DNA from: an uncultured Clostridia bacterium
Lineage (GTDB): Bacteria > Bacillota > Clostridia > TANB77 > CAG-508
Direction of reading: 5' to 3'
Length of the DNA: 64,000 nucleotides
Assembly (NCBI GenBank): GCA_934184665.1
Contig: CAKPSX010000004.1
Span: 728-64,727 of the forward strand
In this document: piece by piece, positions 1 to 64,000 of the stretch
Position numbering within the stretch: the stretch's first letter is position 1
Layout of the letters: the number at the start of each line of letters is the position of its first letter
Notes under the pieces: model-generated
The model's database searches: none
Seen by the model: the letters and a program-made list of their open reading frames with translations, nothing else
What the model was told of the DNA's origin: nothing
Position numbers and translations under genes: made by a program

Positions 1-636
1 TTATCAAATAAATATGAATTTATGTATTCAATATGTGGCATTTCTCCAAATGATATTCCACAATCTGAAGAAAAACTGTGGAAAGATATAGAAGAAATTT
101 CAAAAATAATTAAACAAAATAATAACAAAAAATTAGTTGCAATTGGAGAAATAGGATTAGACTATTATTGGGAAAAAGAAAATAAAGAATTACAAAAACA
201 GGCATTTATTGCACAAATAAAATTAGCAAATGAGTTAAATCTACCAATAGTAATACATTCAAGAGATGCATCAGTAGATACGATACAAATATTAAAAGAT
301 AATCCTGTGAATAAAAAAGGAATATTTCATTGTTGCCAATTAAATCAAGAATTAGTAAGACAAGCATTAGAATTGGGCTTTTATATTTCTTTTGCAGGAC
401 CAATAACATTTAAAAATTCGAAAAATGCACCAGACGTAGTAAAAATGGTTCCATTAGAGAAAATACTTATAGAAACTGATAGCCCATATTTATCACCAGA
501 ACCTAATAGAGGAAAAAGAAATGACTCAAGAAATGTGAAGTATGTGGCTGAAAAGATTGCGGAAATAAGAGATACAAGCATTGGAGAAATAGCAAAAATT
601 ACATATGAGAATGCAATAAGGATTTTTAATATATAG
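1..636 (+). CDS. tatD: TatD-family metal-dependent hydrolase/DNase (5' end cut by window edge)
   Basis: The frame is open from nt 1, with no stop before the listed ATG at 22. Motifs GEIGLDYYW, VIHSRDA and ETDSPYLSP are typical of TatD/YabD. Confidence 0.8.
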   Translation, partial: LSNKYEFMYSICGISPNDIPQSEEKLWKDIEEISKIIKQNNNKKLVAIGEIGLDYYWEKENKELQKQAFIAQIKLANELNLPIVIHSRDASVDTIQILKDNPVNKKGIFHCCQLNQELVRQALELGFYISFAGPITFKNSKNAPDVVKMVPLEKILIETDSPYLSPEPNRGKRNDSRNVKYVAEKIAEIRDTSIGEIAKITYENAIRIFNI

Positions 637-639
637 GAT

Positions 640-1212
640 GTGAAAAAAATGTATGATAATTGGGAACAATTAGAAGAACAAGCTAAACAATGTAAAAAAT
701 GTAGATTATGCCAAAATAGAAATAATGTAGTTTTTGGAACAGGAAATAAAAATGCAAGATTAATGTTTATAGGTGAAGGACCTGGAGCAGACGAGGATAT
801 TCAAGGAATACCATTTGTAGGTAAGGCAGGGAAATTAATGAATTGTGCATTTGAAGCGATTGGATTAAAAAGAGAAGACGTGTATATAGCAAATATAGTA
901 AAATGTAGGCCACCGTCTAATAGAAATCCAGAAGAAGATGAAGCTAATGCATGTTTAAATTATTTAAGAAATCAAGTAATATTAGTAAAACCACAAATAA
1001 TAGTTTTATTAGGGAGTGTTGCATTAAAGAATATTCTGGGCAAAGAATATGGGATTACAGCAAGCAGAGGAAAATGGTTTGAAAAAAAAGGCATATTATA
1101 TATGCCAACTTGGCATCCAGCTGCACTTTTAAGAGATGAAACTAAAAAAATTGATTTTATAAGAGATTTCCAAGAAGTTCTAATAAAACTTGATAAAGAG
1201 GAAATAAAATAA
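640..1212 (+). CDS. Uracil-DNA glycosylase, family 4 (Fe-S type)
   Basis: CKKCRLC cysteine cluster plus the GEGPGADED and FVGKAGKLM motifs and a C-terminal WHPAALLR, the pattern of family-4 UDG. Confidence 0.85.
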   Translation: MKKMYDNWEQLEEQAKQCKKCRLCQNRNNVVFGTGNKNARLMFIGEGPGADEDIQGIPFVGKAGKLMNCAFEAIGLKREDVYIANIVKCRPPSNRNPEEDEANACLNYLRNQVILVKPQIIVLLGSVALKNILGKEYGITASRGKWFEKKGILYMPTWHPAALLRDETKKIDFIRDFQEVLIKLDKEEIK

Positions 1213-1259
1213 TTATAAGAATTATTGTAATTTACATACAAGGAAGGAATGTAATATAA

Positions 1260-2507
1260 ATGGAAGAAATAAAAGAAAAATCAGAATATTGTTTAAATTG
1301 CAAAATAAAGCCATGTTCAAATAAAGGATGCCCATTAGGAAATAACATACCAACATTTATAAAAGCTATAAAGGAAGAAGATTATAAGAAAGCATATGAG
1401 ATATTATCAGAAACGACTGTGCTTGAGGCTGTGTGTGGAAGAATCTGCCCACATACAAAACAATGTGAAGGCTCATGTGTAAGAGGAATAAAATCGAATC
1501 CCGTAAGTATAGGAGAATTAGAGGCACTTGTAGGGGATATATCTATAAAAGAAAGTTATAAAATACCACAAAATAATATTAGTAATAAAAATAAAAAAAT
1601 TGCGATAATTGGTGGTGGTCCAGCAGGATTAACAGCAAGTGCATTTTTATTAAAAGAAGGATATTCTGTAACATTATATGAGAAATATAATTATCTCGGA
1701 GGGCTTTTAGTACATGGAATTCCTGAGTTTAGACTACCAAAAAATACAGTAAAAGATACAATACAAAAGATTATAGACTTAGGGCTTGAAGTAAAATACA
1801 ATATGGAACTAGGAAAAGATTTTTCTATACAGGAATTAGAAAGTAAATATGATGCAATATTTTTAGCATTTGGGGCAAATATTTCAGCGAAGATGGGAAT
1901 AGATGGTGAAGACCTTGAAGGAGTATACGGAGGAAATCAATTACTGGAATATAATAGCCATCCAGACTATAAAAATAAAAAAGTTGCAATAATTGGTGGT
2001 GGTAATGTTGCAATGGATTGTGCTAGAACAGTTAAAAAACTAGGGGCAGAAGAAGTAAGCGTTATATATAGAAGAGCAGAAGAGCAAATGCCAGCAGAAA
2101 CAAAAGAGATCGAAGAAGCAAAAGAAGAAGGTGTAAAATTTATATTTCAAAATAATTTAGTAAAAATACTAGGAAATAATAAAGTTGAACAAATAGAATT
2201 AATAAAAACAGAATTAGTACAGAAAGAAGGAGAAACAAGAAAATCTCCAGTAAATATTCCAGATAGTAATTATATTATTGATATGGATTATGTGATAATG
2301 GCATTAGGTTCACATCCTGAACAGTTTGTATCTCAATTAGGACTTGAATTAACTGAAAAAGGTTATATAAAGATTGATGAAAATAACAGAACATCAAATG
2401 AAAAGATATTTGCTGGTGGTGACTTGGCAGGTGCTAAAGGAACAGTTGCATGGGCCGCACGCTCAGGGAGAGATACAGTAGAGGCAATAATAGAATATTT
2501 ATCTTAA
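1260..2507 (+). CDS. GltD-like NAD(P)H-dependent Fe-S/FAD oxidoreductase (glutamate synthase small-chain family)
   Basis: N-terminal Cys clusters (CLNCKIKPCSNKGCP, CGRICPHTKQCEGSC) and two Rossmann motifs (IIGGGPAGL, IIGGGNVAMD). Confidence 0.8.
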   Translation: MEEIKEKSEYCLNCKIKPCSNKGCPLGNNIPTFIKAIKEEDYKKAYEILSETTVLEAVCGRICPHTKQCEGSCVRGIKSNPVSIGELEALVGDISIKESYKIPQNNISNKNKKIAIIGGGPAGLTASAFLLKEGYSVTLYEKYNYLGGLLVHGIPEFRLPKNTVKDTIQKIIDLGLEVKYNMELGKDFSIQELESKYDAIFLAFGANISAKMGIDGEDLEGVYGGNQLLEYNSHPDYKNKKVAIIGGGNVAMDCARTVKKLGAEEVSVIYRRAEEQMPAETKEIEEAKEEGVKFIFQNNLVKILGNNKVEQIELIKTELVQKEGETRKSPVNIPDSNYIIDMDYVIMALGSHPEQFVSQLGLELTEKGYIKIDENNRTSNEKIFAGGDLAGAKGTVAWAARSGRDTVEAIIEYLS

Positions 2508-2544
2508 AAATAAATTAATAAATAAGATTTATAAAATAGGTATC

Positions 2545-2576
2545 AAAAAAACAATAGTTTTTACTATTGTTTTTTT
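2545..2576. terminator. Bidirectional hairpin terminator
   Basis: aaaaaaacaatag-ttttt-ctattgttttttt: an A-run, a perfect stem and a T-run between convergent genes. Confidence 0.6.
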
Positions 2577-2583
2577 GTGTCAG

Positions 2584-2862
2584 CTTTTGTAATTTTATAT
2601 TTATCTTTTGTAAGCTTAATAAATTTTAATAATTTTATCATTTGTAAAGGTTAGGTAAGGCTCTTTTGTACAATTATCATTTGTATAAATTAGGTATAAG
2701 GTTCTTTTGTATAATTGTCATTTGTAAAAGTTAGGTAAGATTCTTTTGTGTATTTATCTTATGTATAGATAATTAGAATCTTTTGTAAATACTATAATGT
2801 ATCATAAGTAAACTAAAAGTCTTTTGTATAATAACAATCATTTGTATTTTAAAATCTTTAGT
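2584..2862. repeat. Array of about 7 degenerate ~40-bp direct repeats (iteron-like)
   Basis: CTTTTGT occurs at 2584, 2605, 2663, 2704, 2743, 2780 and 2821. The second box CATTTGT occurs at 2639, 2678, 2719 and 2839. TTAGGTA(A/T) follows in the three best units (2661-2741). The region is non-coding. Confidence 0.7.
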
Positions 2863-3947
2863 TAATTATGTATTTTTTCTCCTGTTACGAAGTTTTTAAT
2901 TGCTCCGAATAAAGAAACAAATCTTTTGGGTTTCTTTGTACATTCAAGAGCAGTTTCGATACCGCCATTTTCAAGTATGTTAGATTTATGTTCAAGTGCG
3001 GTCATCTTTTCTGTATAGTAATTATCATAAAAAGTATAATCATCAGTACGACCAATCAACTCTTTATAATATTCTAAGCTTTTTCTATAATTATCAAGTT
3101 CTTCTAAATCATTAATATTTTTAAAAGCTTTATCAAAATATTCTTTAATTATAATATCTTGAGCTTTTATAAAATACTCATTAATATTTAACTTGATATT
3201 ATCAATTTTTTTAACTAGTTTTTCAACCTTTTTATTTCGTTCGTCATAACTATAAAACTTATTTGTTAATTTAATTATAGTTTCTTCAAACTCTAAAATT
3301 CTGTCTATATAATATTCAATATTATTATAGGCTTTTTCAGAAGTTAGTTCAATAAATTTATTCTTGAACTTATCATTGCTAGTCATAGTGCTATCAAATA
3401 AAACTTCTTCACCTGTAATATATGCCATTTGTTCAATCAAATTACATTCTAATGGATAATATGAAGGGCTTAAAGTTCTAAAAGAAATGCCAAAATATTT
3501 AACATAGTCTTTTTCGATACCAATAACTTTTGAAGTCATATATTGTACGGCTGCTTCATTTAATCCCATACCTAATATTCTAAAATTATCAAAATTACAT
3601 AATCCCATACGAACAAGATTATTTCTTTTATCTTTAATTTCTTGAATATAATGTATGCACTCATGAATTGCAAACTCTTCTAAATCATCATTTGTAATTT
3701 TATCATTAAAATATATAGATGTATTTTTGTAAAAGTAATTAGCTTCTGCCATACCATCAGGCATACTTGCTCTATACATTTTAAGCTTTGACAATTTTGC
3801 GAATAAGTCATTTTCACTGAAAGAAAGTTCAGGAAAAGTCTCGCAAAGTTTAGTGGCAATATTATGTGCTATTTTATTTACAGATACTGTATCAAGAATA
3901 TTAACTACTCTTATTCCATCTTTCCTTAAGTCAGATTCAATGCTCAT
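2862..3947 (-). CDS. Putative zinc metallopeptidase (HExxH, gluzincin-like) with a long coiled-coil-like C-terminal half
   Basis: The listed ORF is 2862..3989. GGAGG lies 5 nt upstream of the ATG at 3947, so that start is preferred. FAIHECIHY (HExxH) is followed about 30 aa later by GLNEAAVQY. The C-terminal half is K/E/N/Y-rich. The gene is divergent from an XRE gene, as in ImmA/IrrE-type pairs. Confidence 0.55.
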   Translation of the reverse strand: MSIESDLRKDGIRVVNILDTVSVNKIAHNIATKLCETFPELSFSENDLFAKLSKLKMYRASMPDGMAEANYFYKNTSIYFNDKITNDDLEEFAIHECIHYIQEIKDKRNNLVRMGLCNFDNFRILGMGLNEAAVQYMTSKVIGIEKDYVKYFGISFRTLSPSYYPLECNLIEQMAYITGEEVLFDSTMTSNDKFKNKFIELTSEKAYNNIEYYIDRILEFEETIIKLTNKFYSYDERNKKVEKLVKKIDNIKLNINEYFIKAQDIIIKEYFDKAFKNINDLEELDNYRKSLEYYKELIGRTDDYTFYDNYYTEKMTALEHKSNILENGGIETALECTKKPKRFVSLFGAIKNFVTGEKIHN

Positions 3948-4021
3948 TACATCCTCCATTTTTTGTCTTTTTGTATGATAAATCGTCAAATATATTATAC
4001 AATATTTTGTCGTAAAAGTGT

Positions 4022-4099
4022 ATTACAATATCATTACATTTATATTACATTTATGTTACAAAAATTTAAATTATTATCTTTTATTTACATATATTGTAA
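4022..4099. promoter_or_regulatory. Operator-like boxes in the divergent promoter region
   Basis: ATTACA at 4022, 4033 and 4044, and GTTACA at 4055, give exact 11-bp steps. A TTACA-N5-TGTAA palindrome follows at 4085-4099. Confidence 0.5.
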
Positions 4100-4187
4100 T
4101 TGGTATACATTTTACTCTATTTGAATACACTACATTTTGAGAAAATACTGTTATACTTCAATAAAATTAGTATTAAGAGGTGATTTC

Positions 4188-4424
4188 ATGTATTTATCAG
4201 ATGCAGTAAGAAATAGGATTAAATATTATCAAGAAAAGAATAATATGAGTCTTTGGGCATTATTTAAATCTTCTGGTGTACCAATGTCAACACTCGCAGC
4301 ATTTATGAGTAAAAGAACAGAACTAATTAAATTAGATACTTTATTGCATATATGTGAAGGCTTTGGCATCACACTAACAGAATTTTTTGAAGATGATATT
4401 TTTAGTGATGTAGAGCAAGATTAA
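4188..4424 (+). CDS. XRE-family helix-turn-helix transcriptional regulator (78 aa)
   Basis: AGAGGTG RBS about 6 nt before the ATG at 4188. MSLWALFKSSGVPMSTLAAFMSKR fits the HTH_3 pattern. The C-terminal tail is acidic. Confidence 0.75.
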   Translation: MYLSDAVRNRIKYYQEKNNMSLWALFKSSGVPMSTLAAFMSKRTELIKLDTLLHICEGFGITLTEFFEDDIFSDVEQD

Positions 4425-4442
4425 AATAATACCGACAAAATG

Positions 4443-4466
4443 GAAGTACTAAGTACTTCTTTTTTG
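4443..4466 (+). terminator. Rho-independent terminator of the XRE gene
   Basis: gaagtact/agtacttc inverted repeat followed by tttttt. Confidence 0.6.
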
Positions 4467-4527
4467 TTATATAAGAAATAATTAAATGCAATATTGAAAA
4501 TAAATATGGGTTGGCATTAAACCAAAG

Positions 4528-4554
4528 AGCAAGAGTTACATCTTGCTTTTTTTT
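4528..4554 (+). terminator. Second terminator-like hairpin
   Basis: agcaaga-gttaca-tcttgct followed by a T7 run, only about 60 nt after the previous terminator. Confidence 0.5.
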
Positions 4555-4671
4555 GGCGTATGGGGTTGAAAAATAATTATAATTGAAAAGAATGAGATAA
4601 AAAATGAATTAGTCATAAAATCACAATAAACAAAATAGATTATAATATCATGGAAAAGGAGGAGAAAAATA

Positions 4672-5436
4672 ATGTTCTTAGTTTTCAACAAAGAAAAAAT
4701 AGACACATATTTAGTAGCAATTTTGACAGTGGCAGTATTGATAGGGATAGCAAGTTTTGATAAAGCAAAAGTGATTCCAACATCTGCAGTAGAGAGGAAT
4801 TTACCAATATATAATGTACAAACAGAGGAAAAAAAGCTTGCATTTACAATGAATTGTGCATGGAATGCAGATGATATTGATCAAATATTAGAAATACTAA
4901 AAAATAATGATGTAAAAATAACTTTTTTCATGGTAGGGGAATGGGTAGACAAATACCCGGATGCAGTAAAGAAAATTTATGAGGCAGGGCATGAAATAGG
5001 TAGTCATAGTAATACACATCCACATGTAAATAATTTAAGTAGTGAGAAAAACTTGGAGGAAATTAAACTAAGTGTAAGTAAGATTGAAAAAATAACAGGA
5101 AGTCAGACTAAATTATATAGAACTCCTTATGGTGAATATAATGATACAGTAATAAAAACAGCCACAGAAAATGGATATTATCCAATCCAATGGGATGTAG
5201 ATACTCTGGATTATGAAGGAAAAACAGGAGATGAAATGTGGGGAAGAATAAAAGGCAAAATAAAAAATGGTTCGATAATATTAAGCCATAATGGAACAAA
5301 ACACACTGCGGAAAGTTTGGATATGTTAATTAAGAATATAAAATCAAAAGGTTTTGAGATTGTTAAGGTGTCAGATTTAATATATCAAGATAATTATAGA
5401 ATTGATAATAATGGTATGCAACTTAAGCAACCGTAA
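4672..5436 (+). CDS. Polysaccharide deacetylase (NodB-domain, PdaB-like)
   Basis: N-terminal TM anchor and a NodB-type core (FTMNCAW..., ITFFMVGEW, GHEIGSHSNTHPH). Size is 254 aa. Confidence 0.8.
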   Translation: MFLVFNKEKIDTYLVAILTVAVLIGIASFDKAKVIPTSAVERNLPIYNVQTEEKKLAFTMNCAWNADDIDQILEILKNNDVKITFFMVGEWVDKYPDAVKKIYEAGHEIGSHSNTHPHVNNLSSEKNLEEIKLSVSKIEKITGSQTKLYRTPYGEYNDTVIKTATENGYYPIQWDVDTLDYEGKTGDEMWGRIKGKIKNGSIILSHNGTKHTAESLDMLIKNIKSKGFEIVKVSDLIYQDNYRIDNNGMQLKQP

Positions 5437-5576
5437 TAAATATGGTAATTAGAAAGATTATAAGTAACCATTAAAATAAGTTTAAATAGCATAAATAATT
5501 CATTTCAGCTAATAAAAATGTATAAGAAGTAAAATAAAGGAAATACTAATATAGAGAAAATAGCAAGGAGAGAGGT

Positions 5577-6089
5577 ATGTTATTAATTGGAATGATTGCT
5601 ACAAAAAAAGATATTCAAGAAATAAAACGAAACATTATAAGTGATGAAATAAATATAATAGGTATTAATGAAGAAAGCATTAATAATTTAAAGAACATAA
5701 AGTTTGATGAAATTATAATAATGAAAAACATAAAACTAAAAGATGAAACATATAAGTATATAGGGGAAATAATATCAAAGGTCAAGTACTTAATAGTAAA
5801 TGTTGATATGGAAATAGATGTATTAAAGAAAACTAAAATAAAAAATCCAATAAAATTAATAACTTTTGGCTTCAATCCAAAAGCCACTATAACAATATCA
5901 AGTGTAAAAGATGATAAGATTATACTATGCTTACAAAGAAACATTGAAAAGACAAATAAGGAGATAATAGAGGCAAAAGAAATAGAAATTAAGAACCCAG
6001 AAAGTAAAAAAATATATAATAATTTAGTGATTTTTATAATAAAAGGGCTCCATAATTTACAAAAAAATGCCACAAATATAGAAGAATAG
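5577..6089 (+). CDS. Hypothetical protein (170 aa)
   Basis: AAGGAGAGAGG RBS and normal K/E/I/N-rich composition. The fully overlapping minus-strand ORF 5615..6103 is an F/I/L/S-rich mirror artefact. Confidence 0.5.
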   Translation: MLLIGMIATKKDIQEIKRNIISDEINIIGINEESINNLKNIKFDEIIIMKNIKLKDETYKYIGEIISKVKYLIVNVDMEIDVLKKTKIKNPIKLITFGFNPKATITISSVKDDKIILCLQRNIEKTNKEIIEAKEIEIKNPESKKIYNNLVIFIIKGLHNLQKNATNIEE

Positions 6090-6237
6090 TAAGAAACAAA
6101 CAAAAAAAGTAGAAAATTTTAACTTTTTATGTAGACAAAACCAAAAAAGTATAGTATAATAGGAAATGTAGAAAATTTTTATAAAAACAAAATGAGAATT
6201 ACAATTGATAAATAAAAAAGGTAGGGAGGAAATAAAA

Positions 6238-6939
6238 TTGGATACAAATTATTTAGAAAACAACTACTTAACATTAGTAGGGAAAGTAACAGGCGAAAAA
6301 AAATTCAGCCATGAAATTTATGGAGAGAAGTTTTACACATTTAACTTATCAATACCACGTTTAAGTGGAAATGCAGACTTAATACCGATAACAGTTTCAG
6401 AAAGAATAATAACAGATGAAATGTTATCAGAAGGTAGAAAACTATTAATAAAAGGTCAATTCAGATCATATAATAGTTATCAAAACGAAAAGAATAAATT
6501 AATCTTAACAGTGTTTGCAAAAGACATACAAGAACTTGAAGAAATTCCAGAACAAGAAGAAAGTGAAATTGTAAAAAAAGAAGAAACAACAAACGAAGTT
6601 GTACTTATCGGTTTTGTATGTAAAAAACCAATTTACAGACAAACACCATTTGGAAGAGAAATTGCAGATTTATTATTAGCAGTAAATAGAGCATATAATA
6701 AATCAGACTATATCCCAACAATCGCATGGGGAAGAAATGCAAGATTCTGTCAAAACCTAGAAGTAGGTGCACAAGTTAAAATAATAGGTAGAGTTCAATC
6801 AAGACAATATGAAAAGAAATATGAAGATGGAACATCAGAAATAAAAGTAGCTTATGAAGTATCTATAAGTAGTTTAGAATTAATAAATGAAGAAAACACA
6901 GAAAATAAAGAAGAAACAGCTGACCAAGAAGCAGTTTAG
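6238..6939 (+). CDS. SSB-like protein with two tandem OB-fold-like halves and an acidic tail
   Basis: GGTAGGGAGGA RBS precedes the TTG at 6238; the listed ORF starts at 6205. The two halves are similar (LTLVGKV...IKGQFRSY and VVLIGFV...IIGRVQSRQYE). The C-terminal E/N-rich tail ends in DQEAV. Confidence 0.6.
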   Translation: MDTNYLENNYLTLVGKVTGEKKFSHEIYGEKFYTFNLSIPRLSGNADLIPITVSERIITDEMLSEGRKLLIKGQFRSYNSYQNEKNKLILTVFAKDIQELEEIPEQEESEIVKKEETTNEVVLIGFVCKKPIYRQTPFGREIADLLLAVNRAYNKSDYIPTIAWGRNARFCQNLEVGAQVKIIGRVQSRQYEKKYEDGTSEIKVAYEVSISSLELINEENTENKEETADQEAV

Positions 6940-6982
6940 AACCAATCTTCTCATAAAGTTTTGACTATAAAAATATATTAGT

Positions 6983-7008
6983 AAAAAAGTGACTAGGTCA
7001 CTTTTTTT
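6983..7008 (+). terminator. Rho-independent terminator
   Basis: aaaaaagtgac-tag-gtcacttttttt. Confidence 0.7.
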
Positions 7009-7168
7009 GCTTATAAAAGTCAAAGTTGTTCTTTGACATAGAATAAATAAAATGATAAAATGAATGAAAATTATTGGTGTTTTGAAATACATATAAAAAA
7101 GAAAACAAGGAATAATGAAATATGTCTATAATTAGATGAAATATAAATTTTAAGGGAGAAGTAATTAG

Positions 7169-8080
7169 ATGGAAAAACATATAGTATCAAGTGAAGAAAA
7201 AGGAAAAAGACTGGACTCATATATTGCAAGTATATGTAATGATATAACCAGAACATCTGCGGAAAGAATGATTAAGAATGGAGAAATTTTAGTTAATGAT
7301 AAAACACAAAAAGTTGCGTATAAAATAAATGAAGGTGATATAATCACAATACAAAAATCTGAGCCAAAGGAAATAGAAATAAAAGCACAAGATATACCAA
7401 TTGAAATAATATATGAAGACAATGATATAATTGTTGTAAATAAGCCAAAAGGAATGGTAGTACATCCTGCAAATGGGAATCCAGACGGAACACTAGTAAA
7501 TGCAATAATGGCAAAATGTAAAAATTCTTTATCAGGAATAGGTGGAGAAATAAGACCAGGTATAGTTCATAGAATAGATAAAGATACATCAGGTTTATTA
7601 ATAATAGCCAAAAATGATACAGCACATGTTAATATGAGTGAACAAATAAAAAATCATGAAGTAAAGAAAACATATATTGCATTAGTCAGGGGAGTAATAA
7701 AGGAAAATGAAGCAACAATAGATATGCCAATAGGAAGAAGTACATCAGATAGAAAAAAGATGGCAGTTAATAGAAATGGAAAGAATGCAGTAACACATAT
7801 AAAAGTGTTAAAAAGATATGACAAATATACACTAGTGGAAGTAAATATAGAAACAGGTAGAACACATCAAATACGTGTACATTTATCACACATCGGTTAT
7901 CCAATAATAGGAGATTATACATATTCAAATGGGAAAAATGAGTTTGGTGTTGAAGGACAATGCTTACATGCAAAATGCTTAGAGTTTAAGCATCCTATAA
8001 CAGGGAAAGAAATGAAACTTGAGGCACCATTGCCACAATATTTTCAAGAAATATTAAATACGTTGGATAATAGAATGTAA
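7169..8080 (+). CDS. rluD: RluA/RluD-family 23S rRNA pseudouridine synthase
   Basis: N-terminal S4 domain (KRLDSYI), catalytic HRIDKDTSGLL motif, and GRTHQIRVH. Confidence 0.9.
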   Translation: MEKHIVSSEEKGKRLDSYIASICNDITRTSAERMIKNGEILVNDKTQKVAYKINEGDIITIQKSEPKEIEIKAQDIPIEIIYEDNDIIVVNKPKGMVVHPANGNPDGTLVNAIMAKCKNSLSGIGGEIRPGIVHRIDKDTSGLLIIAKNDTAHVNMSEQIKNHEVKKTYIALVRGVIKENEATIDMPIGRSTSDRKKMAVNRNGKNAVTHIKVLKRYDKYTLVEVNIETGRTHQIRVHLSHIGYPIIGDYTYSNGKNEFGVEGQCLHAKCLEFKHPITGKEMKLEAPLPQYFQEILNTLDNRM

Positions 8081-8299
8081 TTATTATAAGTAAAAGATAT
8101 CAAGAATAGAAGCGGAAATCTTTTATATAAAAATCCGACAAGAGAGCCTTGCCGGAAGATCTATATAAAGCCTTTTAGAAAAGTAAAAGGAATTAATATA
8201 TATTATGCAACTAAAATAATTATTATAACTTGTATAACACAATAAATTTTAAATAATTATGTTCTAACCTTACGGAAATAAGAAGGGGATGAGAATAAA

Positions 8300-9016
8300 A
8301 TGGAAATGAGATTACAAAAATATTTAGCAGAATGTGGAATTGCATCAAGGAGAAAGTGTGAAGAATATATCATACAAGGCAAAGTAGAAGTAAATGGAAA
8401 AATTGTAACAGAACTAGGGACAAAAATTGATTTTGAAAAAGACAAGATAAAGTTCAATAATAAAGAAATAAAGCCAGAAAAAAAACATGTATATATATTG
8501 TTAAATAAGCCAATCGGTTATGTAACGACAGCAGATGACCAATTTGGAAGAGATACAGTTTTAGATTTAGTAAAAGTAAAAGAAAGAATAGTGCCTGTTG
8601 GAAGATTAGATATGTACACTTCAGGAGCTTTAATATTGACAAATGATGGTGATTTTGTATATAAAGTTACACACCCAAAACATGAAATAAATAAAACATA
8701 TAATGCTACACTAAAGGGAATAATACAAAGCGATGAAGTTGAAAAACTAAGAAATGGCGTGAAAATAGATGATTATACAACAAAACCAGCAAAAGTAAAA
8801 ATATTAAAAACAGATACAGAAAAAGATATATCAAGAATTGAAATTACAATACATGAAGGAAAAAACAGACAGGTAAGGAAAATGTGTGAAGCAATAGGAA
8901 GAAATGTAATTGCACTACATAGAAGTAAAATAGGTTCAATAAATGTAAAAGATCTACCATTAGGAAAATGGAGATATTTAACTTCAAAAGAGGTAAAATC
9001 CATTTCTTGTAAATAA
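8300..9016 (+). CDS. rluB: RsuA/RluB-family pseudouridine synthase
   Basis: S4 domain (RLQKYLAECGIASRRKCE), catalytic GRLDMYTSGALILTNDG, and GKNRQVRKM. Confidence 0.85.
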   Translation: MEMRLQKYLAECGIASRRKCEEYIIQGKVEVNGKIVTELGTKIDFEKDKIKFNNKEIKPEKKHVYILLNKPIGYVTTADDQFGRDTVLDLVKVKERIVPVGRLDMYTSGALILTNDGDFVYKVTHPKHEINKTYNATLKGIIQSDEVEKLRNGVKIDDYTTKPAKVKILKTDTEKDISRIEITIHEGKNRQVRKMCEAIGRNVIALHRSKIGSINVKDLPLGKWRYLTSKEVKSISCK

Positions 9017-9129
9017 TTCACAAAAATTATTGAAAAAGTAAATAAAAAAATATATAATGTAAACAGACAAAAGAGAAAAGGTAAACAGTAAAATAATTTT
9101 AATTGAATTTACCTTAGGAAGGAAAAAAG

Positions 9130-9585
9130 ATGGAAGTTAAAGAAGGACAAATAGTCGATGGAACTGTAACTGGAATCAAGCCATATGGAGCATTTATAGA
9201 GATTAAAGATGGACCAGTAGGACTAGCATACATAGAAGATTTATCAGTAGTCAGAATAAAATCTCCAAAAGAAAGGCTAAAAGTTGGACAAAAAGTTAAA
9301 TGTATGATAAAATCAGTAAACAAAGAAACTGGAAGAATAAATTTATCATATAAAGACTGTTTAGGAACATGGGAAGAAAACATAGAACACTTTAAAGAAG
9401 GAATGAAAGTTAAAGGCATAGTCAGAGATGCAGAAAAAAGAAAAAATGGAGTGTTTATAGAGCTAACACCAAACTTGGTCGGGATGACAGAATACACAGA
9501 TAAACTAGAATATGGACAAACAGTAGATGTATGCATAAAGAAGATTGTACCAGAGAAGAAAAAAGTAAAATTAGTTATAGTTTAA
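9130..9585 (+). CDS. S1 RNA-binding domain protein (two S1-like repeats)
   Basis: GQIVDGTVTGIKPYGAFIEI and GMKVKGIVRD...GVFIEL are S1/OB signatures. Confidence 0.75.
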   Translation: MEVKEGQIVDGTVTGIKPYGAFIEIKDGPVGLAYIEDLSVVRIKSPKERLKVGQKVKCMIKSVNKETGRINLSYKDCLGTWEENIEHFKEGMKVKGIVRDAEKRKNGVFIELTPNLVGMTEYTDKLEYGQTVDVCIKKIVPEKKKVKLVIV

Positions 9586-9608
9586 TTAAATTATAAGGAG
9601 GGATTGAA

Positions 9609-10550
9609 ATGGTTGAAGATAACCAAATCAAAGCACAAGTATCACCATTTGCAATAAGAGAAGGTGAAATAAAAACATTTGATGGAAAGGATGGATATGT
9701 ATCTATGAATCAAATAATACACAAAATAAATATTGGACATATAACAGATATTCATTTTGCAATATTAGAATTAGTAAATGAATTTGAATTCATAACATCA
9801 AGACAAATATATCAAATGCTTGAAATAAAAGGTTTTGAACCAAAATCACAAGATAAACTAAATAATAAATTAGAACAATTGGTAAAATCTAAAATATTAA
9901 CAAGATATTATTTCACTTCAGAAGAAGGGAAAGGAATATATAGAATATACTGCCTAGAAAAAATGGGAAAATACTTATTAACATCAAAAGAAATTGAATG
10001 TAAATGGCAACAAACAGATAATGTTAAGCCTGTTCCAATGATAAAGAAAAGATTGGCAGGAAATCAAACATTAATAGCATATCTAAGAAAAGTAAAAGCA
10101 TTAGATAGTTATGTTGTAAAACCATCATTAACTGCAAAAACAGTGGGCAAAACATTTAAGGCAACAGGCGGAGCCGTAAAACTTACAAAGAATAAAAAAT
10201 CAATTGTATTTTTATTTGAAGTAATAAGAAGAGAACAAGATTGGCAGAAAAAATTAGTAGATAAAATGACAATGTATAAAGATTTCTACGAAAATTTTGT
10301 TCCTGGAGATTCAGGATATTCATCACTTCCACAGTTAATATTTGTATGTGAAGATGATAAACACACAGTAGAAACATTTAAAGAAATTGTAAAAAATAAA
10401 CTAGAAATATCAAAAATAAAATTATATTTTACAACTGATTTAAGACAAAATCAAGAAACATTGGAAAATACATTAATTGAATTTAGAATTGATGAAGAAA
10501 CTAAAAAATATAAAATGTATAATGTTGAAGTAAAATTATTAGGAATGTAA
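9609..10550 (+). CDS. Hypothetical winged-helix protein, replication-relaxation-family-like
   Basis: Strong RBS (AAGGAGGG). N-terminal wHTH-like segment ILELVNEFEFITSRQIYQML...LEQLVKSKILTRYYF and later IVFLFEVIRREQDW. The resemblance to the replication-relaxation family is from memory only. Confidence 0.4.
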   Translation: MVEDNQIKAQVSPFAIREGEIKTFDGKDGYVSMNQIIHKINIGHITDIHFAILELVNEFEFITSRQIYQMLEIKGFEPKSQDKLNNKLEQLVKSKILTRYYFTSEEGKGIYRIYCLEKMGKYLLTSKEIECKWQQTDNVKPVPMIKKRLAGNQTLIAYLRKVKALDSYVVKPSLTAKTVGKTFKATGGAVKLTKNKKSIVFLFEVIRREQDWQKKLVDKMTMYKDFYENFVPGDSGYSSLPQLIFVCEDDKHTVETFKEIVKNKLEISKIKLYFTTDLRQNQETLENTLIEFRIDEETKKYKMYNVEVKLLGM

Positions 10551-10685
10551 CTAACAGCTCCTTAAGCTAAGTCGCTTTGTGATTTACTTAGGGAGCTTTC
10601 ATAAAACAAAATGCAGTTGGTTTTGTAGCGAAAGTTATTTTTAAACCAGACTTTGGCAGAATAGTGAAAAAATTTCCAAAAAATA

Positions 10686-10714
10686 TTGACTTTAATATAA
10701 AAGTATGTTATTAT
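10686..10714 (+). promoter_or_regulatory. Sigma-A type promoter of tRNA-Arg
   Basis: TTGACT, a 17-nt spacer, then TATTAT with an upstream TGt (extended -10). Confidence 0.55.
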
Positions 10715-10733
10715 AATTAGGTGTTAATCACTT

Positions 10734-10810
10734 GGGTCAGTAGCTCAGTTGGATAGAGCACGGGCCTTCTAAGCCCGGGGTCGGGGGTTCGAACCCCTCC
10801 TGGCTCACCA
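10734..10810 (+). tRNA. tRNA-Arg (anticodon UCU)
   Basis: Cloverleaf folded by hand. Acceptor is GGGTCAG/CTGGCTC, anticodon arm is CGGGC-CTTCTAA-GCCCG, T-arm is GGGGG-TTCGAAC-CCCTC, and CCA is encoded. Confidence 0.9.
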
Positions 10811-10820
10811 TACACGAAAA

Positions 10821-10866
10821 GTCATACAAGTATTGAAATATCAATGTTTTGTATGACTCTTTTTTT
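10821..10866 (+). terminator. Rho-independent terminator after tRNA-Arg
   Basis: gtcatacaa ... ttgtatgac followed by a T-run. Confidence 0.7.
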
Positions 10867-11276
10867 ATAAAAGACTGCAATAGTACTGCAATAGATTTTT
10901 ATTTTTTACTAAAGAAAAAGATGTGCAATAAAAAATTCTTGAATTAAAGAATAATATTGTTTTAAGTAAAAAATAAAAGTACAGATTTTGTGGATTTTGG
11001 GGCTCCGCTTTTTCTGTACTTTTATGTAATGGGTGGGCAAGCATCAAGTAGGGATACGGGCGAATGCTTGCCCATGTAATATTTATAAAATTATTTTATC
11101 TTATTAAAATTCTAAAGTCAATACATTTTGCAATTATTTTTGGGTGCAAATGAAATTCTTTTATGAATGCAACTAAAAATCACAAATAGGTGCAAAAAAC
11201 ATTCGTCCAAAAGTGCAAAAATAAAAAATTTATAAACGAAAAATCTACATAATTTAAATTATAAAAAGTAAAAGCG

Positions 11277-12399
11277 TTATTTACTTTTGCTACTTAAAGT
11301 AATCTCAAAAGTTCTCGAAATATGCCCACGACTAACATTAATAGAAATTGTATCACCAGGTTTCTTAGAATAAACATAAGCTCTAAGATCAAGCATAGTA
11401 TTAATAGAATTTCCATCAACAGAAGTAATAACATCACCAGTTCTAATACCACTAGAAATAGCAGGGCTATCATCACTGATATCAACAATATAAATTCCAG
11501 AATTAACATTTGCAGAAGATTCAAGATATGGTATAACATCTTTATCATAAGCAAGAATTCCAAGATATGCTTCATCAAAACCATTTTGAGTTACAAAACT
11601 TTCAATTACAGTTTTAATAACATTTATAGGCACAGCAAAGCCAATACCTTCAGCAGAAGTGATTTTAACAGTATTGATACCAATAACTTCTCCATTAGGC
11701 AAAATTAACGGACCTCCACTATTACCGAGGATTAATAGAAGCATCTGTCTGAATCAAATTGGTCATATAACATACATTATTATCTTCTTCTAATTTTATA
11801 GTTCTGTTTGTTGCACTTATAATTCCAGAAGTAACAGTTCTTTTAAATTCAAAACCAATTGGATTTCCAATAGCGTAAACAGTTTCACCAGACCTTAATT
11901 TAGAAGAATCACCAATAGTTGCATATGCAAGATTATCTGCTTTGATTTTTGTAATAGATAAATCTAAATCATCATCACACCAAACGACAGAGCCCTCATA
12001 GGTATAACCATTTTCGAGTGTAACATAACATGTGCTTAATGCTTCTCCTGTAACATGGCAATTACTCAAAATATAGCCATTACTTGAAACAATAATGCCA
12101 GTACCAAGTCCTAGGTCATCAACAAGACTGCTTGAAAAAATAGAACTTGAATGTGATTTTAAACGAGAAATACCAACAACACTTTGAGAAACATTTTCAA
12201 CCATGTCAGCAATTGAAGTGCTGTTTTCCGTAGAGTTATCCACAGTTTGTTCACTAACTGTGGAACTAATACGCTTAATATCATATTCTGGAGTAATGTC
12301 TATTTTGTTGTAAGCTGTGTATAAATAATATGAAAGAGCCAGTAAACCAATAACAACTATAACTATTATAAAAAAATTTCGTATCTTCTTTTTATTCAT
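11277..12399 (-). pseudogene. htrA: HtrA/DegP-family serine protease (TM anchor, trypsin-like domain, PDZ) interrupted by a 1-nt frameshift
   Basis: ORF 11722..12399 ends ...IQTDASINPR*. ORF 11277..11744 continues in another frame with ...GNSGGPLILPNGEVIGI and a PDZ domain. Minus-strand reading is aat cct C ggt aat agt gga ggt; the extra base is at about 11727. Confidence 0.8.
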
Positions 12400-12480
12400 A
12401 AATAATTCAATCCTTTCTGTTTTATTATGAGAAAAAATACTACCAAATAATCAACAAACATACTAAAATATCAGCAAAAT

Positions 12481-12509
12481 TTGCAAAATTTGTAATAAAA
12501 TGTTATACT
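12481..12509 (+). promoter_or_regulatory. Promoter of the NRPS gene
   Basis: TTGCAA, a 17-nt spacer, then TATACT with an upstream TGt. Confidence 0.5.
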
Positions 12510-12544
12510 ATAAGAGGATAAATAAAATAAAAGGGTGAAAATAA

Positions 12545-15500
12545 ATGTTGAAAAAGATGGAGAATCTAACTAGCTCACAAAAATCTATATGGAGCGTAGA
12601 ACAGTATTTCAAAGGAAGCAGTATTAATAATATTTGTGGAACTGCTGTATTCAAAGAAGAAATCGATTTTAAAAAATTAGAAGAAGCAATAGAAATAGTA
12701 TGTAGTAAACATGATATTTTTAAAATCAGATTTAAAATCAAAGATGGAGAAATCATGCAAATGGTTTCAGATTCTAATGAATGTAACATTGAAATAATTG
12801 ATGTTAAAGATGTAGATGAACTTAAGAAGAAAAAAGAAGAGCTTACCCAAAAACCCTTCAAAATAGAAGAAAATTTATTATTCAAATTTTATATCTTTAA
12901 GTTTCCAAATGGTAAAGGGGCATTTATGCCTAGCATGCACCATTTAATTTCAGACGCTTGGACTATAGCACTTATTTATAATGAAATTATCGAAACATAT
13001 TCCATATTAAAACAAAACAAAGAAATTAAGGAGGAGGCTGTATATTCATATACAGACTATATTAAATCTGAACAAGAATACCAAGAAAGTGAAAAATTTA
13101 ATAAAGACAAACAATATTGGAAAGAAAAATTTGTTACAATACCAGATGTTGCAATAATACCAGGTAGTAAAAAGGAAAATGTTGATAGAACTAATCCAAA
13201 AGGAGAAAGAAATCAATATGAGATAGAAAAAGAGAATGTAGAAAAAATAAAGGAATATTGTAAAAAATATAAAATTTCATTATACAATTTCTTTATGGCT
13301 GTTTATGCAATATATATTGGGGAAATAACGAATTTAGATGAATTTGTTATTGGAACACCAATTTTAAATAGAACTAATTTCAAAGAAAAACACACTGCAG
13401 GTATGTTTATAAATATGGCACCATTCAAAATAAATATTGATGAGGAATTAGATTTTAAGGAATTTATAAAAAATATAGCAAGAGATTCACTAGGAATGTT
13501 AAAACATCAAAAATATTCATATCAATATTTATTAGAAGAACTAAGAAAACAAGATAGAAATATTCCAAGCTTGTATAATATTTTGCTGTCATATCAAATA
13601 ACAAATACAAAGCAAAATAATGGAAATGTAGAATATGAAACAGATTGGATATTTAATGGATGTTGTGCAGAAGATATAGATATACAAATATTTGATTTAA
13701 ATGATACAGGTGCGTTAAATATTTCATATGATTACAAAACAAGTATTTATAATCAAAAAGATATAGAAAAAATGCATACCAGAATATTAAATATTATGTT
13801 ACAAGTAATTCAAAAAGATGATATTAAATTAAAAGAAATAGAAGTAATTACGCCACAGGAAAAAGAAAAGGTTTTAGTTGAGTTTAATAAAACAGATTTA
13901 CAATATGATAAAAATAAACCATTTGCAAAATATTTTGAGGAACAAGCTCAAAATACGCCAGATGGAATAGCGATAGTATTTGAAAATAATAAAATCACAT
14001 ATAAGGAATTAAATGAAAAGGCAAATAGTCTAGCACATGTATTAAGAGATAATGGAGTAACAAATAATACTATAATAGGAATATTAGAAAAGCGTTCACC
14101 AGAAGTGCTTATATCAATGCTTGCAGTATTAAAAGCAGGAGGATGCTATATTCCTATAGCTACAGATTATCCAAATGAGAGAATAGAATATATGTTGCGA
14201 GACAGTGATGCAAGTATTTTACTTACAAGTGAAGGAAATAGAATTCATACAAATAAAAAGATTATAAATATAAAGGATGAGAAAATATACCAAGAAAATA
14301 AGGAAAATATAGAAAACATATCTCAACCAGATGATTTATCATATTTTATATATACATCAGGATCAACTGGAACTCCCAAAGGAGTCATGTTAAAACAACG
14401 AAATTTAAGCAATTTTTATAATTCAATGAAAACAATGATAGAATTTTTAAGGGACAGAGAGAACTATAAAATGCTTTCTATTACAACAATATCTTTTGAT
14501 ATATTTGCATTTGAGACACTAATGTCATTAACGAGAGGACTAACTGTATATTTAACAAATGAAAATGAACAAAAAATGACAAGTGAAATAGAAAGAATTA
14601 TAAAAGAAAATAAAATAGAAATTATGCAAACAACACCATCTGTAATGAAATTTCATATAGAAAATATAAAAAATAAAAGCAGTTTAAAAAGTCTGAAATA
14701 TATTATGCTAGCAGGTGAACCATTACCAAAGCAACTTGTAGAAAGAATAAAGGGTATTATTCCAAAAGTAACAATATATAATGGGTATGGACCATCTGAA
14801 ACTACTATATTTTCAGCCATTGCAGATGTTACTAATCAGACAACAATTACTATAGGAAAGCCTATAAATAATACACAAATATATATATTAAATAAAAATA
14901 AAAAATTAATGCCACAAGGAATGATTGGAGAAATTTATATATCTGGAGATGGCGTAGGAAAAGGATATATGAATAAAGAAGAACAGACAAAAGTAAACTT
15001 CATTCAGGATATTTTTGATAGTTCAAAAATAATGTACAAAGTAGGAGATTTAGGTGCATTTAATGAAAATGGAGAAATAACTTGTTGTGGAAGAATTGAT
15101 AATCAAGTAAAAATAAGAGGATTAAGAATTGAACTTGCGGAAATAGAAAGGCAAATGCAATCAATTTATAATATAGCGGATTGTGTTGTTGTAAAAAAAG
15201 TTGTAAATGATAAAGACACATTATGTGCATATTATGTGGAAAACGGACCTGTAAATAAATCTGTTTTACAAACAATATTACATTCAAAATTACCAGAATA
15301 TATGATACCACAATATTTTGTAAAACTTGATAAAATACCACATACACCAAATGGAAAAATTGATAGACTAGAATTACCAGAACCTAACTTGGAAGAAAGT
15401 GAAAACGAGTTTGTAAAACCTAGAAACGAAATAGACAGAAAATTAGCAAGAAGAATTAAAAAGATGTTGCAAATAGACAAAGTTAGCATAAATGATACAT

Positions 15501-18500
15501 TACTTCAACTTGGTGGGGATTCACTTACGGCAATAACTTTATCAACTAAAATAGTCTCAGAATATAATGTGCAAATAAATATAAAAGATATATTATCAAA
15601 CTATACGATAAAAGACATATCAGATTATATTGAGAAAAATAAGTCAAAAGATGTATCAAATGTAAAAATAGAAAAAGCACCAGCACAAGAAACATATCCA
15701 TTATCATCAGCACAAAAAAGAATATATTATAATTCAAAAATGATAGGTGAAAATAATGTCGTTTATAATACACCAGGTGGAATTATAATTGATGAAATTT
15801 TAAATATTAAAAAAATTAAAGAAGTATTTTCTAAAATAACTAAAAGACATGAAATTTTAAGAACAAAACTTGAAGTACAAGATGGAGAAATAGTGCAAAG
15901 GGTATATGATAATATCGAGTTTGACATACCAGTTTACTATAATACACAAGAGGAAATAACAGACATACTTAAAAAATTCACTAAGCCTTTTAGATTAGAA
16001 GATGAAATATTGTTTAGAGTAGAAGTTCATTATATTGATGAAAAAAGTACAATATTATTAGTAGATGCACATCATATGATTATGGATGGAATATCACTAA
16101 ATAACTTGATTATAGAGTTTAATAGATTATATAATGGTTCAGATTTAAAGAATTTACCAATACAATATAAGGATTATTCTGTTTGGGAGAATAAGCATAA
16201 TCAAAGTAAAGAAATATTACCAAGTGAAAATTATTGGGTGAAAAAATTGAAAGATTGTAAATTCACTCCTACAAACTTACCTTATGATTATAAACTTTTA
16301 GCCAATAGAAGCTATAACGGTAACAAGATAATTAATGTTATTGATGAAAAGAAATTTAGAAAAATAGAAAGATATGCAAAAAAGATAGGTGCATCACCAT
16401 ATATGCTATTTGTATCAGCACTTTTGATATTACTATATAAATACACAGGCCAAAATGAGATAATTTTAGGTAGCCCTATAGCAAACAGAAATAGAAATGA
16501 AACTAAAAGAATGATAGGCATGTTTGTAAATAATATTGTAATTAGAGGGAATATAAATGGAAATGAAACATATGAAGAATTTTTAGAGAAGATAAAAGAG
16601 CAATTGCTAAATGATTTATCATATCAACCATATCCTTTTGATATGCTTATAAAAAAATTAGGAGTAAAAACTGATAATTCAAGAAACCCGCTATTTGACG
16701 TGATGTTTACATATCAAAATAAAGAAGAAAATATGGTAAAGTTAAATGGCAAAAATATAAATGTTTTAGAATTATATAATAATATAGCGAAGTTTAATTT
16801 ATCAATTGAGATAAAACCAAAAACACATACTATAAATATAGAATATTGTAGTGATTTATTTAAAAAAGACACAATTATAAATTTCTTTGAACATTATATG
16901 TATGTAATAGAACAGATATTAAATAACAATGAGATTAAGATAGATGATATAAATATAATAACAGAAAAAGAAAATAAGTTGTTGAAAAAATTCAATGAGA
17001 CAGATGGAGAAATAAATAATGATACAACAGCATATTTGATTGAAAAACAGGTTGATGAAAATCCAAATAATATTGCGGTTATATGTGAAGACAAAAAAAT
17101 AACATATAAAGAATTAGACGAAAAGGCAAATAGTTTAGCAAACCATCTTATAGAAAAAGGAATAAAAAGAAATGACATTGTTTGTATAATGACAAATAGG
17201 TCAATAGAAACAATTGTTGCAATGTATGCGATACTTAAAGCTGGTGGGGCATTTTTAAACATAGACCCAACATATCCATTAGACAGAACCAAACATTATA
17301 TTGAAAATAGTAAATCACAATATGTGTTAACACAAAGAGAATTAAAAGATAGAGTTAAAGAGATTCCTAATTGTATAGAAATTGATTTAGATAATGAACT
17401 ATACAATAAAAACTCAAGCAGACCAAATGTAGATATAAAAATGGAAGACTTATCTTATATTATATATACATCAGGTTCAACAGGAATTCCAAAAGGAGTA
17501 ATGTTAAATCAAGTAGGATTAGCAAATATGTCTAAAGCAATGACAAAAGCATTAGATTATTTACATGATGGCAAGATTCATACACTATTATCAGTAACAT
17601 CAACACCATTTGATATATTTGTATATGAAATAATTGTTTCATTAACACATGGACAAAAAATAGTTATGGCAAATAATGCTGAACATAGAAATCCTACATT
17701 ACTTGAAAACCTGATGGAAAAATACAATACAGATGTCATGACAGTAACACCAAGTTTAATGAAAATAATATATGATAATAAAAGAGAAGATTCACCATTG
17801 AAATTAGTGAAAAATATGGTTTTTGGTGGAGAGCCATTACCAGAAAAATTTGTTAAAGATTTAAAAGCACTAGCAGATGATATAACAGTATTTAATATTT
17901 ATGGACCAAGTGAAATAACAATTTTATCAAATGTTCAAAACTTAAATGGAGAAACAGAAATTACAACAGGTCCACCAATAATGAATACACAAATACATAT
18001 ATTAGATAAAAATATGAAAAGAGTTCCAATTGGAGTTGTGGGAGAGATTTATATCTCTGGAATACAAGTTGGAGAAGGATATTTAGGTAATCCAGAATTA
18101 ACTCAAGAGAAATTTTTACCCAATAAATATGGTAAAGGAAAAATGTATAAAACAGGTGATATTGGTAGATGGACATTTGATGGAAAAGTTCAATGCTTAG
18201 GAAGAATTGATAATCAAGTAAAATTAAGAGGTTTAAGAATTGAACTTGGAGAGATTGAAAATAAAATGGAAGAATATCCAGGTGTATCATCAGCCGTTGT
18301 AAATAAAGTTACAATTGATAATAAAGATTCTCTATGTGGGTATTATGTTACAGACGATACGATTGATGTAACAGAAACTGAGATAAAAGCATTTTTGAAA
18401 AAATATTTACCGCAATATATGGTTCCAACTTATATTGTACATTTAAAGAAAATGCCTTATTCAATAAATAGAAAAATAGATAGAAAAGCATTACCGATGC

Positions 18501-20005
18501 CAGAAATCAAAGAAAGAGAATTTAAAGAAGAAAATCCAGATGATTTTGCCACAGATGAATTAAAATTGTTACAAATATGGAAAAATATTTTACACATAAA
18601 TAAAATATCTTTATATGATAATTTCTTTGATATAGGAGGAGATTCAATTTCAGCAATAAAAATGCAAATAGAAGCATTAAAGTATGATTTTGATTTTGAA
18701 TATTCTGATATATTTAAATATCCAACAATAAAAGAATTAGCGAATATGAGAAGTAAACACAAAGAATTAAAAAAAGATATATCAAAATATGACTATACTG
18801 AGATTAATAAAATCTTATCAAAAAATACAATATCAAATATTTCAACAATAAAGAAATATAATGTTAATAATATTCTTTTGATAGGAGGCACAGGATATTT
18901 AGGAGTACATGTATTAGATAAATTTTTAAAAGAAGAAAATGGAAAAATATATTGCTTAATTAGAAGAAAAGATGATGAAGAACCATTAGCTAGATTGAAA
19001 CAAAAAATTGTATTTTATTTTGGAAATGAGTATTATGAGAAATATCAAGATAGAATACAAATAATAGAGGGAGATATTGTTAAGGAAAATCTTGCAATAT
19101 CTGAAAAAGACAAAGATGTACTTAAAAATGAGGTTACAACAGTAGTAAATGCAGGTGCACTAGTAAAACATTTTGGTACAGCAAAATTATTTAATGATAT
19201 AAATGTTTTAGGAACTCAAAATGTTGTTGACTTTTGCAAAACGTTAGGAAAAAGACTAATACATATTTCAACAATAAGTGTATCTGGTAATGGAGAAAAA
19301 GAAGAAACTATAGAAGAAACAAAGGAAAACATAAACAACAAAAAGCTATTTAGAGAAAATACTTTGTATATTGGACAAAACTTAGAGGGAGTATATACAA
19401 CAACAAAATACCAAGCAGAAATAATTGTATTAAAAGCAATTGAGGATGGACTTGATGCACAGATTTTAAGAATGGGCAATATTACAAATAGATATAGTGA
19501 TGGGGTATTTCAACAAAATGTTGAGGAAAATGCATTTGCAAAAAGGTTAAAATCATTTATAGAATTGGGTGTAATTCCTGAATATTTATTACAGCATTCT
19601 GTTGAACTGGGACCTGTAGATTTATGTGCAGAAGCGGTTATCAAAATATTACAATATAATAGTGAATGTAATGTTTTTCATATATATAATCCGAAATTAT
19701 TACCAATAAAATTATTTATTAATACTTTAAATGAGATAGGAATTAATATTAAAGGTATTAATGAAGATGAAATGACAAAAAAATTAATAGAAACTTTAAA
19801 TGATGACTTTAAAAAAGAAATTTTATCTGGTATAATACATGATATTAGTAAAAATAAAAAATTAATATATACATCAAATGTAAAAATCGATTGTGAATTT
19901 ACAGAAAAATATTTAGAAAAAATAGGATTTTTCTGGAAAGATATTGATAAAGAGTATATATTAAAATATATGAACTATTTTAAAAAAATAGGATTTATAC
20001 AATAG
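12545..20005 (+). CDS. Bimodular non-ribosomal peptide synthetase, C-A-T-C-A-T-R (terminal thioester reductase)
   Basis: Approximate domain positions follow. C1 is 12557-13880 (SSQKSIW, MHHLISDAW at 12935). A1 is 13937-15364 (YTSGSTGTPKG, GYGPSETT, YKVGDLG, RIDNQVKIRGLRIE, PNGKIDR). T1 has LGGDSLTAI with Ser at about 15521. C2 is 15677-16985 (DAHHMIMDG at 16064). A2 is 17042-18500 (YTSGSTGIPKG, YGPSEIT, YKTGDIGRW, NRKIDRK). T2 has IGGDSISAI with Ser at about 18644. R is 18872-20002 (IGGTGYLGVHV, YTTTKYQAE). Confidence 0.95.
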   Translation: MLKKMENLTSSQKSIWSVEQYFKGSSINNICGTAVFKEEIDFKKLEEAIEIVCSKHDIFKIRFKIKDGEIMQMVSDSNECNIEIIDVKDVDELKKKKEELTQKPFKIEENLLFKFYIFKFPNGKGAFMPSMHHLISDAWTIALIYNEIIETYSILKQNKEIKEEAVYSYTDYIKSEQEYQESEKFNKDKQYWKEKFVTIPDVAIIPGSKKENVDRTNPKGERNQYEIEKENVEKIKEYCKKYKISLYNFFMAVYAIYIGEITNLDEFVIGTPILNRTNFKEKHTAGMFINMAPFKINIDEELDFKEFIKNIARDSLGMLKHQKYSYQYLLEELRKQDRNIPSLYNILLSYQITNTKQNNGNVEYETDWIFNGCCAEDIDIQIFDLNDTGALNISYDYKTSIYNQKDIEKMHTRILNIMLQVIQKDDIKLKEIEVITPQEKEKVLVEFNKTDLQYDKNKPFAKYFEEQAQNTPDGIAIVFENNKITYKELNEKANSLAHVLRDNGVTNNTIIGILEKRSPEVLISMLAVLKAGGCYIPIATDYPNERIEYMLRDSDASILLTSEGNRIHTNKKIINIKDEKIYQENKENIENISQPDDLSYFIYTSGSTGTPKGVMLKQRNLSNFYNSMKTMIEFLRDRENYKMLSITTISFDIFAFETLMSLTRGLTVYLTNENEQKMTSEIERIIKENKIEIMQTTPSVMKFHIENIKNKSSLKSLKYIMLAGEPLPKQLVERIKGIIPKVTIYNGYGPSETTIFSAIADVTNQTTITIGKPINNTQIYILNKNKKLMPQGMIGEIYISGDGVGKGYMNKEEQTKVNFIQDIFDSSKIMYKVGDLGAFNENGEITCCGRIDNQVKIRGLRIELAEIERQMQSIYNIADCVVVKKVVNDKDTLCAYYVENGPVNKSVLQTILHSKLPEYMIPQYFVKLDKIPHTPNGKIDRLELPEPNLEESENEFVKPRNEIDRKLARRIKKMLQIDKVSINDTLLQLGGDSLTAITLSTKIVSEYNVQINIKDILSNYTIKDISDYIEKNKSKDVSNVKIEKAPAQETYPLSSAQKRIYYNSKMIGENNVVYNTPGGIIIDEILNIKKIKEVFSKITKRHEILRTKLEVQDGEIVQRVYDNIEFDIPVYYNTQEEITDILKKFTKPFRLEDEILFRVEVHYIDEKSTILLVDAHHMIMDGISLNNLIIEFNRLYNGSDLKNLPIQYKDYSVWENKHNQSKEILPSENYWVKKLKDCKFTPTNLPYDYKLLANRSYNGNKIINVIDEKKFRKIERYAKKIGASPYMLFVSALLILLYKYTGQNEIILGSPIANRNRNETKRMIGMFVNNIVIRGNINGNETYEEFLEKIKEQLLNDLSYQPYPFDMLIKKLGVKTDNSRNPLFDVMFTYQNKEENMVKLNGKNINVLELYNNIAKFNLSIEIKPKTHTINIEYCSDLFKKDTIINFFEHYMYVIEQILNNNEIKIDDINIITEKENKLLKKFNETDGEINNDTTAYLIEKQVDENPNNIAVICEDKKITYKELDEKANSLANHLIEKGIKRNDIVCIMTNRSIETIVAMYAILKAGGAFLNIDPTYPLDRTKHYIENSKSQYVLTQRELKDRVKEIPNCIEIDLDNELYNKNSSRPNVDIKMEDLSYIIYTSGSTGIPKGVMLNQVGLANMSKAMTKALDYLHDGKIHTLLSVTSTPFDIFVYEIIVSLTHGQKIVMANNAEHRNPTLLENLMEKYNTDVMTVTPSLMKIIYDNKREDSPLKLVKNMVFGGEPLPEKFVKDLKALADDITVFNIYGPSEITILSNVQNLNGETEITTGPPIMNTQIHILDKNMKRVPIGVVGEIYISGIQVGEGYLGNPELTQEKFLPNKYGKGKMYKTGDIGRWTFDGKVQCLGRIDNQVKLRGLRIELGEIENKMEEYPGVSSAVVNKVTIDNKDSLCGYYVTDDTIDVTETEIKAFLKKYLPQYMVPTYIVHLKKMPYSINRKIDRKALPMPEIKEREFKEENPDDFATDELKLLQIWKNILHINKISLYDNFFDIGGDSISAIKMQIEALKYDFDFEYSDIFKYPTIKELANMRSKHKELKKDISKYDYTEINKILSKNTISNISTIKKYNVNNILLIGGTGYLGVHVLDKFLKEENGKIYCLIRRKDDEEPLARLKQKIVFYFGNEYYEKYQDRIQIIEGDIVKENLAISEKDKDVLKNEVTTVVNAGALVKHFGTAKLFNDINVLGTQNVVDFCKTLGKRLIHISTISVSGNGEKEETIEETKENINNKKLFRENTLYIGQNLEGVYTTTKYQAEIIVLKAIEDGLDAQILRMGNITNRYSDGVFQQNVEENAFAKRLKSFIELGVIPEYLLQHSVELGPVDLCAEAVIKILQYNSECNVFHIYNPKLLPIKLFINTLNEIGINIKGINEDEMTKKLIETLNDDFKKEILSGIIHDISKNKKLIYTSNVKIDCEFTEKYLEKIGFFWKDIDKEYILKYMNYFKKIGFIQ

Positions 20006-20056
20006 GAATAATAATTTCCTAAAGAAAAACTATATTTTAATCAAAGGGAGAAATAT

Positions 20057-21877
20057 ATGGAATTAGTAAACACAGAATTTGTATTATTAGTAATATCTAC
20101 ACTTTCAATAATATTATTAATATTTAATATTACTAGAAAAAGACCATTATCACAATTACAATATGCATTTACATCACTTTTAGTAAATATTTTGATTATA
20201 AGCGTTGGCGTAATTTCGCAGCTAGTTTGTACTACAGTTGGGAATGTCGGGCCAATTATATTTGAAAATTTTATATACATAGGAACATGTTTATTGCCAG
20301 TGTCATTGTTCTTTGTTGCAATAATATTTAAAAATACGAAAATAAGATTTAAAAAACGATATTTGCTATTATTTGTAATACCATTGCTGACACTTGCAAT
20401 ACTTTACACAAATAAATATCATCATTTATTTTATAAAATGTATTCTTCAAACTTAAATGAAATGATATATGGACCATATTTCTATGTACATACAATCTAT
20501 ACTTATGGATTACTTCTAATAAGTATGGGGATAATGATAAATTCATCATTCAAAAATTCGGGTGCATTTTCAAAACAAACTGTGTTAATAGTAATTGGAA
20601 CGGCATTTCCAATATTAATTAATGTTTTGGGCACACTTAAAATATATGATATGAATGTATGTTTTACACCAATAAGTTTTTCAATAGCGACGATATTCTA
20701 CACATTTGCAATATTAAAATTTAACTTTTTGAAAATCACACCAATTGCATTACAAAAAATAGTTGATAGAATATCAGATGGATATGTTGTTCTTGATGAA
20801 AGCAATACAGTTATTGATTTTAACAAAACATTTTTGGACATTTTTAAATTAAGCCCTGAAGAAATCAGAAGTGAAAACTTTATTAAATTTTTGCAAAAGA
20901 AAAATATGAATAAAAGGACAGTATCTAAAATAGAAAAAGAACTTAAAAGAGCAAATGAGGCAGAAGTAACAATAACATTTGAACAACATTTTTCATATAT
21001 AAAGAAATATTTTAAAATTGAAATAACACCAATAAATATAGATAATACATCATTGGGAACAATATTTTTATTAAAAGATATTACACAACATAAACAAGAT
21101 ATGGAAACAATAAGGAATAATCAAGATGTATTAATGGAAAGAGAGCGATTGGCTTCTTTAGGACAATTAATAGGTGGAATAGCACATAATTTAAAAACGC
21201 CGATAATGTCAATTGCAGGAGCGACAGAAGCTTTGGAGGAATTAATAAAAGAATATGACGAATCAATTGATGATCCATTAGTAAATTCACAAGACCATCA
21301 TGATATAGCAAAAGATATGGAAAGTTGGATACCAAAAATAAGAACACATATAGAATATATGTCAGATATCATAACAACAGTAAAAGGACAGGCGGTTGCA
21401 CTATCAAATGATAAGACAATGTCATTCACAATTGGAGAATTAATTAAAAGAGTAAATATTTTAATGAAACATGAATTAAAAAATGCATATATATATTTAA
21501 ATATTCTTATGAAAACAGATGAGAATTTAGTGCTAAAAGGTGATGTTAATGCATTAGTCCAAGTTTTAAATAATATGATAACAAATGCAATACAAGCATA
21601 TAATGGTGTTCGTGATAAAAATATTGAACTTGAAGTAAATAAAAAAGGAAATGATATAATAATATCATTAACAGATTATGCTGGAGGACTTCCAAAAGAG
21701 GTTCAAGATAAATTATTTAAAGAAATGGTTACAACAAAAGGAAAAAATGGAACGGGTCTAGGGTTGTATATGTCATATTCTAATATAAGAGCAAGATTTG
21801 GCGGAGATATAACATATAGAACCGAAGAAGGAAAAGGAACAACTTTCAGTATAATAATTCCAACAAATAAATTATAA
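20057..21877 (+). CDS. Sensor histidine kinase with a multi-pass (about 7TM) N-terminal domain and a PAS-like linker
   Basis: About 230 aa of hydrophobic helices, then the H-box GGIAHNLKTPI, N-box NNMITNAIQA, and G-boxes DYAGGLP and GTGLGLY. Confidence 0.85.
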   Translation: MELVNTEFVLLVISTLSIILLIFNITRKRPLSQLQYAFTSLLVNILIISVGVISQLVCTTVGNVGPIIFENFIYIGTCLLPVSLFFVAIIFKNTKIRFKKRYLLLFVIPLLTLAILYTNKYHHLFYKMYSSNLNEMIYGPYFYVHTIYTYGLLLISMGIMINSSFKNSGAFSKQTVLIVIGTAFPILINVLGTLKIYDMNVCFTPISFSIATIFYTFAILKFNFLKITPIALQKIVDRISDGYVVLDESNTVIDFNKTFLDIFKLSPEEIRSENFIKFLQKKNMNKRTVSKIEKELKRANEAEVTITFEQHFSYIKKYFKIEITPINIDNTSLGTIFLLKDITQHKQDMETIRNNQDVLMERERLASLGQLIGGIAHNLKTPIMSIAGATEALEELIKEYDESIDDPLVNSQDHHDIAKDMESWIPKIRTHIEYMSDIITTVKGQAVALSNDKTMSFTIGELIKRVNILMKHELKNAYIYLNILMKTDENLVLKGDVNALVQVLNNMITNAIQAYNGVRDKNIELEVNKKGNDIIISLTDYAGGLPKEVQDKLFKEMVTTKGKNGTGLGLYMSYSNIRARFGGDITYRTEEGKGTTFSIIIPTNKL

Positions 21878-21880
21878 AAA

Positions 21881-21908
21881 TCAGGTAAGTTTGTACAAGC
21901 TTACCTGA
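21881..21908 (+). terminator. Terminator-like hairpin after the kinase gene
   Basis: tcaggtaag-N10-cttacctga; the T-run is weak. Confidence 0.45.
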
Positions 21909-21946
21909 ATTAATAATAATGATAAGTAGAAAGGAATGGTAGTAAT

Positions 21947-22615
21947 ATGTGTTTTATAGTAGCAGTAGATGGACCAGCTGGTAGTGGAAAGGGTACAGTA
22001 ACAAAAAGAATTGAAAAAGAATTAGGTTTAGTTAATTTAGATACAGGTGCAACTTATAGATGTGTTGCTTTAGATGCAATAAGACATGGGTTCAAAGCAG
22101 AAGATGAAGAGAAAATAATAAAAATGCTAAATGGTATAAACATCAAAATAGAAAAAAAGGATGGAAAGGATGTAATATTTCTTAATGGTGAAGATGTTAG
22201 TAAAGAAATACGTGATTTACCTGTAACTAAAATGGTTTCACAAATATCATCAATAATTCCTGTAAGAGAAAAACTAATTGAAATTCAAAGAGGTTTGGCA
22301 AAGGGAAAAAATGTTATTGCAGAGGGCAGAGATATTGGAACCGTAGTATTTCCAGATGCAAACTTAAAAATTTATTTAGATGCAAATGAGAAAATTAGAG
22401 CTGAAAGAAGATATAAGGAATATCTTGAAAATGGAGTAAGTACAACTTATGAAGAAGTTTTAGAAAGTATAAAAACAAGAGATATGAATGATAAAAATAA
22501 AAAGTTTGGAGCATTGAAAAAAGCAGATGATGCAATAGTTGTAGATACTTCAAATAAAACAATTGATGAAGTTACAGAAGAAGTAAAAGGATTAATTAAA
22601 CAAAAAATGATATAA
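21947..22615 (+). CDS. cmk: Cytidylate kinase
   Basis: P-loop VDGPAGSGKGT, plus DTGATYR and GRDIGTVVFPDA. Confidence 0.9.
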   Translation: MCFIVAVDGPAGSGKGTVTKRIEKELGLVNLDTGATYRCVALDAIRHGFKAEDEEKIIKMLNGINIKIEKKDGKDVIFLNGEDVSKEIRDLPVTKMVSQISSIIPVREKLIEIQRGLAKGKNVIAEGRDIGTVVFPDANLKIYLDANEKIRAERRYKEYLENGVSTTYEEVLESIKTRDMNDKNKKFGALKKADDAIVVDTSNKTIDEVTEEVKGLIKQKMI

Positions 22616-22620
22616 ATTAC

Positions 22621-22893
22621 TTAAATAAATAAATTTAGAAAAGTTAAGACAATTGTTGAAAAGATTGCTTTAAATGAAAGTTTTGCACTACGTTTAATAA
22701 AGACTTCTGTATCAGTAAGTCTATTTTCACCAATTATAGTTAATGCAACACATGGTTCATCAATTTCACGATATTCAATCAATGAAATAGGAGTAGCACT
22801 TTGGTTTATAGAAAAATCAGTGCTATTTATTTTTTGTGAGCTATAAATATTATTATCAAAATAATCTAATTTCCCAAAAACTAGGCTAAGCAT
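22621..22893 (-). CDS. Hypothetical small protein (90 aa)
   Basis: It is the only long ORF in a 430-nt gap. AAAGGA lies 7 nt before the ATG at 22893; the listed ORF extends to 23013. I recognise no motif. Confidence 0.4.
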   Translation of the reverse strand: MLSLVFGKLDYFDNNIYSSQKINSTDFSINQSATPISLIEYREIDEPCVALTIIGENRLTDTEVFIKRSAKLSFKAIFSTIVLTFLNLFI

Positions 22894-23099
22894 TTTAAAA
22901 TCCTTTCTTAATTTACAAAAATGTTTATAAATATTCAATTTTAGTATATCAAGCCAGATTAGAAAAAGCAAATAAAATGTTAAAATGTCATAAAAAAGAA
23001 ATATTTGTAACAATAATGTAATAAAATAAAAATTTTGTAAAAAGCTTGATTTTTATTGTATTAATTAATATAATAACAATATCTAATATAAGGGGTGGT

Positions 23100-24170
23100 A
23101 TGATGAGAAAGGCACTTCAGAATCAACTAAAAGGAACAAAAGAAGAGAAGTATAAAATTATAGCAGTAGATGATGAAGCAGGAATAATTGATTCATTATC
23201 TGTATTTTTAAGAAAAACGAACTATGAATATGTAGGAGTAACAGATCCTGTTGAGGCCATTGAAAGAGTAAAAAAAGAACATTTTGATTTAATGTTATTA
23301 GACTTTATGATGACACCATTGCATGGTGATGAAGTCGTAGAAGAAATTAGAAAATTTAATAAAGAATTATATATATTGTTGCTAACAGGTCATAAAGATT
23401 TAGCACCACCATTAGAAACAATAAAAAGACTTGATATACAAGGTTACTGTGAAAAAAGTGATAAATTTGATCAGCTATTATTGTTAATTGAGTCTGGAAT
23501 AAAATCAATAAAACAAATGCAGGAAATAAAAAGAATAAATGCTGAGCTTGAAGAAACAAATGAAAAATTAGAACAAGCTTATTTAGATAGTGTTGAAACA
23601 TTAAGATATACTGTAGAAGCAAAAGACCCATATACAAGAGGTCATTCTGATAGAGTATCTGAATTTTCTGTATTGATTGGAAAAAAATTAGGGCTACCAG
23701 AAGAGCAATTAAAAATATTACGAATTGGTGGATTATTCCATGATATTGGCAAAATAGGAATACCGGATAATATTTTACAAAAAGAGTCAAAACTAACAGA
23801 TGATGAATATTCAGAAATAAAAAATCATCCATCAATTGGTGTACATATTTTGGGTTCAGCAGAAATATTTAAAGATATAATACCAATAGTAAAACATCAT
23901 CATGAAAGATATGATGGTAGAGGTTATCCATCAGGTTTAAAAGGAGAGGAAATACCTTATATTGCAAGAATTGCAGCAGTTGCAGATACTTTTGATGCAA
24001 TGACAAGTAAAAGAAGTTATAGAGATGCATTAGATTTGCAAGTTGTAAAAGATGAGATAAAAAGATGTGAAGGCACACAGTTTGACCCAGAAATAGCTGA
24101 AGTATTTTTGGAGATATTAAACAATGAATATGAAAGTATTAAAGAAATACAAGATAAATATATAAAATAA
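23100..24170 (+). CDS. Response regulator with an HD-GYP (c-di-GMP phosphodiesterase-type) output domain
   Basis: AAGGGGTGG RBS precedes the ATG at 23100. Receiver domain (IIAVDDE, LMLLDFMMTP, LLLTGH). HD-GYP motifs are GGLFHDIGKIGIP and HHERYDGRGYPSGL. Confidence 0.85.
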   Translation: MMRKALQNQLKGTKEEKYKIIAVDDEAGIIDSLSVFLRKTNYEYVGVTDPVEAIERVKKEHFDLMLLDFMMTPLHGDEVVEEIRKFNKELYILLLTGHKDLAPPLETIKRLDIQGYCEKSDKFDQLLLLIESGIKSIKQMQEIKRINAELEETNEKLEQAYLDSVETLRYTVEAKDPYTRGHSDRVSEFSVLIGKKLGLPEEQLKILRIGGLFHDIGKIGIPDNILQKESKLTDDEYSEIKNHPSIGVHILGSAEIFKDIIPIVKHHHERYDGRGYPSGLKGEEIPYIARIAAVADTFDAMTSKRSYRDALDLQVVKDEIKRCEGTQFDPEIAEVFLEILNNEYESIKEIQDKYIK

Positions 24171-24250
24171 AAATGCAAATTTTGGAGAGCTTAAGTGTCA
24201 AAGAGCTTTAAGCTCTTTAAAATTGTAATTATTAATATGAAAGGAAAAAA

Positions 24251-26401
24251 ATGGAAAAGATAATAAACCAAATAGCTAGTGAGCTAAATGTTAAAAATAC
24301 ACAAGTTGAAAACGCAGTAAAGCTAATAGATGAGGGAAATACAATTCCGTTTATTGCACGTTATAGAAAAGAAGTTACAGGAGGATTAAGTGACGAAATA
24401 TTAAGAACATTAGGAGAAAGATTAACATATCTTAGAAACTTAGAAACAAGAAAAGGAGAAGTAATAAAATCAATAGATGAGCAAGGAAAGCTTACTGATG
24501 AACTAACAGTAGCAATAGCATCAGCTGAAACACTTGCAGAGGTTGAAGATTTATACAGACCTTATAAACAAAAGAAAAAAACAAGAGCAACAGTCGCAAA
24601 AGCAAAAGGATTAGAACCTCTTGCAAATATAATTTTTGAACAAAAAGAGAAAAAAGATATAAATGAAATTGCTTCAGAATTTATTAGTGAGGAAAAAGGT
24701 GTAACTACTGCGGAAGAAGCCATTCAGGGGGCTTTAGATATAATTGCTGAGAATATTTCAGATAATGCACAATATAGAAAATATATTAAAAAAGTATGTT
24801 ATAGAGAAGGCCTTATCTCAACAAAAGCAGCGAAACCAGATGAAAAATCCAACTATGAAATGTATTATGATTTTGAAGAATTAGTTTGCAAACTACCAAG
24901 TCACAGAATATTGGCTATTAATAGAGGAGAAAGTGAAGGAGTTTTAAAAGTTTCAATCACAAAACCAGAAGATAAAATAATTTATTATATGGAAAGAGAT
25001 ATTGTAAAAGAAAAAACTCAATTCACAGAAATGTTGAAAACAACAATATTAGATGCATTTAAGAGACTAATAGAACCATCTATAGATAGAGAAATTCGTT
25101 CTGACTTAACAGAAAAAGCAGAAGAAAAAGCAATAAAAGTATTTGGACAAAATGCAAAACAACTATTACTTGGAGCACCAATTAAAGGAAAAACAGTAAT
25201 GGGATTTGACCCAGCATATAGAACAGGTTGCAAGATTGCTGTAATAGATGAAACAGGTAAAGTTTTAGACACAGCAACAGTATATCCAACAGCACCACAA
25301 AATGATGAAGAAGGCGCCAAAAAGGTCTTATTAAATTTAATTGAAAAAGACCATATAGATATGATTGCAATAGGAAATGGTACAGCATCACGTGAATCAG
25401 AAAAGTTTGTTTCTGATATGATAAAAGAAGTAAATCATGATATTTGTTATGTAATAGTCAGTGAAGCAGGAGCATCCGTATATTCAGCATCAAAATTAGC
25501 AACAGAAGAATATCCAGATATAAATGTATCAATAAGAGGAGCAATTTCAATTGCCCGTAGATTACAAGATCCACTTGCTGAACTTGTGAAAATTGACCCA
25601 AAGGCAATTGGAGTAGGTCAATACCAACATGATGTTAATCAAAAAAAACTTTCAGAAAGTTTAACAGGTGTTGTAGAAGATAGTGTTAATAAAGTTGGTG
25701 TTGATGTAAACACAGCAACTCCTTCATTACTTTCTTATGTATCAGGCATTAACAATACAATTGCAAAAAATATTGTAAGATATAGAGATGAAAATGGAAA
25801 ATTAAAAGAAAGAAAAGAGCTTCTAAAAGTTCCAAAGCTTGGAAAAGTTGCATATGAACAATGCGCAGGATTTATAAGAATTCCAGATGGAACAAACCCA
25901 TTAGAAAATACAGCAGTTCATCCAGAGAGCTATGAACAAACTGAAAAATTATTATCCAAAATAGGCTTTACTAAAGCAGATTTAAAAGATAAAGAAAAAT
26001 TAAATGAGCTAAGAGAAAAACTAAAAACTATTGATATATCTTTAATATCAAAAGAACTTGATATTGGAGAAATGACACTTACTGATATCATTTCAGAGTT
26101 GTCAAAACCAGGACGTGACCCTAGAGATGATATGCCAAAACCAATTTTACGTAATGATGTCTTGAAATTCGAAGATTTAACAGAAGGTATGGTTCTTACA
26201 GGAACAGTACGTAATGTTATAGACTTTGGGGCATTTGTAGATATTGGAGTAAAATATGATGGACTTGTTCACATATCAGAAATGAGTAACTCATATATAA
26301 AATCTCCATCTGACTTTGTTTCAGTTGGTGATATTGTAAAAGTTAAAGTAATAAAAATAGACCTTGAACGTAAAAAAGTAGGCTTATCTATGAAAATATA
26401 A
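24251..26401 (+). CDS. tex: Tex-like transcription accessory protein (YqgF/HhH/S1 domains)
   Basis: N-terminal IPFIARYRKE, a central YqgF-like region (GFDPAYRTGCK), and a C-terminal S1 domain (GTVRNVIDFGAFVDIG). Confidence 0.9.
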   Translation: MEKIINQIASELNVKNTQVENAVKLIDEGNTIPFIARYRKEVTGGLSDEILRTLGERLTYLRNLETRKGEVIKSIDEQGKLTDELTVAIASAETLAEVEDLYRPYKQKKKTRATVAKAKGLEPLANIIFEQKEKKDINEIASEFISEEKGVTTAEEAIQGALDIIAENISDNAQYRKYIKKVCYREGLISTKAAKPDEKSNYEMYYDFEELVCKLPSHRILAINRGESEGVLKVSITKPEDKIIYYMERDIVKEKTQFTEMLKTTILDAFKRLIEPSIDREIRSDLTEKAEEKAIKVFGQNAKQLLLGAPIKGKTVMGFDPAYRTGCKIAVIDETGKVLDTATVYPTAPQNDEEGAKKVLLNLIEKDHIDMIAIGNGTASRESEKFVSDMIKEVNHDICYVIVSEAGASVYSASKLATEEYPDINVSIRGAISIARRLQDPLAELVKIDPKAIGVGQYQHDVNQKKLSESLTGVVEDSVNKVGVDVNTATPSLLSYVSGINNTIAKNIVRYRDENGKLKERKELLKVPKLGKVAYEQCAGFIRIPDGTNPLENTAVHPESYEQTEKLLSKIGFTKADLKDKEKLNELREKLKTIDISLISKELDIGEMTLTDIISELSKPGRDPRDDMPKPILRNDVLKFEDLTEGMVLTGTVRNVIDFGAFVDIGVKYDGLVHISEMSNSYIKSPSDFVSVGDIVKVKVIKIDLERKKVGLSMKI

Positions 26402-26443
26402 ATGGAAAAAATAACAAAAAAGCTTTTAAATTATGTAAATCTG

Positions 26444-26452
26444 TGATATAAT
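26444..26452 (+). promoter_or_regulatory. Extended -10 element (TGaTATAAT) upstream of the 337-aa orphan gene
   Basis: TGATATAAT. The -35 region is poor (TTTTAA). It overlaps the left arm of a 39-bp palindrome. Confidence 0.4.
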
Positions 26453-26562
26453 AAACAAGATGGCGACATTTGTCGTATCTTGTTTATTGTGATTTGGTAC
26501 ACAAAATCATATTAAACAATTAGCAATTCCCCAAATTTAATTAAAAGAAAGGAAGAAACAAA

Positions 26563-27576
26563 ATGAGTAAGAAACAACGGGAGAAGAAGTACAACACACT
26601 AATGTTGAGAACCTTGGCAGAGGAACTTAACAAGATTCGTCGCCCTATCGGGGAGGATAAAGCCCTGGTACCGATCAAAGTGGAGGACATTTATCTTCTT
26701 GAAAAGGCAATCTATATGATGCCCAAAAAGGAGCGAGAAGCACTGGAAAAAATGTACGGACTCATCGAGGGAACTATTCCCAAGGGAAAGTTATGGAGAA
26801 AGGGGCACAACAATGAAAAAGACATTGCCCTGAGAAATCAGGCAGTCAAGACATATGATGCAATGAGAAGTCTCTTGAGCTTAGACATGCTCTATGTCTA
26901 TGACAAGTGCTTCCAAGCACTGGTTGCAAGCATTGTGACCAAAATGGACAAGCCAGATAACATGTCTGACATGGAGGCCATAAAGTACCTCTTGTTGTTC
27001 TTCGTTTTCATGATGGGAGGTCCCAACATGATTTATGAGGAAGAGGCTCGTTCTACTGGTTGGAATGAGGAGAACATCGGCAACTACGACCTGTATACAC
27101 TGCTTCAGGCTACATGGGAGAGCTCAATTAGCTTGATGCCTGAGAAGAACATCAACATGAACCTCTTAAAAGAGGTAATCGGGATGTTTGACATCTCTGA
27201 TATCGTTTCTATGAAGCGATATGTTGGCTTACCTATTGGCAAGCAGAATATCAGTGTATCATGGATTGAGCTGCAAACATTTGCACAGATTCGAAAGTTC
27301 AAGGAAAAACTCTTCTCTCAGGGAGAGTGGGTGACAACTGAAAAGTTGATCTACACTCAACGCACTACTAAGATGAACCTTACACCATTCTCTGATGCGA
27401 TGAAGTATCTGAGAAACAGTGATACTGAAAAGTATCGAGAGGAAGAAAGAACTACGGAGATCGAACTGACTACCGGCAAAAAAGAGCTGGTATTCTATAA
27501 AATCGGTGCCTTGAAGTTCACTGACCCATATGAAATGCTTTCTCTGTACCTTTGCAGAAGAGCACTGAAAGCCTAA
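26563..27576 (+). CDS. Hypothetical protein, 337 aa, compositionally foreign
   Basis: Long ORF with an AAAGGAAG RBS. GC is about 40-50% per line against about 25% in neighbouring genes. Codon preference is AAG/GAG/CTG/ATC/TTC/AAC. The only weak similarity I see is a sigma-70 region-4/YlxM-like stretch, MPKKEREALEKMYGL...RNQAVKTYDAMRSL. Confidence 0.6.
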   Translation: MSKKQREKKYNTLMLRTLAEELNKIRRPIGEDKALVPIKVEDIYLLEKAIYMMPKKEREALEKMYGLIEGTIPKGKLWRKGHNNEKDIALRNQAVKTYDAMRSLLSLDMLYVYDKCFQALVASIVTKMDKPDNMSDMEAIKYLLLFFVFMMGGPNMIYEEEARSTGWNEENIGNYDLYTLLQATWESSISLMPEKNINMNLLKEVIGMFDISDIVSMKRYVGLPIGKQNISVSWIELQTFAQIRKFKEKLFSQGEWVTTEKLIYTQRTTKMNLTPFSDAMKYLRNSDTEKYREEERTTEIELTTGKKELVFYKIGALKFTDPYEMLSLYLCRRALKA

Positions 27577-27584
27577 CTCATTTA

Positions 27585-27613
27585 CCCCAGCAAGTAATTC
27601 TTGCTGGGGTTTT
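27585..27613 (+). terminator. GC-rich Rho-independent terminator
   Basis: ccccagcaag-taatt-cttgctgggg followed by tttt. Confidence 0.8.
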
Positions 27614-27758
27614 CAAAATATTCATATGCTGACTTTTTAAAAATGAAAAAATATCAAAAACTTTAACAATTTATTTTTTTGTGTTATAATACAAATGATT
27701 AAAAAACAAAAAAATGTAAACACTAAGAAAAAAGATTGTGAAAGGAATGTGATTTAAG

Positions 27759-29996
27759 ATGGATTTTGAACAATGGAAAGGCTTTGAAAAAGGCGAGTGG
27801 AAAAGACAAATAGATGTAAGAAACTTTATACAAAAAAATTATACACCATATGAAGGTGATTCAAGTTTCTTAGCAGGAACAACAGAAAAAACAAAAAAAT
27901 TATGGGATGAAGTTTTAGAATTATATAAAAAAGAACATGATTCACAAGGCGGAGTATTAGATATTGATACAAAAACTGTATCAACAGTATCAGCACACGA
28001 AGCAGGATATATAGACAAAGATTTAGAAGAAATAGTTGGGTTACAAACAGATGCACCATTAAAAAGAGCAATTATGCCATTTGGTGGAATTAGAATTGTG
28101 GAAAAATCATGTGAGGCATATGGAAGAGAAGTAGACCCAGAAACAGATAGAATATTCCATACAATTAGAAAAACTCATAATGATGGAGTATTTGATGTAT
28201 ATACACCAGATATAAGAGCAGCAAGAAGTTCACACTTAATTACAGGACTTCCAGATGGATATGGAAGAGGAAGAATTATAGGTGACTACAGAAGAGTTGC
28301 ACTATATGGTGTTGACAGCTTAATTGCAGAGAAGAAAGAAGAATTGGAAATATTAGATGTTGATGATTTTTCAGAAAAAGTTATTAGAGAAAGAGAAGAA
28401 ATTGCGGAACAAATAAAAGCACTTAATGAACTAAAAGCAATGGCATCAAAATATGGATATGATATTTCAAGACCTGCAGGAAATGCAAAAGAGGCAATTC
28501 AATGGTTATACTTCGGATATTTAGGTGCTGTAAAAGATCAAAATGGTGCTGCAATGAGTATAGGTAGAACATCAACATTTTTAGATATATATATTGAAAG
28601 AGATTTTAAAAATGGAACATTAACAGAAGAACAAGCACAAGAATTGATGGACCATTTTGTAATGAAATTGAGACTAGTAAGATTTTTAAGAACACCAGAA
28701 TATAATGAATTATTTAGTGGAGACCCAGTATGGGTAACAGAAAGCATTGGTGGAATGGGAATAGATGGCAGAACATTAGTTACTAAAAATTCATTTAGAG
28801 TATTACACACATTAGAAAACTTAGGACCAGCTCCAGAACCAAACTTAACAGTATTGTGGTCAACAAGACTACCAGAAGGTTTCAAAAAATATACTGCAAA
28901 ATTATCAATAAAAACATCTTCAATTCAATATGAAAATGATGATGTTATGAGAGCAACATTAGGAGATGACTATGGAATAGCATGTTGTGTATCACCTATG
29001 AAAATAGGAAAACAAATGCAATTCTTTGGAGCTAGAGCAAACTTAGCAAAAACATTATTATATGCAATAAATGGTGGTAGAGATGAAAAAACAGGAAAAC
29101 AAGTTACTCCAAGATTTGAACCAATCACATCAGAATACTTAAATTATGATGAAGTAATTTATAAATTTGACCAAATGATGGATTATGTTGCAAAAATATA
29201 TATAAAAGCATTAAATGCAATACATTATATGCATGATAAATATTCTTATGAAGCAATAGAAATGGCTTTACATGATAAAGACATAATAAGAACAATGGCA
29301 TGTGGTGTTGCAGGATTATCAGTAGTTGCAGACTCACTTTCTGCAATAAAATATGCAAAAGTAAAAGTAATCAGAGATGAAACAGGTCTAGCAGTTGATT
29401 ATCAGGTAGAAGGAGAATATCCTCAATTCGGAAATAATGATGACAGAGTTGACCAAATAGCAGTTGATGTTGTAAGAAAATTCTTAAATAAACTAAAAAA
29501 ACATCCAACATACAGAAATTCAAAACACACATTATCAATTTTAACAATAACATCAAATGTTGTATATGGAAAAGCAACAGGAAATACACCAGACGGAAGA
29601 AGAGCAGGAGCACCATTTGGACCAGGTGCAAACCCATTACATGGTAGAGATGTTAATGGAGCATTAGCAGTAATGAACTCAATTGCAAAATTACCATTTG
29701 AAGATTCAGAAGACGGAATATCATTTACATTTGCAATTACACCAGCAACATTAGGACAAGATGAACAAACAAAAGTAAGTAACTTGGTAAGCATGTTAGA
29801 TGGATATTTTGCACAAACTGGACATCATATAAATGTAAATGTATTTGATAGAGCATTATTAGAAGATGCTATGGAACATCCAGAAAAATACCCCCAACTA
29901 ACAATAAGGGTTTCAGGATATGCTGTACATTTCACAAAACTAACAAGAGAACAACAATTGGATGTTATAAATAGAACAATCCATGAGAGAATTTAA
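27759..29996 (+). CDS. pflB: Pyruvate formate-lyase (formate C-acetyltransferase)
   Basis: Active-site IACCVSPM and the C-terminal glycyl-radical motif [11 protein letters not shown]. Size is 745 aa. Confidence 0.95.
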
Positions 29997-29999
29997 GGA

Positions 30000-30740
30000 A
30001 TGATGTTAAATATGGAAAAAGATTTAAGATATTATGCAAAAGTTCATTCAATAGAAAGTTTTGGAACAGTTGACGGACCAGGAATAAGGTTTGTATTGTT
30101 TTTACAAGGTTGTCATCTTGAATGTAAATATTGCCATAATCGAGATACATGGGATATAAATGGTGGAGAATATAAATCAGTTGATGATATTATAGAAAAA
30201 ATAAAAGACTATAAAAACTATATAATTCCATCAGGTGGAGGAGTCACAGTTACAGGTGGAGAGCCATTATTACAGGTAAAATTTCTTATAGAATTATTTA
30301 AAAGATTAAAAGAAGAAAAAATCAATACATGTATTGATACATCTGGAATGGTGGCACTTACTCCTGATGTGAAAGAAGTACTAACGTTAACAGATTTGGT
30401 TTTATTAGATATAAAGCATATAGATAACGAAAAAGCAAAACAATTAGTAGGCAGGTCTAATAAACTGGAACTTGAATTTGCAAAATATTTAAGTGAAAAT
30501 AATATAAAAATGTGGATAAGACAAGTTTTGGTTCCTGGATATACAGATGATGAGGAAGATTTGATTAGACTACGAGAATTTTTGAAAACATTAAAAACAG
30601 TAGAAAAAGTGCAAATATTACCTTATCATAGTATGGGAAAATATAAATGGAAAAAACTTGGACTTGAATATCCACTAGAAAATGTTCGAGAAGCTACAGC
30701 TGAAGATGTAGAACGAGCAAAAAAGATATTAGGAATTTAA
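30000..30740 (+). CDS. pflA: Pyruvate formate-lyase activating enzyme (radical SAM)
   Basis: GCHLECKYCHN (CxxxCxxC) and GGGVTVTGGEPLLQ. It lies immediately downstream of pflB. The start could instead be the ATG at 30012. Confidence 0.9.
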   Translation: MMLNMEKDLRYYAKVHSIESFGTVDGPGIRFVLFLQGCHLECKYCHNRDTWDINGGEYKSVDDIIEKIKDYKNYIIPSGGGVTVTGGEPLLQVKFLIELFKRLKEEKINTCIDTSGMVALTPDVKEVLTLTDLVLLDIKHIDNEKAKQLVGRSNKLELEFAKYLSENNIKMWIRQVLVPGYTDDEEDLIRLREFLKTLKTVEKVQILPYHSMGKYKWKKLGLEYPLENVREATAEDVERAKKILGI

Positions 30741-30802
30741 AAGCAGCACCACTCAACCAGCACTGCCAAAACAAGTCAACATAAAAGCGAAAATAAAAAC
30801 AT

Positions 30803-30831
30803 TTGACATATCTTCGCAATTGCGTTAATAT
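30803..30831 (+). promoter_or_regulatory. Orphan near-consensus promoter
   Basis: TTGACA, a 17-nt spacer, then TAATAT. No ORF with an RBS follows it. Confidence 0.5.
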
Positions 30832-30882
30832 AAATATATAAAAAGAATAAGAGCTTGTGCCTTATTCATGTATGTGGTTTTG

Positions 30883-30925
30883 AGATTTATCCTCTTTCGG
30901 ATAAATCTTTATTTTTCTTTTTTTA
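30883..30925 (+). terminator. Rho-independent terminator
   Basis: agatttatcc-tctttc-ggataaatct followed by ttatttttcttttttt. Confidence 0.75.
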
Positions 30926-31105
30926 GAACTGTATTTAAATATGTATTTATTTCTTGAACAAATATATATCAAAAATTTTTAAAACTTCAATTAACTTATG
31001 GTCCATTTTCAAGAAAATTTAAAAAAATGCTACTCTTTTTAAAGAAAGTATGATAAAATGTTCACAAATATTAAAAAATGAAAAATTTGAAAGGAATGTG
31101 AAAAT

Positions 31106-31654
31106 ATGGATTACACAAATTTAAAAGAAAAAATGCAAAAATCAATAAATGCTTATAGTGAGAAACTATCAGAAATAAGAGCAGGGAGAGCTAACCCAGC
31201 TATATTAAACAAGGTAAAAGTAGATTATTATGGAACACCAACACCAATAAACCAAGTAGCAGGAGTATCTGTCCCAGAAGCAAGATTAATAGTAATACAA
31301 CCATGGGATGTTAGTATATTAAAAGATATAGAAAAAGCTATATTAGCATCTGATATTGGAATTAATCCAAATAATGATGGAAAGGTTATAAGACTAGCTT
31401 TCCCTGAATTAAATGAAGAGAGAAGAAAAGAAATAGTAAAAGAAATTAAGAAAATTGCAGAAGAAGCTAAAGTTGCTATAAGATCAATCAGAAGAGATGG
31501 AATTGATGAAGCAAAAGCAAAACAAAAAAATAGTGAAATAACAGAAGATGAATTAAAATCAGCAGAAGCAGAAATTCAAAAAATAACAGACAAAAATATA
31601 GAAGAAATAGATAAAATATTATCAAACAAAGAAAATGAAATAATGAGTGTATAA
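31106..31654 (+). CDS. frr: Ribosome recycling factor
   Basis: 182 aa. RAGRANPAILNKVKVDYYG and IRSIRRDG are typical RRF motifs. Confidence 0.95.
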   Translation: MDYTNLKEKMQKSINAYSEKLSEIRAGRANPAILNKVKVDYYGTPTPINQVAGVSVPEARLIVIQPWDVSILKDIEKAILASDIGINPNNDGKVIRLAFPELNEERRKEIVKEIKKIAEEAKVAIRSIRRDGIDEAKAKQKNSEITEDELKSAEAEIQKITDKNIEEIDKILSNKENEIMSV

Positions 31655-31666
31655 AAGAGGGATGAA

Positions 31667-32380
31667 ATGAAGTTTAATGAAGAAAATATGCCACAACATA
31701 TAGCTATAATAATGGATGGAAATAGAAGATGGGCAAGAGCAAAAGGAAAACCAGCAGCATTTGGACATAAAGAAGGAGCAAAAACATTAGAAAAAATAGT
31801 AAGATATGCAAACAAAATTGGACTAAAATATATAACTGTATATGCATTTTCTACAGAGAACTGGAAAAGAGCAGAAGAAGAAGTAAATGCTTTAATGGTA
31901 CTATTACAAAGCTATCTGGATGATTATAGCAAAAGAGCAGACTCAGAGAATATTAAAGTAAAAATCTTAGGAGACATTACAGCATTATCACCAAAAATGC
32001 AAAAAAGTATAAAAGAATGTATGGAAAAAACAAAAGAAAATACAGGTGTTACATTTAATATTGCATTAAATTATGGTGGTAGAGATGAAATTGTCAAAGC
32101 AGTAAAAGCAATAGCAGAAAAGGTAAAAAATGATGAAATAGAATTAGAAAATATAAATGAAGAATTAATAACAAACAATTTATATACTAAAGGTCAGCCT
32201 GATCCAGATTTAGTAATAAGAACAAGTGGAGAGATACGTTTGAGCAATTTCTTGCCATGGCAAGTGGTATATTCAGAATTCATTTTTATAGAAAAAAATT
32301 GGCCAGATTTTAATGAAGAAGACTTAGATAATGCTATTATAGAATATCAAAGGAGGCATAGAAAGTTTGGCGCTAATTAA
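31667..32380 (+). CDS. uppS: Undecaprenyl diphosphate synthase (isoprenyl transferase)
   Basis: HIAIIMDGNRRWA, AFSTENWKR and IRTSGE.RLSNFL.WQ motifs. Confidence 0.95.
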   Translation: MKFNEENMPQHIAIIMDGNRRWARAKGKPAAFGHKEGAKTLEKIVRYANKIGLKYITVYAFSTENWKRAEEEVNALMVLLQSYLDDYSKRADSENIKVKILGDITALSPKMQKSIKECMEKTKENTGVTFNIALNYGGRDEIVKAVKAIAEKVKNDEIELENINEELITNNLYTKGQPDPDLVIRTSGEIRLSNFLPWQVVYSEFIFIEKNWPDFNEEDLDNAIIEYQRRHRKFGAN

Positions 32381-32406
32381 GCAAAGGAAGAAAGGAATGA
32401 AAAGAC

Positions 32407-33228
32407 ATGGACATAAAAAGAGTAGCCTCAGCACTATTAGGCTTTCCATTAGTAGTACTCATATTAACATTTGGTAACAAATATGTTGTAGACATATTTT
32501 TAATGGGAATAGCAATACTCGCAATGCAAGAATATTTTAATGCTGTTCAAAAAGAATGTAAGCCTGTAAGATGGCTAGGTTATTTATCATGTGTATTTAT
32601 AGGTTTGATACATATAGTACCAGAAAACATACCAAGTGAAGCAACAAAATACATATTATTGTTATTAATTCCAACACTCATGTTACTGGCGTTTTCGCAA
32701 GTAATAATTACAAATATGAAAACAAACTTTAAGGATATTGCATATACGGTATTTGGAATATTATATATTGTAACATGTATATCATTTATAGCATTAATTA
32801 GAGGAATGGATAAAGGAGTAACAATTGTATGGTATGCAATAATAGCAGCATGGGGAACAGACACATTTGCATATTTAATAGGAAAAAAATTCGGAAAACA
32901 TAAGTTAAGTCAAGTAAGCCCAAAGAAATCAGTAGAAGGCTGTATTGCAGGAACAGTAGGAGCAGTTTTAACAGCAATAATATATACACTAGCGATAAAT
33001 AACATATATAATTTAGGAATTTCATATTTATATATAATAGTAGTAACAATAATACTAAGTTTGATTGGCCAAATAGGAGATTTTGCAGCATCAAGTATAA
33101 AAAGATATGTAAATGTGAAAGATTATAGTAATTTAATACCAGGACATGGTGGAATGTTAGACAGAATAGATAGTTTAATGTTTTTAGCACCATTTGCCTA
33201 TATATTTTATACAATAGGAATTTTTTAA
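32407..33228 (+). CDS. cdsA: Phosphatidate cytidylyltransferase
   Basis: Polytopic membrane protein with SSIKRYVNVKDYSNLIPGHGGMLDRIDS, the CDS signature. Confidence 0.9.
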   Translation: MDIKRVASALLGFPLVVLILTFGNKYVVDIFLMGIAILAMQEYFNAVQKECKPVRWLGYLSCVFIGLIHIVPENIPSEATKYILLLLIPTLMLLAFSQVIITNMKTNFKDIAYTVFGILYIVTCISFIALIRGMDKGVTIVWYAIIAAWGTDTFAYLIGKKFGKHKLSQVSPKKSVEGCIAGTVGAVLTAIIYTLAINNIYNLGISYLYIIVVTIILSLIGQIGDFAASSIKRYVNVKDYSNLIPGHGGMLDRIDSLMFLAPFAYIFYTIGIF

Positions 33229-33269
33229 TTTCACATTATACAAATAGATGTATTATAAGGGAGGAAGAA

Positions 33270-34040
33270 TTGATTAACTTTATAATAAACACAATAAAAA
33301 TATTATTTTTATTAGGATTTTTAGTGTTGATACATGAAGGCGGACACTTTATTATTGCAAAATTATGCAAAGTAAAAGTAAATGAATTTTCAATTGGATT
33401 CGGGAAAAAACTTTTACAGAGACAGGGTAAAGAAACGAAATATACACTTAGATTAATACCATTAGGTGGGTATGTTAGTATGGAAGGAGAGGATGAGGCT
33501 TCAGATAAAGAAGGCTCATTTTCAAAAGCAAGTCTTGGAAAAAGATTCGCCATAGTACTTGCAGGAGCAACCGTAAATATACTATTTGGACTAATTGTAT
33601 ATTTTATAATAATAACAACAATTGGGATTCAATTCTCAGATCCATCAAAAGATACTATATTAAACAGAATGTATTACGGTGCACAAGCAACAGGTACATT
33701 TATAGTGACAATAGCAGATAGCTTAAAAATGTTGTTCACAGGAGGAGTTGCAATAAATCAGATGGTAGGTATAGTTGGAATATCTGAAATCGTAGTAAAA
33801 ACAAGTGGAATAATAAATTATATATATTTGATGGCAGTTATATCAGTTTCACTTGGAGTCACAAACTTATTACCAATACCAGCATTAGATGGAGGAAAAA
33901 TAGTAATATTATTAATAGAAGCAATTAGAAAAAAACCTATGGCAATTGAGACAGAAGCAAAAATTCAATTAATAGGATTTTCTATATTAATCGGGCTAAC
34001 AATGCTTGTAACATATAATGACATTGTAAGAATTTTTTAG
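33270..34040 (+). CDS. M50-family site-2 (RIP) metalloprotease, RseP/RasP-like but short (256 aa, no evident PDZ)
   Basis: HEGGHFIIAK (HExxH) and NLLPIPALDGGK motifs. The segment between them is too short to hold a PDZ domain. Confidence 0.8.
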   Translation: MINFIINTIKILFLLGFLVLIHEGGHFIIAKLCKVKVNEFSIGFGKKLLQRQGKETKYTLRLIPLGGYVSMEGEDEASDKEGSFSKASLGKRFAIVLAGATVNILFGLIVYFIIITTIGIQFSDPSKDTILNRMYYGAQATGTFIVTIADSLKMLFTGGVAINQMVGIVGISEIVVKTSGIINYIYLMAVISVSLGVTNLLPIPALDGGKIVILLIEAIRKKPMAIETEAKIQLIGFSILIGLTMLVTYNDIVRIF

Positions 34041-34109
34041 TCGAAAAATTGAAAAAAGTTGGGTAATATGGTATTATTATATAGAGTTATAAGGAAAAGG
34101 AGCAATAAA

Positions 34110-34751
34110 TTGGAAGAAATAATATATACAATAATAAAAGCAATAGCATTTATTATACCAGGAAGTATAGTGACAAATATTACCAGAAGAGTAATACCAA
34201 AGAGCGAAAAAGAATATAACGAAAAGATATTAGAATATTTTATATACAGCTTTTTGAATTTTTTCATATGGTCGATATTAATATTTAATATATATTCGAA
34301 TATAGAAGTGTGGAAGCAACACTATATAGTATTGTGGATATTATGTTTTATAATTATATTTTTAAGCCCAACAATTATTGCAATTATAGTGATATTGATT
34401 TCTCAAAAAGATGTAATAAAAAAAATATGTATTCATTTTAATTTACCTTCAGTTGATGTTGAACCATCTGCATGGGATTTTAAATTTAAAGATATATCAT
34501 CAGAATGGGTTATAGTCACATTAAAAAATGGAAAGATTGTACCAGGATATTTAGGAACATTATCATATATATCGCAAAATGAAAAAGAAAGGGATATATA
34601 TATAAGCGAAGTATTTGAAATAGATAAAAATAAAAAATGGATAAAAAAGAAAAATACAGACGGAATATTGATAAAAGCAGATGAAATTAAATGTATTGAA
34701 TTTTTTAAGGAGGGAAGTAAGGAGATTAAAAATGAAGAAAGAGAGTTATGA
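34110..34751 (+). CDS. Hypothetical membrane protein (3-4 TM N-terminus plus soluble C-terminus)
   Basis: AAGGAG lies 8 nt before the TTG at 34110; the listed ORF starts at 34059. Hydrophobic helices are followed by PSAWDFKF...GYLG. It possibly resembles the DUF6338 family, from memory only. Confidence 0.45.
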   Translation: MEEIIYTIIKAIAFIIPGSIVTNITRRVIPKSEKEYNEKILEYFIYSFLNFFIWSILIFNIYSNIEVWKQHYIVLWILCFIIIFLSPTIIAIIVILISQKDVIKKICIHFNLPSVDVEPSAWDFKFKDISSEWVIVTLKNGKIVPGYLGTLSYISQNEKERDIYISEVFEIDKNKKWIKKKNTDGILIKADEIKCIEFFKEGSKEIKNEEREL

Positions 34752-34902
34752 AGGAAGAAAAAGAAGATTAAGCATACCTAGAAGATCAAGCATAAGAAGA
34801 AGACTAGAAAAAAGGTTACCCCGTGGATATCGACCTAAAGGAAATGAAACTAGTACAGGAATAAACCCACCAAATAATAAAAACATAGAAAAAGGAATGT
34901 AA
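34732..34902 (+). CDS. Small arginine-rich protein (56 aa), start overlaps the upstream gene
   Basis: AAGGAG lies 7 nt before the ATG at 34732 and the CDS overlaps the upstream gene by 20 nt. The sequence is MKKESYEGRKRRLSIPRRSSIRRRLEKRLPRGYRPKG..., and a terminator follows. Confidence 0.35.
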   Translation: MKKESYEGRKRRLSIPRRSSIRRRLEKRLPRGYRPKGNETSTGINPPNNKNIEKGM

Positions 34903-34924
34903 TTAGATATTGTAAACAAAGAAG

Positions 34925-34947
34925 GCCATTCGTCTGAATGGCTTTTT
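34925..34947 (+). terminator. Rho-independent terminator
   Basis: gccattc-gtct-gaatggc followed by ttttt. Confidence 0.7.
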
Positions 34948-35157
34948 GCGAAGCTCAGCATCTAGGTGGGAATAGTATTTAAAATAAATTTTAAAATAGT
35001 CATAAATTTCCTCTTTCATATAATCTTTTTATTTATAATAATTATTTTTTTTTAAAAGTCAAGAAAAAATGATAATAATTTATTCTTAGCTATTATATTT
35101 TAAGGCATTACTTTATTTGATATATTTCATTATGAATAAAAAATACATGAATTCTGA

Positions 35158-35190
35158 CAAAAAAACAAACAGTAAATTGAATTTACTGTT
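35158..35190 (-). terminator. Terminator downstream of tRNA-Pro
   Basis: aacagtaaat-tga-atttactgtt, with a T-run on the minus strand. Confidence 0.7.
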
Positions 35191-35196
35191 TAAATA

Positions 35197-35272
35197 TGGT
35201 CGAGGCGACAGGAATCGAACCTGCGACCTCATGGTCCCAAACCACGCGCGCTACCAACTGCGCTACGCCTCG
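35197..35272 (-). tRNA. tRNA-Pro (anticodon UGG)
   Basis: The reverse complement folds as acceptor CGAGGCG/CGCCTCG, anticodon arm CGTGG-TTTGGGA-CCATG and T-loop TTCGATT, with CCA encoded. Confidence 0.9.
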
Positions 35273-35301
35273 ATAAAAATCATATCCGACCAACGCTATA
35301 T

Positions 35302-35330
35302 ATAATAACACATTTAAAACATAATTTCAA
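35302..35330 (-). promoter_or_regulatory. Promoter of tRNA-Pro
   Basis: On the minus strand: TTGAAA, a 17-nt spacer, then TGtTATTAT. The extended -10 has the same form as at tRNA-Arg(UCU). Confidence 0.5.
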
Positions 35331-35516
35331 GACTTTTTTATAAAAAAGTTGAAATACTATTGCAAAAAATTAAAATTGCAAGTATAATATAACATAGTTG
35401 TTGGATAAAGGCTATACAATTATAAGATTAATTATAATTATATAAATCTATATTATAGATAACAATACATGTACAGATTAGAAAAAATACAATGCCTACA
35501 ACTAAAAATAAAATAT

Positions 35517-35593
35517 GCGCCTGTAGTTTAGCTGGATAGAATGGCAGGCTACGAACTTGCAGACCGGGGGTTCGAGTCCCTCCAGGCGCACCA
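35517..35593 (+). tRNA. tRNA-Arg (anticodon ACG)
   Basis: Acceptor GCGCCTG/CAGGCGC, anticodon arm GCAGG-CTACGAA-CTTGC and T-loop TTCGAGT, with CCA encoded. Confidence 0.9.
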
Positions 35594-35603
35594 AATAATA
35601 AAA

Positions 35604-35642
35604 CTCTGTAACACTGATAAAGCAGTGTTTTGCAGAGTTTTT
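35604..35642 (+). terminator. Terminator after tRNA-Arg(ACG)
   Basis: ctctg..aacactg-N6-cagtgtt..cagag followed by ttttt. Confidence 0.65.
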
Positions 35643-35796
35643 ACTTTTGTAATTAATTTAATAGTCATGCAGTAAGGTTTTTATAATTCAAATTCTCTTA
35701 TATTGAAAAATGGCTTGTTTTATGATATAAAATATAAAAATAAATAGTAATTTAGCGAACAATTATTAGCAAGAAAACTTACGGAAAAGAGGGAGT

Positions 35797-36276
35797 ATGC
35801 AAGATAAAAATATAGGATTTACAATAGGAAAATTTGCACCATTGCATAAAGGACATCAGCTGTTAATAGAAACAGCTTTAAAAGAAATGGATGAAATGTA
35901 TGTAGTTATATATGATACTGATATTATAGATATTAATGTAAAACAAAGAGCTAATTGGATAAAACAACTATATCCAGATGTTCATATTATTTATGCATAT
36001 AATAGTCCAAAAAAATATGGACTTGATGATGAAAGTGTAAAAATTCAAATGGAATATTTATCGGAATTAATAAAGGATATTCCTGTAACATATTTCTATA
36101 GTAGCGAGTTATATGGAGAAAAAGTCGCAAATTATCTAAACATAAGAAACAGAATTGTTGATTTAGAGAGAAAACAGATTCCAATTAGCTCAACAATGGT
36201 AAGAAAGAATTATGAAGAAAATTCAAAATATATTGAGAATTTTATATATTCAGATTTAAATAAAAGAACAAAATAG
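35797..36276 (+). CDS. Cytidylyl/adenylyltransferase-fold protein, NadR-type NMN adenylyltransferase-like
   Basis: GFTIGKFAPLHKGHQLLIE, an HxGH nucleotidyltransferase motif, and a late ISSTMVR motif. Size is 159 aa. Confidence 0.65.
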   Translation: MQDKNIGFTIGKFAPLHKGHQLLIETALKEMDEMYVVIYDTDIIDINVKQRANWIKQLYPDVHIIYAYNSPKKYGLDDESVKIQMEYLSELIKDIPVTYFYSSELYGEKVANYLNIRNRIVDLERKQIPISSTMVRKNYEENSKYIENFIYSDLNKRTK

Positions 36277-36286
36277 AGGTGATAAA

Positions 36287-36853
36287 ATGTCAGAAATAAC
36301 AAAAAAGGCTTTGGCGGCATCATTAAAAAAATTACTTTCAAAAAATGAATTATCTAAAATAACAATTTCAAATATTACAAATGACTGTGGTGTAAATAGA
36401 CAAACTTTTTATTATCATTTTAAAGATGTATATGATTTATTGGAGTGGATATATTTAAACGAAGTAATTCAATCAATGGATGAAAAAGATATATATAATA
36501 CATGGCAACAGGGACTTTTGTCTATTTTTGAATATATATTAGATAATAAAGAATTCGTAAAAAATACATATAATTCTGTTAGTAGAGAGTTCTTTTTAAG
36601 ATTTATATATAAGCAAACAGCAGGCTTATTAATGAATATAATAGAAGAAAAATCAAAGAAACTAAAAGTTAAAGAAGAAGATAAAAAGTTTATAGCAAAT
36701 TTCTATAAATATGGATTTGTTGGGATAGTCCAAGATTGGATTGAAAATGGAATGAAAGAAAATCCTAATGATATAATTGAAAAATTAAATAGTGTAATAG
36801 ATGGTAGTTTTGAAAATGCATTAGAAAATTTAGACAAAACATATAAAATGTAA
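36287..36853 (+). CDS. TetR/AcrR-family transcriptional regulator (DhaS-like subgroup)
   Basis: N-terminal HTH: ITISNITNDCGVNRQTFYYHFKDVYDLLEW. Confidence 0.85.
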   Translation: MSEITKKALAASLKKLLSKNELSKITISNITNDCGVNRQTFYYHFKDVYDLLEWIYLNEVIQSMDEKDIYNTWQQGLLSIFEYILDNKEFVKNTYNSVSREFFLRFIYKQTAGLLMNIIEEKSKKLKVKEEDKKFIANFYKYGFVGIVQDWIENGMKENPNDIIEKLNSVIDGSFENALENLDKTYKM

Positions 36854-36944
36854 AAAAATTATACATATATTTTTCTTTGTTTATTGCCAAATTTTTAATA
36901 TTATTTTTATAATATATCATAATAATAACGAAGGAGGAAATATT

Positions 36945-38720
36945 ATGTATTATAGTAGTGGAAATTATGAAGCTTTTGCAAGACCTAAAAAGCCAAAAGA
37001 TGTAGATAAAAAGTCTGCATATATTGTGGGCTCTGGACTAGCGGCATTAGCAGCAGCATGCTTTTTAGTTCGTGACGGACAAATGAAAGGTGAAAGAGTT
37101 CACATTTTAGAAAAAGAACCAATTCCTGGAGGAGCTTGTGATGGATATTTATATGATGGGTTAGGATATGTAATGCGTGGAGGTAGAGAAATGGATAACC
37201 ACTTTGAATGTATGTGGGATTTATTCCGTTCTATACCATCAATAGAGACAGAAGGAGTAAGTGTATTAGATGAATATTATTGGTTAAATAAGGAAGATCC
37301 AAACTATTCATTAATGAGAGCTACAATAAACAGAGGTGAAGATGCTCATACAGATAAAAAGTTTGAACTATCAGATAAAGGCGCAATGGAAATAATGAAA
37401 TTGTTTTTTACACCAGATGAAAAATTGTATGATAAAAAAATTACAGATTACTTTGATGATGAAGTTTTAAATTCAAATTTTTGGTTGTACTGGCGCACAA
37501 TGTTTGCATTTGAAAATTGGCACAGTGCATTAGAAATGAAATTATATATAAAACGTTTTATACACCATGTTGGAGGATTACCAGACTTTACAGCGCTAAG
37601 ATTTACAAAGTATAATCAATATGAATCAATGATACTTCCAATGGTGAAATATCTTGAAAGTTTTGGAGTTCAATTCCATTATGGAGTAAAAGTTGAAAAT
37701 ATTGAATTTGAAATTAAAGATGATAAAAAACTAGCCAAAAGAATAGTTATTCTTCGTGATGGAACAGAAGATCATATTGATTTATTAGAAGATGACTTAG
37801 TATTTATAACAAATGGAGGGTGTGTTGAAAATTCTTCATTAGGTAGTCAAAATGAGCCTGCACCATTTAATACAGAAATTAAACCAGGTGGAGGATGGGA
37901 TATGTGGCGTAAAATTGCTGTACAAGATTCAGCTTTTGGAAATCCAGATAAATTCTGTTACGACCCAGAACAAAGCAATTGGATGAGTGCAACAGTAACA
38001 ACTTTAGATAATCGTATTCCACCATATGTTCAAAAAATTTGTAAAAGAGATCCATTTACAGGAAAAGTTGTAACAGGGGGAATAGTTACAGTTAAAGATT
38101 CTAACTGGCTATTAAGTTGGACATTTAATAGACAACCTCAATTTAGAAGTCAACCAAAAGGCCAATTAGTAGGATGGATTTATGGGCTATTTAGTGATAA
38201 ACCTGGAAATTATGTAAAAAAGGCAATGAGAGATTGTACGGGTAAAGAAATATGTATGGAATGGCTATATCATTTAGGAGTGCCAGAAAATCAAATTGAA
38301 GAGATGGCAGAAAATAGTGCAAATACAATTCCTTGTATGATGCCATATATTACAGCATTCTTTATGCCAAGAGCAGCAGGAGATAGACCATTAGTAGTTC
38401 CAGAAGGAAGTAAAAACTTTGCCTTTTTAGGTCAGTTTGCTGAAACAAAAAGAGATACAATATTTACAACAGAGTACTCAATCCGTACTGCAATGGAAGC
38501 GGTTTATACATTATTAGATATAGATCGTGGCGTACCAGAAGTTTGGGGTAGTGTGTATGACATTAGAGATTTATTAAATGCGACGGTTCAACTACAAGAT
38601 GGAAAAAAGATTACAGACATGAACTTAGGATTAAAAGAGAAAATTGCACTAAAAGAAGTTATTAAAAAGATTGAAGGAACTGATATAGAAAAACTTTTAA
38701 AAGAGCATAATGTAATTTAA
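36945..38720 (+). CDS. ohyA: Oleate hydratase (MCRA family, FAD-dependent)
   Basis: MYYSSGNYEAFARPKKP, AYIVGSGLAALAAACFLVRDG and RGGREM motifs. Size is 591 aa. Confidence 0.9.
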   Translation: MYYSSGNYEAFARPKKPKDVDKKSAYIVGSGLAALAAACFLVRDGQMKGERVHILEKEPIPGGACDGYLYDGLGYVMRGGREMDNHFECMWDLFRSIPSIETEGVSVLDEYYWLNKEDPNYSLMRATINRGEDAHTDKKFELSDKGAMEIMKLFFTPDEKLYDKKITDYFDDEVLNSNFWLYWRTMFAFENWHSALEMKLYIKRFIHHVGGLPDFTALRFTKYNQYESMILPMVKYLESFGVQFHYGVKVENIEFEIKDDKKLAKRIVILRDGTEDHIDLLEDDLVFITNGGCVENSSLGSQNEPAPFNTEIKPGGGWDMWRKIAVQDSAFGNPDKFCYDPEQSNWMSATVTTLDNRIPPYVQKICKRDPFTGKVVTGGIVTVKDSNWLLSWTFNRQPQFRSQPKGQLVGWIYGLFSDKPGNYVKKAMRDCTGKEICMEWLYHLGVPENQIEEMAENSANTIPCMMPYITAFFMPRAAGDRPLVVPEGSKNFAFLGQFAETKRDTIFTTEYSIRTAMEAVYTLLDIDRGVPEVWGSVYDIRDLLNATVQLQDGKKITDMNLGLKEKIALKEVIKKIEGTDIEKLLKEHNVI

Positions 38721-38748
38721 TTGAATAAAAAGAAATATGACAAAAAAG

Positions 38749-38789
38749 TCAAAATTAATGGTATTGAATTTCTTTACCATTAATTTTGA
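38749..38789. terminator. 14-bp perfect hairpin after ohyA
   Basis: tcaaaattaatggt-N13-accattaattttga, with an A-run before it and a weak T-run after it. Confidence 0.45.
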
Positions 38790-38893
38790 TATGATAGTTT
38801 AAAAATATAAATTAAAAGTATTTGAATTAAAAATAATAAGTAATAATAATTATAGTGAGTTCATAATAATAAAATAAAAAAGGAGAAGTAAAA

Positions 38894-40249
38894 ATGGGAA
38901 CAATAAAAAACAAAGCAATTGAAATAGCAATTAAACAAGGGTTTAATAAAGTAAAAGAGAACCCTGACGAAAATTTACCTAAAATGGTGGACATCGTCAA
39001 AAAATTCGATAAAGATGATATGTGGGCTAAACAATATGATTTTATGGATAAAGTGACAAAAGATGAAAATAATAATTGGAACCAATATATTAAAAATATA
39101 TTGCAAGATGTTGATGATGATATAATAGAAAAATTTTTATGTAATTTTATTATAAATTCGGCCATAAATGGAATATCAAAAAATCATGAAATAAAAGAAA
39201 AAGAAAAATGTGGTGCTCCATGGGCGATAGTTATGGATCCTACTACAGCTTGCAATATGAAATGTACAGGTTGTTGGGCAGCTGATTATGGTAAGAGTTT
39301 AAACTTAGGTTATGATTTAATGGACAAAATTGTAACAGAAGGAAAAGAAATTGGTTGCTATTGGTATCTATTTACTGGAGGAGAACCATTAGTAAAAAAA
39401 GATGAGATATTAAAATTATGCCAAAAACACAATGATTGTATATTTGTAGCATTTACAAATGCTACTTTAATAGATGAAGATTTTGTGAAAAAAGTAAAAG
39501 AAGTTGGAAATTTATCTTTTTCTATAAGTGTTGAAGGAACAGAAGAAACAACAGATTCTAGAAGAGGAAAAGGTGCTTATCAAAAAGTAATGAAAGCAAT
39601 GGATTTATTAAAAGAAAATAAAATTTTATTTGGATTTTCAACCTGTGCTACTTCATTAAATGCGGAATATATAATGAGTGAAAAATATTTTGATAAAATG
39701 ATAGAAAAAGGATGTAAATATGGTTGGTTCTTTAATTATATGCCAGTAGGATGTGGAGCTGATACAAAACTTTTAACAACACCAGAACAGAGAGAAGAAA
39801 TGTATTATAAATTGGCTGAATATAGAAAAACAAAGCCAATCTTCACAGTTGATTTTTGGAATGATGGAAGATTTGTTGGTGGTTGTATTGCAGGTGGAAA
39901 ACACTACATGCATATTAATGCAAATGGAGACGTAGAACCATGTGTATTTATTCACTATTCAAATGCAAATATTAAGGATATGAGTTTATTAGAAACATTG
40001 AAACAACCTATATTCAAAGAATATCAAAAGAATCAACCATTCAGTGATAATCTATTAAGACCATGTCCATTATTAGATAATGAAGGGAAATTAGCAGAAA
40101 TGGTATGTAGATGTGGTGCACATTCAACAGATTTAGCTCATCCTGAAAATGTAAATGATTTATGTAGCAAATGTCATGAGATATCAGGAGATTGGAAAGT
40201 TACAGCTGATAAATTATGGGAAGCAGAAGGACATGAGGTTCAGAAATAA
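38894..40249 (+). CDS. Radical SAM protein (451 aa), function unknown
   Basis: CNMKCTGCWA (CxxxCxxC) and GGEPL. The C-terminal Cys-rich region (GGCIAGG...GDVEPCVF, RPCPLLD, CRCGAH, CSKCH) suggests auxiliary clusters. Confidence 0.8.
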   Translation: MGTIKNKAIEIAIKQGFNKVKENPDENLPKMVDIVKKFDKDDMWAKQYDFMDKVTKDENNNWNQYIKNILQDVDDDIIEKFLCNFIINSAINGISKNHEIKEKEKCGAPWAIVMDPTTACNMKCTGCWAADYGKSLNLGYDLMDKIVTEGKEIGCYWYLFTGGEPLVKKDEILKLCQKHNDCIFVAFTNATLIDEDFVKKVKEVGNLSFSISVEGTEETTDSRRGKGAYQKVMKAMDLLKENKILFGFSTCATSLNAEYIMSEKYFDKMIEKGCKYGWFFNYMPVGCGADTKLLTTPEQREEMYYKLAEYRKTKPIFTVDFWNDGRFVGGCIAGGKHYMHINANGDVEPCVFIHYSNANIKDMSLLETLKQPIFKEYQKNQPFSDNLLRPCPLLDNEGKLAEMVCRCGAHSTDLAHPENVNDLCSKCHEISGDWKVTADKLWEAEGHEVQK

Positions 40250-40288
40250 AAATTAAAAGTTGATATTCCCCAAATGATAGATAGATAC

Positions 40289-40317
40289 TTGACAATTCTA
40301 CCAATTGGAAGTATACT
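40289..40317 (+). promoter_or_regulatory. Promoter of aspS
   Basis: TTGACA, a 17-nt spacer, then TATACT. Confidence 0.55.
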
Positions 40318-40358
40318 AAAAGAGCTAAAAAAGAGAAAAAAGCAATGGAGGAATTGAT

Positions 40359-42107
40359 ATGTATAGAACACATAATTTGGGAGAATTAAACATAAAAAAT
40401 GTCGGAGAAAAAGTAGAACTATCAGGATGGATACAAAAAATCCGTAATTTAGGTGGAATGATTTTTATAGACTTAAGAGACGAATTCGGAATAACACAAA
40501 TAGTAATAAATGAAGAAACTCTACAAGAACAAGCAAAAGAGTTCACAACAGAAAGTTGTATCCACATATATGGAGAAGTTGTGGAAAGAAGTAGCAAAAA
40601 TCCTAAAATGGCAACAGGAGAAATAGAAGTCGTAGCAAATAAATTAGAAATATTAGGCAAATGTAAAAATGTGTTACCATTTGAGATAAATACAGACCAA
40701 GATGTTAGAGAAGACTTAAGATTAGAATATAGATTTCTAGACTTAAGAAATAAAAAGTTACATGATTCAATTTTGCTACGTTCAAAAGTATTAAAAACTT
40801 TAAGAGATAAAATGGATGAACTTGGATTTACAGAAATACAAACACCAATACTTGCAAACTCATCACCAGAAGGAGCAAGAGACTATTTAGTACCAAGTAG
40901 ATTAAATCCAGGAGAATTTTACGCACTACCACAAGCACCACAACAATTCAAACAATTATTGATGGTAAGTGGATTTAATAAATATTTTCAAATAGCACCA
41001 TGTTTCAGAGATGAAGACCCTAGAGCTGATAGAGCACCAGGAGAATTTTATCAATTAGATTTTGAAATGAGTTTTGCAACACAAAATGATGTTTTAAGTG
41101 TAATGGAACAAGTTGTAACACATACATTCAAAAAACATACAACCTGGAAAGTAGATGAAGGTCCATTTGTGCGTATTCCATATAAAGAAGCAATGGAAAA
41201 ATACGGCATAGATAAACCAGATTTAAGAAATCCACTAATAATACAAGATGTAACAGATGTATTTAAAAATGTAGAATTTAATGCATTTAAAGATAAAACA
41301 GTAAAAGCAATAGTAGTACCAAATGGTGCAGAACAAGGAAGAAAATTCTTTGATAAAATGACAGAGTTTGCTACAACAGATGAAGTTGGAGCCAAAGGTT
41401 TAGCATGGACTAAGTTTGAAAAAGACGGAACAGTTCAAGGTGGAATAGCTAAATTTATAACAGAAGAAGCAAAAGAAAAACTTGAAAATGAATTTGGAGT
41501 AAAAGCAGGAGATAGCATATTCTTTATAGCAGATGAATTCCACAAAGCACAGAAAATTGCAGGTCTTGTGAGAATAGAACTTGGTAAAAAACTTGATTTA
41601 TTAGAAAAAGATACATATAGATTCTGCTTTATTGTAGATTTTCCAATGTATGAACTATCAGATGAAGGAACAATAGATTTCTGTCACAATCCATTTTCAA
41701 TGCCACAAGGTGGATTAGAAGCACTAGAGACAAAAAATCCACTAGATGTATTAGCATATCAATTTGATATGGTATGCAATGGATATGAAACTGCATCAGG
41801 AGCGGTAAGAAATCATAATCCAGAAACAATGGTAAAAGCATTTGAAATAGCAGGTTATACAGAAGAAGATGTAAAAACAAGGTTTGGAGCATTATATAAT
41901 GCATTCCAATATGGAACTCCACCACATGCAGGTGCAGCACCTGGTATAGATAGATTAATAATGCTAATAGCTGATTCAACAAATATCAGAGAAGTTATAG
42001 CATTCCCTAAAAATAAAAGAGCAAGAGACTTATTAATGAGAGCACCATCAAAAGTTACAAAACAACAATTAGATGAAGTACATATACAATTAAAAGAAGA
42101 AGAGTAG
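40359..42107 (+). CDS. aspS: Aspartate--tRNA ligase
   Basis: Class II motifs (FRDEDPRADR, GYETASGAVRNH, GAAPGIDRL) and an N-terminal OB anticodon-binding domain. Confidence 0.95.
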   Translation: MYRTHNLGELNIKNVGEKVELSGWIQKIRNLGGMIFIDLRDEFGITQIVINEETLQEQAKEFTTESCIHIYGEVVERSSKNPKMATGEIEVVANKLEILGKCKNVLPFEINTDQDVREDLRLEYRFLDLRNKKLHDSILLRSKVLKTLRDKMDELGFTEIQTPILANSSPEGARDYLVPSRLNPGEFYALPQAPQQFKQLLMVSGFNKYFQIAPCFRDEDPRADRAPGEFYQLDFEMSFATQNDVLSVMEQVVTHTFKKHTTWKVDEGPFVRIPYKEAMEKYGIDKPDLRNPLIIQDVTDVFKNVEFNAFKDKTVKAIVVPNGAEQGRKFFDKMTEFATTDEVGAKGLAWTKFEKDGTVQGGIAKFITEEAKEKLENEFGVKAGDSIFFIADEFHKAQKIAGLVRIELGKKLDLLEKDTYRFCFIVDFPMYELSDEGTIDFCHNPFSMPQGGLEALETKNPLDVLAYQFDMVCNGYETASGAVRNHNPETMVKAFEIAGYTEEDVKTRFGALYNAFQYGTPPHAGAAPGIDRLIMLIADSTNIREVIAFPKNKRARDLLMRAPSKVTKQQLDEVHIQLKEEE

Positions 42108-42126
42108 ACATAAATGTAAAAATTGC

Positions 42127-42155
42127 TTTACAAAAAAATTAAATGATGCTATAAT
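42127..42155 (+). promoter_or_regulatory. Promoter of the pheST leader
   Basis: TTTACA, a 17-nt spacer, then TATAAT. Confidence 0.55.
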
Positions 42156-42161
42156 AATTAA

Positions 42162-42422
42162 TGTCAAAAGCCGAAGAGAAAGCAAAGTAAATATATCACA
42201 AAAGTATTACAGAGAAGATGACAAAGCTGAGAGTCATTTATACAAGATATATTGAAATTTCACTTTAGAGGTCTTACTTTGAATAATAGTAGAAGTAAGC
42301 GGTTGAACCGTTAAAACTATAATGAGGTTAATAAAATGCTTGGAAAAAGCATAATTAATAAAATTAGGTGGTACCACGAAAGAGCCATTCGTCCTAAGTG
42401 CAGGATGATTGGCTCTTTTTAC
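42162..42422 (+). promoter_or_regulatory. T-box leader (Phe specifier) controlling pheS-pheT
   Basis: AGAGA/GCTGAGAG stem-I elements. Candidate specifier UUC-A at about 42259. Conserved T-box AAATTAGGTGGTACCACG at 42361. Terminator aagagcca...tggctcttttt at 42380-42420. Confidence 0.85.
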
Positions 42423-42446
42423 ATAACATAGTAAGGAGGAATTAAG

Positions 42447-43496
42447 ATGCAAGAAAAGATTGAAGAAATCAAAAAAAGTGCAGAAGAAAGAATACAAGAA
42501 ATAAAAAATTCACAAGAATTACAAGAACTTAAAGTAAAATTCTTAGGCAAAAAAAGTGAATTATCAGGTTTACTAAAAGGATTAGGAAATTTGACAGCTG
42601 AAGAAAGACCAAAAGTAGGAGCATTAGTAAATAAAGCTAGAACAGAAATTGAAGAAAAAATAGCAATTGCAGAAGAGGCAATAAGAGAAAATATGTTAGC
42701 AGAACAAATAGAAAATGAAACAATAGATATAACATTACCAGGAACTAAAATAAAAAGAGGAAGCAAACACCCAGTAAACAGAGTAATTGAAGAAATTGAA
42801 GATTTATTTGTATCAATGGGATATGATGTAGTTGCAGGTCCAGAGTTAGAAACAGACGAATTCTGCTTTGAAAGATTAAACCTTCCAAAAGGCCATCCAG
42901 CAAGAGATATGCAAGATAGTTTTTATATAACAAAAGAACATTTACTAAGAACGCAAACATCAGCAGTTCAAGCAAGAACAATGCTAGCAAACACAGAAAA
43001 AACACCAATAAGAATGATATGTGCAGGAAAAACATATAGAAGAGAAGATGATGCAACACATTCACATCAATTTGGTCAAGTAGAGGGGCTAGTAATAGAT
43101 AAAAAAGAAAGAAATGTATCATTAGCAGATTTAAAAGGCACACTTGAAATATTTGTGAAAAAACTAACAGGAAAAAATAGTGAATTAAGATTTAGACCAA
43201 GTTACTTCCCATTTACAGAACCATCATATGAAGTTGATGTTAGTTGTTTTAAATGCGGTGGAAAAGGCTGTAACCTTTGTAAACAAACAGGCTGGATAGA
43301 AATACTAGGAGCAGGAATTGTGCATCCACATGTATTAGAAATGAATGGATATAATCCAGAAGAATATGGAGGCTTTGCATTTGGAACAGGACTAGAAAGA
43401 TTAGCAATGTTTAAATATGCAATACCAGATATGAGATATTTGTATGCAAATGATATTAGATTTTTAACACAATTCGATAGAAAAGATGAAGAATAA
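42447..43496 (+). CDS. pheS: Phenylalanine--tRNA ligase alpha subunit
   Basis: [23 protein letters not shown] and GAGIVHP motifs. Confidence 0.95.
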
Positions 43497-43522
43497 GTTT
43501 ACAAAAATGAGGAGGATATAAA

Positions 43523-45886
43523 ATGAAGCTAAGTAAAAACTTTGTAAAAGACTATGTTGATATAGATGTTGATGTAAAACAATTAGCTGAAGATATGACA
43601 AGAGTAGGAAATGAATATGATTCGGCTGAAAAATTAATAAATGCAACAAAACTAGTAATAGGAGAAATAATTGAATGTGTAGATCACCCAGATTCAGACC
43701 ATTTACATCTTTGTAAAGTAAATATTGGAACAGAAATATTAAATATTGTATGTGGTGCACCAAATGCAAGAAAAGGTTTAAAAGTTATAGTTGCACAAGA
43801 TGGAGCAAAATTGCCAGAAACAACAATAAAAAGAGGTGTTATAAGAGGTCAAGAATCAAATGGTATGTTATGTTCACTAGAAGAGATTGGAGTGGAAAAT
43901 AAATTCTTAACTCAAAAAGATAAAGAAGGAATTGCAGAATTAGGAGAAGATGCAATCCCAGGAGAAGATCCTATTAAATATCTTGGACTTGATGATGAAG
44001 TTATAGATTTTGAATTAACAGCAAATAGAGGAGATTTATTAAGTATATTAGGAATGGCATATGAAATAGGTGCAATTTATGATAAACCAGTAAAAACTGT
44101 TGATATAAGCCATAAAGAAGATGGAGAAGATATAAATAAAACATTTACAGCAGAAGTAAAAACAGATAATTGTAAAAAGTTATTAATAAAAAGAGTAGAA
44201 AACCTAACAATAAAAGAAAGTCCAGCATTTATAAAAAATAGATTAATGGCATCTGGAATAAGACCAATAAATAATGTTGTAGATATAAGTAATTATGTAA
44301 TGCTAGAACTAGGTCAACCATTACACTTCTATGATGCAGATAGACTTGGAAATAAGCTAGTAGTTAGAATGGCAGAAGATGGAGAAAAACTAACAACACT
44401 TGATAACATAGAAAGAACACTAAGTTCAGATGATATAGTTATAGCAGATAGTACACATGGTGTAGGACTTGCAGGAGTTATGGGTGGACTTGAAACAGAG
44501 GTAGAAAATGATACAAAGAACATTATAATAGAATCAGCAATATTTGATTCTGTAAAAGTAAGACTAACTGCTAAGAAAATACTTAGAAGTGAAGCAAGTA
44601 ATAGATTTGAAAAAGGAATTGATCCAGCTAGAACAACAATGGCAATAGAAAGAGCATGTAAACTATTAGAACAATATGCAGATGGAAAAGTAATAACAGG
44701 AACAGTTGAGTACGACAAAACAAACAGCCAAGAAAAAAATATTGAAATAGAATTTAAGAACATAAATGAAGTATTAGGAACAATAATTCCAAATGAAGAA
44801 ATATTAAATGTATTTAGAAAACTAGGTTTTGAATACACAGTAAATGGAGAAAAAGTAAAAGTAAAAGTTCCAACAAGAAGATTAGATATATCAATAAAAG
44901 AAGACTTAATAGAAGAAGTTAGTCGTATATATGGAGTTGATAATATTCAAGGGAAATTACCAGTAGTTCCAATGAGAAAAGGTAGCTATGATAAAACTCA
45001 AAGAGAAATAAGAAATAAAATGATAGCATTAGGCTTAAATGAAACATTATCATATGTATTAATAAATGACAAAGAAGTAAAACAATATACTTTAGATGAT
45101 TTTGAACCTTTAAAATTATTAGATCCAATAACAGAAGACAGAAATACTTTAAGATATAGTATGATACCATCACTATACAAAATTTATGAATACAATAATG
45201 CACGTAACCAAAAAGATATATCTATATTTGAAATAGGAAAAGGCTTTCACAAAAAAGGCGAAGAATATGGAGAAGATACAAAGTTATGTGCTGTAATGAC
45301 AGGTAAATATTCACTAGGATTAAATAATACAAAAAATGTTGATTTCTATACAATAAAAGGAATTGCAGAAGAAATGCTTGATTATCTTGGGTATGCTGGA
45401 AGATATAGTTTTATGAAAAAAGAATTTCCTAAAGAAATGCATCCAGGACAAAGTGCTTATATAAATGTAAATGGTACAGATATTGGTTTAATTGGAAAAG
45501 TTCATCCAAGTATTACAAATGAGGATGTTTATGTATTAGAAATTAATTTAGATGAATTGCTACAAAAAAAGGTTGGAAAGATGAAATATAAAGAAATATC
45601 AAAATTTCCGGGAATAAAAAAAGATTTAGCATTTGTAGTTGATAAAAATGTAATATCAAAAGATATTGAAAAAGCAATAAAATCAGCAGGAGGAAGTTTA
45701 CTTACAAATATTGAAGTATTTGATGTATATACAGGAATCAATATTGGAATAGATAAAAAATCAATTGCATATTCATTAACATTTGAAGATATGAAAAAAA
45801 CATTAACAGATGATGAAATAAATAATATAATAAACAAAATTATTGAAACAGTTTCAAAAAAATGTGGTGCAGAAATAAGAAAATAG
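43523..45886 (+). CDS. pheT: Phenylalanine--tRNA ligase beta subunit
   Basis: 787 aa with tRNA-binding, B3/4, B5 and FDX-ACB domain order. It lies immediately after pheS. Confidence 0.95.
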   Translation: MKLSKNFVKDYVDIDVDVKQLAEDMTRVGNEYDSAEKLINATKLVIGEIIECVDHPDSDHLHLCKVNIGTEILNIVCGAPNARKGLKVIVAQDGAKLPETTIKRGVIRGQESNGMLCSLEEIGVENKFLTQKDKEGIAELGEDAIPGEDPIKYLGLDDEVIDFELTANRGDLLSILGMAYEIGAIYDKPVKTVDISHKEDGEDINKTFTAEVKTDNCKKLLIKRVENLTIKESPAFIKNRLMASGIRPINNVVDISNYVMLELGQPLHFYDADRLGNKLVVRMAEDGEKLTTLDNIERTLSSDDIVIADSTHGVGLAGVMGGLETEVENDTKNIIIESAIFDSVKVRLTAKKILRSEASNRFEKGIDPARTTMAIERACKLLEQYADGKVITGTVEYDKTNSQEKNIEIEFKNINEVLGTIIPNEEILNVFRKLGFEYTVNGEKVKVKVPTRRLDISIKEDLIEEVSRIYGVDNIQGKLPVVPMRKGSYDKTQREIRNKMIALGLNETLSYVLINDKEVKQYTLDDFEPLKLLDPITEDRNTLRYSMIPSLYKIYEYNNARNQKDISIFEIGKGFHKKGEEYGEDTKLCAVMTGKYSLGLNNTKNVDFYTIKGIAEEMLDYLGYAGRYSFMKKEFPKEMHPGQSAYINVNGTDIGLIGKVHPSITNEDVYVLEINLDELLQKKVGKMKYKEISKFPGIKKDLAFVVDKNVISKDIEKAIKSAGGSLLTNIEVFDVYTGINIGIDKKSIAYSLTFEDMKKTLTDDEINNIINKIIETVSKKCGAEIRK

Positions 45887-45988
45887 CACAAAACACTTGA
45901 CAAAAACTCAAAAATGGTGTAAAGTATATAAGCATTACAGTGTTAAACATAAAATTAACACTATCCACTTAAGAAAGAAGGTAGTAGT

Positions 45989-46336
45989 ATGGAAAAGAAA
46001 GTAGAAATAAGCATGTTATGGCAAATCTACGGAAAAATGCTTACAGAAAAACAAAGCGAATATATCGATTACTACTACAACAAAGACTTATCTTTATCAG
46101 AAATTGCAGAAAACAATGAGATAACAAGACAAGCCGTGAGAGATATCATCAAAAAGGGGGAAAGAAAACTTTTCGAGTTTGAAGAAAAGCTATTGTTTAT
46201 GAAAAAGACAATTAATCAAGAAAAACAAATCCAACATATACTTTTCAATTTAAATAAAATACAAAAAGACTCGTCAGACAAAAAAGTTGAAAGCATATTA
46301 GAAGAAGTGAGAAAAGAATTAAATTGTTTAGTATAA
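45989..46336 (+). CDS. ylxM: YlxM/p13-like putative HTH protein (UPF0122)
   Basis: LTEKQSEYIDYYYNKDLSLSEIAENNEITRQAVRDIIKK. It occupies the conserved position upstream of ffh. Confidence 0.8.
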   Translation: MEKKVEISMLWQIYGKMLTEKQSEYIDYYYNKDLSLSEIAENNEITRQAVRDIIKKGERKLFEFEEKLLFMKKTINQEKQIQHILFNLNKIQKDSSDKKVESILEEVRKELNCLV

Positions 46337-46356
46337 ACAAAAGAGAGGAGAAAAAC

Positions 46357-47718
46357 ATGGCATTTGAGGGACTATCATCAAGACTACAAGAAATAACAAG
46401 AAAATTTAGAGGAAAAGCAAGAATCACTGAGAGTGACTTGAAAGAAATGCTTAGAGAAGTAAAACTTGCTTTACTAGAAGCGGATGTAAACTATAAAATA
46501 GTAAAAGAATTTATAGCAAACATACAAGAAAAAGCATTAGGCCAAGATGTAATGAAATCATTAACACCAGGTCAACAAGTTATAAAAATAGTAAAAGATG
46601 AATTAATAGAATTACTTGGAGGAACTGAAAGTAAAGTTAATTTTACACCAAACCCACCAACAGTAATAATGTTAGTAGGACTTCAAGGGTCAGGTAAAAC
46701 AACAACAGCAGGAAAGTTAGCTAATCTTTTTAGAAAGCAAGGCAAAAAGCCACTATTAGTTGCATGTGATGTATATAGACCAGCAGCGATTAAACAATTG
46801 CAAGTAATAGGAGCACAGCTAAATATACCAGTATATAGTAATGAAACATCAAAAGATGTAGTACAAATAGCAAACCAAGCTATGAATGTTGCAATATCTA
46901 AATTAAATGATGTAGTAATACTTGATACAGCAGGTAGATTGCACATAGATGATGAATTAATGCAAGAGCTAAAAAATGTAAAGGCAAATATTAAACCACA
47001 TGAAATCTTATTAGTAGTAGACTCAATGACAGGTCAAGATGCTGTAAATATAGCACAAAGCTTTAATGAGGCAGTTGGCATAGATGGAGTAGTATTAACA
47101 AAACTAGATGGAGATACACGTGGTGGTGCAGCACTTTCAGTAAAGAAAGTTACAGGTAAGCCGATTAAATTTGCGGCAACTGGTGAAAAATTAAGTGATA
47201 TTGAAGTATTTAATCCTGAGAGAATGACATCAAGAATACTTGGCATGGGTGATGTGTTATCAATAATCGAAAAAGCAGAAGAAACAATGTCTTTAGAAGA
47301 GGCAGAAAAAATCGAGAAACAATTAAAGAAAAAAGAATTGGATTTAGACGATTATTTAACACAGATTAGACAAGTAAAAAAGATGGGTTCATTTTCATCA
47401 ATATTAAAATTGATACCAGGAATGAATAATAAAATAAAAGACATAGATGTGAATGACAAAGAATTTGACAAAATTGAAGCAATAATATGCTCAATGACAA
47501 AACAAGAAAAAAGAAATGTGAAATTACTTAATGCAAGTAGAAGACAAAGAATTGCAAAAGGTAGTGGAACAACAGTGCAAGATATCAATAAATTCATAAA
47601 ATCATTTGAAATGACTCAAAAAATGGTTAAACAAATGAAGTCAACAAAAGGTGGAATGAAGAAAATGTTAAAGAACTTTAATATGGATATTGATATAGAT
47701 GACTTGCAAGATTCTTAA
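46357..47718 (+). CDS. ffh: Signal recognition particle protein Ffh
   Basis: GAGAGGAG RBS precedes the ATG at 46357. GLQGSGKTTTAGKL, DTAGR and TKLDGDTRGGAALS motifs, plus a Met-rich M domain. Confidence 0.95.
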   Translation: MAFEGLSSRLQEITRKFRGKARITESDLKEMLREVKLALLEADVNYKIVKEFIANIQEKALGQDVMKSLTPGQQVIKIVKDELIELLGGTESKVNFTPNPPTVIMLVGLQGSGKTTTAGKLANLFRKQGKKPLLVACDVYRPAAIKQLQVIGAQLNIPVYSNETSKDVVQIANQAMNVAISKLNDVVILDTAGRLHIDDELMQELKNVKANIKPHEILLVVDSMTGQDAVNIAQSFNEAVGIDGVVLTKLDGDTRGGAALSVKKVTGKPIKFAATGEKLSDIEVFNPERMTSRILGMGDVLSIIEKAEETMSLEEAEKIEKQLKKKELDLDDYLTQIRQVKKMGSFSSILKLIPGMNNKIKDIDVNDKEFDKIEAIICSMTKQEKRNVKLLNASRRQRIAKGSGTTVQDINKFIKSFEMTQKMVKQMKSTKGGMKKMLKNFNMDIDIDDLQDS

Positions 47719-47766
47719 TATAGTTATTAAATTTTAAACTTATATATTATTTAGGAGGTGACTAAC

Positions 47767-48000
47767 ATGGTAAAAATAAGATTACAAAGAGAAGGAAAGA
47801 AAAGAGCTCCATTCTATCATATAGTTGTAGCTGATTCTAAATCTCCAAGAGATGGAAAAATCATCGAAAAAATAGGAACATATGACCCAATGACAAAACC
47901 ATCAACAGTAGTTCTAAACAAAGAAAAATTAGAACAATGGATAAAAAATGGTGCACAACCAACTGATACTGTAAAAGCACTAATAAACAATGTAAAATAA
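47767..48000 (+). CDS. rpsP: 30S ribosomal protein S16
   Basis: TAGGAGGTG RBS precedes the ATG at 47767. Protein begins [24 protein letters not shown]. Confidence 0.95.
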
Positions 48001-48040
48001 TTATCTTTTAGAAAAAAGTGCATAAGAAGGGGAAAACCAA

Positions 48041-48271
48041 ATGAAAGAAATATTAGAAACAATAATCAAAAATCTAGTAGATAACCCTGAGGCTGTCACA
48101 ATAAATGAAGTCGAAGGAGAAAAAAACATTATCTTTGAAGTTAAAGTCGCTGAAGGAGATATGGGCAAAATAATTGGTAGACAAGGTAAAATTGCTCAAT
48201 CTATAAGAACAGTAATTAGAGCTATTGCAAATAGAAAAGATAAAAGAGTTACAGTAGAATTTATTGGATAA
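48041..48271 (+). CDS. KH-domain RNA-binding protein (YlqC-like)
   Basis: GKIIGRQGKIAQSIRTV (GxxG KH motif). It sits in the conserved slot between rpsP and rimM. Confidence 0.8.
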   Translation: MKEILETIIKNLVDNPEAVTINEVEGEKNIIFEVKVAEGDMGKIIGRQGKIAQSIRTVIRAIANRKDKRVTVEFIG

Positions 48272-48792
48272 TGGAGACTAATATGCAAAAAAGATTAGAA
48301 GTTGGTCAAGTCGTAAATATATTTGGAATAAAAGGAGAAGTTAAAGTAACACCTTTTACAGATGATATAAGAAGGTTTGACGAATTAAAAAAAGTATATG
48401 TAAAAATCAAAGGTGAATCAAAACAATATCAAATAGAAAATGTTAAATATCATAAAAATATGGTATTATTAAAATTCAAAGGTATAGATAAAATAGAAGA
48501 TGCAGAAAAGCTTAGAAATGCATTTCTTGAAATAGATAGAGAAGATGCAATTCCTTTGGAAGAAGGAACATATTTTATAGCTGACTTAATCGGACTAGAA
48601 GTTTATACTGATGAAGGGAATATATTAGGTAAGGTTGAAGATGTATATAACACAGGTGGTAAAGACATATATGTAGTAAAAGATGAACTAGGTAAACAAA
48701 TATTGTTACCAGGAATTGATGAAGTAATAAAAGAAGTTAATTTAGAAGATTCTAAAATAATTGTTCATCTAATACCAGGTTTAGTAAATTAG
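48271..48792 (+). CDS. rimM: 16S rRNA processing protein RimM
   Basis: VGQVVNIFGIKGEVKV and a PRC-barrel C-terminus. The start overlaps the stop of the KH gene. Confidence 0.9.
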   Translation: METNMQKRLEVGQVVNIFGIKGEVKVTPFTDDIRRFDELKKVYVKIKGESKQYQIENVKYHKNMVLLKFKGIDKIEDAEKLRNAFLEIDREDAIPLEEGTYFIADLIGLEVYTDEGNILGKVEDVYNTGGKDIYVVKDELGKQILLPGIDEVIKEVNLEDSKIIVHLIPGLVN

Positions 48793-48803
48793 GAGAGTTT
48801 TAA

Positions 48804-49514
48804 ATGAAGTTTGATGTACTAACACTATTTCCAGAAATGTTTGAAGCTATAAAGCAAAGCATAATTGGAAAAGCAGCAGAAAAAAATCTAATAAATATAA
48901 ATTTAATAAACATTAGAGATTTTTCTAAGAACAAACACAAAAAAGTTGATGACACTCCTTATGGTGGTGGTGCAGGCATGGTAATGCAAGCAGACGTAGT
49001 ATATGATGCATATAAATCAATAAAAGATGAAAATGCAAAAGTAATATATTTAACACCACAAGGAAAAGTATTAAACCAGAAAAAAGTAGAAGAATTAAGC
49101 AAAGAAGAACATCTTATTCTATTATGTGGACATTATGAAGGAATAGACCAAAGAGTATTAGATAAAATAGTTGATGAGGAAATATCTATTGGAGATTATG
49201 TATTAACAGGTGGGGAAATACCCGCAATGGTGCTAATAGATAGTGTTAGTAGATATGTAGAAGGGGTGCTAAGTGAAGATTCGATTTCAGAAGAATCATT
49301 TTCACAAGGAATACTTGAATATCCTCAATATACTAGACCAGAAATATTTGAAGGAATGAAAGTTCCAGAAATACTACAATCAGGTCATCATGAAAATATA
49401 AAAAAATGGAGAAGATGTGAGGCTTTAAAAAACACATATAATAAAAGACCAGAGCTTTTAGAAAATGTAGAATTGTCAGAACAAGACAAGAAATATTTAG
49501 AAAAAATAAAATAG
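48804..49514 (+). CDS. trmD: tRNA (guanine37-N1)-methyltransferase
   Basis: FDVLTLFPEMF, DDTPYGGGAGMV and SIGDYVLTGGE motifs. Confidence 0.95.
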   Translation: MKFDVLTLFPEMFEAIKQSIIGKAAEKNLININLINIRDFSKNKHKKVDDTPYGGGAGMVMQADVVYDAYKSIKDENAKVIYLTPQGKVLNQKKVEELSKEEHLILLCGHYEGIDQRVLDKIVDEEISIGDYVLTGGEIPAMVLIDSVSRYVEGVLSEDSISEESFSQGILEYPQYTRPEIFEGMKVPEILQSGHHENIKKWRRCEALKNTYNKRPELLENVELSEQDKKYLEKIK

Positions 49515-49570
49515 GTGTAAAGTACTAATAAAAGTACCGCTTACATAAAGAAAGAAGGAGGTAAATACTA

Positions 49571-50137
49571 ATGGATATCATAAAATCAATAGAACATGAA
49601 CAATTAAAAAACAAGATTCCTGATTTAAAAGTAGGAAACACAGTTAGAGTACATGTTAAAATTAAAGAAGGAAACAAAGAAAGAATCCAAGTATTTGAAG
49701 GAATTATAATTAAAAAACAAGGTGGAGGAGTAAACAGCACATTTACAGTAAGAAAAATATCTTATGGTGTTGGTGTAGAAAAAACATTCTTAATTCATTC
49801 ACCATTAGTAGAAAAAGTTGAAGTAGTTAGAGTTGGTAAAGCTAGAAGAGCTAAACTATACTATCTAAGAGAAAGAACAGGTAAAGCTTCTAAAACTAAA
49901 GAAATGGTTGGAGCAAGAATTGAAAATAAAGAAATTGTTATCAAACCAGAATTAACTGAAGAACCAGTTAAAGAAGAAGTAGAAAAAGTTGAAGAAGTAG
50001 TAAGCAAAGAAGTTGCTCCAGAAGCACCAGTTGAAACAGTTTCAGCTGAAACAGCTGAAAAAACAGCAGAAGTTGTTGAAACAGAAGCTAAAGTTGAAAA
50101 AGCTGAAAAAGAAGCAACAGCAGAAAAAGCAGAATAA
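49571..50137 (+). CDS. rplS: 50S ribosomal protein L19 with a C-terminal acidic extension of about 70 aa
   Basis: The L19 core spans [23 protein letters not shown] to [13 protein letters not shown], about 115 aa. The frame then continues with an E/K/V/A/T-rich tail to 188 aa. Confidence 0.9.
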
Positions 50138-50276
50138 CTTGTTCACAAACAGTGTAGAGATTTTGGTACAAATATAAAATTTCAACTGAATAAAGAATGT
50201 AAAAATGAATAGTGAGCTAGAAATAACATTTTTTGGTTCACTATTTTTTCGCGGAAGTAAGGAGAGAAGATAACAT

Positions 50277-52103
50277 ATGAATTTAAAGAACGATAGAGGA
50301 ATAGCAGGTGTAGATATAGCGGTTTCACTTGTAATATTACTAATATTTGTATCGCTAATAGCAGGATTGTTCTATAATATATCAAATACATCAAAAAAAT
50401 TAGATAAGAAAACAGAAGCTACAAACTTAGCGATAAACACAATAGAAAAAATGAAGTCAATGAATTTTGAAGAACTAGAAGTAACTGGTGATGAAGAAAC
50501 AAGAAAACCATTGAGTGAATGTAGTATAGCTAATAAAGATGAAATATCAATACCAAAAGGATATGATGTGGAAGTTTCTGTAGAAAAATCTGCAGATAAT
50601 GATAATGAAAAAATAGTAAGGGTATATGTAACATATAAAGAGAAAAATCAGGAACAAGAAGTAAAATTAGAAACATTAATAAAATTAGCAGATAAATCAG
50701 ATAATACAGATGTACCTATACCAAATGGATTTGTTGTATCAAAGGCAACAGGGGAATATGACAAAGACAAGGGATTGGTTATATATGAAGGAACAGATGA
50801 TGTTACAGATGAAAATGTAGAAGAGGCCAAGAAAACAAGAAACCAATATGTATGGATACCTGTAACAGATTATGAAACAAAAGATTATGACGAAACAGGA
50901 AAAACATATACAGAAGATATAGATGAGGCTTCTGTAGAAGAGAAAAAAAACATAGAAGAAAGCATAAAAAAATATGGTGGATATTTTATAAGTAGATATG
51001 AAATGGGCGAAAAAGATGGAAAAGCAGTATCTATGCAAGGTTATGAACCAAAAACAAATATAACAGCAGAACAAGCAATATCAAATTCAAGAAATGTATA
51101 TGATGAAAGCAGAAATCTTGAGGTAATTTCGACACCAGTATATGGCAAACAATGGGATACAGCAATAGAATGGCTAAAAGGAATTTATCAGTTTGAAAAT
51201 GGAGCTGAATATGGTAATTACAGTGATTTTAATAGAAGCAATGCAGGAATAAAATTATCAGAAATATTATTCAATAATAAATACAATTTTAATAAAAGCA
51301 GATATTTTAATATTAACAAAAACAATGCAAAAATTAATTTAACAAATGTTGCATTTGGAATGACAGGTGTTGATATAAGTACATATTTTGATAATACATC
51401 AGCAATAGTGCCATCATATGAAAATACAATAACTTCTACATTAAAAGTAGAAGTAAATAAACCAGAAACAGGTGGTGCATATATTGCTATAAGAGAGTCA
51501 GATAAATATAATTATATAAAATCAATAAACTATAATTTTGAACAAAAAGATTCATGGGTAAAGCAAGGCGAATATTGGTATTATAAAAATGTGGTTGAAA
51601 AAGGTGATATAATAAGTATTCCAATAGAAATCACAAATAATGTTAATAATACTAAAAATGTTCAAGAAACAGAAATTGATTTTGAAGTTGCGGCAATTCA
51701 AGCACGTAATATAGAAGTAGACTTTGATGACGAATTACCATGGGGAATTGAAATGTCTGAAAATAAAAATGATAATAAGATAAATGCTGTCTCTGATATA
51801 ATTGTAAAATCTGATTTAATGTTGGCATATGCAACAGATTTAAAATCAGCAACATATGAGCATTCAATAAAACCAAATACTAAAAAAGTAACAGGTTATA
51901 GCGATTCGTGGAAAATAAATAATATATATGACTTGGCAGGAAATGTTGCAGAAATTACAGCAGAAAAAACGGGAAGCAATTATATAATTAGAGGTGGAAA
52001 ATATTATTATTTAGGAAAAAATGAAATTGCAAAAAGGGAAGAAATATCAACAAGCACTTCAAATAGTGACATAGGATATAGAATCGCATTGTATGTAAAA
52101 TAG
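50277..52103 (+). CDS. Hypothetical secreted/anchored protein: prepilin-like N-terminus plus a degenerate FGE/SUMF1-like domain with a large insertion
   Basis: The N-terminus MNLKNDRG|IAGVDIAVSLVILLIFVSLIAGLF resembles a class-III signal. FGE-sulfatase-like blocks are YVWIPV, GGYFISRYEMG, GKQWDTAIEWL and AGNVAEITAE...IRGGKYY. Confidence 0.5.
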   Translation: MNLKNDRGIAGVDIAVSLVILLIFVSLIAGLFYNISNTSKKLDKKTEATNLAINTIEKMKSMNFEELEVTGDEETRKPLSECSIANKDEISIPKGYDVEVSVEKSADNDNEKIVRVYVTYKEKNQEQEVKLETLIKLADKSDNTDVPIPNGFVVSKATGEYDKDKGLVIYEGTDDVTDENVEEAKKTRNQYVWIPVTDYETKDYDETGKTYTEDIDEASVEEKKNIEESIKKYGGYFISRYEMGEKDGKAVSMQGYEPKTNITAEQAISNSRNVYDESRNLEVISTPVYGKQWDTAIEWLKGIYQFENGAEYGNYSDFNRSNAGIKLSEILFNNKYNFNKSRYFNINKNNAKINLTNVAFGMTGVDISTYFDNTSAIVPSYENTITSTLKVEVNKPETGGAYIAIRESDKYNYIKSINYNFEQKDSWVKQGEYWYYKNVVEKGDIISIPIEITNNVNNTKNVQETEIDFEVAAIQARNIEVDFDDELPWGIEMSENKNDNKINAVSDIIVKSDLMLAYATDLKSATYEHSIKPNTKKVTGYSDSWKINNIYDLAGNVAEITAEKTGSNYIIRGGKYYYLGKNEIAKREEISTSTSNSDIGYRIALYVK

Positions 52104-52215
52104 TTATAGATAAAAAAGTACAATAAATTGAAAAATTCAAAATTAAAAATTATACAAAATTGTATTGATATTATTTGAAAATTGGGATAAAATAAAGAAC
52201 ATACGGAGGAAGAAA

Positions 52216-54606
52216 ATGAAAGATAAAAAAGAATTAAGTTATAGAGACTTAAAAATGATATGTGATACAAAAGTATTTGATTTTGAAACAACTCAAGAGC
52301 TTGAAGAAATAAATGATGGAATAGGACAAGAAAGAGGAATAAAAGCATTAGAGTTTGGTGTAAATGTTGAAGTAAAAGGAAATAACATTTATATTGAAGG
52401 ACCAAGTGGTGTTGGTAAAACAATGTATGCAAAACACTACTTAGATGAAATTTCTAAAAAGAAAAAGACTCCAAATGATTGGTGTTATATATATAATTTT
52501 CAAAATCCTAATGAGCCAGTTGCTGTATCTTTGCCAGCAGGACAAGGAAAAGAATTTAAAGAAAGCATGGATGGATTTATTAAAGAAGTAAAAAAAGATA
52601 TAAAAAAGACTTTTAATGCAGAAGATTTTGAAAAAGAAAAAAGCCTTATCAGAAAAGAATTTGAAGAAAAAAGAGAAGTTTTAATGAATAAACTAAATGA
52701 TGATTCATTAAAACATGGATTTCATGTAAAATCCGCACAAAATGGAATATACATGATGCCAGTAATAGACGGGAAAATTATAGCAGAAGAAGAATTCGAA
52801 AAATTAGATGAAGAAATAAAACAACAATATGAAGAAAGATCTGTAATAGTACAACAACAAATAATGGAAGCAATAAGCCAAATAAAACAAATTGAAAGGC
52901 AATCTGATCAAAAAGTATCTGAGTGGCAATCAAATGTTGCTCTATTAACAGTAAATGCACATATAAATTTTATAAAATCTAAATATAAAAGAAACAAAAA
53001 AATTAACCAATTTTTGAATGATGTGAAACAAGATGTATTAAAAAATGTGCCATACTTTTTAGAAGAGGACAAAGAAGTTAAAAATCAACAACAACAACCG
53101 GCTCAGATGCAAAGAAGAATAGACCCTTGTTTGAATTATCGTGTAAATTTATTTGTTGATAATAGTAATAAAGAAGGTTGCCCAGTAATAATGGATTCAA
53201 ACTATTCATTCCATAACTTATTTGGAAAATTAGAATATGAAAATTATTATGGTGCATTAAAAACAGATTTTACTATGTTAAAACCAGGGTTAATGCATAA
53301 AGCCAATGGAGGCTATATAATATTTCAAGCAAAAGATTTATTATCAAACCCAATATGTTATGAAGAATTAAAAAGAGTGTTGAGAATTAAAGAATTAAGC
53401 ATAGATAATACAACAGAACAAAGAACTTCAATGGCAATGATATCTTTAAAACCAGAGCCTATACCATTAGATATAAAAGTTATAATAGTTGGAAATGGAA
53501 ATGTTTATCACACATTATTAACAATGGATTCAGATTTTAGAAAATTATTTAAAATAAAGGTAGAGTTTGAAGAAACAGCACCAATAAATCCAGAAAATGT
53601 TAATAAATTAGCAAGATTCGTACACACATTTTGTGAACAAGAAGGATTGCTACATTTAGATAAATGTGCTATGGCAAGAATGGTAGAATATGCTTCAAAA
53701 TTAGCAGGAGATAATGAAAAAATCTCAACAAGATTTAGTGATTTATCACAAATAATTGGAGAAGCATCAACATGGGCAAAACTTGCAAAATCTAAAGTTG
53801 TAACAGAAGAATTTATAAACAAGGCATTAGCTGAAAGAACTGAAAGAATAAAAAAATATGATGAGAAATATCTAGAAATGATAAAAGAAAATACACTATT
53901 GATAAACACAAAAGGTGCATATGTTGGTGAAATAAACGGACTTACTGTAATGTCAATAGGAGATTATACTTTTGGCAAACCAGTAAAAATTACTGTAAAC
54001 ACCTATACAGGTAAAGGTGGAATAGTAAATATAGAAAGAGAAGTTGAGCTTTCTGGTTCAACACATTCAAAAGGCGTATATATTTTATCAGGATATTTGG
54101 GAGAATTGTTTGCACAAGATATTCCATTATGTTTAACAGCAAGTATATGTTTTGAACAATTATATAATGGCGTTGATGGTGATAGTGCTTCAAGTACAGA
54201 ACTATATGGGTTATTATCAAGTTTATCAGAAATACCAATAAAACAATCAATAGCAGTAACAGGTTCAGTAAATCAAAAAGGTCAGATACAACCAATAGGT
54301 GGTGTAAACGAAAAAATTGAGGGCTTTTTCCAGATATGTAAAATGAGAGGGCTAGATGGTTCTCATGGTGTAATGATACCAATTCAAAATATAAATAATT
54401 TGCAGTTGTCTGATGAAGTTGTTGATGCAGTTAAAAATAAATTATTCCATGTATATGCAGTATCAACAATTGATGAAGGAATAGAAGTATTAACAGGTGT
54501 TCCAGCAGGAAAGAAAGATAAAGAAGGTAGATTTCCATTAGGTACTATAAATTATTTGGTACACGAAAAATTAAAGAAATATGCAAAAATAAGTGAGAAT
54601 AAATAG
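52216..54606 (+). CDS. Lon-like ATP-dependent protease, LonB/COG1067-type (AAA+ domain plus Lon protease domain)
   Basis: GGAGGAAG RBS precedes the ATG at 52216. Walker A is GPSGVGKT. The C-terminal Lon Ser-Lys dyad region is DGDSASSTELYGLLSSL...GGVNEKIEGFF. Confidence 0.8.
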   Translation: MKDKKELSYRDLKMICDTKVFDFETTQELEEINDGIGQERGIKALEFGVNVEVKGNNIYIEGPSGVGKTMYAKHYLDEISKKKKTPNDWCYIYNFQNPNEPVAVSLPAGQGKEFKESMDGFIKEVKKDIKKTFNAEDFEKEKSLIRKEFEEKREVLMNKLNDDSLKHGFHVKSAQNGIYMMPVIDGKIIAEEEFEKLDEEIKQQYEERSVIVQQQIMEAISQIKQIERQSDQKVSEWQSNVALLTVNAHINFIKSKYKRNKKINQFLNDVKQDVLKNVPYFLEEDKEVKNQQQQPAQMQRRIDPCLNYRVNLFVDNSNKEGCPVIMDSNYSFHNLFGKLEYENYYGALKTDFTMLKPGLMHKANGGYIIFQAKDLLSNPICYEELKRVLRIKELSIDNTTEQRTSMAMISLKPEPIPLDIKVIIVGNGNVYHTLLTMDSDFRKLFKIKVEFEETAPINPENVNKLARFVHTFCEQEGLLHLDKCAMARMVEYASKLAGDNEKISTRFSDLSQIIGEASTWAKLAKSKVVTEEFINKALAERTERIKKYDEKYLEMIKENTLLINTKGAYVGEINGLTVMSIGDYTFGKPVKITVNTYTGKGGIVNIEREVELSGSTHSKGVYILSGYLGELFAQDIPLCLTASICFEQLYNGVDGDSASSTELYGLLSSLSEIPIKQSIAVTGSVNQKGQIQPIGGVNEKIEGFFQICKMRGLDGSHGVMIPIQNINNLQLSDEVVDAVKNKLFHVYAVSTIDEGIEVLTGVPAGKKDKEGRFPLGTINYLVHEKLKKYAKISENK

Positions 54607-54630
54607 AGGCACAAGTTAGGTGCCTCTTTA
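54605..54630 (+). terminator. Terminator-like hairpin
   Basis: agaggcac-aagttag-gtgcctct followed by tt. Confidence 0.5.
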
Positions 54631-54677
54631 AAAATTTTAAAGAATGGTGTATAATGTAATATGGGAGAGATGAAAAG

Positions 54678-55544
54678 ATGAAAGAGCAAAAATATGAAAT
54701 AAAAAACATAAAATCTTTTGAACTTGCAGATATATTTGATTGTGGTCAATGCTTTAGATGGAATAAACAAGAAGATGGAAGTTATACAGGAATATTTAAG
54801 GGAAATGTAATGAATGTACAAAAACAAGGCGATACAGTGATATTTAAAGGGATGTGTACAGGAGATATAAAAGAGATTGTTGAAGAATATTTTGACTTAA
54901 ATAGAGATTATGAAAAATTAAAAGAAGAGCTATCAAAAATAGATAATAATATAAAAGTAAGTATAGAATATGGAAAAGGAATAAGAATACTAAATCAGGA
55001 TTTATGGGAAATGATAATATCATATATAATTTCTGCAAATAACAATATTCCAAGAATAAAAGGAATAATAGAAAGAATGTCAAAAAAATATGGGAAAGAA
55101 ATTGAGTGGAATGGAGAAAAATATTATACATTTCCAACAATTGAAGAACTAAAAGATGTAACAGTAGAAGACTACAGAAATTTAGGCACAGGTTTTAGAG
55201 ATATTAGATTATATGAAACAGTACAAATGATTTCTGATGGGAAAATAAAACTTGATGAACTACAAAAAAATCCTGATACTCATGAAGTTAGAGAGCAATT
55301 ACTTACACTTTCTGGAGTAGGACCAAAAGTTGCAGATTGTATTTTATTATTTTCTACACTTAAAAGGTTTGAAGTTTTTCCAATTGACGTTTGGGTAAGA
55401 AGAGTAATGAATGAATTGTATATAAAAAATGAAGATGAAACAAAAGTTAATAAAAAAGAAATTGAAAAAATTGCACAAGACAAGTTTGGAAATTTAGCAG
55501 GTCTTGCACAACAATATCTATTTTATTGGAAAAGAGAAGCATAA
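54678..55544 (+). CDS. ogg: 8-oxoguanine DNA glycosylase/AP lyase (OGG1-type HhH-GPD)
   Basis: N-terminal FDCGQCFRW (OGG_N-like), the HhH LTLSGVGPKVADCILLF, and the catalytic Asp region FPIDVWV. Confidence 0.8.
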   Translation: MKEQKYEIKNIKSFELADIFDCGQCFRWNKQEDGSYTGIFKGNVMNVQKQGDTVIFKGMCTGDIKEIVEEYFDLNRDYEKLKEELSKIDNNIKVSIEYGKGIRILNQDLWEMIISYIISANNNIPRIKGIIERMSKKYGKEIEWNGEKYYTFPTIEELKDVTVEDYRNLGTGFRDIRLYETVQMISDGKIKLDELQKNPDTHEVREQLLTLSGVGPKVADCILLFSTLKRFEVFPIDVWVRRVMNELYIKNEDETKVNKKEIEKIAQDKFGNLAGLAQQYLFYWKREA

Positions 55545-55570
55545 AAGTCGGGTCATATGACTCGACTTTT
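55543..55570. terminator. Bidirectional terminator between ogg and leuS
   Basis: aaaagtcgggtcat/atgactcgactttt palindrome with flanking A- and T-runs. Confidence 0.75.
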
Positions 55571-55576
55571 AAGTTA

Positions 55577-57988
55577 CTATTTAACAACTATATTATAAAT
55601 TTTATTTTTAATATATATTTCTTTAACAATAGATTTTCCATCTAATTTATCTTCAATAGCTTCATGCACCTTATTTTTAACAGAAGTTTCTTCTTCATCA
55701 AGATTAATCATTATAGTTGCTTTTAATTTACCATTAACTTGAATAGGTATTTCGATTTCATCATCAATAGTTTTATCTTCATCATATTCAGGCCAGCTAT
55801 ATGTAGAAATATCTTTATCAAAACCTACAACAGAGTTTAATTCTTCTGTAATATGAGGAGCAAATGGGTTTAATAATGTAATAAATGTTTTAAATTCTGC
55901 TCTATTTATATGTTTTAATCTTGTAAATTCATTTATCATTGTCATAAATGTAGAAATACAAGTATTAAATTTCATATCTTCAATATCTTTAGAAACTTTT
56001 TTGATAGCTTTGTGCATCATTTTCTCAAACTCTTGAGAATAAGTATCACCATCTACTAAAATATCTTGTAAATTCCATACTCTATCTAAGAATTTGAAAC
56101 ATCCTCTAATACTATCCATAGACCAACTTGCAGTTTGATCAAATGGCCCCATAAACATTTCATAAACTCTGAATGCATCTGCACCAAACTCATTTATTAT
56201 ATCATCAGGATTAATTACATTACCCTTTGACTTTGACATTTTTTCTCCATTTGAACCTAAAATCATACCATGTGAAGTACGTTTTGCATAAGGTTCTTTA
56301 GTTGGAACAACTCCAATATCATATAAAAATTTATGCCAGAATCTTGAATATAGTAAGTGTAGAGTTGTATGCTCCATACCGCCATTATACCAGTCAACTG
56401 GACTCCAATATTTTAGAGCTTCTTTAGAAGCTAAAGCTTCATCATTATGTGGATCCATATATCTTAAGAAATACCAAGATGAACCAGCCCATTGAGGCAT
56501 TGTATCAGTTTCGCGTTTTGCTGGTTTACCACAATGAGGACAAGTTGTATTTATCCATTCAGTATGTCTCGCAAGTGGAGATTCTCCATTTTCACCTGGT
56601 AAAAAGTCTTCAACTTCTGGAAGTGTAAGTGGTAAATCTTTTTCATCAACTGGAACCCAACCACAATCTTCACAATAAACCATTGGAATTGGCTCGCCCC
56701 AATATCTTTGACGTGAAAATACCCAATCACGAAGTTTATAATTTACTTTTTTAGTACCAATTTTATGTTCTTCAAGATATTTAGTAACTTTAACTTTTGC
56801 ATCTTTTGAAGGTAATCCAGTAATAAAACCAGAATTTACAGATTTTCCTGTTTCAACATCTGTAAATGGAAGTTCTACATCAGAACCATCAGCAGGCGCT
56901 ACAACTTGTATTATAGGTAAATTAAATTTTGTAGCAAACTCAAAATCTCTTTCATCATGTGCTGGAACTGCCATAATAGCACCAGTACCATATGATGATA
57001 AAACATAATCAGAAATCCAGATTGGAATTTCAGTATTAGTTAATGGATTTATTGCTTTTAACCCTTTTATTTCAACACCTGTTTTTTCTTTATTCATTTC
57101 TGAACGTTCAAAATCAGATTTTAATGATGCTTTATGTTTATATTCATTTATTTCATCAAGGTTTGTTATTTTATCTGCAAACTTTTCAATTAATTCATGT
57201 TCAGGTGCGATAACCATATATGTTGCACCAAATAAAGTATCAGGTCTAGTTGTATAAACAACTAATTCTTCATCACTATTTGCAATTTTAAATTTTACTT
57301 CAGCACCTTCGCTACGACCAATCCAATTACGTTGTTGAGTTTTAATTTTTTCTAGAAAATCAACATCATCTAAATCATCAATCAATCTTTGAGCATATTC
57401 TGTTATTTTTAACATCCATTGTGATTTTTCTTTTTGAACAACTGGACTACCACATCTTTCACAAACACCATTAACAACTTCTTCATTTGCTAAACCAACT
57501 TTGCAACCAGTACAGAAGTTTATTGGCATTGTAGCTTTATAAGCTAAACCATGTTTATATAATTGAATAAATATCCATTGAGTCCATTTATAATATTTTG
57601 GGTCTGTTGTATCAATTACTCTTGACCAGTCAAATGAAAAACCTACAGATTTTAACTGTTCTGTAAAATGAGCAATATTTTTTGCTGTTGTGATTTTTGG
57701 ATGTACATTAGTTTTTATTGCATAATTTTCTGCAGGTAAACCAAATGCATCAAAACCTATAGGGAATAATACATTATATCCTTGTAATCTTCTTTTTCTT
57801 GCAATTACATCAAGTGCTGTATAACTACGAGGATGACCAACATGTAATCCTTGACCAGATGGATAAGGGAATTCTATTAACCCATACCATTTTTTTGGAT
57901 TTGTGTAGTTATTACTTGCATTAAATGTTCCTTCTTTTAGCCATTTGTCTTGCCATTTTTTTTCTATTTCTTTAAAATTATAAGCCAT
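55577..57988 (-). CDS. leuS: Leucine--tRNA ligase
   Basis: HVGHPRSY (HIGH), KMSKSKGN (KMSKS) and a CP1 editing domain. Size is 803 aa. Confidence 0.95.
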
Positions 57989-58024
57989 GTTAAATCTCCT
58001 CCTAAATATAATTTTTACATATCA

Positions 58025-58053
58025 ATTATACTAGCAAAATAGCCAAAAGTCAA
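58025..58053 (-). promoter_or_regulatory. Promoter of leuS
   Basis: On the minus strand: TTGACT, a 17-nt spacer, then TATAAT. The short leader contains no T-box sequence. Confidence 0.55.
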
Positions 58054-58239
58054 TGAAATGGTAAACCAATAATGGAAAAATCCTTAAGTACAATCCACTA
58101 GATACCTAAAATTGTGGAGACATATCACAAAAACCTTATAAAAATGTAATAAAAGCACATTGAATCCTAAAAAAAAATATGATAGACTATACAAAAGTAA
58201 AAAATATGAAATAAAATAATAAAAGGAATACAATATAAA

Positions 58240-60198
58240 ATGGGAAAAAAGCTAATAATAACAGAAAAGCCTTCAGTAGCAATGGAGTTCGCGAAAGTAC
58301 TAAAAATAAATGCAAATAGAAAAAATGGATATATAGAATCAAATGACTGGATAATAACATGGTGCGTAGGACATCTTGTAACAATGAGTTATCCAGAGGT
58401 TTATGATGAAAAAATGAAATTCTGGAGATTAGACACATTACCATTTATACCAAAAGAATGGAAATATGAAATAATACCACAAGTGAAAAATCAGTTTGAA
58501 ATAGTAAAAACATTATTACAAAGAGAAGATGTAGAAGAAATATATAATGCAGGTGACTCTGGAAGAGAAGGAGAATATATACAAAGACTTGTATTTATGA
58601 TGGCAAAACCAAATGCAAATGCTGTGATGAAAAGGGTATGGATAGATTCACAAACAGAAGAGGAAATAAAAAGAGGAATAAGAGAGGCTAAGCCACTTAG
58701 TGAGTATGATAGTTTATCAGATTCAGCATATTTAAGAGCAAAAGAAGACTATCTTATTGGAATAAATTTTTCAAGATTATTATCAATAATATATGGAAGA
58801 AAAGTTGCAACACAAATAAATGAGGAAAGAGCTTCTATATCAGTTGGTAGAGTAATGACTTGTGTGTTAGGAATGGTAGTATCAAGAGAAAGAGAAATTC
58901 GAAATTTTGTAAAAACAAAATATTATAAAATAATTGGGGAATTTAAGGGTGAAGAAAATTCATTTAAGGCAGAATGGAAAGTAAATGAAAAATCAAAAAT
59001 GTATGAATCAAATAAACTCTATAATGAAAGTGGATTCAAAAAAGAAGAAGATGCAAAAGAATTTATAGAAAGTTTAAAAGGTAAAACAGCTAAAATAACA
59101 GAATTAAAGAAATCAAAACAAAAGGAAAATGCACCACTGTTATTTAATTTAGCGGAAATACAAAATGAGTGTACAAAAAGATTCAAAATTAAGCCAGACG
59201 AAACATTAGAAATAATACAAAACTTATATGAAAAAAAACTTGTAACATATCCAAGAACAGATGCAAGAGTTTTATCAAGTGCTGTGGCAAAAGAAATATC
59301 TAAAAACTTGAATGGACTTGTAAAAGGATATAGAAATGAAGAGACACAAAGGCTTTTAAAAAAGATGATTGATGAAAATTATTCAACAAACTTGGTAAAA
59401 ACAAAGTATGTAAATGACAGCAAAATCACTGACCATTACGCAATAATACCAACAGGTCAGGGGTATGACAATTTTGAAAAATTACCAGATTTACAAAAGA
59501 AAGTTTATGATGTAATAGTAAAAAGATTTATAGCTATATTTTATCCACCAGCAGAATATAGCAAAATATCAGTAACAGTAAATATTGAAGAAGAAACATT
59601 TAACTGTAGTGGAAAGGTATGTATAAATAGAGGTTATTTAGAAGTACTAAAGCCTAAAAAGACAGAAAAGAAATCCACAAAAGAAGAACAAGATGTGGAA
59701 GGACAACGCAAAAATGATGATGAAAGCGAAAGTGATTTAGAAGTATTGAAAAATCTAAAAAAGGGGCAAGAATTACAGGTGGAAAATTTTGAACTAAAAG
59801 ATGCGGAAACATCACCACCTTCAAGATATAATTCAGGCTCAATAATACTAGCAATGGAAAATGCGGGAAAATTAATTGAAGAAGAAGAACTAAGAGAACA
59901 AATAAAAGGAGCAGGAATAGGAACAAGTGCTACAAGAGGAGAAATAATAAAAAAACTTGAGAAAATAAAATATATAGATATAAATGGTAAAACACAAATA
60001 GTAACACCTACTAAAAAAGGAGAAGTAATATATGATGTTGTTAAATATTCTATGCCAGACATGCTAAACCCTAAACTTACCGCAAGCTGGGAAAAAGGCT
60101 TAGATATGGTTGCAAAAAAAGAAATCAAGCCAGATGAATTTATGATTAAACTAGAAAAATATATTAATTCTAAATTTAATAGATTAGTAGTAAAATAG
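58240..60198 (+). CDS. topB: DNA topoisomerase III (type IA)
   Basis: TOPRIM domain (LIITEKPSVA, AGDSGREGEYI) and the active-site Tyr in LVTYPRTDARV. Confidence 0.9.
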   Translation: MGKKLIITEKPSVAMEFAKVLKINANRKNGYIESNDWIITWCVGHLVTMSYPEVYDEKMKFWRLDTLPFIPKEWKYEIIPQVKNQFEIVKTLLQREDVEEIYNAGDSGREGEYIQRLVFMMAKPNANAVMKRVWIDSQTEEEIKRGIREAKPLSEYDSLSDSAYLRAKEDYLIGINFSRLLSIIYGRKVATQINEERASISVGRVMTCVLGMVVSREREIRNFVKTKYYKIIGEFKGEENSFKAEWKVNEKSKMYESNKLYNESGFKKEEDAKEFIESLKGKTAKITELKKSKQKENAPLLFNLAEIQNECTKRFKIKPDETLEIIQNLYEKKLVTYPRTDARVLSSAVAKEISKNLNGLVKGYRNEETQRLLKKMIDENYSTNLVKTKYVNDSKITDHYAIIPTGQGYDNFEKLPDLQKKVYDVIVKRFIAIFYPPAEYSKISVTVNIEEETFNCSGKVCINRGYLEVLKPKKTEKKSTKEEQDVEGQRKNDDESESDLEVLKNLKKGQELQVENFELKDAETSPPSRYNSGSIILAMENAGKLIEEEELREQIKGAGIGTSATRGEIIKKLEKIKYIDINGKTQIVTPTKKGEVIYDVVKYSMPDMLNPKLTASWEKGLDMVAKKEIKPDEFMIKLEKYINSKFNRLVVK

Positions 60199-60203
60199 AT
60201 TAG

Positions 60204-60239
60204 AAAAAATAAAACCCACCCAGTAAAAAACTGGGTGGG
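60204..60239 (-). terminator. GC-rich Rho-independent terminator oriented for the minus-strand orphan gene
   Basis: The minus strand reads cccacccag-ttttttа-ctgggtggg followed by ttttatttttt, i.e. stem 60215-60223 / 60231-60239. The plus strand has no T-run after the stem. Confidence 0.75.
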
Positions 60240-60248
60240 AGAAAGGAC

Positions 60249-60572
60249 TCATCTGATGATGAGGAATGGATCCCTAGCAGGAACCTTATGCACGACTCTC
60301 ATACCTTTTGTAAAGGTAGATTTAGTGAACCGTACTGTACCGTCCTTTGTGAGGACGATTTCCTGTTCACCAACTTCAGGGAATGCATGATGCTTCATTC
60401 TGAAGCTTCTGAAGCTTTGGCTGAACTGATGGATAACACAGCAGCCGAGTTGGAGGTATCTCTCCTCGATGAAGTCAGTGAAACTTTTCAACTCCTGAGA
60501 GGTGAAGCGCCTTCTGGGCCACAGGTACTGGCAGAACAATTCTGCTACTTCGTTGTTGAAACGTAATGCCAT
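60249..60572 (-). CDS. Hypothetical protein, 107 aa, compositionally foreign
   Basis: GC is about 40-50% per line against about 25% in the flanks, with a C/G-ending codon preference (TTC, AAC, CTG, CTC, ATC). It has an RBS (AAAGGA), its own promoter and its own terminator on the minus strand. I recognise no family. Confidence 0.55.
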   Translation of the reverse strand: MALRFNNEVAELFCQYLWPRRRFTSQELKSFTDFIEERYLQLGCCVIHQFSQSFRSFRMKHHAFPEVGEQEIVLTKDGTVRFTKSTFTKGMRVVHKVPARDPFLIIR

Positions 60573-60656
60573 AAGGTGTACATCCTTTCTGTTTTTTCTT
60601 CAATATTATTGAAGAAATTGTAATAATATGTTATGCACAAAGCATACCATACAATT

Positions 60657-60685
60657 ATTATACAATAATTGACATAAATAGTCAA
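60657..60685 (-). promoter_or_regulatory. Consensus-like promoter of the 107-aa orphan gene
   Basis: On the minus strand: TTGACT, a 17-nt spacer, then TATAAT. Confidence 0.55.
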
Positions 60686-60694
60686 TTAAAATTG

Positions 60695-60723
60695 TTGCAA
60701 ATTATTGATGAAAGTGATATAAT
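60695..60723 (+). promoter_or_regulatory. Promoter of mfd
   Basis: TTGCAA, a 17-nt spacer, then TATAAT. It is divergent from, and back-to-back with, the orphan-gene promoter. Confidence 0.5.
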
Positions 60724-60812
60724 AGGTGACAGTTCATGGGTTTAGAACAAATAAAGTTCTAAAATATTAGACATAATAATTAAAAATTAACTATCAAAAA
60801 AGGAATAAGAAA

Positions 60813-63800
60813 ATGAATACAATAGTAGGAGAGTTAGGGAAGAATCCCAAGTTTTGTGAATATATAAAAAATATAGAAAATAAAATAAGTCCGATAGCAA
60901 TATCGGGCTTAACAAGCGTTGGAATGACGCATATGATTGCAGGTACAAAAGAATTCTCTAAAAAACCAATATGTATAATAACATATAATGAAGTTCAGGC
61001 AAAAAGAATAGTAGAAGACTTAAAAAACTTTACAGATAAAGTGTTATTTTTTCCTAAAAAAGAAATAGTAACATATGATTATGTTGCAGAAAGTAAAGAA
61101 CTTCCATATGAAAGAATTGAAGTTTTAAATAGATTGTATGAAAATAAAAATATTATATTAGTAACAACGATAGAAGCAGTAATGCAAAAAATAGTAAATA
61201 AAAAAGCATTATATAAAAATGTATTAAACTTTAAAATAGGTGAGCAATGCCAATTAGAAGATGTAAAACAAAAACTCGTAAATCTTGGATATGTTAGATA
61301 TGATTTAATTGATGGAAGAGGCCAATTCAGTGTTAGAGGCGGAATCGTTGATATATCAATTACAGAGAAAACTGGTGTAAGAGTAGAATTTTGGGGAGAT
61401 GAAATAGACTCAATAAGATATTTCAATATTGTTAGTCAAAGGTCAACAGAAAATATAAATGACATAACGATATATCCTTCACATGAATATATATTAGAAG
61501 AAAATGAGCAGACTGTAATAAATAATATAAGAAATACACAATATCCAGCACAATTAGAAAAACAAGTTGAACAAGATATTGAAATTATAAAAGCAGGTAA
61601 TTATATAAGTAAAATAGACAAATATATGAATTGTTTTTATGATAAACAAGAAACAATATTAGAATATTTAAATGATAAATTTTTGGTAGTTCTTGATGAG
61701 ATAAACAAAATTGAACAAAGAATGGAAAATGTAAATAGAGATTGTCAAAATGTAATGCAACTTCTAACGGAAAAAGAAAAAATTGTTCCAGATGCGTTAA
61801 AAAATTTATTAGGATATAATGAATTTCAAGAACAACTTGAGAAAAAACAATTAATATATGTTGATAAATTTGATGACCAATTAAAAATAGAAGCGGAAAA
61901 ATATAAATGGAATTATAAAGAGAAAAATTATTACAAAAGTGAAATTGAAATATTATTTAAAGAATTAAAACAAGCTCAAAAAGAAAAAAAGAAAATATAT
62001 ATTTTGGCAGAAACAAAGGAAAAAGCAAAAAAGATCTGTACATTATTAGATGAACAAGAAATAATAAATAAATATGAAGAAAAACTAAATCAAACAATAA
62101 TAGTAAAAAATACTGAAAGTATAGTAACAGTAAGTATTGGAAAATTGTCAGCAGGTTTTGAATGTTTTGAATTAAATGAATTAGTAATAACATCTCAAGA
62201 ATTGATTGAGGGAGAAAAAAGAAAAAAGTATAAAAGTACAGCATTTAAAGATGGTGAAAAAGTTGTATTTGCAGATTTAAAAGTAGGAGACTATGTTGTA
62301 CACAAAAACTATGGTATTGGAATATTCATTGGAGTTGATACAGTTACAGCGGATGGAACAACAAAAGATTATATAAAAGTAAAATATTTAGAAGATGACA
62401 TTTTATATGTACCTACAAACCAATTAGATGCAATAAGAAAATATATAGGTGGAGATGAAAATGGACTAAAAATAAATAAGCTAGGTAGTAAGGAATGGAT
62501 AAAAACAAAAGCAAAAGTTAAGAAAAATTTAAGAGAAGTTGCACAAGAATTAATTGAATTATATGCAAAAAGAGATAAAGCAAAAGGTTTTGCGTTTCCA
62601 ACAGATACACCTTGGCAAGAACAGTTTGAGGCAAGTTTCCCTTACCAAGAAACAGACGACCAACTTCGTTGTATAGATGAAGTAAAAGAAGATATGGAAT
62701 TAGACAAACCTATGGATAGATTATTATGCGGTGACGTTGGATATGGAAAAACGGAAATAGCAATAAGAGCAGCATTTAAAGCAGTAATGGGAGGAAAACA
62801 AGTAGCATATCTTGCACCAACAACGATTTTGGCTGAACAACAATATAAAGAATTCAAAACTAGAATGGAAGACTTTGGAGTTAAAGTCGAAGTCTTAAAT
62901 AGATTTAAAACACAAAAGCAACAAAAGGAAATTATAAAGAAAATCAATTTAGGAGAAATAGACATAATAGTTGGAACGCACAGAATCTTAAGTGATGATA
63001 TTCAATTCAAAGATTTAGGATTACTTATAATAGATGAGGAACACAGATTTGGAGTAAAAGCAAAAGAAAAGATTAAACAATATAAGACAAATATAGATGT
63101 ATTAACAATGACAGCAACACCAATTCCAAGAACATTGCATATGTCAGTAGTTGGAATAAGAGATATGTCAGTTATAAATGAACCACCATATAATAGAAAA
63201 CCAGTTCAAACTTATGTATTAGAATATGACCCAGAAGTTATAAAAGAAGCGATAACAAAAGAACTAGAAAGAAATGGGCAAGTATTTTATTTATTTAATA
63301 ATGTTGAGCAAATAATGCAAAAAGCAAATGAAATTTCAAAACTTGTGCCAGAAGCGAAAGTAACATATGCACATGGCAGAATGACAGGTCATGAAATTGA
63401 AGAAATAATGGAAGAATTTATCAATGGTGAAAGTAATGTATTAGTATGTACAACAATATTAGAATCAGGGATAGATATTTCAAATGCAAATACAATAATT
63501 GTAGAAAATGCTGATAGAATGGGATTGGCACAACTATATCAAATAAGAGGTAGAGTTGGTAGATCAGATAGACAGGGTTATGCATATATCACATATAAAA
63601 GAGACAAACTATTATCAGAAGTCGCAGATAAAAGATTAAAAGCAATAAAAGAATTTACAGAGTTTGGCTCAGGATTTAAAATTGCTATGAGAGACTTAGA
63701 AATCAGAGGAGCAGGAAGCTTATTGGGAGAAATTCAACATGGGCATTTAGAACAAGTTGGTTATGACACATATTGTAATTTATTAGATGAAGTTGTAAAA

Positions 63801-64000
63801 GAAATGAAAGGCATAAAAGTTGAAAAAGAAATAGATGTACAAATAGACTTAAATATTACAAGTTATATTCCAGACAGCTATATTCCAGATTCTAGTCAAA
63901 AAATAGAAATGTATCAAGATATTGCATTATGTAAAGATGAACAAGATATTCAAAATGTAATAGATGAAATGATAGACAGATTTGGAAATATGCCACCAGA
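60813..64000 (+). CDS. mfd: Transcription-repair coupling factor Mfd (3' end beyond window)
   Basis: The frame is open from the ATG at 60813 to the window end; it is absent from the ORF track because there is no stop. Motifs are GDYVVHKNYGIG, FPYQETDDQLRCI, LLCGDVGYGKTE (Walker A), IIDEEHRFG (DEEH) and QLYQIRGRVGRS. Confidence 0.95.
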   Translation, partial: MNTIVGELGKNPKFCEYIKNIENKISPIAISGLTSVGMTHMIAGTKEFSKKPICIITYNEVQAKRIVEDLKNFTDKVLFFPKKEIVTYDYVAESKELPYERIEVLNRLYENKNIILVTTIEAVMQKIVNKKALYKNVLNFKIGEQCQLEDVKQKLVNLGYVRYDLIDGRGQFSVRGGIVDISITEKTGVRVEFWGDEIDSIRYFNIVSQRSTENINDITIYPSHEYILEENEQTVINNIRNTQYPAQLEKQVEQDIEIIKAGNYISKIDKYMNCFYDKQETILEYLNDKFLVVLDEINKIEQRMENVNRDCQNVMQLLTEKEKIVPDALKNLLGYNEFQEQLEKKQLIYVDKFDDQLKIEAEKYKWNYKEKNYYKSEIEILFKELKQAQKEKKKIYILAETKEKAKKICTLLDEQEIINKYEEKLNQTIIVKNTESIVTVSIGKLSAGFECFELNELVITSQELIEGEKRKKYKSTAFKDGEKVVFADLKVGDYVVHKNYGIGIFIGVDTVTADGTTKDYIKVKYLEDDILYVPTNQLDAIRKYIGGDENGLKINKLGSKEWIKTKAKVKKNLREVAQELIELYAKRDKAKGFAFPTDTPWQEQFEASFPYQETDDQLRCIDEVKEDMELDKPMDRLLCGDVGYGKTEIAIRAAFKAVMGGKQVAYLAPTTILAEQQYKEFKTRMEDFGVKVEVLNRFKTQKQQKEIIKKINLGEIDIIVGTHRILSDDIQFKDLGLLIIDEEHRFGVKAKEKIKQYKTNIDVLTMTATPIPRTLHMSVVGIRDMSVINEPPYNRKPVQTYVLEYDPEVIKEAITKELERNGQVFYLFNNVEQIMQKANEISKLVPEAKVTYAHGRMTGHEIEEIMEEFINGESNVLVCTTILESGIDISNANTIIVENADRMGLAQLYQIRGRVGRSDRQGYAYITYKRDKLLSEVADKRLKAIKEFTEFGSGFKIAMRDLEIRGAGSLLGEIQHGHLEQVGYDTYCNLLDEVVKEMKGIKVEKEIDVQIDLNITSYIPDSYIPDSSQKIEMYQDIALCKDEQDIQNVIDEMIDRFGNMPP

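Follow-up and report, generated by a model that had tools for sequence, protein, structure and literature searches.

Genes and features of the locus

The window analysed here is a 64,000-nt stretch of DNA from an uncultured Clostridia bacterium. On its forward strand it carries a gene for a large non-ribosomal peptide synthetase (NRPS), followed closely by a gene for a membrane sensor kinase and, a little farther on, by one for a response regulator; a split htrA gene diverges from the synthetase gene on the other side (Table 1). Related loci, numbered L001 and up, provide the comparisons below. An earlier note, made from sequence alone, had taken the NRPS to be a stand-alone, one-gene cluster with a promoter of its own, and most of that description, though not all of it, has held up.

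Table 1. Features of the NRPS locus, in window coordinates
Feature	Position	Strand	Evidence
htrA (trypsin-like protease plus PDZ), divergent, frameshifted	11277..12399	-	Pfam, sequence
Candidate sigma-A-type promoter: -35 TTGCAA, 17-nt spacer, extended -10 TGtTATACT	12481..12509	+	Consensus scan
NRPS gene, 2486 aa, C-A-T-C-A-T-R	12545..20005	+	ORF, Pfam, motifs, dN/dS
C1, starter (lipoinitiation) type, aa ~8-445; HHLISDA aa 132-138 (nt 12938-12958)	12566..13879	+	Pfam, scores, motif
A1, aa ~464-947; Stachelhaus code DIFQMAGIFK (non-canonical)	13934..15385	+	Aligned to GrsA-PheA
Block recently exchanged with the L002 lineage: A1 3' end, T1, C2, A2, T2, R, spacer, kinase 7TM and PAS	14900..21200 (approximate)	+	Identity and dS vs L002
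T1 carrier domain; GGDSL aa 990-994	15440..15631	+	Pfam PP-binding aa 966-1029; motif
C2, LCL-like elongation condensation domain, aa 1048-1480; HHMIMDG aa 1176-1182	15686..16984	+	Pfam
A2, aa ~1503-1986; code DIYTVGIILK (non-canonical)	17051..18502	+	Aligned to GrsA-PheA
T2 carrier domain; GGDSI aa 2031-2035	18563..18754	+	Pfam, motif
R, SDR-type thioester reductase, aa ~2110-2486	18872..20002	+	Pfam NAD_binding_4; PDB matches
Histidine kinase, 606 aa	20057..21877	+	Pfam HisKA_7TM aa 10-229, PAS 232-346, HisKA/HATPase_c 368-603
Response regulator, REC plus HD-GYP (HD_5)	23046..24170	+	Pfam

Promoter-like hexamers occur in this AT-rich DNA at chance frequency (103 found, 107 expected). In the candidate ahead of the NRPS gene, the -35 element, the TG and the -10 element are invariant in six loci—the window, L002, L001, L003, L004 and L011—and the spacer region averages 70% identity. 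Invariance of TTGCAA-17 nt-TGnTAnAnT within so divergent a stretch lends support to the proposal that the gene has its own promoter. A ribosome binding site, AAAGGGTG, lies 3' of the candidate at about 12531-12538; a search of the upstream region found no riboswitch or leader RNA 5' of the NRPS gene.

The htrA gene is, as had been proposed, divergent and frameshifted. Pfam and the two minus-strand ORFs (11277-11744 and 11722-12399) bear this out, and one inserted nucleotide within GNSGGP, the catalytic motif, causes the split; htrA of L002 has the same insertion. We considered that htrA might be a pseudogene, and disfavour this because dN/dS is 0.18-0.21 in both halves, at dS of 0.75-0.9. The gene belongs to the syntenic backbone of these loci, and its membership in the NRPS system is putative at best.

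The synthetase

The ORF listing of the window contains a single, ATG-initiated frame of 2486 aa whose ends coincide exactly with those given for the gene in the earlier note. An open frame of 7.5 kb in DNA of 26-27% GC, with Pfam scores such as these—Condensation twice (E 1e-184), AMP-binding twice (1.6e-165), PP-binding twice, and NAD_binding_4 at aa 2113-2365 (1.2e-48)—is far beyond chance. The order C-A-T-C-A-T-R proposed earlier is confirmed, too: all seven domains are present with their core catalytic motifs (HHxxxD, A3/A8/A10 and the GGDS serine), as are the individual motifs that had been quoted, HHLISDA, GGTGYLG and YxxxK, the last as YTTTK. Both A domains contain SGSTGxPKG, GEIYI, YK(V/T)GD, GRIDNQVK(I/L)RG and N(G/R)KIDR, and the GGDSL and GGDSI motifs contain the carrier serines of T1 and T2. 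A motif scan found no catalytic motif of the NRPS broken. Across all of its domains dN/dS is 0.04-0.22 (against L002 and L001); purifying selection acts on every one. We predict that the enzyme made from this gene is a working NRPS of two modules, and put the probability of this, taken jointly with the product, the kinase pairing and the exchanged block discussed below, at roughly 0.7.

Relatives of this enzyme are numerous. One 90%-identity cluster comprises 1295 member sequences, and the 21 genome matches all come from MAGs of gut- or rumen-type Clostridia (Hadza, Nepal, MGYG-HGUT, Clostridium sp. CAG:389, 28_12 and 26_21).

C1 opens the first module, right at the N-terminus of the protein, and no carrier domain precedes it. 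Its score against C1 of SrfAA is 241 bits—against a single reference sequence, checked to be that of B. subtilis (98-99% identity to database fragments, 52% to 'lchAA')—and against the surfactin and lichenysin starter C domains in the database 224-232 bits; C2 scores 119-134 against the same set. The best LCL domain in the PDB, that of TycC, gives 107 bits with C1, and the enzyme's own C2 gives 113. C2, for its part, matches the TycC LCL domain (2jgp) with 269.5 bits. Starter C domains in the PDB match C1 weakly (RzmA-Cs 58 bits, CDA-C1 51 bits). In the representative search the many C domains of giant synthetases add up to one ranking score, and each domain was therefore re-scored separately; every domain with more than 160 bits to C1 proved to be N-terminal, including those in synthetases of 5-7 modules. 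By these pairwise domain scores C1 is of the lipoinitiation (starter) type, and with its motif intact it is non-degenerate, which agrees with the claim first made for it. Over its whole length C1 shares 30% identity with the starter C domains of SrfAA and LchAA, and it has in common with them the motifs NRTNxKEK and SEQEY...KDK..W. Those assembly lines are heptamodular and terminate in a thioesterase, whereas the present enzyme is bimodular and terminates in a reductase, instead.

The substrate codes of A1 and A2 were read from alignment to GrsA-PheA, the reference sequence having been verified against 1AMU. Position 278 of A1 was read by eye as Q, not T, correcting a 1-residue insertion in the HMM alignment of A1-type domains; in relatives, the same correction makes DILTLGMIWK into DILQLGMIWK, which is the canonical code for Gly. 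The A2 pocket is lined by hydrophobic residues, and its code recurs in more than 30 relatives. Compared with the canonical codes, neither A1 nor A2 finds a match. A Phe-like substrate for A2 and Met for A1 were considered, and are not claimed.

The predicted product

The R domain contains GGTGYLG at aa 2114-2120, a Thr within HISTISV at aa 2240-2246, and YTTTK at aa 2284-2288 (Tyr2284/Lys2288). The Rossmann GxxGxxG and the Thr/Tyr/Lys triad align with those of the AusA R domain (4f6c, 132 bits) and of 6VTJ. Among solved structures the last comes closest to T2-R, with 192 bits over aa ~2077-2484; it is the PCP-R of Mru_0351 from Methanobrevibacter ruminantium (6VTJ/6VTZ), whose host is a rumen archaeon (PMC8024701) and not, as here, a gut Clostridium.

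The reaction can be pictured in three steps. The starter C domain would move a fatty acyl group from an acyl-CoA or acyl-ACP of primary metabolism to the first amino acid, loaded by A1 and held on T1; C2 would couple the N-acyl-aminoacyl thioester with the second amino acid, on T2; and the reductase, with NAD(P)H, would set free an N-acyl dipeptide aldehyde, the aldehyde-bearing P1 residue of which is determined by the A2 module. Because the amine would be acylated, cyclisation to a pyrazinone would not be possible, and the acylated aldehyde should last as a reversible covalent inhibitor of Ser, Cys and Thr proteases. A starter-type C1, and an R triad that is intact and aligned with that of AusA, make such a molecule our best prediction, as it had been the earlier one; the domain types and the literature on gut Clostridium both support it (PMC8518294, PMC12327764). 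The gut Clostridium cluster MIBiG BGC0001686 yields N-octanoyl-Met-Phe-H; ruminopeptin, a protease inhibitor, is likewise an aldehyde of an N-acylated dipeptide (PMC8518294, PMC12327764). The N-acyl tail stabilises the aldehyde (PMC8210680), and protease inhibition is the activity expected of gut-Clostridia peptide aldehydes (PMC8518294, PMC8210680).

Might the enzyme release an alcohol, instead? The extent to which NRPS R domains reduce their substrates, to the aldehyde or to the alcohol, is not yet predictable from sequence or structure, and triad and fold are common to both kinds (PMC8024701); the alcohol-forming MxaA is a significant match to R, too, with 99 bits. A four-electron reduction would yield an N-acyl dipeptide alcohol, with no protease warhead. 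We think this unlikely: the nearer characterised match is the AusA domain, which forms aldehyde, and the characterised gut Clostridial relatives yield aldehydes (PMC8518294, PMC12327764).

AusA, the aureusimine synthetase of Staphylococcus aureus, is also the best NCBIfam model for the whole protein (NF047350, 1652.6 bits). Its A-T-C-A-T-R core aligns with aa 378-2481; the equivalog cut-off of 2500 bits is not reached, and C1 lies outside the model. Since AusA has no starter C domain, the aldehyde that it releases keeps a free amine and cyclises to pyrazinones. If C1 were vestigial and did not acylate, the window enzyme might do likewise, releasing a free dipeptide aldehyde that goes on to dihydropyrazinone or pyrazinone. 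The rank of the AusA model could be read in this way, and so could the A that replaces the G of HHxxxDG in C1. The window, moreover, contains no acyl-CoA ligase or acyl carrier protein by ORF inspection. We regard a vestigial C1 as very improbable, nonetheless. The domain is under purifying selection (dN/dS 0.13-0.21) and groups with the starter C domains of Bacillus; its catalytic HHxxxD is invariant in 118 of 120 relatives; and HHxxxD[A/S/G]W is kept family-wide, so that the change from G to A or S is not a lesion. Similar gut Clostridium clusters made N-acylated aldehydes in E. coli with no dedicated ligase (PMC8518294). ORF inspection of the window found no transporter, either, and ORF inspection together with phmmer (best E 0.18, with Sfp, AcpS and MbtH queries) found no PPTase or MbtH; these absences, and that of an acyl-CoA ligase, had been pointed out before. 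Lacking a PPTase and an acyl-activating enzyme in the window, the NRPS relies on genes elsewhere for its activation. An N-acylated aldehyde stays the product that we favour, with the enzyme best read, from its architecture, as a functional member of the gut-Clostridia peptide-aldehyde NRPSs, a new representative of a type already known.

Two such systems invite comparison. Guo et al. 2017 (Cell 168:517) reportedly described a gut-Clostridia NRPS family that makes dipeptide aldehydes and pyrazinones. It has in common with the window enzyme the gut Clostridial origin, the two modules, the terminal reductase and the N-terminal C domain that gives rise to an N-acyl tail—a likeness of architecture and description. 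Because the A codes here are non-canonical, the product may differ from those of that family. The ruminopeptin (rup) pathway of Ruminococcus bromii, said to have been described by Schneider and Balskus in 2018, likewise centres on an NRPS of gut Clostridia whose predicted product, by description again, is an N-acylated dipeptide aldehyde. Its source is a different group of organisms, however, and the A2 code of the window enzyme lacks the acidic-residue-binding features that would suggest Glu at P1.

The downstream kinase and response regulator

The 7TM sensor kinase that the earlier note placed beside the NRPS gene is there, organized HisKA_7TM-PAS-HisKA-HATPase_c; it begins 51 nt past the NRPS stop and has a ribosome binding site of its own, AAAGGGAG. 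A terminator scan of the window found none between the two genes. Among related gut-MAG loci in which the NRPS is intact and downstream sequence is available, a HisKA_7TM-PAS kinase lies 0-74 nt 3' of the NRPS in 29 out of 29. The 27 intact NRPS-kinase pairs all have gaps in this range, and L032, in which the kinase is cut by the contig end, and L033, in which it occupies two ORFs, fit the pairing also. In L027, L028 and L030 the pair is kept despite different flanks. The NRPS gene is the first gene, then, of a conserved NRPS/7TM-PAS histidine kinase pair, and the description of it as a stand-alone, one-gene cluster has to be given up. The NRPS is split into several ORFs in L012 and L018-L021, yet the kinase is intact in L019-L021, and so can persist without the synthetase.

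The likely partner of the kinase is the REC-HD-GYP response regulator, which probably starts near 23100. In related loci this gene usually comes after the kinase—directly so in L024, L006, L014 and L019—and is 75-89% identical between loci. Only in the window and L002 does cmk (21947-22615) intervene.

A block exchanged across two genes

In these loci the terminal module (A-T-R) of the synthetase and the 7TM sensor of the kinase form one hypervariable block, and the backbone around it is conserved. In one comparison, for example, tex is 94% identical in nucleotide sequence and the kinase core 93%, but R is 35% identical and the 7TM sensor 47%. Between L001 and L011, aa 1-1440 of the NRPS are mostly 82-98% identical (in 60-aa windows, two of which dip to 65-73%), whereas from aa 1441 to the end identity falls to 27-58%; it is 25-62% for aa 1-240 of the kinase, and climbs again to 87-98% beyond aa 300. 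NRPS at the same chromosomal site can have one, two or three modules, and the terminal amino acid varies as well. Loci with a monomodular NRPS have a kinase whose entire sensor half has given way to an unrelated one, and whose core is still 80% identical.

The window and L002 display the converse. Between about 14,900 and 21,200 they are 96-99% identical in nucleotide sequence, compared with 69-86% on both flanks; dS is 0.08-0.14 inside this block, and 1.30 (C1) and 1.23 (kinase core) outside. By these figures the block was exchanged recently with the L002 lineage. That an assembly chimera lies behind the 97% block was considered and rejected: the exact protein is present on 5 contigs, and its cluster has 36 members from independent assemblies. 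In independent comparisons the edges of such blocks fall at domain junctions—C2|A2, A|T, 7TM|PAS and PAS|kinase core. In these uncultured gut Clostridia, with small genomes of low GC content, the A-T-R module travels with the 7TM sensor, in inheritance and in horizontal exchange alike, which is a second objection to the idea of a one-gene cluster. In the literature that we searched we found no report of an obligatory downstream 7TM kinase, or of a mosaic cassette of this kind.

Meaning of the pairing

Why should a synthetase and a sensor vary jointly? There is close to an even chance, in our estimation, that the arrangement has no functional meaning: the kinase would be a syntenic neighbour in one lineage, and in a recombination hot spot stretches of DNA that lie side by side would be replaced jointly. 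All of the sampled loci share the htrA-NRPS-HK-RR-tex backbone and come from a single broad lineage. Identity in the 7TM sensor tracks that of the neighbouring domains T (Spearman 0.73) and R (0.66 as a partial correlation, p = 0.0005) far better than that of the terminal A domain, which confers specificity (partial correlation 0.18, permutation p = 0.057), and within one group of 7TM sensors (57-81% identity) the terminal A codes differ, a Gly code in some and DIFQTAGVFK in others. The intact kinases beside fragmented synthetases point the same way. Mere proximity accounts less well for the survival of the pair amid differing flanks, for gaps so short that they are typical of co-transcription, for block edges that coincide repeatedly with domain junctions, and for monomodular loci in which the whole sensor half was swapped on a conserved kinase core.

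A different reading is by analogy. In the agr (AgrB/D/C) and comQXP pherotype loci, one contiguous stretch of hypervariable sequence covers the 3' end of the gene for signal synthesis together with the 5' sensor part of the membrane kinase next to it. Loci of the window type resemble these in their synthase-3'/sensor-5' hypervariable block, in their conserved flanks and in being shared across species. NRPS and kinase could, then, make up a self-contained signalling module of a new type: the aldehyde would be the ligand of the 7TM-PAS kinase, which would act through REC-HD-GYP on c-di-GMP turnover, and the cassettes would be exchangeable pherotypes. We consider this idea rather improbable. The signals of agr and comQXP are ribosomal peptides, whereas here a lipopeptide aldehyde of non-ribosomal origin would serve as the signal; their regulators have a DNA-binding output, and here the output is HD-GYP; and the 7TM sensor does not follow A-domain specificity closely. 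Were the idea true, the locus would be a non-ribosomal counterpart of agr/comQXP among co-resident gut Clostridia, and inhibition of host proteases would be incidental, or a further function.

Few natural products of the microbiome have a defined host target; the peptide aldehydes of gut Clostridia, which act on cathepsins, are among them. We know of no established native role for these aldehydes or account of their regulation, the producers being uncultured. In one widespread lineage the synthetase has been kept vertically, and selectively maintained, in a genome of roughly 1.5 Mb, and its variable part is tied, physically and evolutionarily, to the domain with which a membrane kinase senses. 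This tie yields a concrete, testable hypothesis about how the molecules benefit the bacterium, and the loci supply synthetase and sensor alleles, matched by nature, on which to test it.

The synthetase and its domains

The synthetase is encoded by a single open reading frame, and its Pfam matches (two Condensation, two AMP-binding, two PP-binding and one NAD_binding_4, with E-values from 1e-184 to 1e-20) therefore give the order C-A-T-C-A-T-R. The architecture proposed in the earlier note is confirmed, with all core motifs present (Table). Motif A10 of the second A domain reads NRKIDR instead of the usual NGKxDR, and retains the conserved Lys (GrsA position 517). Compared with two relatives, every domain has a dN/dS between 0.04 and 0.22, and so the gene is maintained by selection. 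The best NCBIfam model is AusA (1652.6 bits, below its 2500-bit cut-off), which aligns with aa 378–2481, that is, with all but the first C domain, C1. As an enzyme, it is unremarkable within a family that is known and medically interesting.

The gene is also common in gut metagenomes, given more than 1800 relatives in the protein database, the presence of the exact protein on five contigs, and a relative of 74% identity whose cluster has 1295 member sequences. The 21 matches among GTDB species representatives are all uncultured gut Clostridia MAGs—Hadza and Nepal MAGs, MGYG-HGUT, Clostridium sp. CAG:389 and Clostridium sp. 28_12 among them—and one is a complete 1.55-Mb chromosome. The gene has a GC content of about 26%, within a window of 25–36% whose remainder is housekeeping: rluD, cmk, tex, pflBA, frr, uppS, cdsA, pheST, ffh and leuS.

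Judged against solved structures, the resemblance of C1 to LCL domains is only distant, with 107 bits for TycC; the second C domain, C2, scores 269.5. With the starter domain of surfactin synthetase SrfAA, C1 shares 30% identity from end to end (241 bits). This reference showed 98–99% identity to B. subtilis database fragments and 52% to a protein labelled lchAA; against the database SrfAA/lchAA sequences C1 scores 224–232 bits and C2 119–134. C1 and C2 score 113 bits with each other. When the C domains of 150 representative proteins were scored separately against C1, all those above 160 bits were N-terminal in their protein, even where a synthetase has four to seven C domains; the internal ones there score about 120 bits at most. 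The Gly of HHxxxDG is Ala in C1, but this is family-wide variation, HHxxxD[A/S/G]W, and the catalytic His and Asp are kept in 118 of 120 relatives. Scores, placement and conserved residues together make C1 a starter-type domain, as had been proposed, and not a degenerate one.

The A domains were aligned with GrsA-PheA, its sequence verified against 1AMU. Their specificity codes, DIFQMAGIFK for the first (position 278 corrected by eye) and DIYTVGIILK for the second, are both non-canonical, and for that reason no substrates are assigned. With the same correction, the 'DILTLGMIWK' of relatives becomes DILQLGMIWK, the canonical code for Gly. Relatives also carry canonical codes for Val (DAFWLGGTFK) and Thr (DFWNIGMVHK), and several further non-canonical ones.

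Among solved structures, the R domain scores best with the PCP-R didomain of M. ruminantium Mru_0351 (6VTJ; identity confirmed by PMC8024701), at 192 bits, and with the aldehyde-forming R domain of AusA, at 132 bits. The nucleotide-binding motif and the catalytic Thr, Tyr and Lys align with both. Aldehyde and alcohol release are indistinguishable by sequence (PMC8024701).

The predicted product

C1 would N-acylate the first residue, a single elongation would follow, and R would release the chain reductively. The product is thus most likely an N-acyl dipeptide aldehyde, incapable of pyrazinone cyclization. This proposal of the earlier note is well supported but unproven: it fits the starter domain, the R motifs and the secondary literature on gut Clostridial clusters. 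There, MIBiG BGC0001686 expressed in E. coli yields N-octanoyl-Met-Phe-H, ruminopeptin is an N-acylated dipeptide aldehyde, and such aldehydes inhibit cathepsins and proteasomes (PMC8518294, PMC12327764, PMC8210680).

A conserved kinase partner

The -35 TTGCAA and extended -10 upstream of the gene are invariant in six loci, which supports the view that it has its own promoter. The description 'stand-alone' and 'one-gene cluster', however, is wrong. Across 21 species-representative and 12 metagenomic loci, the latter picked for diverse terminal A codes, a homologous HisKA_7TM-PAS-HisKA-HATPase_c kinase lies 0–74 nt downstream of every intact synthetase gene, and a scan of the window sequence found no terminator-like hairpin between the two. 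Intact pairs number 27; in two further loci the contig ends inside the kinase (L032) or the kinase is in two ORFs (L033). The pair is kept in L027, L028 and L030, where the flanking genes differ. The next gene is usually that of a REC + HD-GYP response regulator, directly adjoining in several loci; the window and L002, a related locus, are alone in having the cytidylate kinase gene cmk inserted before it. In these two and L010, tex is reversed relative to most relatives; like the placement of cmk, this is local rearrangement of the backbone. The synthetase gene is broken into 2–5 ORFs in five loci (Table), which could be pseudogenization or assembly errors, and the kinase itself is split in L018.

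An exchangeable cassette

Segment-wise pairwise identities among 27 loci fall into two blocks. C1, the first A domain and the kinase core co-vary (Spearman 0.82 for C1 versus core). The 7TM sensor co-varies instead with the last T and R domains (0.73 and 0.66), not with its own kinase core (0.09), and the partial correlation of 7TM and R given the core is 0.66 (permutation p = 0.0005). Between L001 and L011, the backbone is conserved (tex 94% nt, regulator 93%, kinase core 93%, C1 82%) and the cassette is not (terminal A 45%, R 35%, 7TM 47%); likewise between L008 and L015 (tex 94% nt and core 94%, versus R 38% and 7TM 19%). For L001 and L011, a 60-aa sliding window shows sharp edges: synthetase residues 1–1440 are mostly 82–98% identical (two windows at 65–73%) and the rest 27–58%, while kinase residues 1–240 are 25–62% identical and those beyond 300, 87–98%.

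Monomodular (C-A-T-R, 1448 aa; L015, L016), bimodular, trimodular (~3510–3540 aa) and 3010-aa synthetases share this one chromosomal site. The Pfam order of the last, C-A-T-C-T-C-A-T-R, suggests that one module lacks an A domain. Alongside the monomodular form, the sensor half of the kinase is wholly swapped for an unrelated N-terminus, and the core is still 80% identical.

Compared with L002, the window presents the reverse picture: the two are 96–99% identical in nucleotides from the 3' end of the first A domain through R, the spacer, 7TM and PAS, and 69–86% identical on both flanks. Synonymous divergence is 0.08–0.14 inside the block, versus 1.30 for C1 and 1.23 for the core of the kinase, which indicates that precisely this stretch was exchanged horizontally, and recently. 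Since many assemblies made independently contain the protein, a chimeric assembly is an unlikely cause. Our literature search found no earlier description of either the operon or the cassette. With them, the native function of gut peptide aldehydes becomes open to test.

The joint inheritance of terminal module and sensor domain resembles that in pherotype loci such as agr and comQXP, and suggests that the kinase might sense the product, a reading to which we give about one chance in four. Against it, 7TM tracks the specificity-conferring terminal A domain at only 0.18 (p = 0.057), far less well than the adjacent T and R; several terminal A codes occur within one 7TM group; the regulator's output is enzymatic (HD-GYP), not transcriptional; the kinase is intact in L019–L021, where the synthetase is fragmented; and the sampled loci all come from one lineage. 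A recombination hot spot, at which adjacent DNA hitch-hikes together, is a serious rival, and we would put it only a little short of even odds.

Other features of the window

One extra C, common to the window and L002, interrupts htrA within its catalytic-serine motif: CCT CGG TAA TAG in frame, CCT-c-GGT AAT AGT GGA GGT (PGNSGG) after a +1 shift. Both halves have dN/dS of 0.18–0.21 at dS 0.75–0.9, similar to cmk (0.15), which suggests continued selection on htrA and not a pseudogene in decay; the gene may, for example, be read by programmed +1 frameshifting at a Pro codon followed by rare CGG. In L014 (CAG:389) htrA is also split, at another position. In the window, just upstream of htrA, an ORF weakly matching Replic_Relax (replication-relaxation) adjoins a tRNA gene and may be what remains of an integrated element. 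Upstream of pheS/pheT is a T-box leader (111 bits).

Table. Positions of features in the window and in related loci
Feature	Position	Strand	Remarks
NRPS gene	12545-20005	+	2486 aa
C1 motif HHLISDA	NRPS aa 132
C2 motif HHMIMDG	NRPS aa 1176
Carrier motif GGDSL	NRPS aa 990		carrier serine
Carrier motif GGDSI	NRPS aa 2031		carrier serine
A3, A8, A10 motifs			both A domains
Second A domain, A10	18467-18484
R motif GGTGYLG	NRPS aa 2114
R motif HISTISV	NRPS aa 2240
R motif YTTTK	NRPS aa 2284
Block shared with L002	about 14,900 to about 21,200
HisKA_7TM-PAS-HisKA-HATPase_c kinase	20057-21877		51 nt past NRPS stop; own Shine-Dalgarno
cmk	21947-22615
Replic_Relax ORF	9609-10550
tRNA gene	10734-10807
htrA	11277-12399	-	frameshift at about 11722-11744
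htrA, L002	8732-9854
tRNA gene	35200-35272	-
tRNA gene	35517-35590	+
T-box leader	42165-42399
NRPS size variant, L015	5113-9459
NRPS size variant, L016	7099-11442
NRPS size variant, L008	9941-20557
NRPS size variants, L026-L028
NRPS size variant, L029	1588-10620
Broken NRPS, L012, L018, L019, L020, L021	region 10001 to about 17450

Follow-up and report, generated by a model that had tools for sequence, protein, structure and literature searches.

The mRNAs that most resemble the one described here belong to type I toxin-antitoxin systems. [quoted passage not shown] These mRNAs have a length of 250-400 nt, code for hydrophobic peptides of <60 aa, and are accompanied by an antisense sRNA. Single-stranded RNA phages and viruses (the MS2 Min Jou interaction, GORS) also have synonymous sites that are shaped for structure and long-range helices that control access to the start codon. 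Here we describe gene X (26563-27576), located in the window, a 64,000-nucleotide stretch of DNA from an uncultured Clostridia bacterium; the window copy is referred to as W and the homologous loci as L0xx. Our reading, to which we give roughly an even chance, is that X is a native, long-resident gene whose synonymous sites are held G+C-rich so that its mRNA is compact and closes on itself, the message being probably latent and long-lived. A literature search on the phenomenon in Clostridia returned nothing specific.

The initial annotation reported a high G+C content and a reversed codon choice in X, and judged the gene to be compositionally foreign. Sliding-window G+C, GC3 and codon usage were computed and showed that the shift is real, with values lying outside the spread of the other genes in the window. 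The G+C content is 0.41-0.42 in 500-nt windows from 26501 to 27500 and 0.21-0.35 nearly everywhere else; the 337-aa ORF has a G+C content of 0.428 and a GC3 of 0.541, compared with a GC3 of 0.07-0.20 for all other plausible genes in the window. From host to X, ATA drops from 62% to 4% of the Ile codons and TTA from 61% to 11% of the Leu codons, while CTG increases from 1% to 32% and AAG from 13% to 64%. The four bases are used almost evenly at the third positions of X (A.23, C.24, G.30, T.23) and very unevenly at those of the host (A.54, C.05, G.085, T.32). GC3 is atypical, but GC1 (0.435), GC2 (0.308) and amino-acid composition are all host-like, and the anomaly is thus limited to synonymous positions. 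It is also limited to the CDS, its edges coinciding exactly with the start and stop codons; the intergenic sequence of the unit is AT-rich and highly conserved.

Raised GC3 is not peculiar to the window copy. All 12 family members for which a DNA sequence was available have a GC3 of 0.30-0.59 next to neighbour genes of 0.10-0.20, and all 12 sit in AT-rich surroundings, with none found in a context that is not AT-rich. In amino-acid composition, the family as a whole resembles AT-rich genomes (GARP/FYMINK ~0.5). Lineage-specific synonymous changes in X numbered 45 AT>GC and 41 GC>AT, whereas an AT>GC share of 0.18 (~18:82) is expected from the rates of the host (binomial p = 3e-13). Because the changes are balanced, GC3 is being maintained and is not decaying; we conclude that it is stationary and held as a family trait against the AT bias of the host.

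The earlier description of X as a self-contained cassette, with an AT-rich promoter, a ribosome-binding site and a perfect GC-rich terminator, proved accurate, and the unit is conserved from promoter to terminator, including the promoter box, the ribosome-binding site, the tail and the strong terminator (Table 1). The block AAAAA-CTTTTA-N2-TTATGTAAA-N4-TGnTATAAT has been kept upstream of X in W, L005, L014, L011, L013, L021, L025, L029 and L030, although protein identity among those loci is just 31-40%; L023 and L031 lack it. The box was not found elsewhere in the window, and there was no evidence for a regulon shared with the second cassette described below. The stem-loop that overlaps the end of the -10 element probably serves both as the tex terminator and as a 5'-proximal hairpin of the X transcript. 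Its folding energies are -15.4 (W), -20.6 (L005) and -17.8 kcal/mol (L014), and at one position an A-T pair is replaced by G-C through a compensatory change. Almost every X homolog has a sequence resembling GAAAGGAAG 7-9 nt upstream of its start codon. The terminator arms of W (27584-27594 and 27600-27610) form 11 perfect base pairs, and 12/12 homologs carry a hairpin of 11-14 bp (-20 to -27 kcal/mol) located 8-13 nt after the stop codon.

Table 1. Positions of the features of gene X and of the second G+C-rich cassette in the window.
Feature	Position	Strand	Remarks
Promoter of X	26425..26452	+	Weak -35 TTTAAA at 26425-26430; scan 10/12 with TG
Conserved spacer box TTATGTAAA	26431-26439	+	Within the X promoter
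TG-extended -10 TGATATAAT	26444-26452	+	X promoter
Stem-loop and T-rich run	26450..26488	+	Overlaps -10 end; inverted repeat I9, 12 nt, 100% complementary
Shine-Dalgarno GAAAGGAAG of X	26547..26555	+	Read directly
5' arm of predicted closing helix, AAATGAGT	26561..26568	+	Contains start codon; inverted repeat I15
CDS of X	26563..27576	+	337 aa; GC-enriched synonymous sites; predicted excess mRNA structure
3' arm of predicted closing helix, ACTCATTT	27576..27583	+	Starts at last stop-codon base
Intrinsic terminator of X	27584..27614	+	11-bp G+C-rich stem, 5-nt loop, TTTT; inverted repeat I12
Promoter of second cassette	60657..60685	-	TTGACT 60685-60680, 17-nt spacer, TG-TATAAT 60664-60657
Shine-Dalgarno AGAAAGGA of 107-aa gene	60583..60590	-	5' arm of its predicted closing helix
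Second CDS	60249..60572	-	107 aa, no known family; GC3 0.546
3' tail TCCTTTCT plus terminator hairpin of 107-aa gene	60215..60247	-	TCCTTTCT at 60247-60240, anti-Shine-Dalgarno
Terminator hairpin CCCACCCAG...CTGGGTGGG of 107-aa gene	60239-60215	-	

X is a real protein-coding gene, as shown by its dN/dS of 0.10, its 95 clusters of homologs and a model pLDDT of 91.6. It is not the orphan that it was first taken for, since the uncharacterised family comprises at least 95 clusters at 50% identity; the family is confined to poorly studied, spore-forming gut Clostridia. The gene is under purifying selection, with dS values of up to 1.4, and a metagenome scan added one further close copy. The raw NG86 dS of X (1.44 versus 0.4-1.2 for neighbours) was discounted as an excess, because extreme AT bias compresses the dS of host genes and same-codon fractions give comparable divergence.

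AlphaFold2 with a 62-sequence alignment gave a confident model (pLDDT 91.6, pTM 0.90; pLDDT 45 with a 7-sequence alignment). Profile and fold searches agree with the earlier statement that the protein matches no known family: with Pfam, PHROGs, PADLOC and NCBIfam, nothing exceeded the threshold for X, the small protein of the second cassette or 62 family members, neither the PADLOC anti-phage defence profiles nor the PHROGs phage profiles matched X, a PDB sequence profile search returned coiled-coil noise only, and Foldseek against PDB and BFVD gave no match with E below 0.1. Rfam 15 likewise gave nothing at the gathering threshold, with chance-level matches at E 0.12-0.69. The model points to a soluble alpha/beta protein whose fold is unlike any solved or viral-predicted structure. 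The hydrophobic segment noticed earlier is present, but is modelled as a confident helix of the globular fold. A proposed resemblance to sigma-70 region 4 or a YlxM-like helix-turn-helix came down to a motif of ~20 residues and was rejected: an hhalign comparison with a genuine sigma factor covered 20 columns at a probability of 0.5%, the Foldseek matches were only local, 60-78 residues long and with E above 6, and Pfam detected no region 4 helix-turn-helix in the 62 family members, a few of which have sub-threshold NCBIfam matches to SigK or SigE.

The X coding sequence is predicted to fold more stably than dinucleotide-preserving synonymous shuffles (local MFE z = -4.5), and the high-GC3 clade gave z values of -4.5, -5.8, -7.4 and -6.9. 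The family mean is -3.6 compared with a mean of -1.4 in 20 host genes (Mann-Whitney p = 0.004), and the sense strand of the homologs is always more extreme than the antisense strand. The excess is weak or absent in some low-GC3 members (z = +0.6 in L013, -1.5 in L031 and L023). An independent fold of the 1160-nt transcript pairs 26561-26568 with 27576-27583, in the MFE as well as the centroid structure; the ensemble probability is 0.70 in the window copy. In the MFE structures of 11/11 homologs, the 7-10 nt that directly follow the stop codon are paired with the region of the start codon (P 0.41-0.86); the probability of such start:tail pairing was 0-0.03 in 14 host genes, and shuffling the X tail (24 shuffles) lowered it from 0.70 to a mean of about 0.07-0.08. 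The helix covaries at two pairs (AAAUGAG:CUCAUUU versus AAAUGGG:CCCAUUU). It is short, with as few as 5-6 bp in L014, L020 and L024, and duplex energies alone were marginally better than those of shuffles (p = 0.003-0.1). RNAalifold reported 40 covarying pairs; however, a non-circular permutation test gave a weak result, with few individual internal base pairs retained between clades, so that these 40 are partly an optimisation artefact. An internal RNA structure conserved across clades was therefore rejected. Our claim is therefore restricted to generic excess folding and the terminal closing helix, both of them thermodynamic predictions; within that scope, the predicted helix between the start codon and the post-stop sequence is conserved and covarying across the X homologs.

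One could envisage that the structure is a side effect of G+C content and that selection acts on codon identity, with avoidance of ATA and TTA, the most frequent codons of the host, and of A-ending codons generally; translation of X would then need minor tRNAs or wobble modification. ATA and TTA are indeed avoided in every X homolog, the low-GC3 ones included (in L029, ATA accounts for 0% and ATT for 88% of the Ile codons), and confinement of the shift to the CDS and a stationary GC3 are what such gating would produce. However, shuffles that keep both codon usage and dinucleotides are 5-6 kcal/mol per 120 nt less stable than the real sequences of the high-GC3 clade, from which it follows that codon choice alone does not explain the arrangement of X, and codon gating does not predict a conserved start:tail helix. 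We consider this explanation unlikely.

The initial annotation also pointed to a second gene of the same composition and layout at 60249-60572 on the minus strand, and this gene was found to have, in addition, a tail complementary to its own translation start region. Its promoter region is nearly identical in L019. A single homologous cluster was found, and comparison with L019 gave a dN of 0.048, a dS of 0.48 and a dN/dS of 0.10. The X tail is predicted to pair with the start-codon region, that of the 107-aa gene with the Shine-Dalgarno sequence (60583-60590 with 60247-60240; P 1.00 in the window, 0.90 in L019). The tail-shuffle control was uninformative for this gene, because any pyrimidine-rich tail pairs with a purine-rich Shine-Dalgarno sequence. 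No homolog of the 107-aa gene was found near other X loci.

X occupies the tex/pflB locus in six related lineages, with proteins that are 34-80% identical, and the order tex-X-pflB recurs in related contigs; X is likewise at this position in L014, L011, L013 and L025. All related contigs were retrieved through X itself, so that only X-bearing loci were sampled. The X copy of L025 is only 34-36% identical although tex is 89% identical; it is nearer to those of L013 and L024 (45%) than to W (34%) and groups with other sub-lineages, indicating that inheritance of X has not been simply vertical. Between close strains X diverges 3-5 times more than its flanks (1.5% versus ~0.3%; 2.7% versus 0.5-1.2%), and the 107-aa gene diverges by 10.8% against 0.7-5% in its surroundings. 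These observations, together with the L025 copy, would fit a recombination hot spot in which X diversifies and exchanges alleles while GC-biased gene conversion or local mutation raises GC3. Against this, the change in composition ends at the start and stop codons and the intergenic parts are AT-rich and conserved, and the synonymous divergence of X between W and L005, once composition is corrected for, falls in the range seen in its neighbours. The known effects of GC-biased gene conversion in bacteria amount to a few percent of GC3, not a change from 13% to 54%. Such a process also leaves the strand-specific excess folding and the closing helix unexplained, and we regard it as improbable.

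Recent horizontal acquisition, implied by the earlier view of X as recently inserted, would make X and the small gene unameliorated cargo of a moderate-G+C donor placed between housekeeping genes. In its favor are the extreme, sharp-edged GC3 contrast, the occurrence of the family in at least five genomic contexts, the divergence of X at 3-5 times that of its flanks and of the small gene at 10.8% versus 0.7% for its neighbour, and an integrase gene adjoining the inverted tex of L025, 2.4 kb upstream, the sole integrase seen. Nevertheless, the synteny in six lineages at 34-80% identity, the host-like GC1, GC2 and family amino-acid composition, and the lack of any family member outside AT-rich contexts all speak against it. 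Amelioration would give an excess of GC>AT changes, not 45:41, and the AT-rich promoter is conserved along with X. In the window, no integrase, transposase or convincing flanking repeat was found near X, as had been noted at the outset: flanking matches are low-complexity and A-rich, and the nearest of the three tRNA genes lie at 10.7 kb and 35.2 kb. A viral_contigs scan and tblastn against phages and plasmids detected no homologs of X or the small gene. Horizontal acquisition is thus largely refuted, and we hold it to be very unlikely. That X is a synthetic codon-optimised cassette (its layout of host-like promoter and RBS, recoded CDS and strong terminator had suggested an engineered construct), a chimeric assembly or a structured ncRNA miscalled as an ORF has a negligible probability, since the gene recurs with natural variation in numerous independent assemblies (ENA, Logan, NCBI and JGI) whose contigs are continuous through the flanks, dS reaches 1.4 with a dN/dS of 0.10, Rfam gave no match and the fold is confidently predicted.

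In our preferred reading, that of a native gene with a self-closing message, X would be inherited, and occasionally relocated, as one promoter-to-terminator unit in AT-rich, spore-forming gut Clostridia. Selection would keep its synonymous sites at ~50% G+C, the likeliest reason being that the message must fold into a compact and stable form. Once transcription is complete, the message would close on itself through the start:tail helix across ~1 kb. Closure may hinder initiation and, with hairpins capping both ends, would leave few single-stranded AU-rich RNase targets exposed, the outcome being a long-lived, poorly translated X mRNA. A helicase, 3' processing or a ribosome that terminates beside the start codon might open it. 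The 107-aa gene would follow the same design, with its 3' tail masking the Shine-Dalgarno sequence. Translational latency and mRNA stability, and the role of both as the cause of the high GC3, are suggested by the predicted folding. More tentatively, X and the 107-aa gene could represent an undescribed "latent message" class, in which the whole CDS is recoded at synonymous sites, against a strong AT mutational bias, to fold compactly, its start is locked by post-stop sequence, and hok-type fold-back is extended to proteins of 100-340 aa. The products may be toxins or effectors for emergencies such as abortive infection, stress or the germination of spores, synthesized solely after opening of the RNA, and the proximity of stop and start could allow terminating ribosomes to re-initiate.

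Atypical G+C content is routinely read as a sign of horizontal transfer, and the X family is a clean counter-example, with a stationary GC3 of 30-59% against 10-20% in the other genes of these genomes. If folding is the cause, X would show that bacteria, and not just RNA viruses and tiny toxin genes, can recode an entire gene at synonymous sites for the sake of mRNA architecture, and a GC3 outlier combined with a start-complementary 3' tail and a strong terminator would be the genomic signature by which more could be found. The family is in addition a confidently folded one that lacks a solved or viral-predicted structural relative.

Several known systems share part of this picture. Morons and single-gene islands, like X, are stand-alone promoter-gene-terminator units of atypical composition between unrelated genes; however, morons reside in prophages and are of foreign origin, whereas X is flanked by core genes, keeps its synteny across species, resembles the host in GC1 and GC2 and shows no amelioration. 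Mobility genes, tRNA genes and repeats at the locus, donor-like composition at all codon positions and amelioration, which characterize such islands, were not observed for X. The bldA-dependent TTA genes of Streptomyces and codon-biased stress regulons resemble X in a codon mismatch kept by selection in a resident gene, but they rely on one or a few rare codons, whereas X shifts all synonymous families and shows predicted excess pairing. The single-stranded RNA phages and viruses are RNA genomes, while X is encoded as DNA in the chromosome, with a sigma-A-type promoter, an intrinsic terminator and no replicase.

[quoted passage not shown] An antisense RNA is not evident for X from the sequence: the only minus-strand promoter-like sites (26476-26448 and 27742-27713, 9/12 matches) are weak, and conservation of the second is precluded in L005 and L020 by a convergent gene downstream of X. 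The 3' arm of X lies to the inside of the terminator hairpin, so that simple 3' trimming would leave the arm in place, unlike in hok and aapA1. In place of a hydrophobic peptide of <60 aa, the genes encode a globular alpha/beta protein of 337 aa, predicted to be soluble, and a protein of 107 aa. X thus differs from hok and aapA1 in having a 1.16-kb message, a closing helix that would span ~1 kb, and a CDS recoded to G+C over its whole length.

The mean G+C content of the window is 28.4%, and its maximum, 41-42%, was found in two 500-nt windows over gene X, the 337-codon ORF between tex and pflB. GC3, the G+C content at third codon positions, was 0.541 in X as against 0.07-0.20 in all other plausible genes of the window, and codon preference was reversed relative to the host: ATA fell from 62% to 4% of isoleucine codons and TTA from 61% to 11% of leucine codons, while CTG rose from 1% to 32%. 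The atypical composition and codon flip of the initial annotation were therefore borne out: this is a true anomaly and very far from random. It is limited to synonymous sites: third positions were nearly uniform in base composition, and GC1 (0.435), GC2 (0.308) and the amino-acid composition were host-like.

Coordinates of gene X, its elements and other features in the window and related contigs
Feature	Sequence	Coordinates	Strand
G+C maximum	window	26501-27500	
Gene X	window	26563-27576	+
X promoter, between tex stop codon and hairpin	window	26425-26488	
Start-codon region	window	26561-26568	
Post-stop tail	window	27576-27583	
Small gene	window	60249-60572	-
Non-ribosomal peptide synthetase	window	12545-20005	+
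T-box leader	window	42165-42399	+
Gene downstream of T-box leader	window	42447-43496	
YlxM-like gene	window	45989-46336	+
453-aa ORF	window	46357-47718	
Inverted tex with integrase-family gene	L025	4806-7772	
Region compared with L025	window	24251-26401	
Gene between X and pflB	L005	9063-11129	-
Gene between X and pflB	L020	11063-13162	-
pflA	L005 vs L020	13618-14346	
Histidine kinase gene	L005 vs L020	1389-3371	
HAD hydrolase and flavodoxin genes	L031	3905-4912	

High GC3 is a maintained trait of the X family, being 0.30-0.59 in 12 of 12 members with DNA and 0.10-0.20 in genes of their flanks. In three sub-lineages related to window X, lineage-specific synonymous third-position changes numbered 45 from AT to GC and 41 from GC to AT, against an AT-to-GC share of 0.18 expected from per-site rates in tex, pflB, pflA and the response regulator gene (binomial p = 3e-13); X is thus not drifting to host composition, despite a dS to the sister species near saturation. 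The amino-acid composition of all 95 family representatives was that typical of AT-rich genomes, and hence no G+C-rich reservoir is visible. On the contig of the GC-richest homolog (L031, GC3 0.59), the HAD hydrolase and flavodoxin genes directly upstream also had raised GC3 (about 0.30, versus 0.14-0.19 elsewhere on the contig).

X encodes a real protein of an unnamed family. A word-indexed search returned only six close clusters of homologs, and an exhaustive profile search at least 95 clusters at 50% identity, mostly of 330-340 aa; dN/dS between window X and its orthologs in L005 and L020 was 0.10. None of 62 members matched Pfam, X matched no PDB sequence, and PHROGs, PADLOC and NCBIfam gave nothing above threshold, so the product had rightly been described as lacking a known family and wrongly as an orphan. 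The AlphaFold2 model (62-sequence alignment; pLDDT 91.6, pTM 0.90) has a helical body and a C-terminal beta-sheet, Foldseek found no PDB or BFVD match to it at E < 0.1, and the modelled fold appears novel. A sigma-factor relationship was rejected, the weak sigma region 4/YlxM likeness first suggested covering only ~20 residues (LE.AI..LP.KERE.LE) with an hhalign probability of 0.5%.

By sequence comparison, conservation covers the entire transcription unit, promoter to terminator, and promoter, RBS and terminator hairpin were as first described. A ~35-nt block before X (A-tract, CTTTTA, TTATGTAAA, N4, TGnTATAAT), followed by the Shine-Dalgarno sequence GAAAGGAAG, was present in nine lineages with proteins only 31-40% identical, different genomic contexts included, and occurred nowhere else in the window. 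A G+C-rich terminator of 11-14 bp, located 8-13 nt past the stop codon, was present in all 12 members. In the window clade a hairpin with one compensatory change overlaps the -10 element; it resembles a tex terminator and probably serves both as such and as a hairpin at the 5' end of the X mRNA. Since this putative terminator shares part of its 5' arm with the -10 element, tex transcripts would have the full hairpin and X transcripts would start inside it. A second upstream block, ATTATATAT.yAAA...AAAAAATCAA, about 70-110 nt 5' of the promoter, was common to three distant homologs (L011, L013, L025) and missing from the window clade.

A long-range helix closing the start region on the tail is predicted to be conserved in the family. 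The segment AAATGAGT, which holds the start codon, is complementary to ACTCATTT, directly before the terminator. When whole transcripts of about 1100 nt were folded, the two regions were paired in the MFE structure of 11 of 11 homologs, with ensemble probabilities of 0.41-0.86, and an independent folding tool gave the same helix in MFE and centroid structures. Such pairing was 0-0.03 in 14 host genes and averaged ~0.07 in 24 tail shuffles (one outlier, 0.41). The helix is short (5-6 bp) in some members, and duplex energies by themselves were only marginally better than those of shuffles. Its arms covary: AAAUGAG:CUCAUUU in the window copy and L011 is replaced by AAAUGGG:CCCAUUU in L030, L031 and L021/L029, and the next-but-one pair exchanges U-A for A-U.

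The X mRNA is also predicted to be unusually structured. Local folding energy in 120-nt windows, set against shuffles preserving protein, codon usage and all dinucleotides, gave z = -4.5 for the window copy, -5.8 for L005, -7.4 for L014, -6.9 for L011, -4.8 for L024, -3.3 for L030 and -2.9 to +0.6 for the six remaining members, versus a mean of -1.43 and a minimum of -2.35 in 20 host genes (Mann-Whitney p = 0.004). In every case the deviation was larger for the sense strand than for the antisense strand, a pattern that selection at the RNA level would produce. RNAalifold on six X sequences returned 40 double-change pairs where shuffles gave 22 and slid controls 6-11, a circular comparison; retained base pairs were only weakly in excess in a non-circular permutation test, and our claim is accordingly one of generic structuredness of the CDS, not of a conserved internal fold. 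The best-supported explanation is selection on synonymous sites for a compact, self-closing mRNA. Such a message would have hairpin caps at both ends and expose few AU-rich single strands, and its start codon would be masked once the 3' end is transcribed. Avoidance of ATA and TTA extended to the members with the lowest GC3; that codon gating is the primary target of selection seems to us possible but unlikely.

The second gene of matching composition was also confirmed: the 107-aa small gene has a GC3 of 0.546 and comes with a promoter, a 5' hairpin and a terminator of its own. Compared with its counterpart in L019, a near-identical strain, it shows purifying selection (dN/dS = 0.10), with 10.8% divergence in the CDS, 0.7% in the adjacent gene and 2.5% in the promoter region. 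The differences were mostly G/C in the window and A/T in L019 (23 versus 11). Directly past the stop codon lies TCCTTTCT, with which the Shine-Dalgarno sequence AGAAAGGA is predicted to pair (probability 1.0 in the window, 0.9 in L019); a shuffle control is uninformative here because the tail is all pyrimidine. No sequence motif was common to the small-gene region and the X promoter, and no small-gene homolog was found near other X loci; the proposed pair thus holds as a common layout, without evidence for a common donor or function. The excess divergence of X and the small gene in close strains would suit a recombination or gBGC hot spot, a reading we consider distinctly improbable; it leaves the CDS-exact boundaries and the strand-specific structure unexplained.

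Gene order suggests that X is resident at its locus and was not recently inserted. Among related contigs, all retrieved via X itself, the order NRPS - histidine kinase - cmk - response regulator/HD - tex - X - pflB - pflA recurred in near-identical contigs (L001-L004, L022), in a sister species (L005-L010 and the Hadza MAG L020; X 77%, tex 94% identical) and in L014 (X 80%); X adjoined tex or pflB in L011, L013 and L025 (X 61%, 40% and 34%, respectively). In more distant members X lay among different housekeeping genes: lexA or DUF308 - X - spoIVA ... nusA-infB, tyrS - Smr - X - sigma factor, dxs ... X ... HD, and flavodoxin - X - rplM/rpsI. At the same locus in L025, tex and pflB were 89% and 92.5% identical to those of the window and X only 34-36%, being closer to L013 and L024, so either the allele was replaced or rates have been highly unequal. 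Searches of viral contigs, phage genomes and plasmids gave no homolog, and, as initially stated, X has around it neither mobility genes nor a tRNA nor convincing flanking repeats. Recent transfer is accordingly very improbable, and an artefact or engineered construct can be dismissed with near certainty; the foreign-orphan or engineered-cassette explanation was mostly wrong.

In the congeneric L025 genome, tex has the opposite orientation and is next to a gene of the phage integrase family; X is separated from pflB by three additional genes, one of them with a type IV pilin N-methylation motif, and the X allele comes from another sub-lineage. Between X and pflB, the sister species has a convergent gene of 688-699 aa with the normal AT-rich composition, in which the sole recognisable feature is a weak stretch resembling the RNA polymerase alpha-CTD. 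Between the closely related L005 and L020 genomes most genes differed by 0.5-1.2%, but pflA by 6% and the histidine kinase gene by 25%, an unevenness indicative of local mosaic recombination. Elsewhere, the window encodes a non-ribosomal peptide synthetase of 2486 aa and two modules that ends in a reductase domain and is kept in related contigs; a T-box leader (Rfam RF00230, 111 bits); and a small YlxM-like gene, whose GC3 is moderately high (0.31) and whose GC2 is very low (0.17), upstream of a 453-aa ORF that is presumably ffh.

We conclude that X represents a native family with a novel modelled fold, a strongly conserved promoter-to-terminator module, maintained GC-rich synonymous sites and a predicted self-closing mRNA, and that it compares with known fold-back-inhibited or structure-tuned messages. 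X is nevertheless no member of the type I toxin-antitoxin systems, its product being large and, from the model, soluble; no antisense RNA is evident. In hok and aapA1 mRNAs, a 5'-3' interaction yields a stable, poorly translated full-length message (PMC5416894). X is predicted to share such an interaction, and by analogy its mRNA would be translationally latent and have a long half-life.

Follow-up and report, generated by a model that had tools for sequence, protein, structure and literature searches.

Several described systems place small, changing genes at a fixed position or set a class of genes apart by its codons. In hypervariable islets flanked by core genes, one site holds differing, unrelated small genes in close relatives, or none; the payloads evolve fast and are unannotated, mobility machinery is lacking, and divergence around the site is mosaic. 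Anti-CRISPR-type loci carry diverse, unrelated small ORFs behind one conserved promoter. In Streptomyces, TTA codons and the bldA tRNA provide a form of regulation that depends on rare codons.

We analyzed a stretch of 64,000 nucleotides (the window) in which a 107-aa orphan gene lies between topB and mfd, and the locus shares features with each of these systems. The likeness to hypervariable islets covers all of the properties listed above. In contrast to those islets, the promoter and a stem-loop adjacent to the ribosome binding site (RBS) are kept at the topB/mfd site and the coding sequence alone changes, and the payloads combine stable GC3-rich codons in a genome with a GC3 of 0.14 with no known defence, toxin, or immunity domain. 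As in anti-CRISPR-type loci, small proteins that are unrelated to each other can replace one another behind one promoter at a given locus of related genomes; unlike those loci, this one is chromosomal and sits between housekeeping genes rather than on a phage or mobile element, it has no aca-like regulator, and no viral homologues were found. The analogy to bldA would lie in a small gene class that uses host-rare codons (here 32–39%, compared to 6.7%), whereas the bias seen here affects all synonymous families, runs in the opposite compositional direction, and has no dedicated tRNA identified with it. Overall, we think that the gene probably belongs to an undescribed resident family, that it is one replaceable payload in a conserved expression unit, that its high GC3 is maintained, and that its product may be a conflict-type binding protein.

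A single-gene unit between topB and mfd

The coding sequence (60249..60572, minus strand) opens with ATG, and its product begins MALRFNNEVAELFCQYLWPRRRF, matching the protein quoted in the original prediction. Its GC content is 0.460 and its GC3 0.546, about 14 standard deviations outside the ORFs of the window, for which the reference set was the 42 other ORFs with a length of 120 aa or more (GC3 mean 0.143, standard deviation 0.029, maximum 0.204). A second orphan gene of 337 aa, between tex and pflB (26563..27576, plus strand), has a GC3 of 0.541. Codons that are rare in the host, defined as those with a relative synonymous codon usage (RSCU) below 0.3 in host genes, have a share of 32% in the 107-aa gene, 39% in the 337-aa gene, and 6.7% in host genes; in the 107-aa gene, TTC is chosen in 11 of 12 cases and ATC in all five. 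GC content is back at the host level within approximately 100–200 nt of the ends of the coding sequence. The quantitative analysis thus bears out the earlier statement, made from counts of G and C in single lines of sequence, that the gene is strongly atypical in composition and resembles the 337-aa gene in this respect.

Comparison with the closest alleles supports translation in this frame. Relative to locus L001, 20 of 35 substitutions fall at codon position 3 (dN 0.048, dS 0.479, dN/dS 0.10), and relative to locus L087 the values are dN 0.032, dS 0.567, and dN/dS 0.056. A 92-aa ORF on the plus strand was considered as a gene and rejected, since in L001 its ATG is lost and a stop is gained, and the substitutions do not fit that frame. 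Judged by these patterns of substitution, the 107-aa ORF is a genuine protein gene.

Transcription would begin at a sigma-70-type promoter, TTGACT-17-TATAAT (60685..60657, minus strand; 11 of 12 matches), whose -35 element sits within the palindrome TTGAC-N7-GTCAA. The 5' leader of approximately 78 nt (60573..60650, minus strand) was read from the sequence, with its start placed from the position of the -10 element, and it is 97.5% identical to the leaders of two other alleles, for which the coding sequence is 89% identical. Within it lies a 10-bp stem-loop, TTCTTCAATAATATTGAAGAA (60596..60616, minus strand; predicted hairpin of -8.1 kcal/mol, z = -2.8), which ends 7 nt 5' of an AAAGGA RBS (60588..60583, minus strand) placed 10 nt before the ATG. 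Beyond the stop codon is an intrinsic terminator (60239..60205, minus strand) made of a 10-bp GC-rich stem (60239..60215, seven GC pairs) followed by a T-run, TTTTATTTTT, that is present on the minus strand only. Promoter, leader, RBS, coding sequence, and terminator are therefore all in place, and the description of the gene as a complete single-gene cassette stands. A putative promoter for mfd (60695..60723, plus strand; TTGCAA-17-TATAAT, 10 of 12 matches), which includes an extended -10 TG, is back-to-back with that of the 107-aa gene, the two -35 elements being about 10 bp apart. The flanks contain no meaningful repeats, only low-complexity chance ones, no tRNA adjoins the gene and no tRNA or tmRNA was found at the site, and the ORF list around the gene includes no integrase or transposase, confirming that it is flanked by neither mobility genes nor repeats.

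Relatives of the protein and payloads of the site

We found 12 relatives of the 107-aa protein among 1.84 billion representative proteins, none of them named and none with a Pfam domain, and a profile search of 5.8 billion proteins gave 10 relatives, likewise unnamed. A separate profile scan used an alignment of four sequences, the full family alignment having no sufficiently conserved stretch. Neither Pfam, NCBIfam, PADLOC, and PHROG nor a PDB sequence search gave a match, in agreement with the earlier remark that the protein has no recognizable motif. The PADLOC 2.0 defence models returned no family at E ≤ 1 for the 107-aa or the 337-aa gene, and PADLOC was also negative for the other payloads of the topB/mfd site. 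A plasmid or phage origin of the 107-aa gene was rejected, as blastn found no match in plasmid and phage records and viral contigs held no relative of it (nor of the 337-aa gene). A full-text literature search on orphan genes that are GC-rich within AT-rich genomes turned up no description of this case. By these searches, the gene represents a previously undescribed family that is confined to one clade of uncultured, small-genome gut Clostridia of about 27% GC. A single occurrence assigned to Bacteroidota (L082) was discarded as a chimeric contig: it starts with a fragment of a Clostridia-type mfd, and its GC content steps from 0.27 to 0.44.

The position of the gene recurs. Among 80 GTDB loci, an HMM detected family members in 13, each immediately 3' of topB and on the minus strand, and metagenomic members adjoin mfd, topB, or both (L083, L084, L085, L092, L093, and L094); one further member (L086) has no recognizable topB or mfd neighbor. 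A census of payloads in the same 80 relative loci assigned the 107-aa family to 13 (plus the window) and a Cys-rich protein of approximately 56–66 aa to seven, with another payload in at least one locus, while in about 10 loci the site is empty and topB and mfd are 16–105 nt apart. The topB-mfd junction, which had been singled out as the place to look for an insertion, is therefore patchily occupied among relatives. The promoter 29-mer of the 107-aa gene recurs, with 0–6 mismatches, ahead of both family genes (L001, L002, L005, L020, L063, L087, and L092) and unrelated Cys-rich genes (L012, L017, L034, and L066); the promoter consensus is TTGACTnTTTAnnTnAATTnTnGTATAAT. Most of 17 related leaders have a short stem-loop directly 5' of the RBS, different in sequence in each, and such a stem-loop is also seen in leaders of unrelated coding sequences. 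We propose a conserved expression unit, situated between topB and mfd and facing opposite to both, with the gene as its payload; promoter and leader, with its stem-loop, would be kept among species, and the coding sequence behind them would be replaceable or the unit absent altogether.

Over short distances the family is under purifying selection (L072 vs. L076: omega 0.17, with a dS of 0.42 for the family and 0.57 for topB), yet over longer ones it diverges far faster than TopB: between the window and L002, the family dN of 0.65 is 12 times that of topB, whose dS is 0.80. Identity within the family rises with that of TopB (Spearman 0.45, from pairs that are non-independent). Between the window and its close alleles, dS is 0.04 at the 5' end of mfd, 0.48–0.57 in the 107-aa gene, and 0.27 at the 3' end of topB, and this mosaic around the site suggests exchange via homologous flanks. 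Descent with the host is not fully separable from allele exchange by homologous recombination among close relatives.

The gene, probably transcribed independently, would encode a basic cytoplasmic protein of 107 aa and about 12.5 kDa, with a net charge of +6 as counted from the sequence. An AlphaFold model from an alignment of 13 sequences (pLDDT 80.9, pTM 0.71) predicts a compact alpha/beta domain with the order a1-a2-b1-a3-b2-b3-b4. The best Foldseek match in the PDB is mouse TIS21/BTG2 (3djn; probability 0.89, TM 0.51/0.47 over 115 columns), raising the idea of a bacterial analogue, or a distant homologue, of the BTG/Tob (APRO) family that acts as an adaptor or inhibitor of a DEDD-type exonuclease or another RNA-decay factor. 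The two have a similar size, the same order of helices and strands, and a TM of about 0.5. We nevertheless regard this relationship as very doubtful: BTG/Tob is a family known from eukaryotes, the match itself is borderline (E-value 0.083, rmsd 4.4 Å), and the 107-aa family is without sequence or profile similarity to it and without its box A and box B motifs. The Pfam BTG model (PF07742) matched neither the window protein nor any of 13 members at E ≤ 10, and hhalign of the family alignment with a BTG2/Tob1 alignment, whose sequences had been verified against PDB chains, gave a probability of 0.2% over 16 columns. The search for remote homology and structure thus yielded no sequence family and one borderline structural match.

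The family has no conserved catalytic residues. We considered the Cys-Cys pair as an active site and rejected it: C44 is invariant in the full family alignment, but the pair reads GTAV or GTCV in seven orthologues. Pfam detected no DNA-binding domain in the protein or in family members. Since catalytic residues are not conserved and tandem two-domain forms exist (P0009, P0013, P0014, and P0015), we infer from the model and these fusions that the protein binds a partner, in which case it would probably do so as a dimer. As a best guess, this small binding protein would serve an accessory role of the conflict type (that of an immunity-, antitoxin-, defence-, or anti-defence-like gene), a class suggested by the combination of short-term purifying selection, extreme long-term divergence, and gain, loss, and replacement at one site. 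The transcription unit consists of a single gene in which Pfam and PADLOC found no toxin or antitoxin domain, which sets it apart from type II toxin-antitoxin and toxin-immunity systems, and the lack of an adjoining partner gene argues against a classical two-gene pair of either kind.

Persistence of GC3-rich codons and competing explanations

Seven lineages of the family hold a GC3 of 0.40–0.58 although topB dS is at least 0.8. Seventy percent of synonymous changes are S<->W, and under neutral decay each lineage would retain only about 31% of its excess in GC3; the ancestral GC3 would then have to exceed 1, which is impossible. Polarized counts in the 107-aa gene (10 S>W vs. 4 W>S) comprise too few changes to tell decay from equilibrium. 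The 337-aa gene keeps a GC3 of 0.50–0.54 in four lineages across a dS of 1.2–1.5, with S>W changes about equal to W>S, so that its rare-codon usage also appears to be maintained. In both genes, then, the GC3-rich usage looks as though it has been maintained over long evolutionary time and is not the residue of a recent transfer. Candidate causes would act at the level of the coding sequence, such as selection on how fast the message is translated or on how well it survives in an AU-cleaving background. If genes from an unsampled, GC-richer pool had entered this site repeatedly, that too would explain why the GC richness persists. We disfavor GC-biased gene conversion at a recombination hot spot, as the GC shift halts at the boundaries of the coding sequences and leaves the adjoining ends of tex, pflB, topB, and mfd unaffected.

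The original prediction had called the gene foreign, and a recent horizontal acquisition, in which a cassette from a donor of about 45% GC entered between topB and mfd and has yet to adjust to host composition, would account for the gap in GC3 (0.546 vs. 0.143) and in rare codons (32% vs. 6.7%), for the patchy presence and the empty sites, and for a divergence greater than that of the flanks. The preference for CTG, AAG, GAG, ATC, TTC, and AGA with few NCG codons also fits such a donor, being a pattern that we take to resemble mid-GC gut Firmicutes. We consider recent acquisition unlikely nonetheless. The relatives all come from the same clade, with no homologue outside it among the 1.84 billion representatives, in the 5.8 billion-protein profile search, or on viral contigs, and almost all are at mfd/topB, with the same position, strand, and promoter in many species; family identity follows TopB identity, and high GC3 is retained across saturated synonymous divergence. 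In addition, repeats, integrase, and tRNA are lacking nearby, and the AT-rich promoter and leader are common to relatives and to other payloads.

In AT-rich genomes, islands of high GC often turn out to be structured RNAs, and the segment could be a structured non-coding RNA, or a dual coding and structural RNA, in which the ORF is incidental. On either strand, a 401-nt region does fold better than its shuffled controls (z = -5.4 and -6.7), and long ORFs are open on both strands. Those z-scores stem mostly from the terminator and the leader hairpin, however: the coding sequence alone gives -3.05, and its L002 orthologue only -1.14. Rfam gave no match at the gathering threshold; below it, the top scores were 15–21 bits against cut-offs of 44–65, which is noise at E ≤ 10. 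With substitutions that fit minus-frame coding (dN/dS 0.06–0.10), a plus-strand ORF that is broken in L001, and a family alignment that yields a confident predicted fold, the RNA explanation is largely refuted, and we hold it to be extremely improbable. It is also quite improbable that the gene product, or mere transcription from its promoter, regulates or assists mfd or topB. The back-to-back promoters, the strict association with the mfd/topB junction in many species, and the basic character of the protein (+6) would suit such a role, but in many close relatives the topB-mfd gap of 16–105 nt lacks such a gene or the same promoter is followed by an unrelated payload, and no DNA-binding domain was detected in the protein.

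If the reading of a resident gene with maintained GC3 is true, an anomaly that standard methods would score as a recent transfer is instead the long-lived state of a resident gene, which calls for caution in composition-based transfer detection and offers a tractable case for what holds synonymous sites off mutational equilibrium in a 27% GC genome. It would also define a protein family that is new, has a locus and a confidently predicted fold, and lacks relatives in curated libraries, and the conserved promoter and leader would serve as a handle for finding fast-evolving small proteins in uncultured gut Clostridia.

The 337-aa gene and its possible link

The 337-aa gene has six homologue clusters, none of them named, and its tex-gene-pflB order is repeated in L088–L090. 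The RSCU values of the two genes correlate with each other (r = 0.46) better than either does with the host (0.18–0.23). A C-terminal match between the two proteins (BLASTP E = 0.018; hhalign P = 0.009, probability 4.5%) covers residues 305–323 of the 337-aa protein, and on this motif the 337-aa gene may be a distant relative of the 107-aa gene. The common origin proposed earlier is weakly supported, by the shared codon regime and the short motif.

A stronger version, that the two genes are parts of one system that is co-inherited and whose products physically interact, strikes us as improbable. In its favor, both genes are in the maintained GC3-rich regime, both are clade-endemic orphans at fixed positions, and the motif G-K/E-K/Q-E-h-h-h...G-x-h-+-F-T lies in the most conserved C-terminal segment of both proteins; a regular expression for the motif, composed after both sequences had been seen, matched nothing besides the family and the 337-aa gene across 775,000 six-frame ORF residues. 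The genes are 33 kb apart, however, their promoters are different (for which reason an operator common to both was rejected), and the hhalign probability for the motif is only 4.5%. These genomes also contain several other, unrelated GC-rich orphans, so that a common composition does not single out this pair.

Those further orphans allow a broader, speculative view, to which we give rather less than even credence: the clade may bear a class of endemic, fast-evolving orphans with actively maintained rare-codon usage, at least some of them interchangeable payloads behind a conserved promoter and stem-loop, under an undescribed regime at the codon or mRNA level. The class would comprise the 107-aa and 337-aa genes, the Cys-rich and approximately 250-aa payloads, and others, and the regime might take the form of translation gated by tRNA supply or of transcripts built to withstand an AU-directed RNase. 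Through their common C-terminal motif, the 107-aa and 337-aa proteins could then be related components. The coding sequence of the 337-aa gene ends at 27576; the end at 27613 given originally takes in the terminator.

A GC-rich coding gene between topB and mfd

The window has a low GC content (~0.24–0.36 per kb) and almost all of its genes lie on the plus strand. The minus-strand gene at 60249-60572 (ATG start, 107 codons, product beginning MALRFNNEVAELFCQYLWPRRRF) has a GC content of 0.460 and a GC3 (GC at third codon positions) of 0.546, compared to 0.143 ± 0.029 (maximum 0.204) for the other window ORFs (n = 42, at least 120 aa), bearing out the atypical composition claimed in the original prediction. 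The only other GC3 outlier in the window is a 337-aa orphan ORF on the plus strand at 26563-27576, between tex and pflB (GC3 0.541). Host-rare codons make up 32% of the 107-aa gene and 39% of the 337-aa gene vs. 6.7% in the host, and the codon usage of the two genes correlates at r = 0.46, vs. 0.18 and 0.23 for each with the host. The expression signals that had been described were all present: a TTGACT-17-TATAAT promoter (60685-60657, minus strand, 11/12 matches), an RBS, read from the sequence as AAAGGA, 10 nt ahead of the ATG on the minus strand, and a minus-strand terminator (60239-60215) with a 10-bp stem containing 7 GC pairs, followed by TTTTATTTTT. As predicted, the flanks contained no repeats or mobility ORFs, and we found no tRNA genes there. 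The -35 element sits within a perfect inverted repeat, TTGAC-TATTTAT-GTCAA (60669-60685, minus strand), which could be an operator and whose outer halves are mostly kept in relatives. A short out-of-frame ORF (MYTLWHYVSTTK, 60545-60585, minus strand), with its start within the RBS region (GGATG), overlaps the start of the CDS.

A GC-rich island of ~390 nt in an AT-rich genome might instead be a structured RNA, and folding is indeed stronger than in shuffled controls on either strand (z = -5.4 and -6.7). However, Rfam returned nothing at gathering thresholds and mere noise below them, and the folding signal was weaker for the CDS alone (z = -3.05) and just -1.14 for the orthologous CDS of L002, a locus from a related genome. 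We dropped the RNA reading on these grounds. Two natural alleles were recovered, L001 (Logan ERR11477478, 89% amino acid identity) and L087 (ERZ773116, 93%), both with topB and mfd flanks as in the window. Between the window and L001, 20 of 35 substitutions fall at third codon positions as read in the minus-strand frame (dN 0.048, dS 0.479), and a plus-strand 92-aa ORF is broken in L001; the comparison with L087 gave a dN of 0.032 and a dS of 0.567, and the more distant orthologues in L072 and L076 gave an omega of 0.17. We conclude from these sequence comparisons that the 107-aa gene is protein-coding and under purifying selection. The database gene call for the L001 allele (P0001, L001 436-900) is 154 aa long, starts upstream, and takes a TGA stop as Trp, apparently because gene calling on this short, AT-rich contig applied a code-4-type model. 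For the window, long intact ORFs point to the standard code.

The topB-mfd site and its payloads

With TopB as an anchor, we collected 80 loci from GTDB species representatives, all of them uncultured gut Clostridia MAGs of ~26–33% GC (closest TopB identity, 90%). The topB-mfd spacer is extremely variable in length: 16–30 nt in L014, L018, L033, L036, L055, and L074, 51–105 nt in a few further loci, ~380–600 nt, including a GC-rich core, in many, and up to ~5 kb in some. In 13 of the 80, a family HMM detected a homologue of the 107-aa gene on the minus strand, immediately 3′ of topB, and members on short metagenomic contigs (L083-L085, L092-L094) are flanked by mfd, topB, or both. An apparent exception, contig L082 (1-5878), on which a member accompanies a SusC-like gene, proved to be chimeric and would misleadingly place the family in Bacteroidota, an occurrence that we rejected. 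At its start is an mfd fragment sharing 73% identity with the window mfd, its GC jumps from 0.27 to 0.44 at around position 800, and it joins ~800 nt of AT-rich Clostridia sequence (the mfd fragment and the family member) to a SusC/TonB-receptor region of 43–46% GC. The only member without a recognisable topB or mfd neighbour, on L086 (1-2497), may be on a mobile element; it stands after a 325-aa orphan ORF and a 122–137-aa protein ending in a long acidic stretch (D/E/Y). Among plasmids, phages, and viral contigs, no relatives of the 107-aa gene were found.

The promoter is conserved more than the CDS: the window and L002 differ at 2 of its 29 nt but share just 36% identity in the protein, and at this site a matching promoter on the same strand also precedes unrelated genes. 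In L012, L017, L034, and L066 it precedes a Cys-rich family (CxxC...C...CPY, ~56–66 aa, up to ~89 aa, e.g., MFKPSTGNDIFCQQCKGSCVRATSAETQKAAREMFGITPNNCIENLEGKSRCPYKR), also found in L004, L041, and L043, which replaces the 107-aa family at the same site and on the same strand with a GC3 of 0.32–0.47; the two were never together in the loci examined. L061 carries a two-gene payload behind the matching promoter. A third GC-rich orphan family (~210–256 aa, GC 0.36–0.45) occupies the minus strand in L048, L058, L059, and L080, one member giving a weak, below-cut-off match to Peptidase_C39_2 (E = 0.0019), and other occupants of native composition encode SDR, thioesterase, or LemA/DUF3137 proteins. 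Most of the 17 leaders examined have a stem-loop of 4–10 bp directly 5′ of the RBS (TTCTTCAATAATATTGAAGAA at 60616-60596 on the minus strand of the window), with a different sequence in each leader regardless of payload, and it may act on the mRNA, either stabilising it or governing access to the RBS. In related genomes, GC-rich orphan ORFs (GC3 0.38–0.60) are also found upstream of topB at other positions, likewise fixed (L040 2817-3212, L042 2997-3392, L051 2954-3352, L052 3183-3641, L007 1434-1850, and L008 2129-2587), so such orphans seem to recur in the clade, beyond the topB-mfd site.

Family identity tracks TopB identity across pairs (Spearman 0.45, pairs being non-independent). TopB and family identities are 95% and 88% for L072/L076, 91–92% and 49–51% for L063 against either of these, 91% and 46% for L062/L057, and 90% and 36% for the window and L002. 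For L072/L076, the family dS (0.42) is near that of topB (0.57), which together with the tracking suggests that the gene has long resided at the locus and has diverged, very rapidly, along with its hosts; for the window and L002, dN and dS are 0.055 and 0.80 in topB, and the family has a dN of 0.65 with dS saturated. Three close alleles show a mosaic of divergence, with dS of 0.04 at the mfd 5′ end, 0.48–0.57 in the 107-aa gene, and 0.27 at the topB 3′ end. This probably reflects recombination breakpoints around the gene plus a raised mutational flux, two contributions that the data cannot separate; an equilibrium argument puts the flux of GC-rich sequence under AT-biased mutation at ~2.2-fold.

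Probable maintenance of GC-rich codon usage

The original prediction called the 107-aa gene compositionally foreign, but the GC decay expected of a relic of transfer does not show across lineages. In the window's subgroup, GC3 stays at 0.40–0.58 in seven lineages, with host dS between the window and L002 already 0.80, and a second subgroup is lower (0.25–0.33), yet at ~2 times the host value. Changes between G/C and A/T make up ~70% of host synonymous differences; under a neutral two-state model assuming that share, each lineage would retain only ~31% of the GC3 excess, so that the ancestral GC3 would have had to exceed 1. Polarised changes in the 107-aa gene are too few to tell maintenance from decay (10 from G/C to A/T vs. 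4 in reverse). The 337-aa gene, which has its own promoter-like site (TGTGATATAAT), leader hairpin (AAACAAGATGGCGACATTTGTCGTATCTTGTTT), and terminator, offers a cleaner test. Its homologues form six clusters, all syntenic (tex, gene, pflB), and GC3 is 0.50–0.54 in all four lineages, separated by dS of 1.2–1.5, with polarised synonymous changes in the two directions balanced (8:7 and 36:29, G/C to A/T given first). The tex and pflB flanks have dS of 0.61 and 0.41 and a GC3 of 0.14; the 337-aa gene evolves 2–3 times faster than these at synonymous and 4–9 times faster at non-synonymous sites. Given the persistence across lineages, the 337-aa gene test, and the simple decay model, we infer that the GC3-rich codon usage is being kept up and is not in decay. 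A similar picture would arise if related alleles were imported repeatedly from an unsampled pool richer in GC, but none of the searches detected such a donor pool. Within the preferred reading of maintenance, the GC shift affects third codon positions only and ends at the CDS boundaries, which favours codon- or mRNA-level selection over GC-biased conversion at a hot spot. That this represents an undescribed codon- or mRNA-level regime common to a gene class in the clade we regard as rather unlikely. Relatives carry an additional 688-aa gene between the 337-aa homologue and pflB (L088 11063-13129, minus strand); its composition is native and it weakly matches the RNA polymerase alpha C-terminal domain. 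The tex-pflB spacer is thus a variable site as well. A plus-strand 115-aa ORF in the window (45989-46336) has an intermediate GC3 (0.31) and an unusually low GC2 (0.17).

A common origin of the two GC-rich genes, also proposed originally, is a weak possibility: codon usage is similar and a C-terminal motif is common to both, but their promoters differ and they lie 33 kb apart. The motif lies in the most conserved C-terminal segment of each protein (GEQEIVLTKDGTVRFT in the 107-aa and GKKELVFYKIGALKFT in the 337-aa protein) and gave a BLASTP E value of 0.018 in a single comparison and an hhalign P of 0.009, but with a probability of only 4.5%. A regular expression, composed after viewing both sequences, matched only the family and the 337-aa gene among 775,000 residues of six-frame ORFs. 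We treat this possible link as a lead short of proven homology.

Protein family and fold

Searched exhaustively with HMMER, 1.84 billion representative proteins yielded 12 relatives, and a profile search of 5.8 billion proteins found 10, adding tandem two-domain forms of ~190 aa; none carries a name or Pfam domain. Searches of Pfam, NCBIfam, PADLOC, PHROGs, and PDB sequences with the family were all negative. The family alignment contains a hydrophobic block (L-W/F-P), a helix (F-x-x-Y/F-I), G-C-C-V, F-x-x-F, and L-P-D-I-G-K-K-E-V-I followed by D-G-T-V-R-Y-T. We ruled out the Cys pair as a catalytic motif because it is not conserved in a second subgroup of orthologues, which have GTAV or GTCV. 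AlphaFold with this alignment predicted an α1-α2-β1-α3-β2-β3-β4 domain (pLDDT 80.9, pTM 0.71; pLDDT 53 from the single sequence). The top PDB structural match was mouse TIS21/BTG2 (3djn; probability 0.89, E = 0.083, TM 0.51), and BFVD gave no match. Verified BTG2 and Tob1 sequences were negative in a profile-profile comparison (probability 0.2%), so that the predicted BTG/Tob resemblance is a fold-level lead, short of family membership. The protein is basic (net charge +6 by residue count) and appears to be a small binder in the cytoplasm, and the existence of tandem fusions makes a dimer probable. Its role might, quite tentatively, fall within a fast-turnover accessory class that is immunity-, antitoxin-, defence-, or anti-defence-like.

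Neither the family nor the locus architecture occurred in any library searched, and a literature search found no description. Variable islets of orphan genes between core genes are already known as a general kind; unusual here are the exchange of coding sequences behind a conserved promoter and leader and a rare-codon composition that stays stable. We consider it highly probable that, jointly, this is a real gene of a new clade-endemic family at a fixed position, behind a conserved promoter and leader with a replaceable payload, under short-term purifying selection with very fast long-term divergence. Elsewhere in the window, a T-box leader (42165-42399, plus strand; 111 bits, E = 1e-23) lies upstream of ORFs 42447-43496 and 43523-45886.
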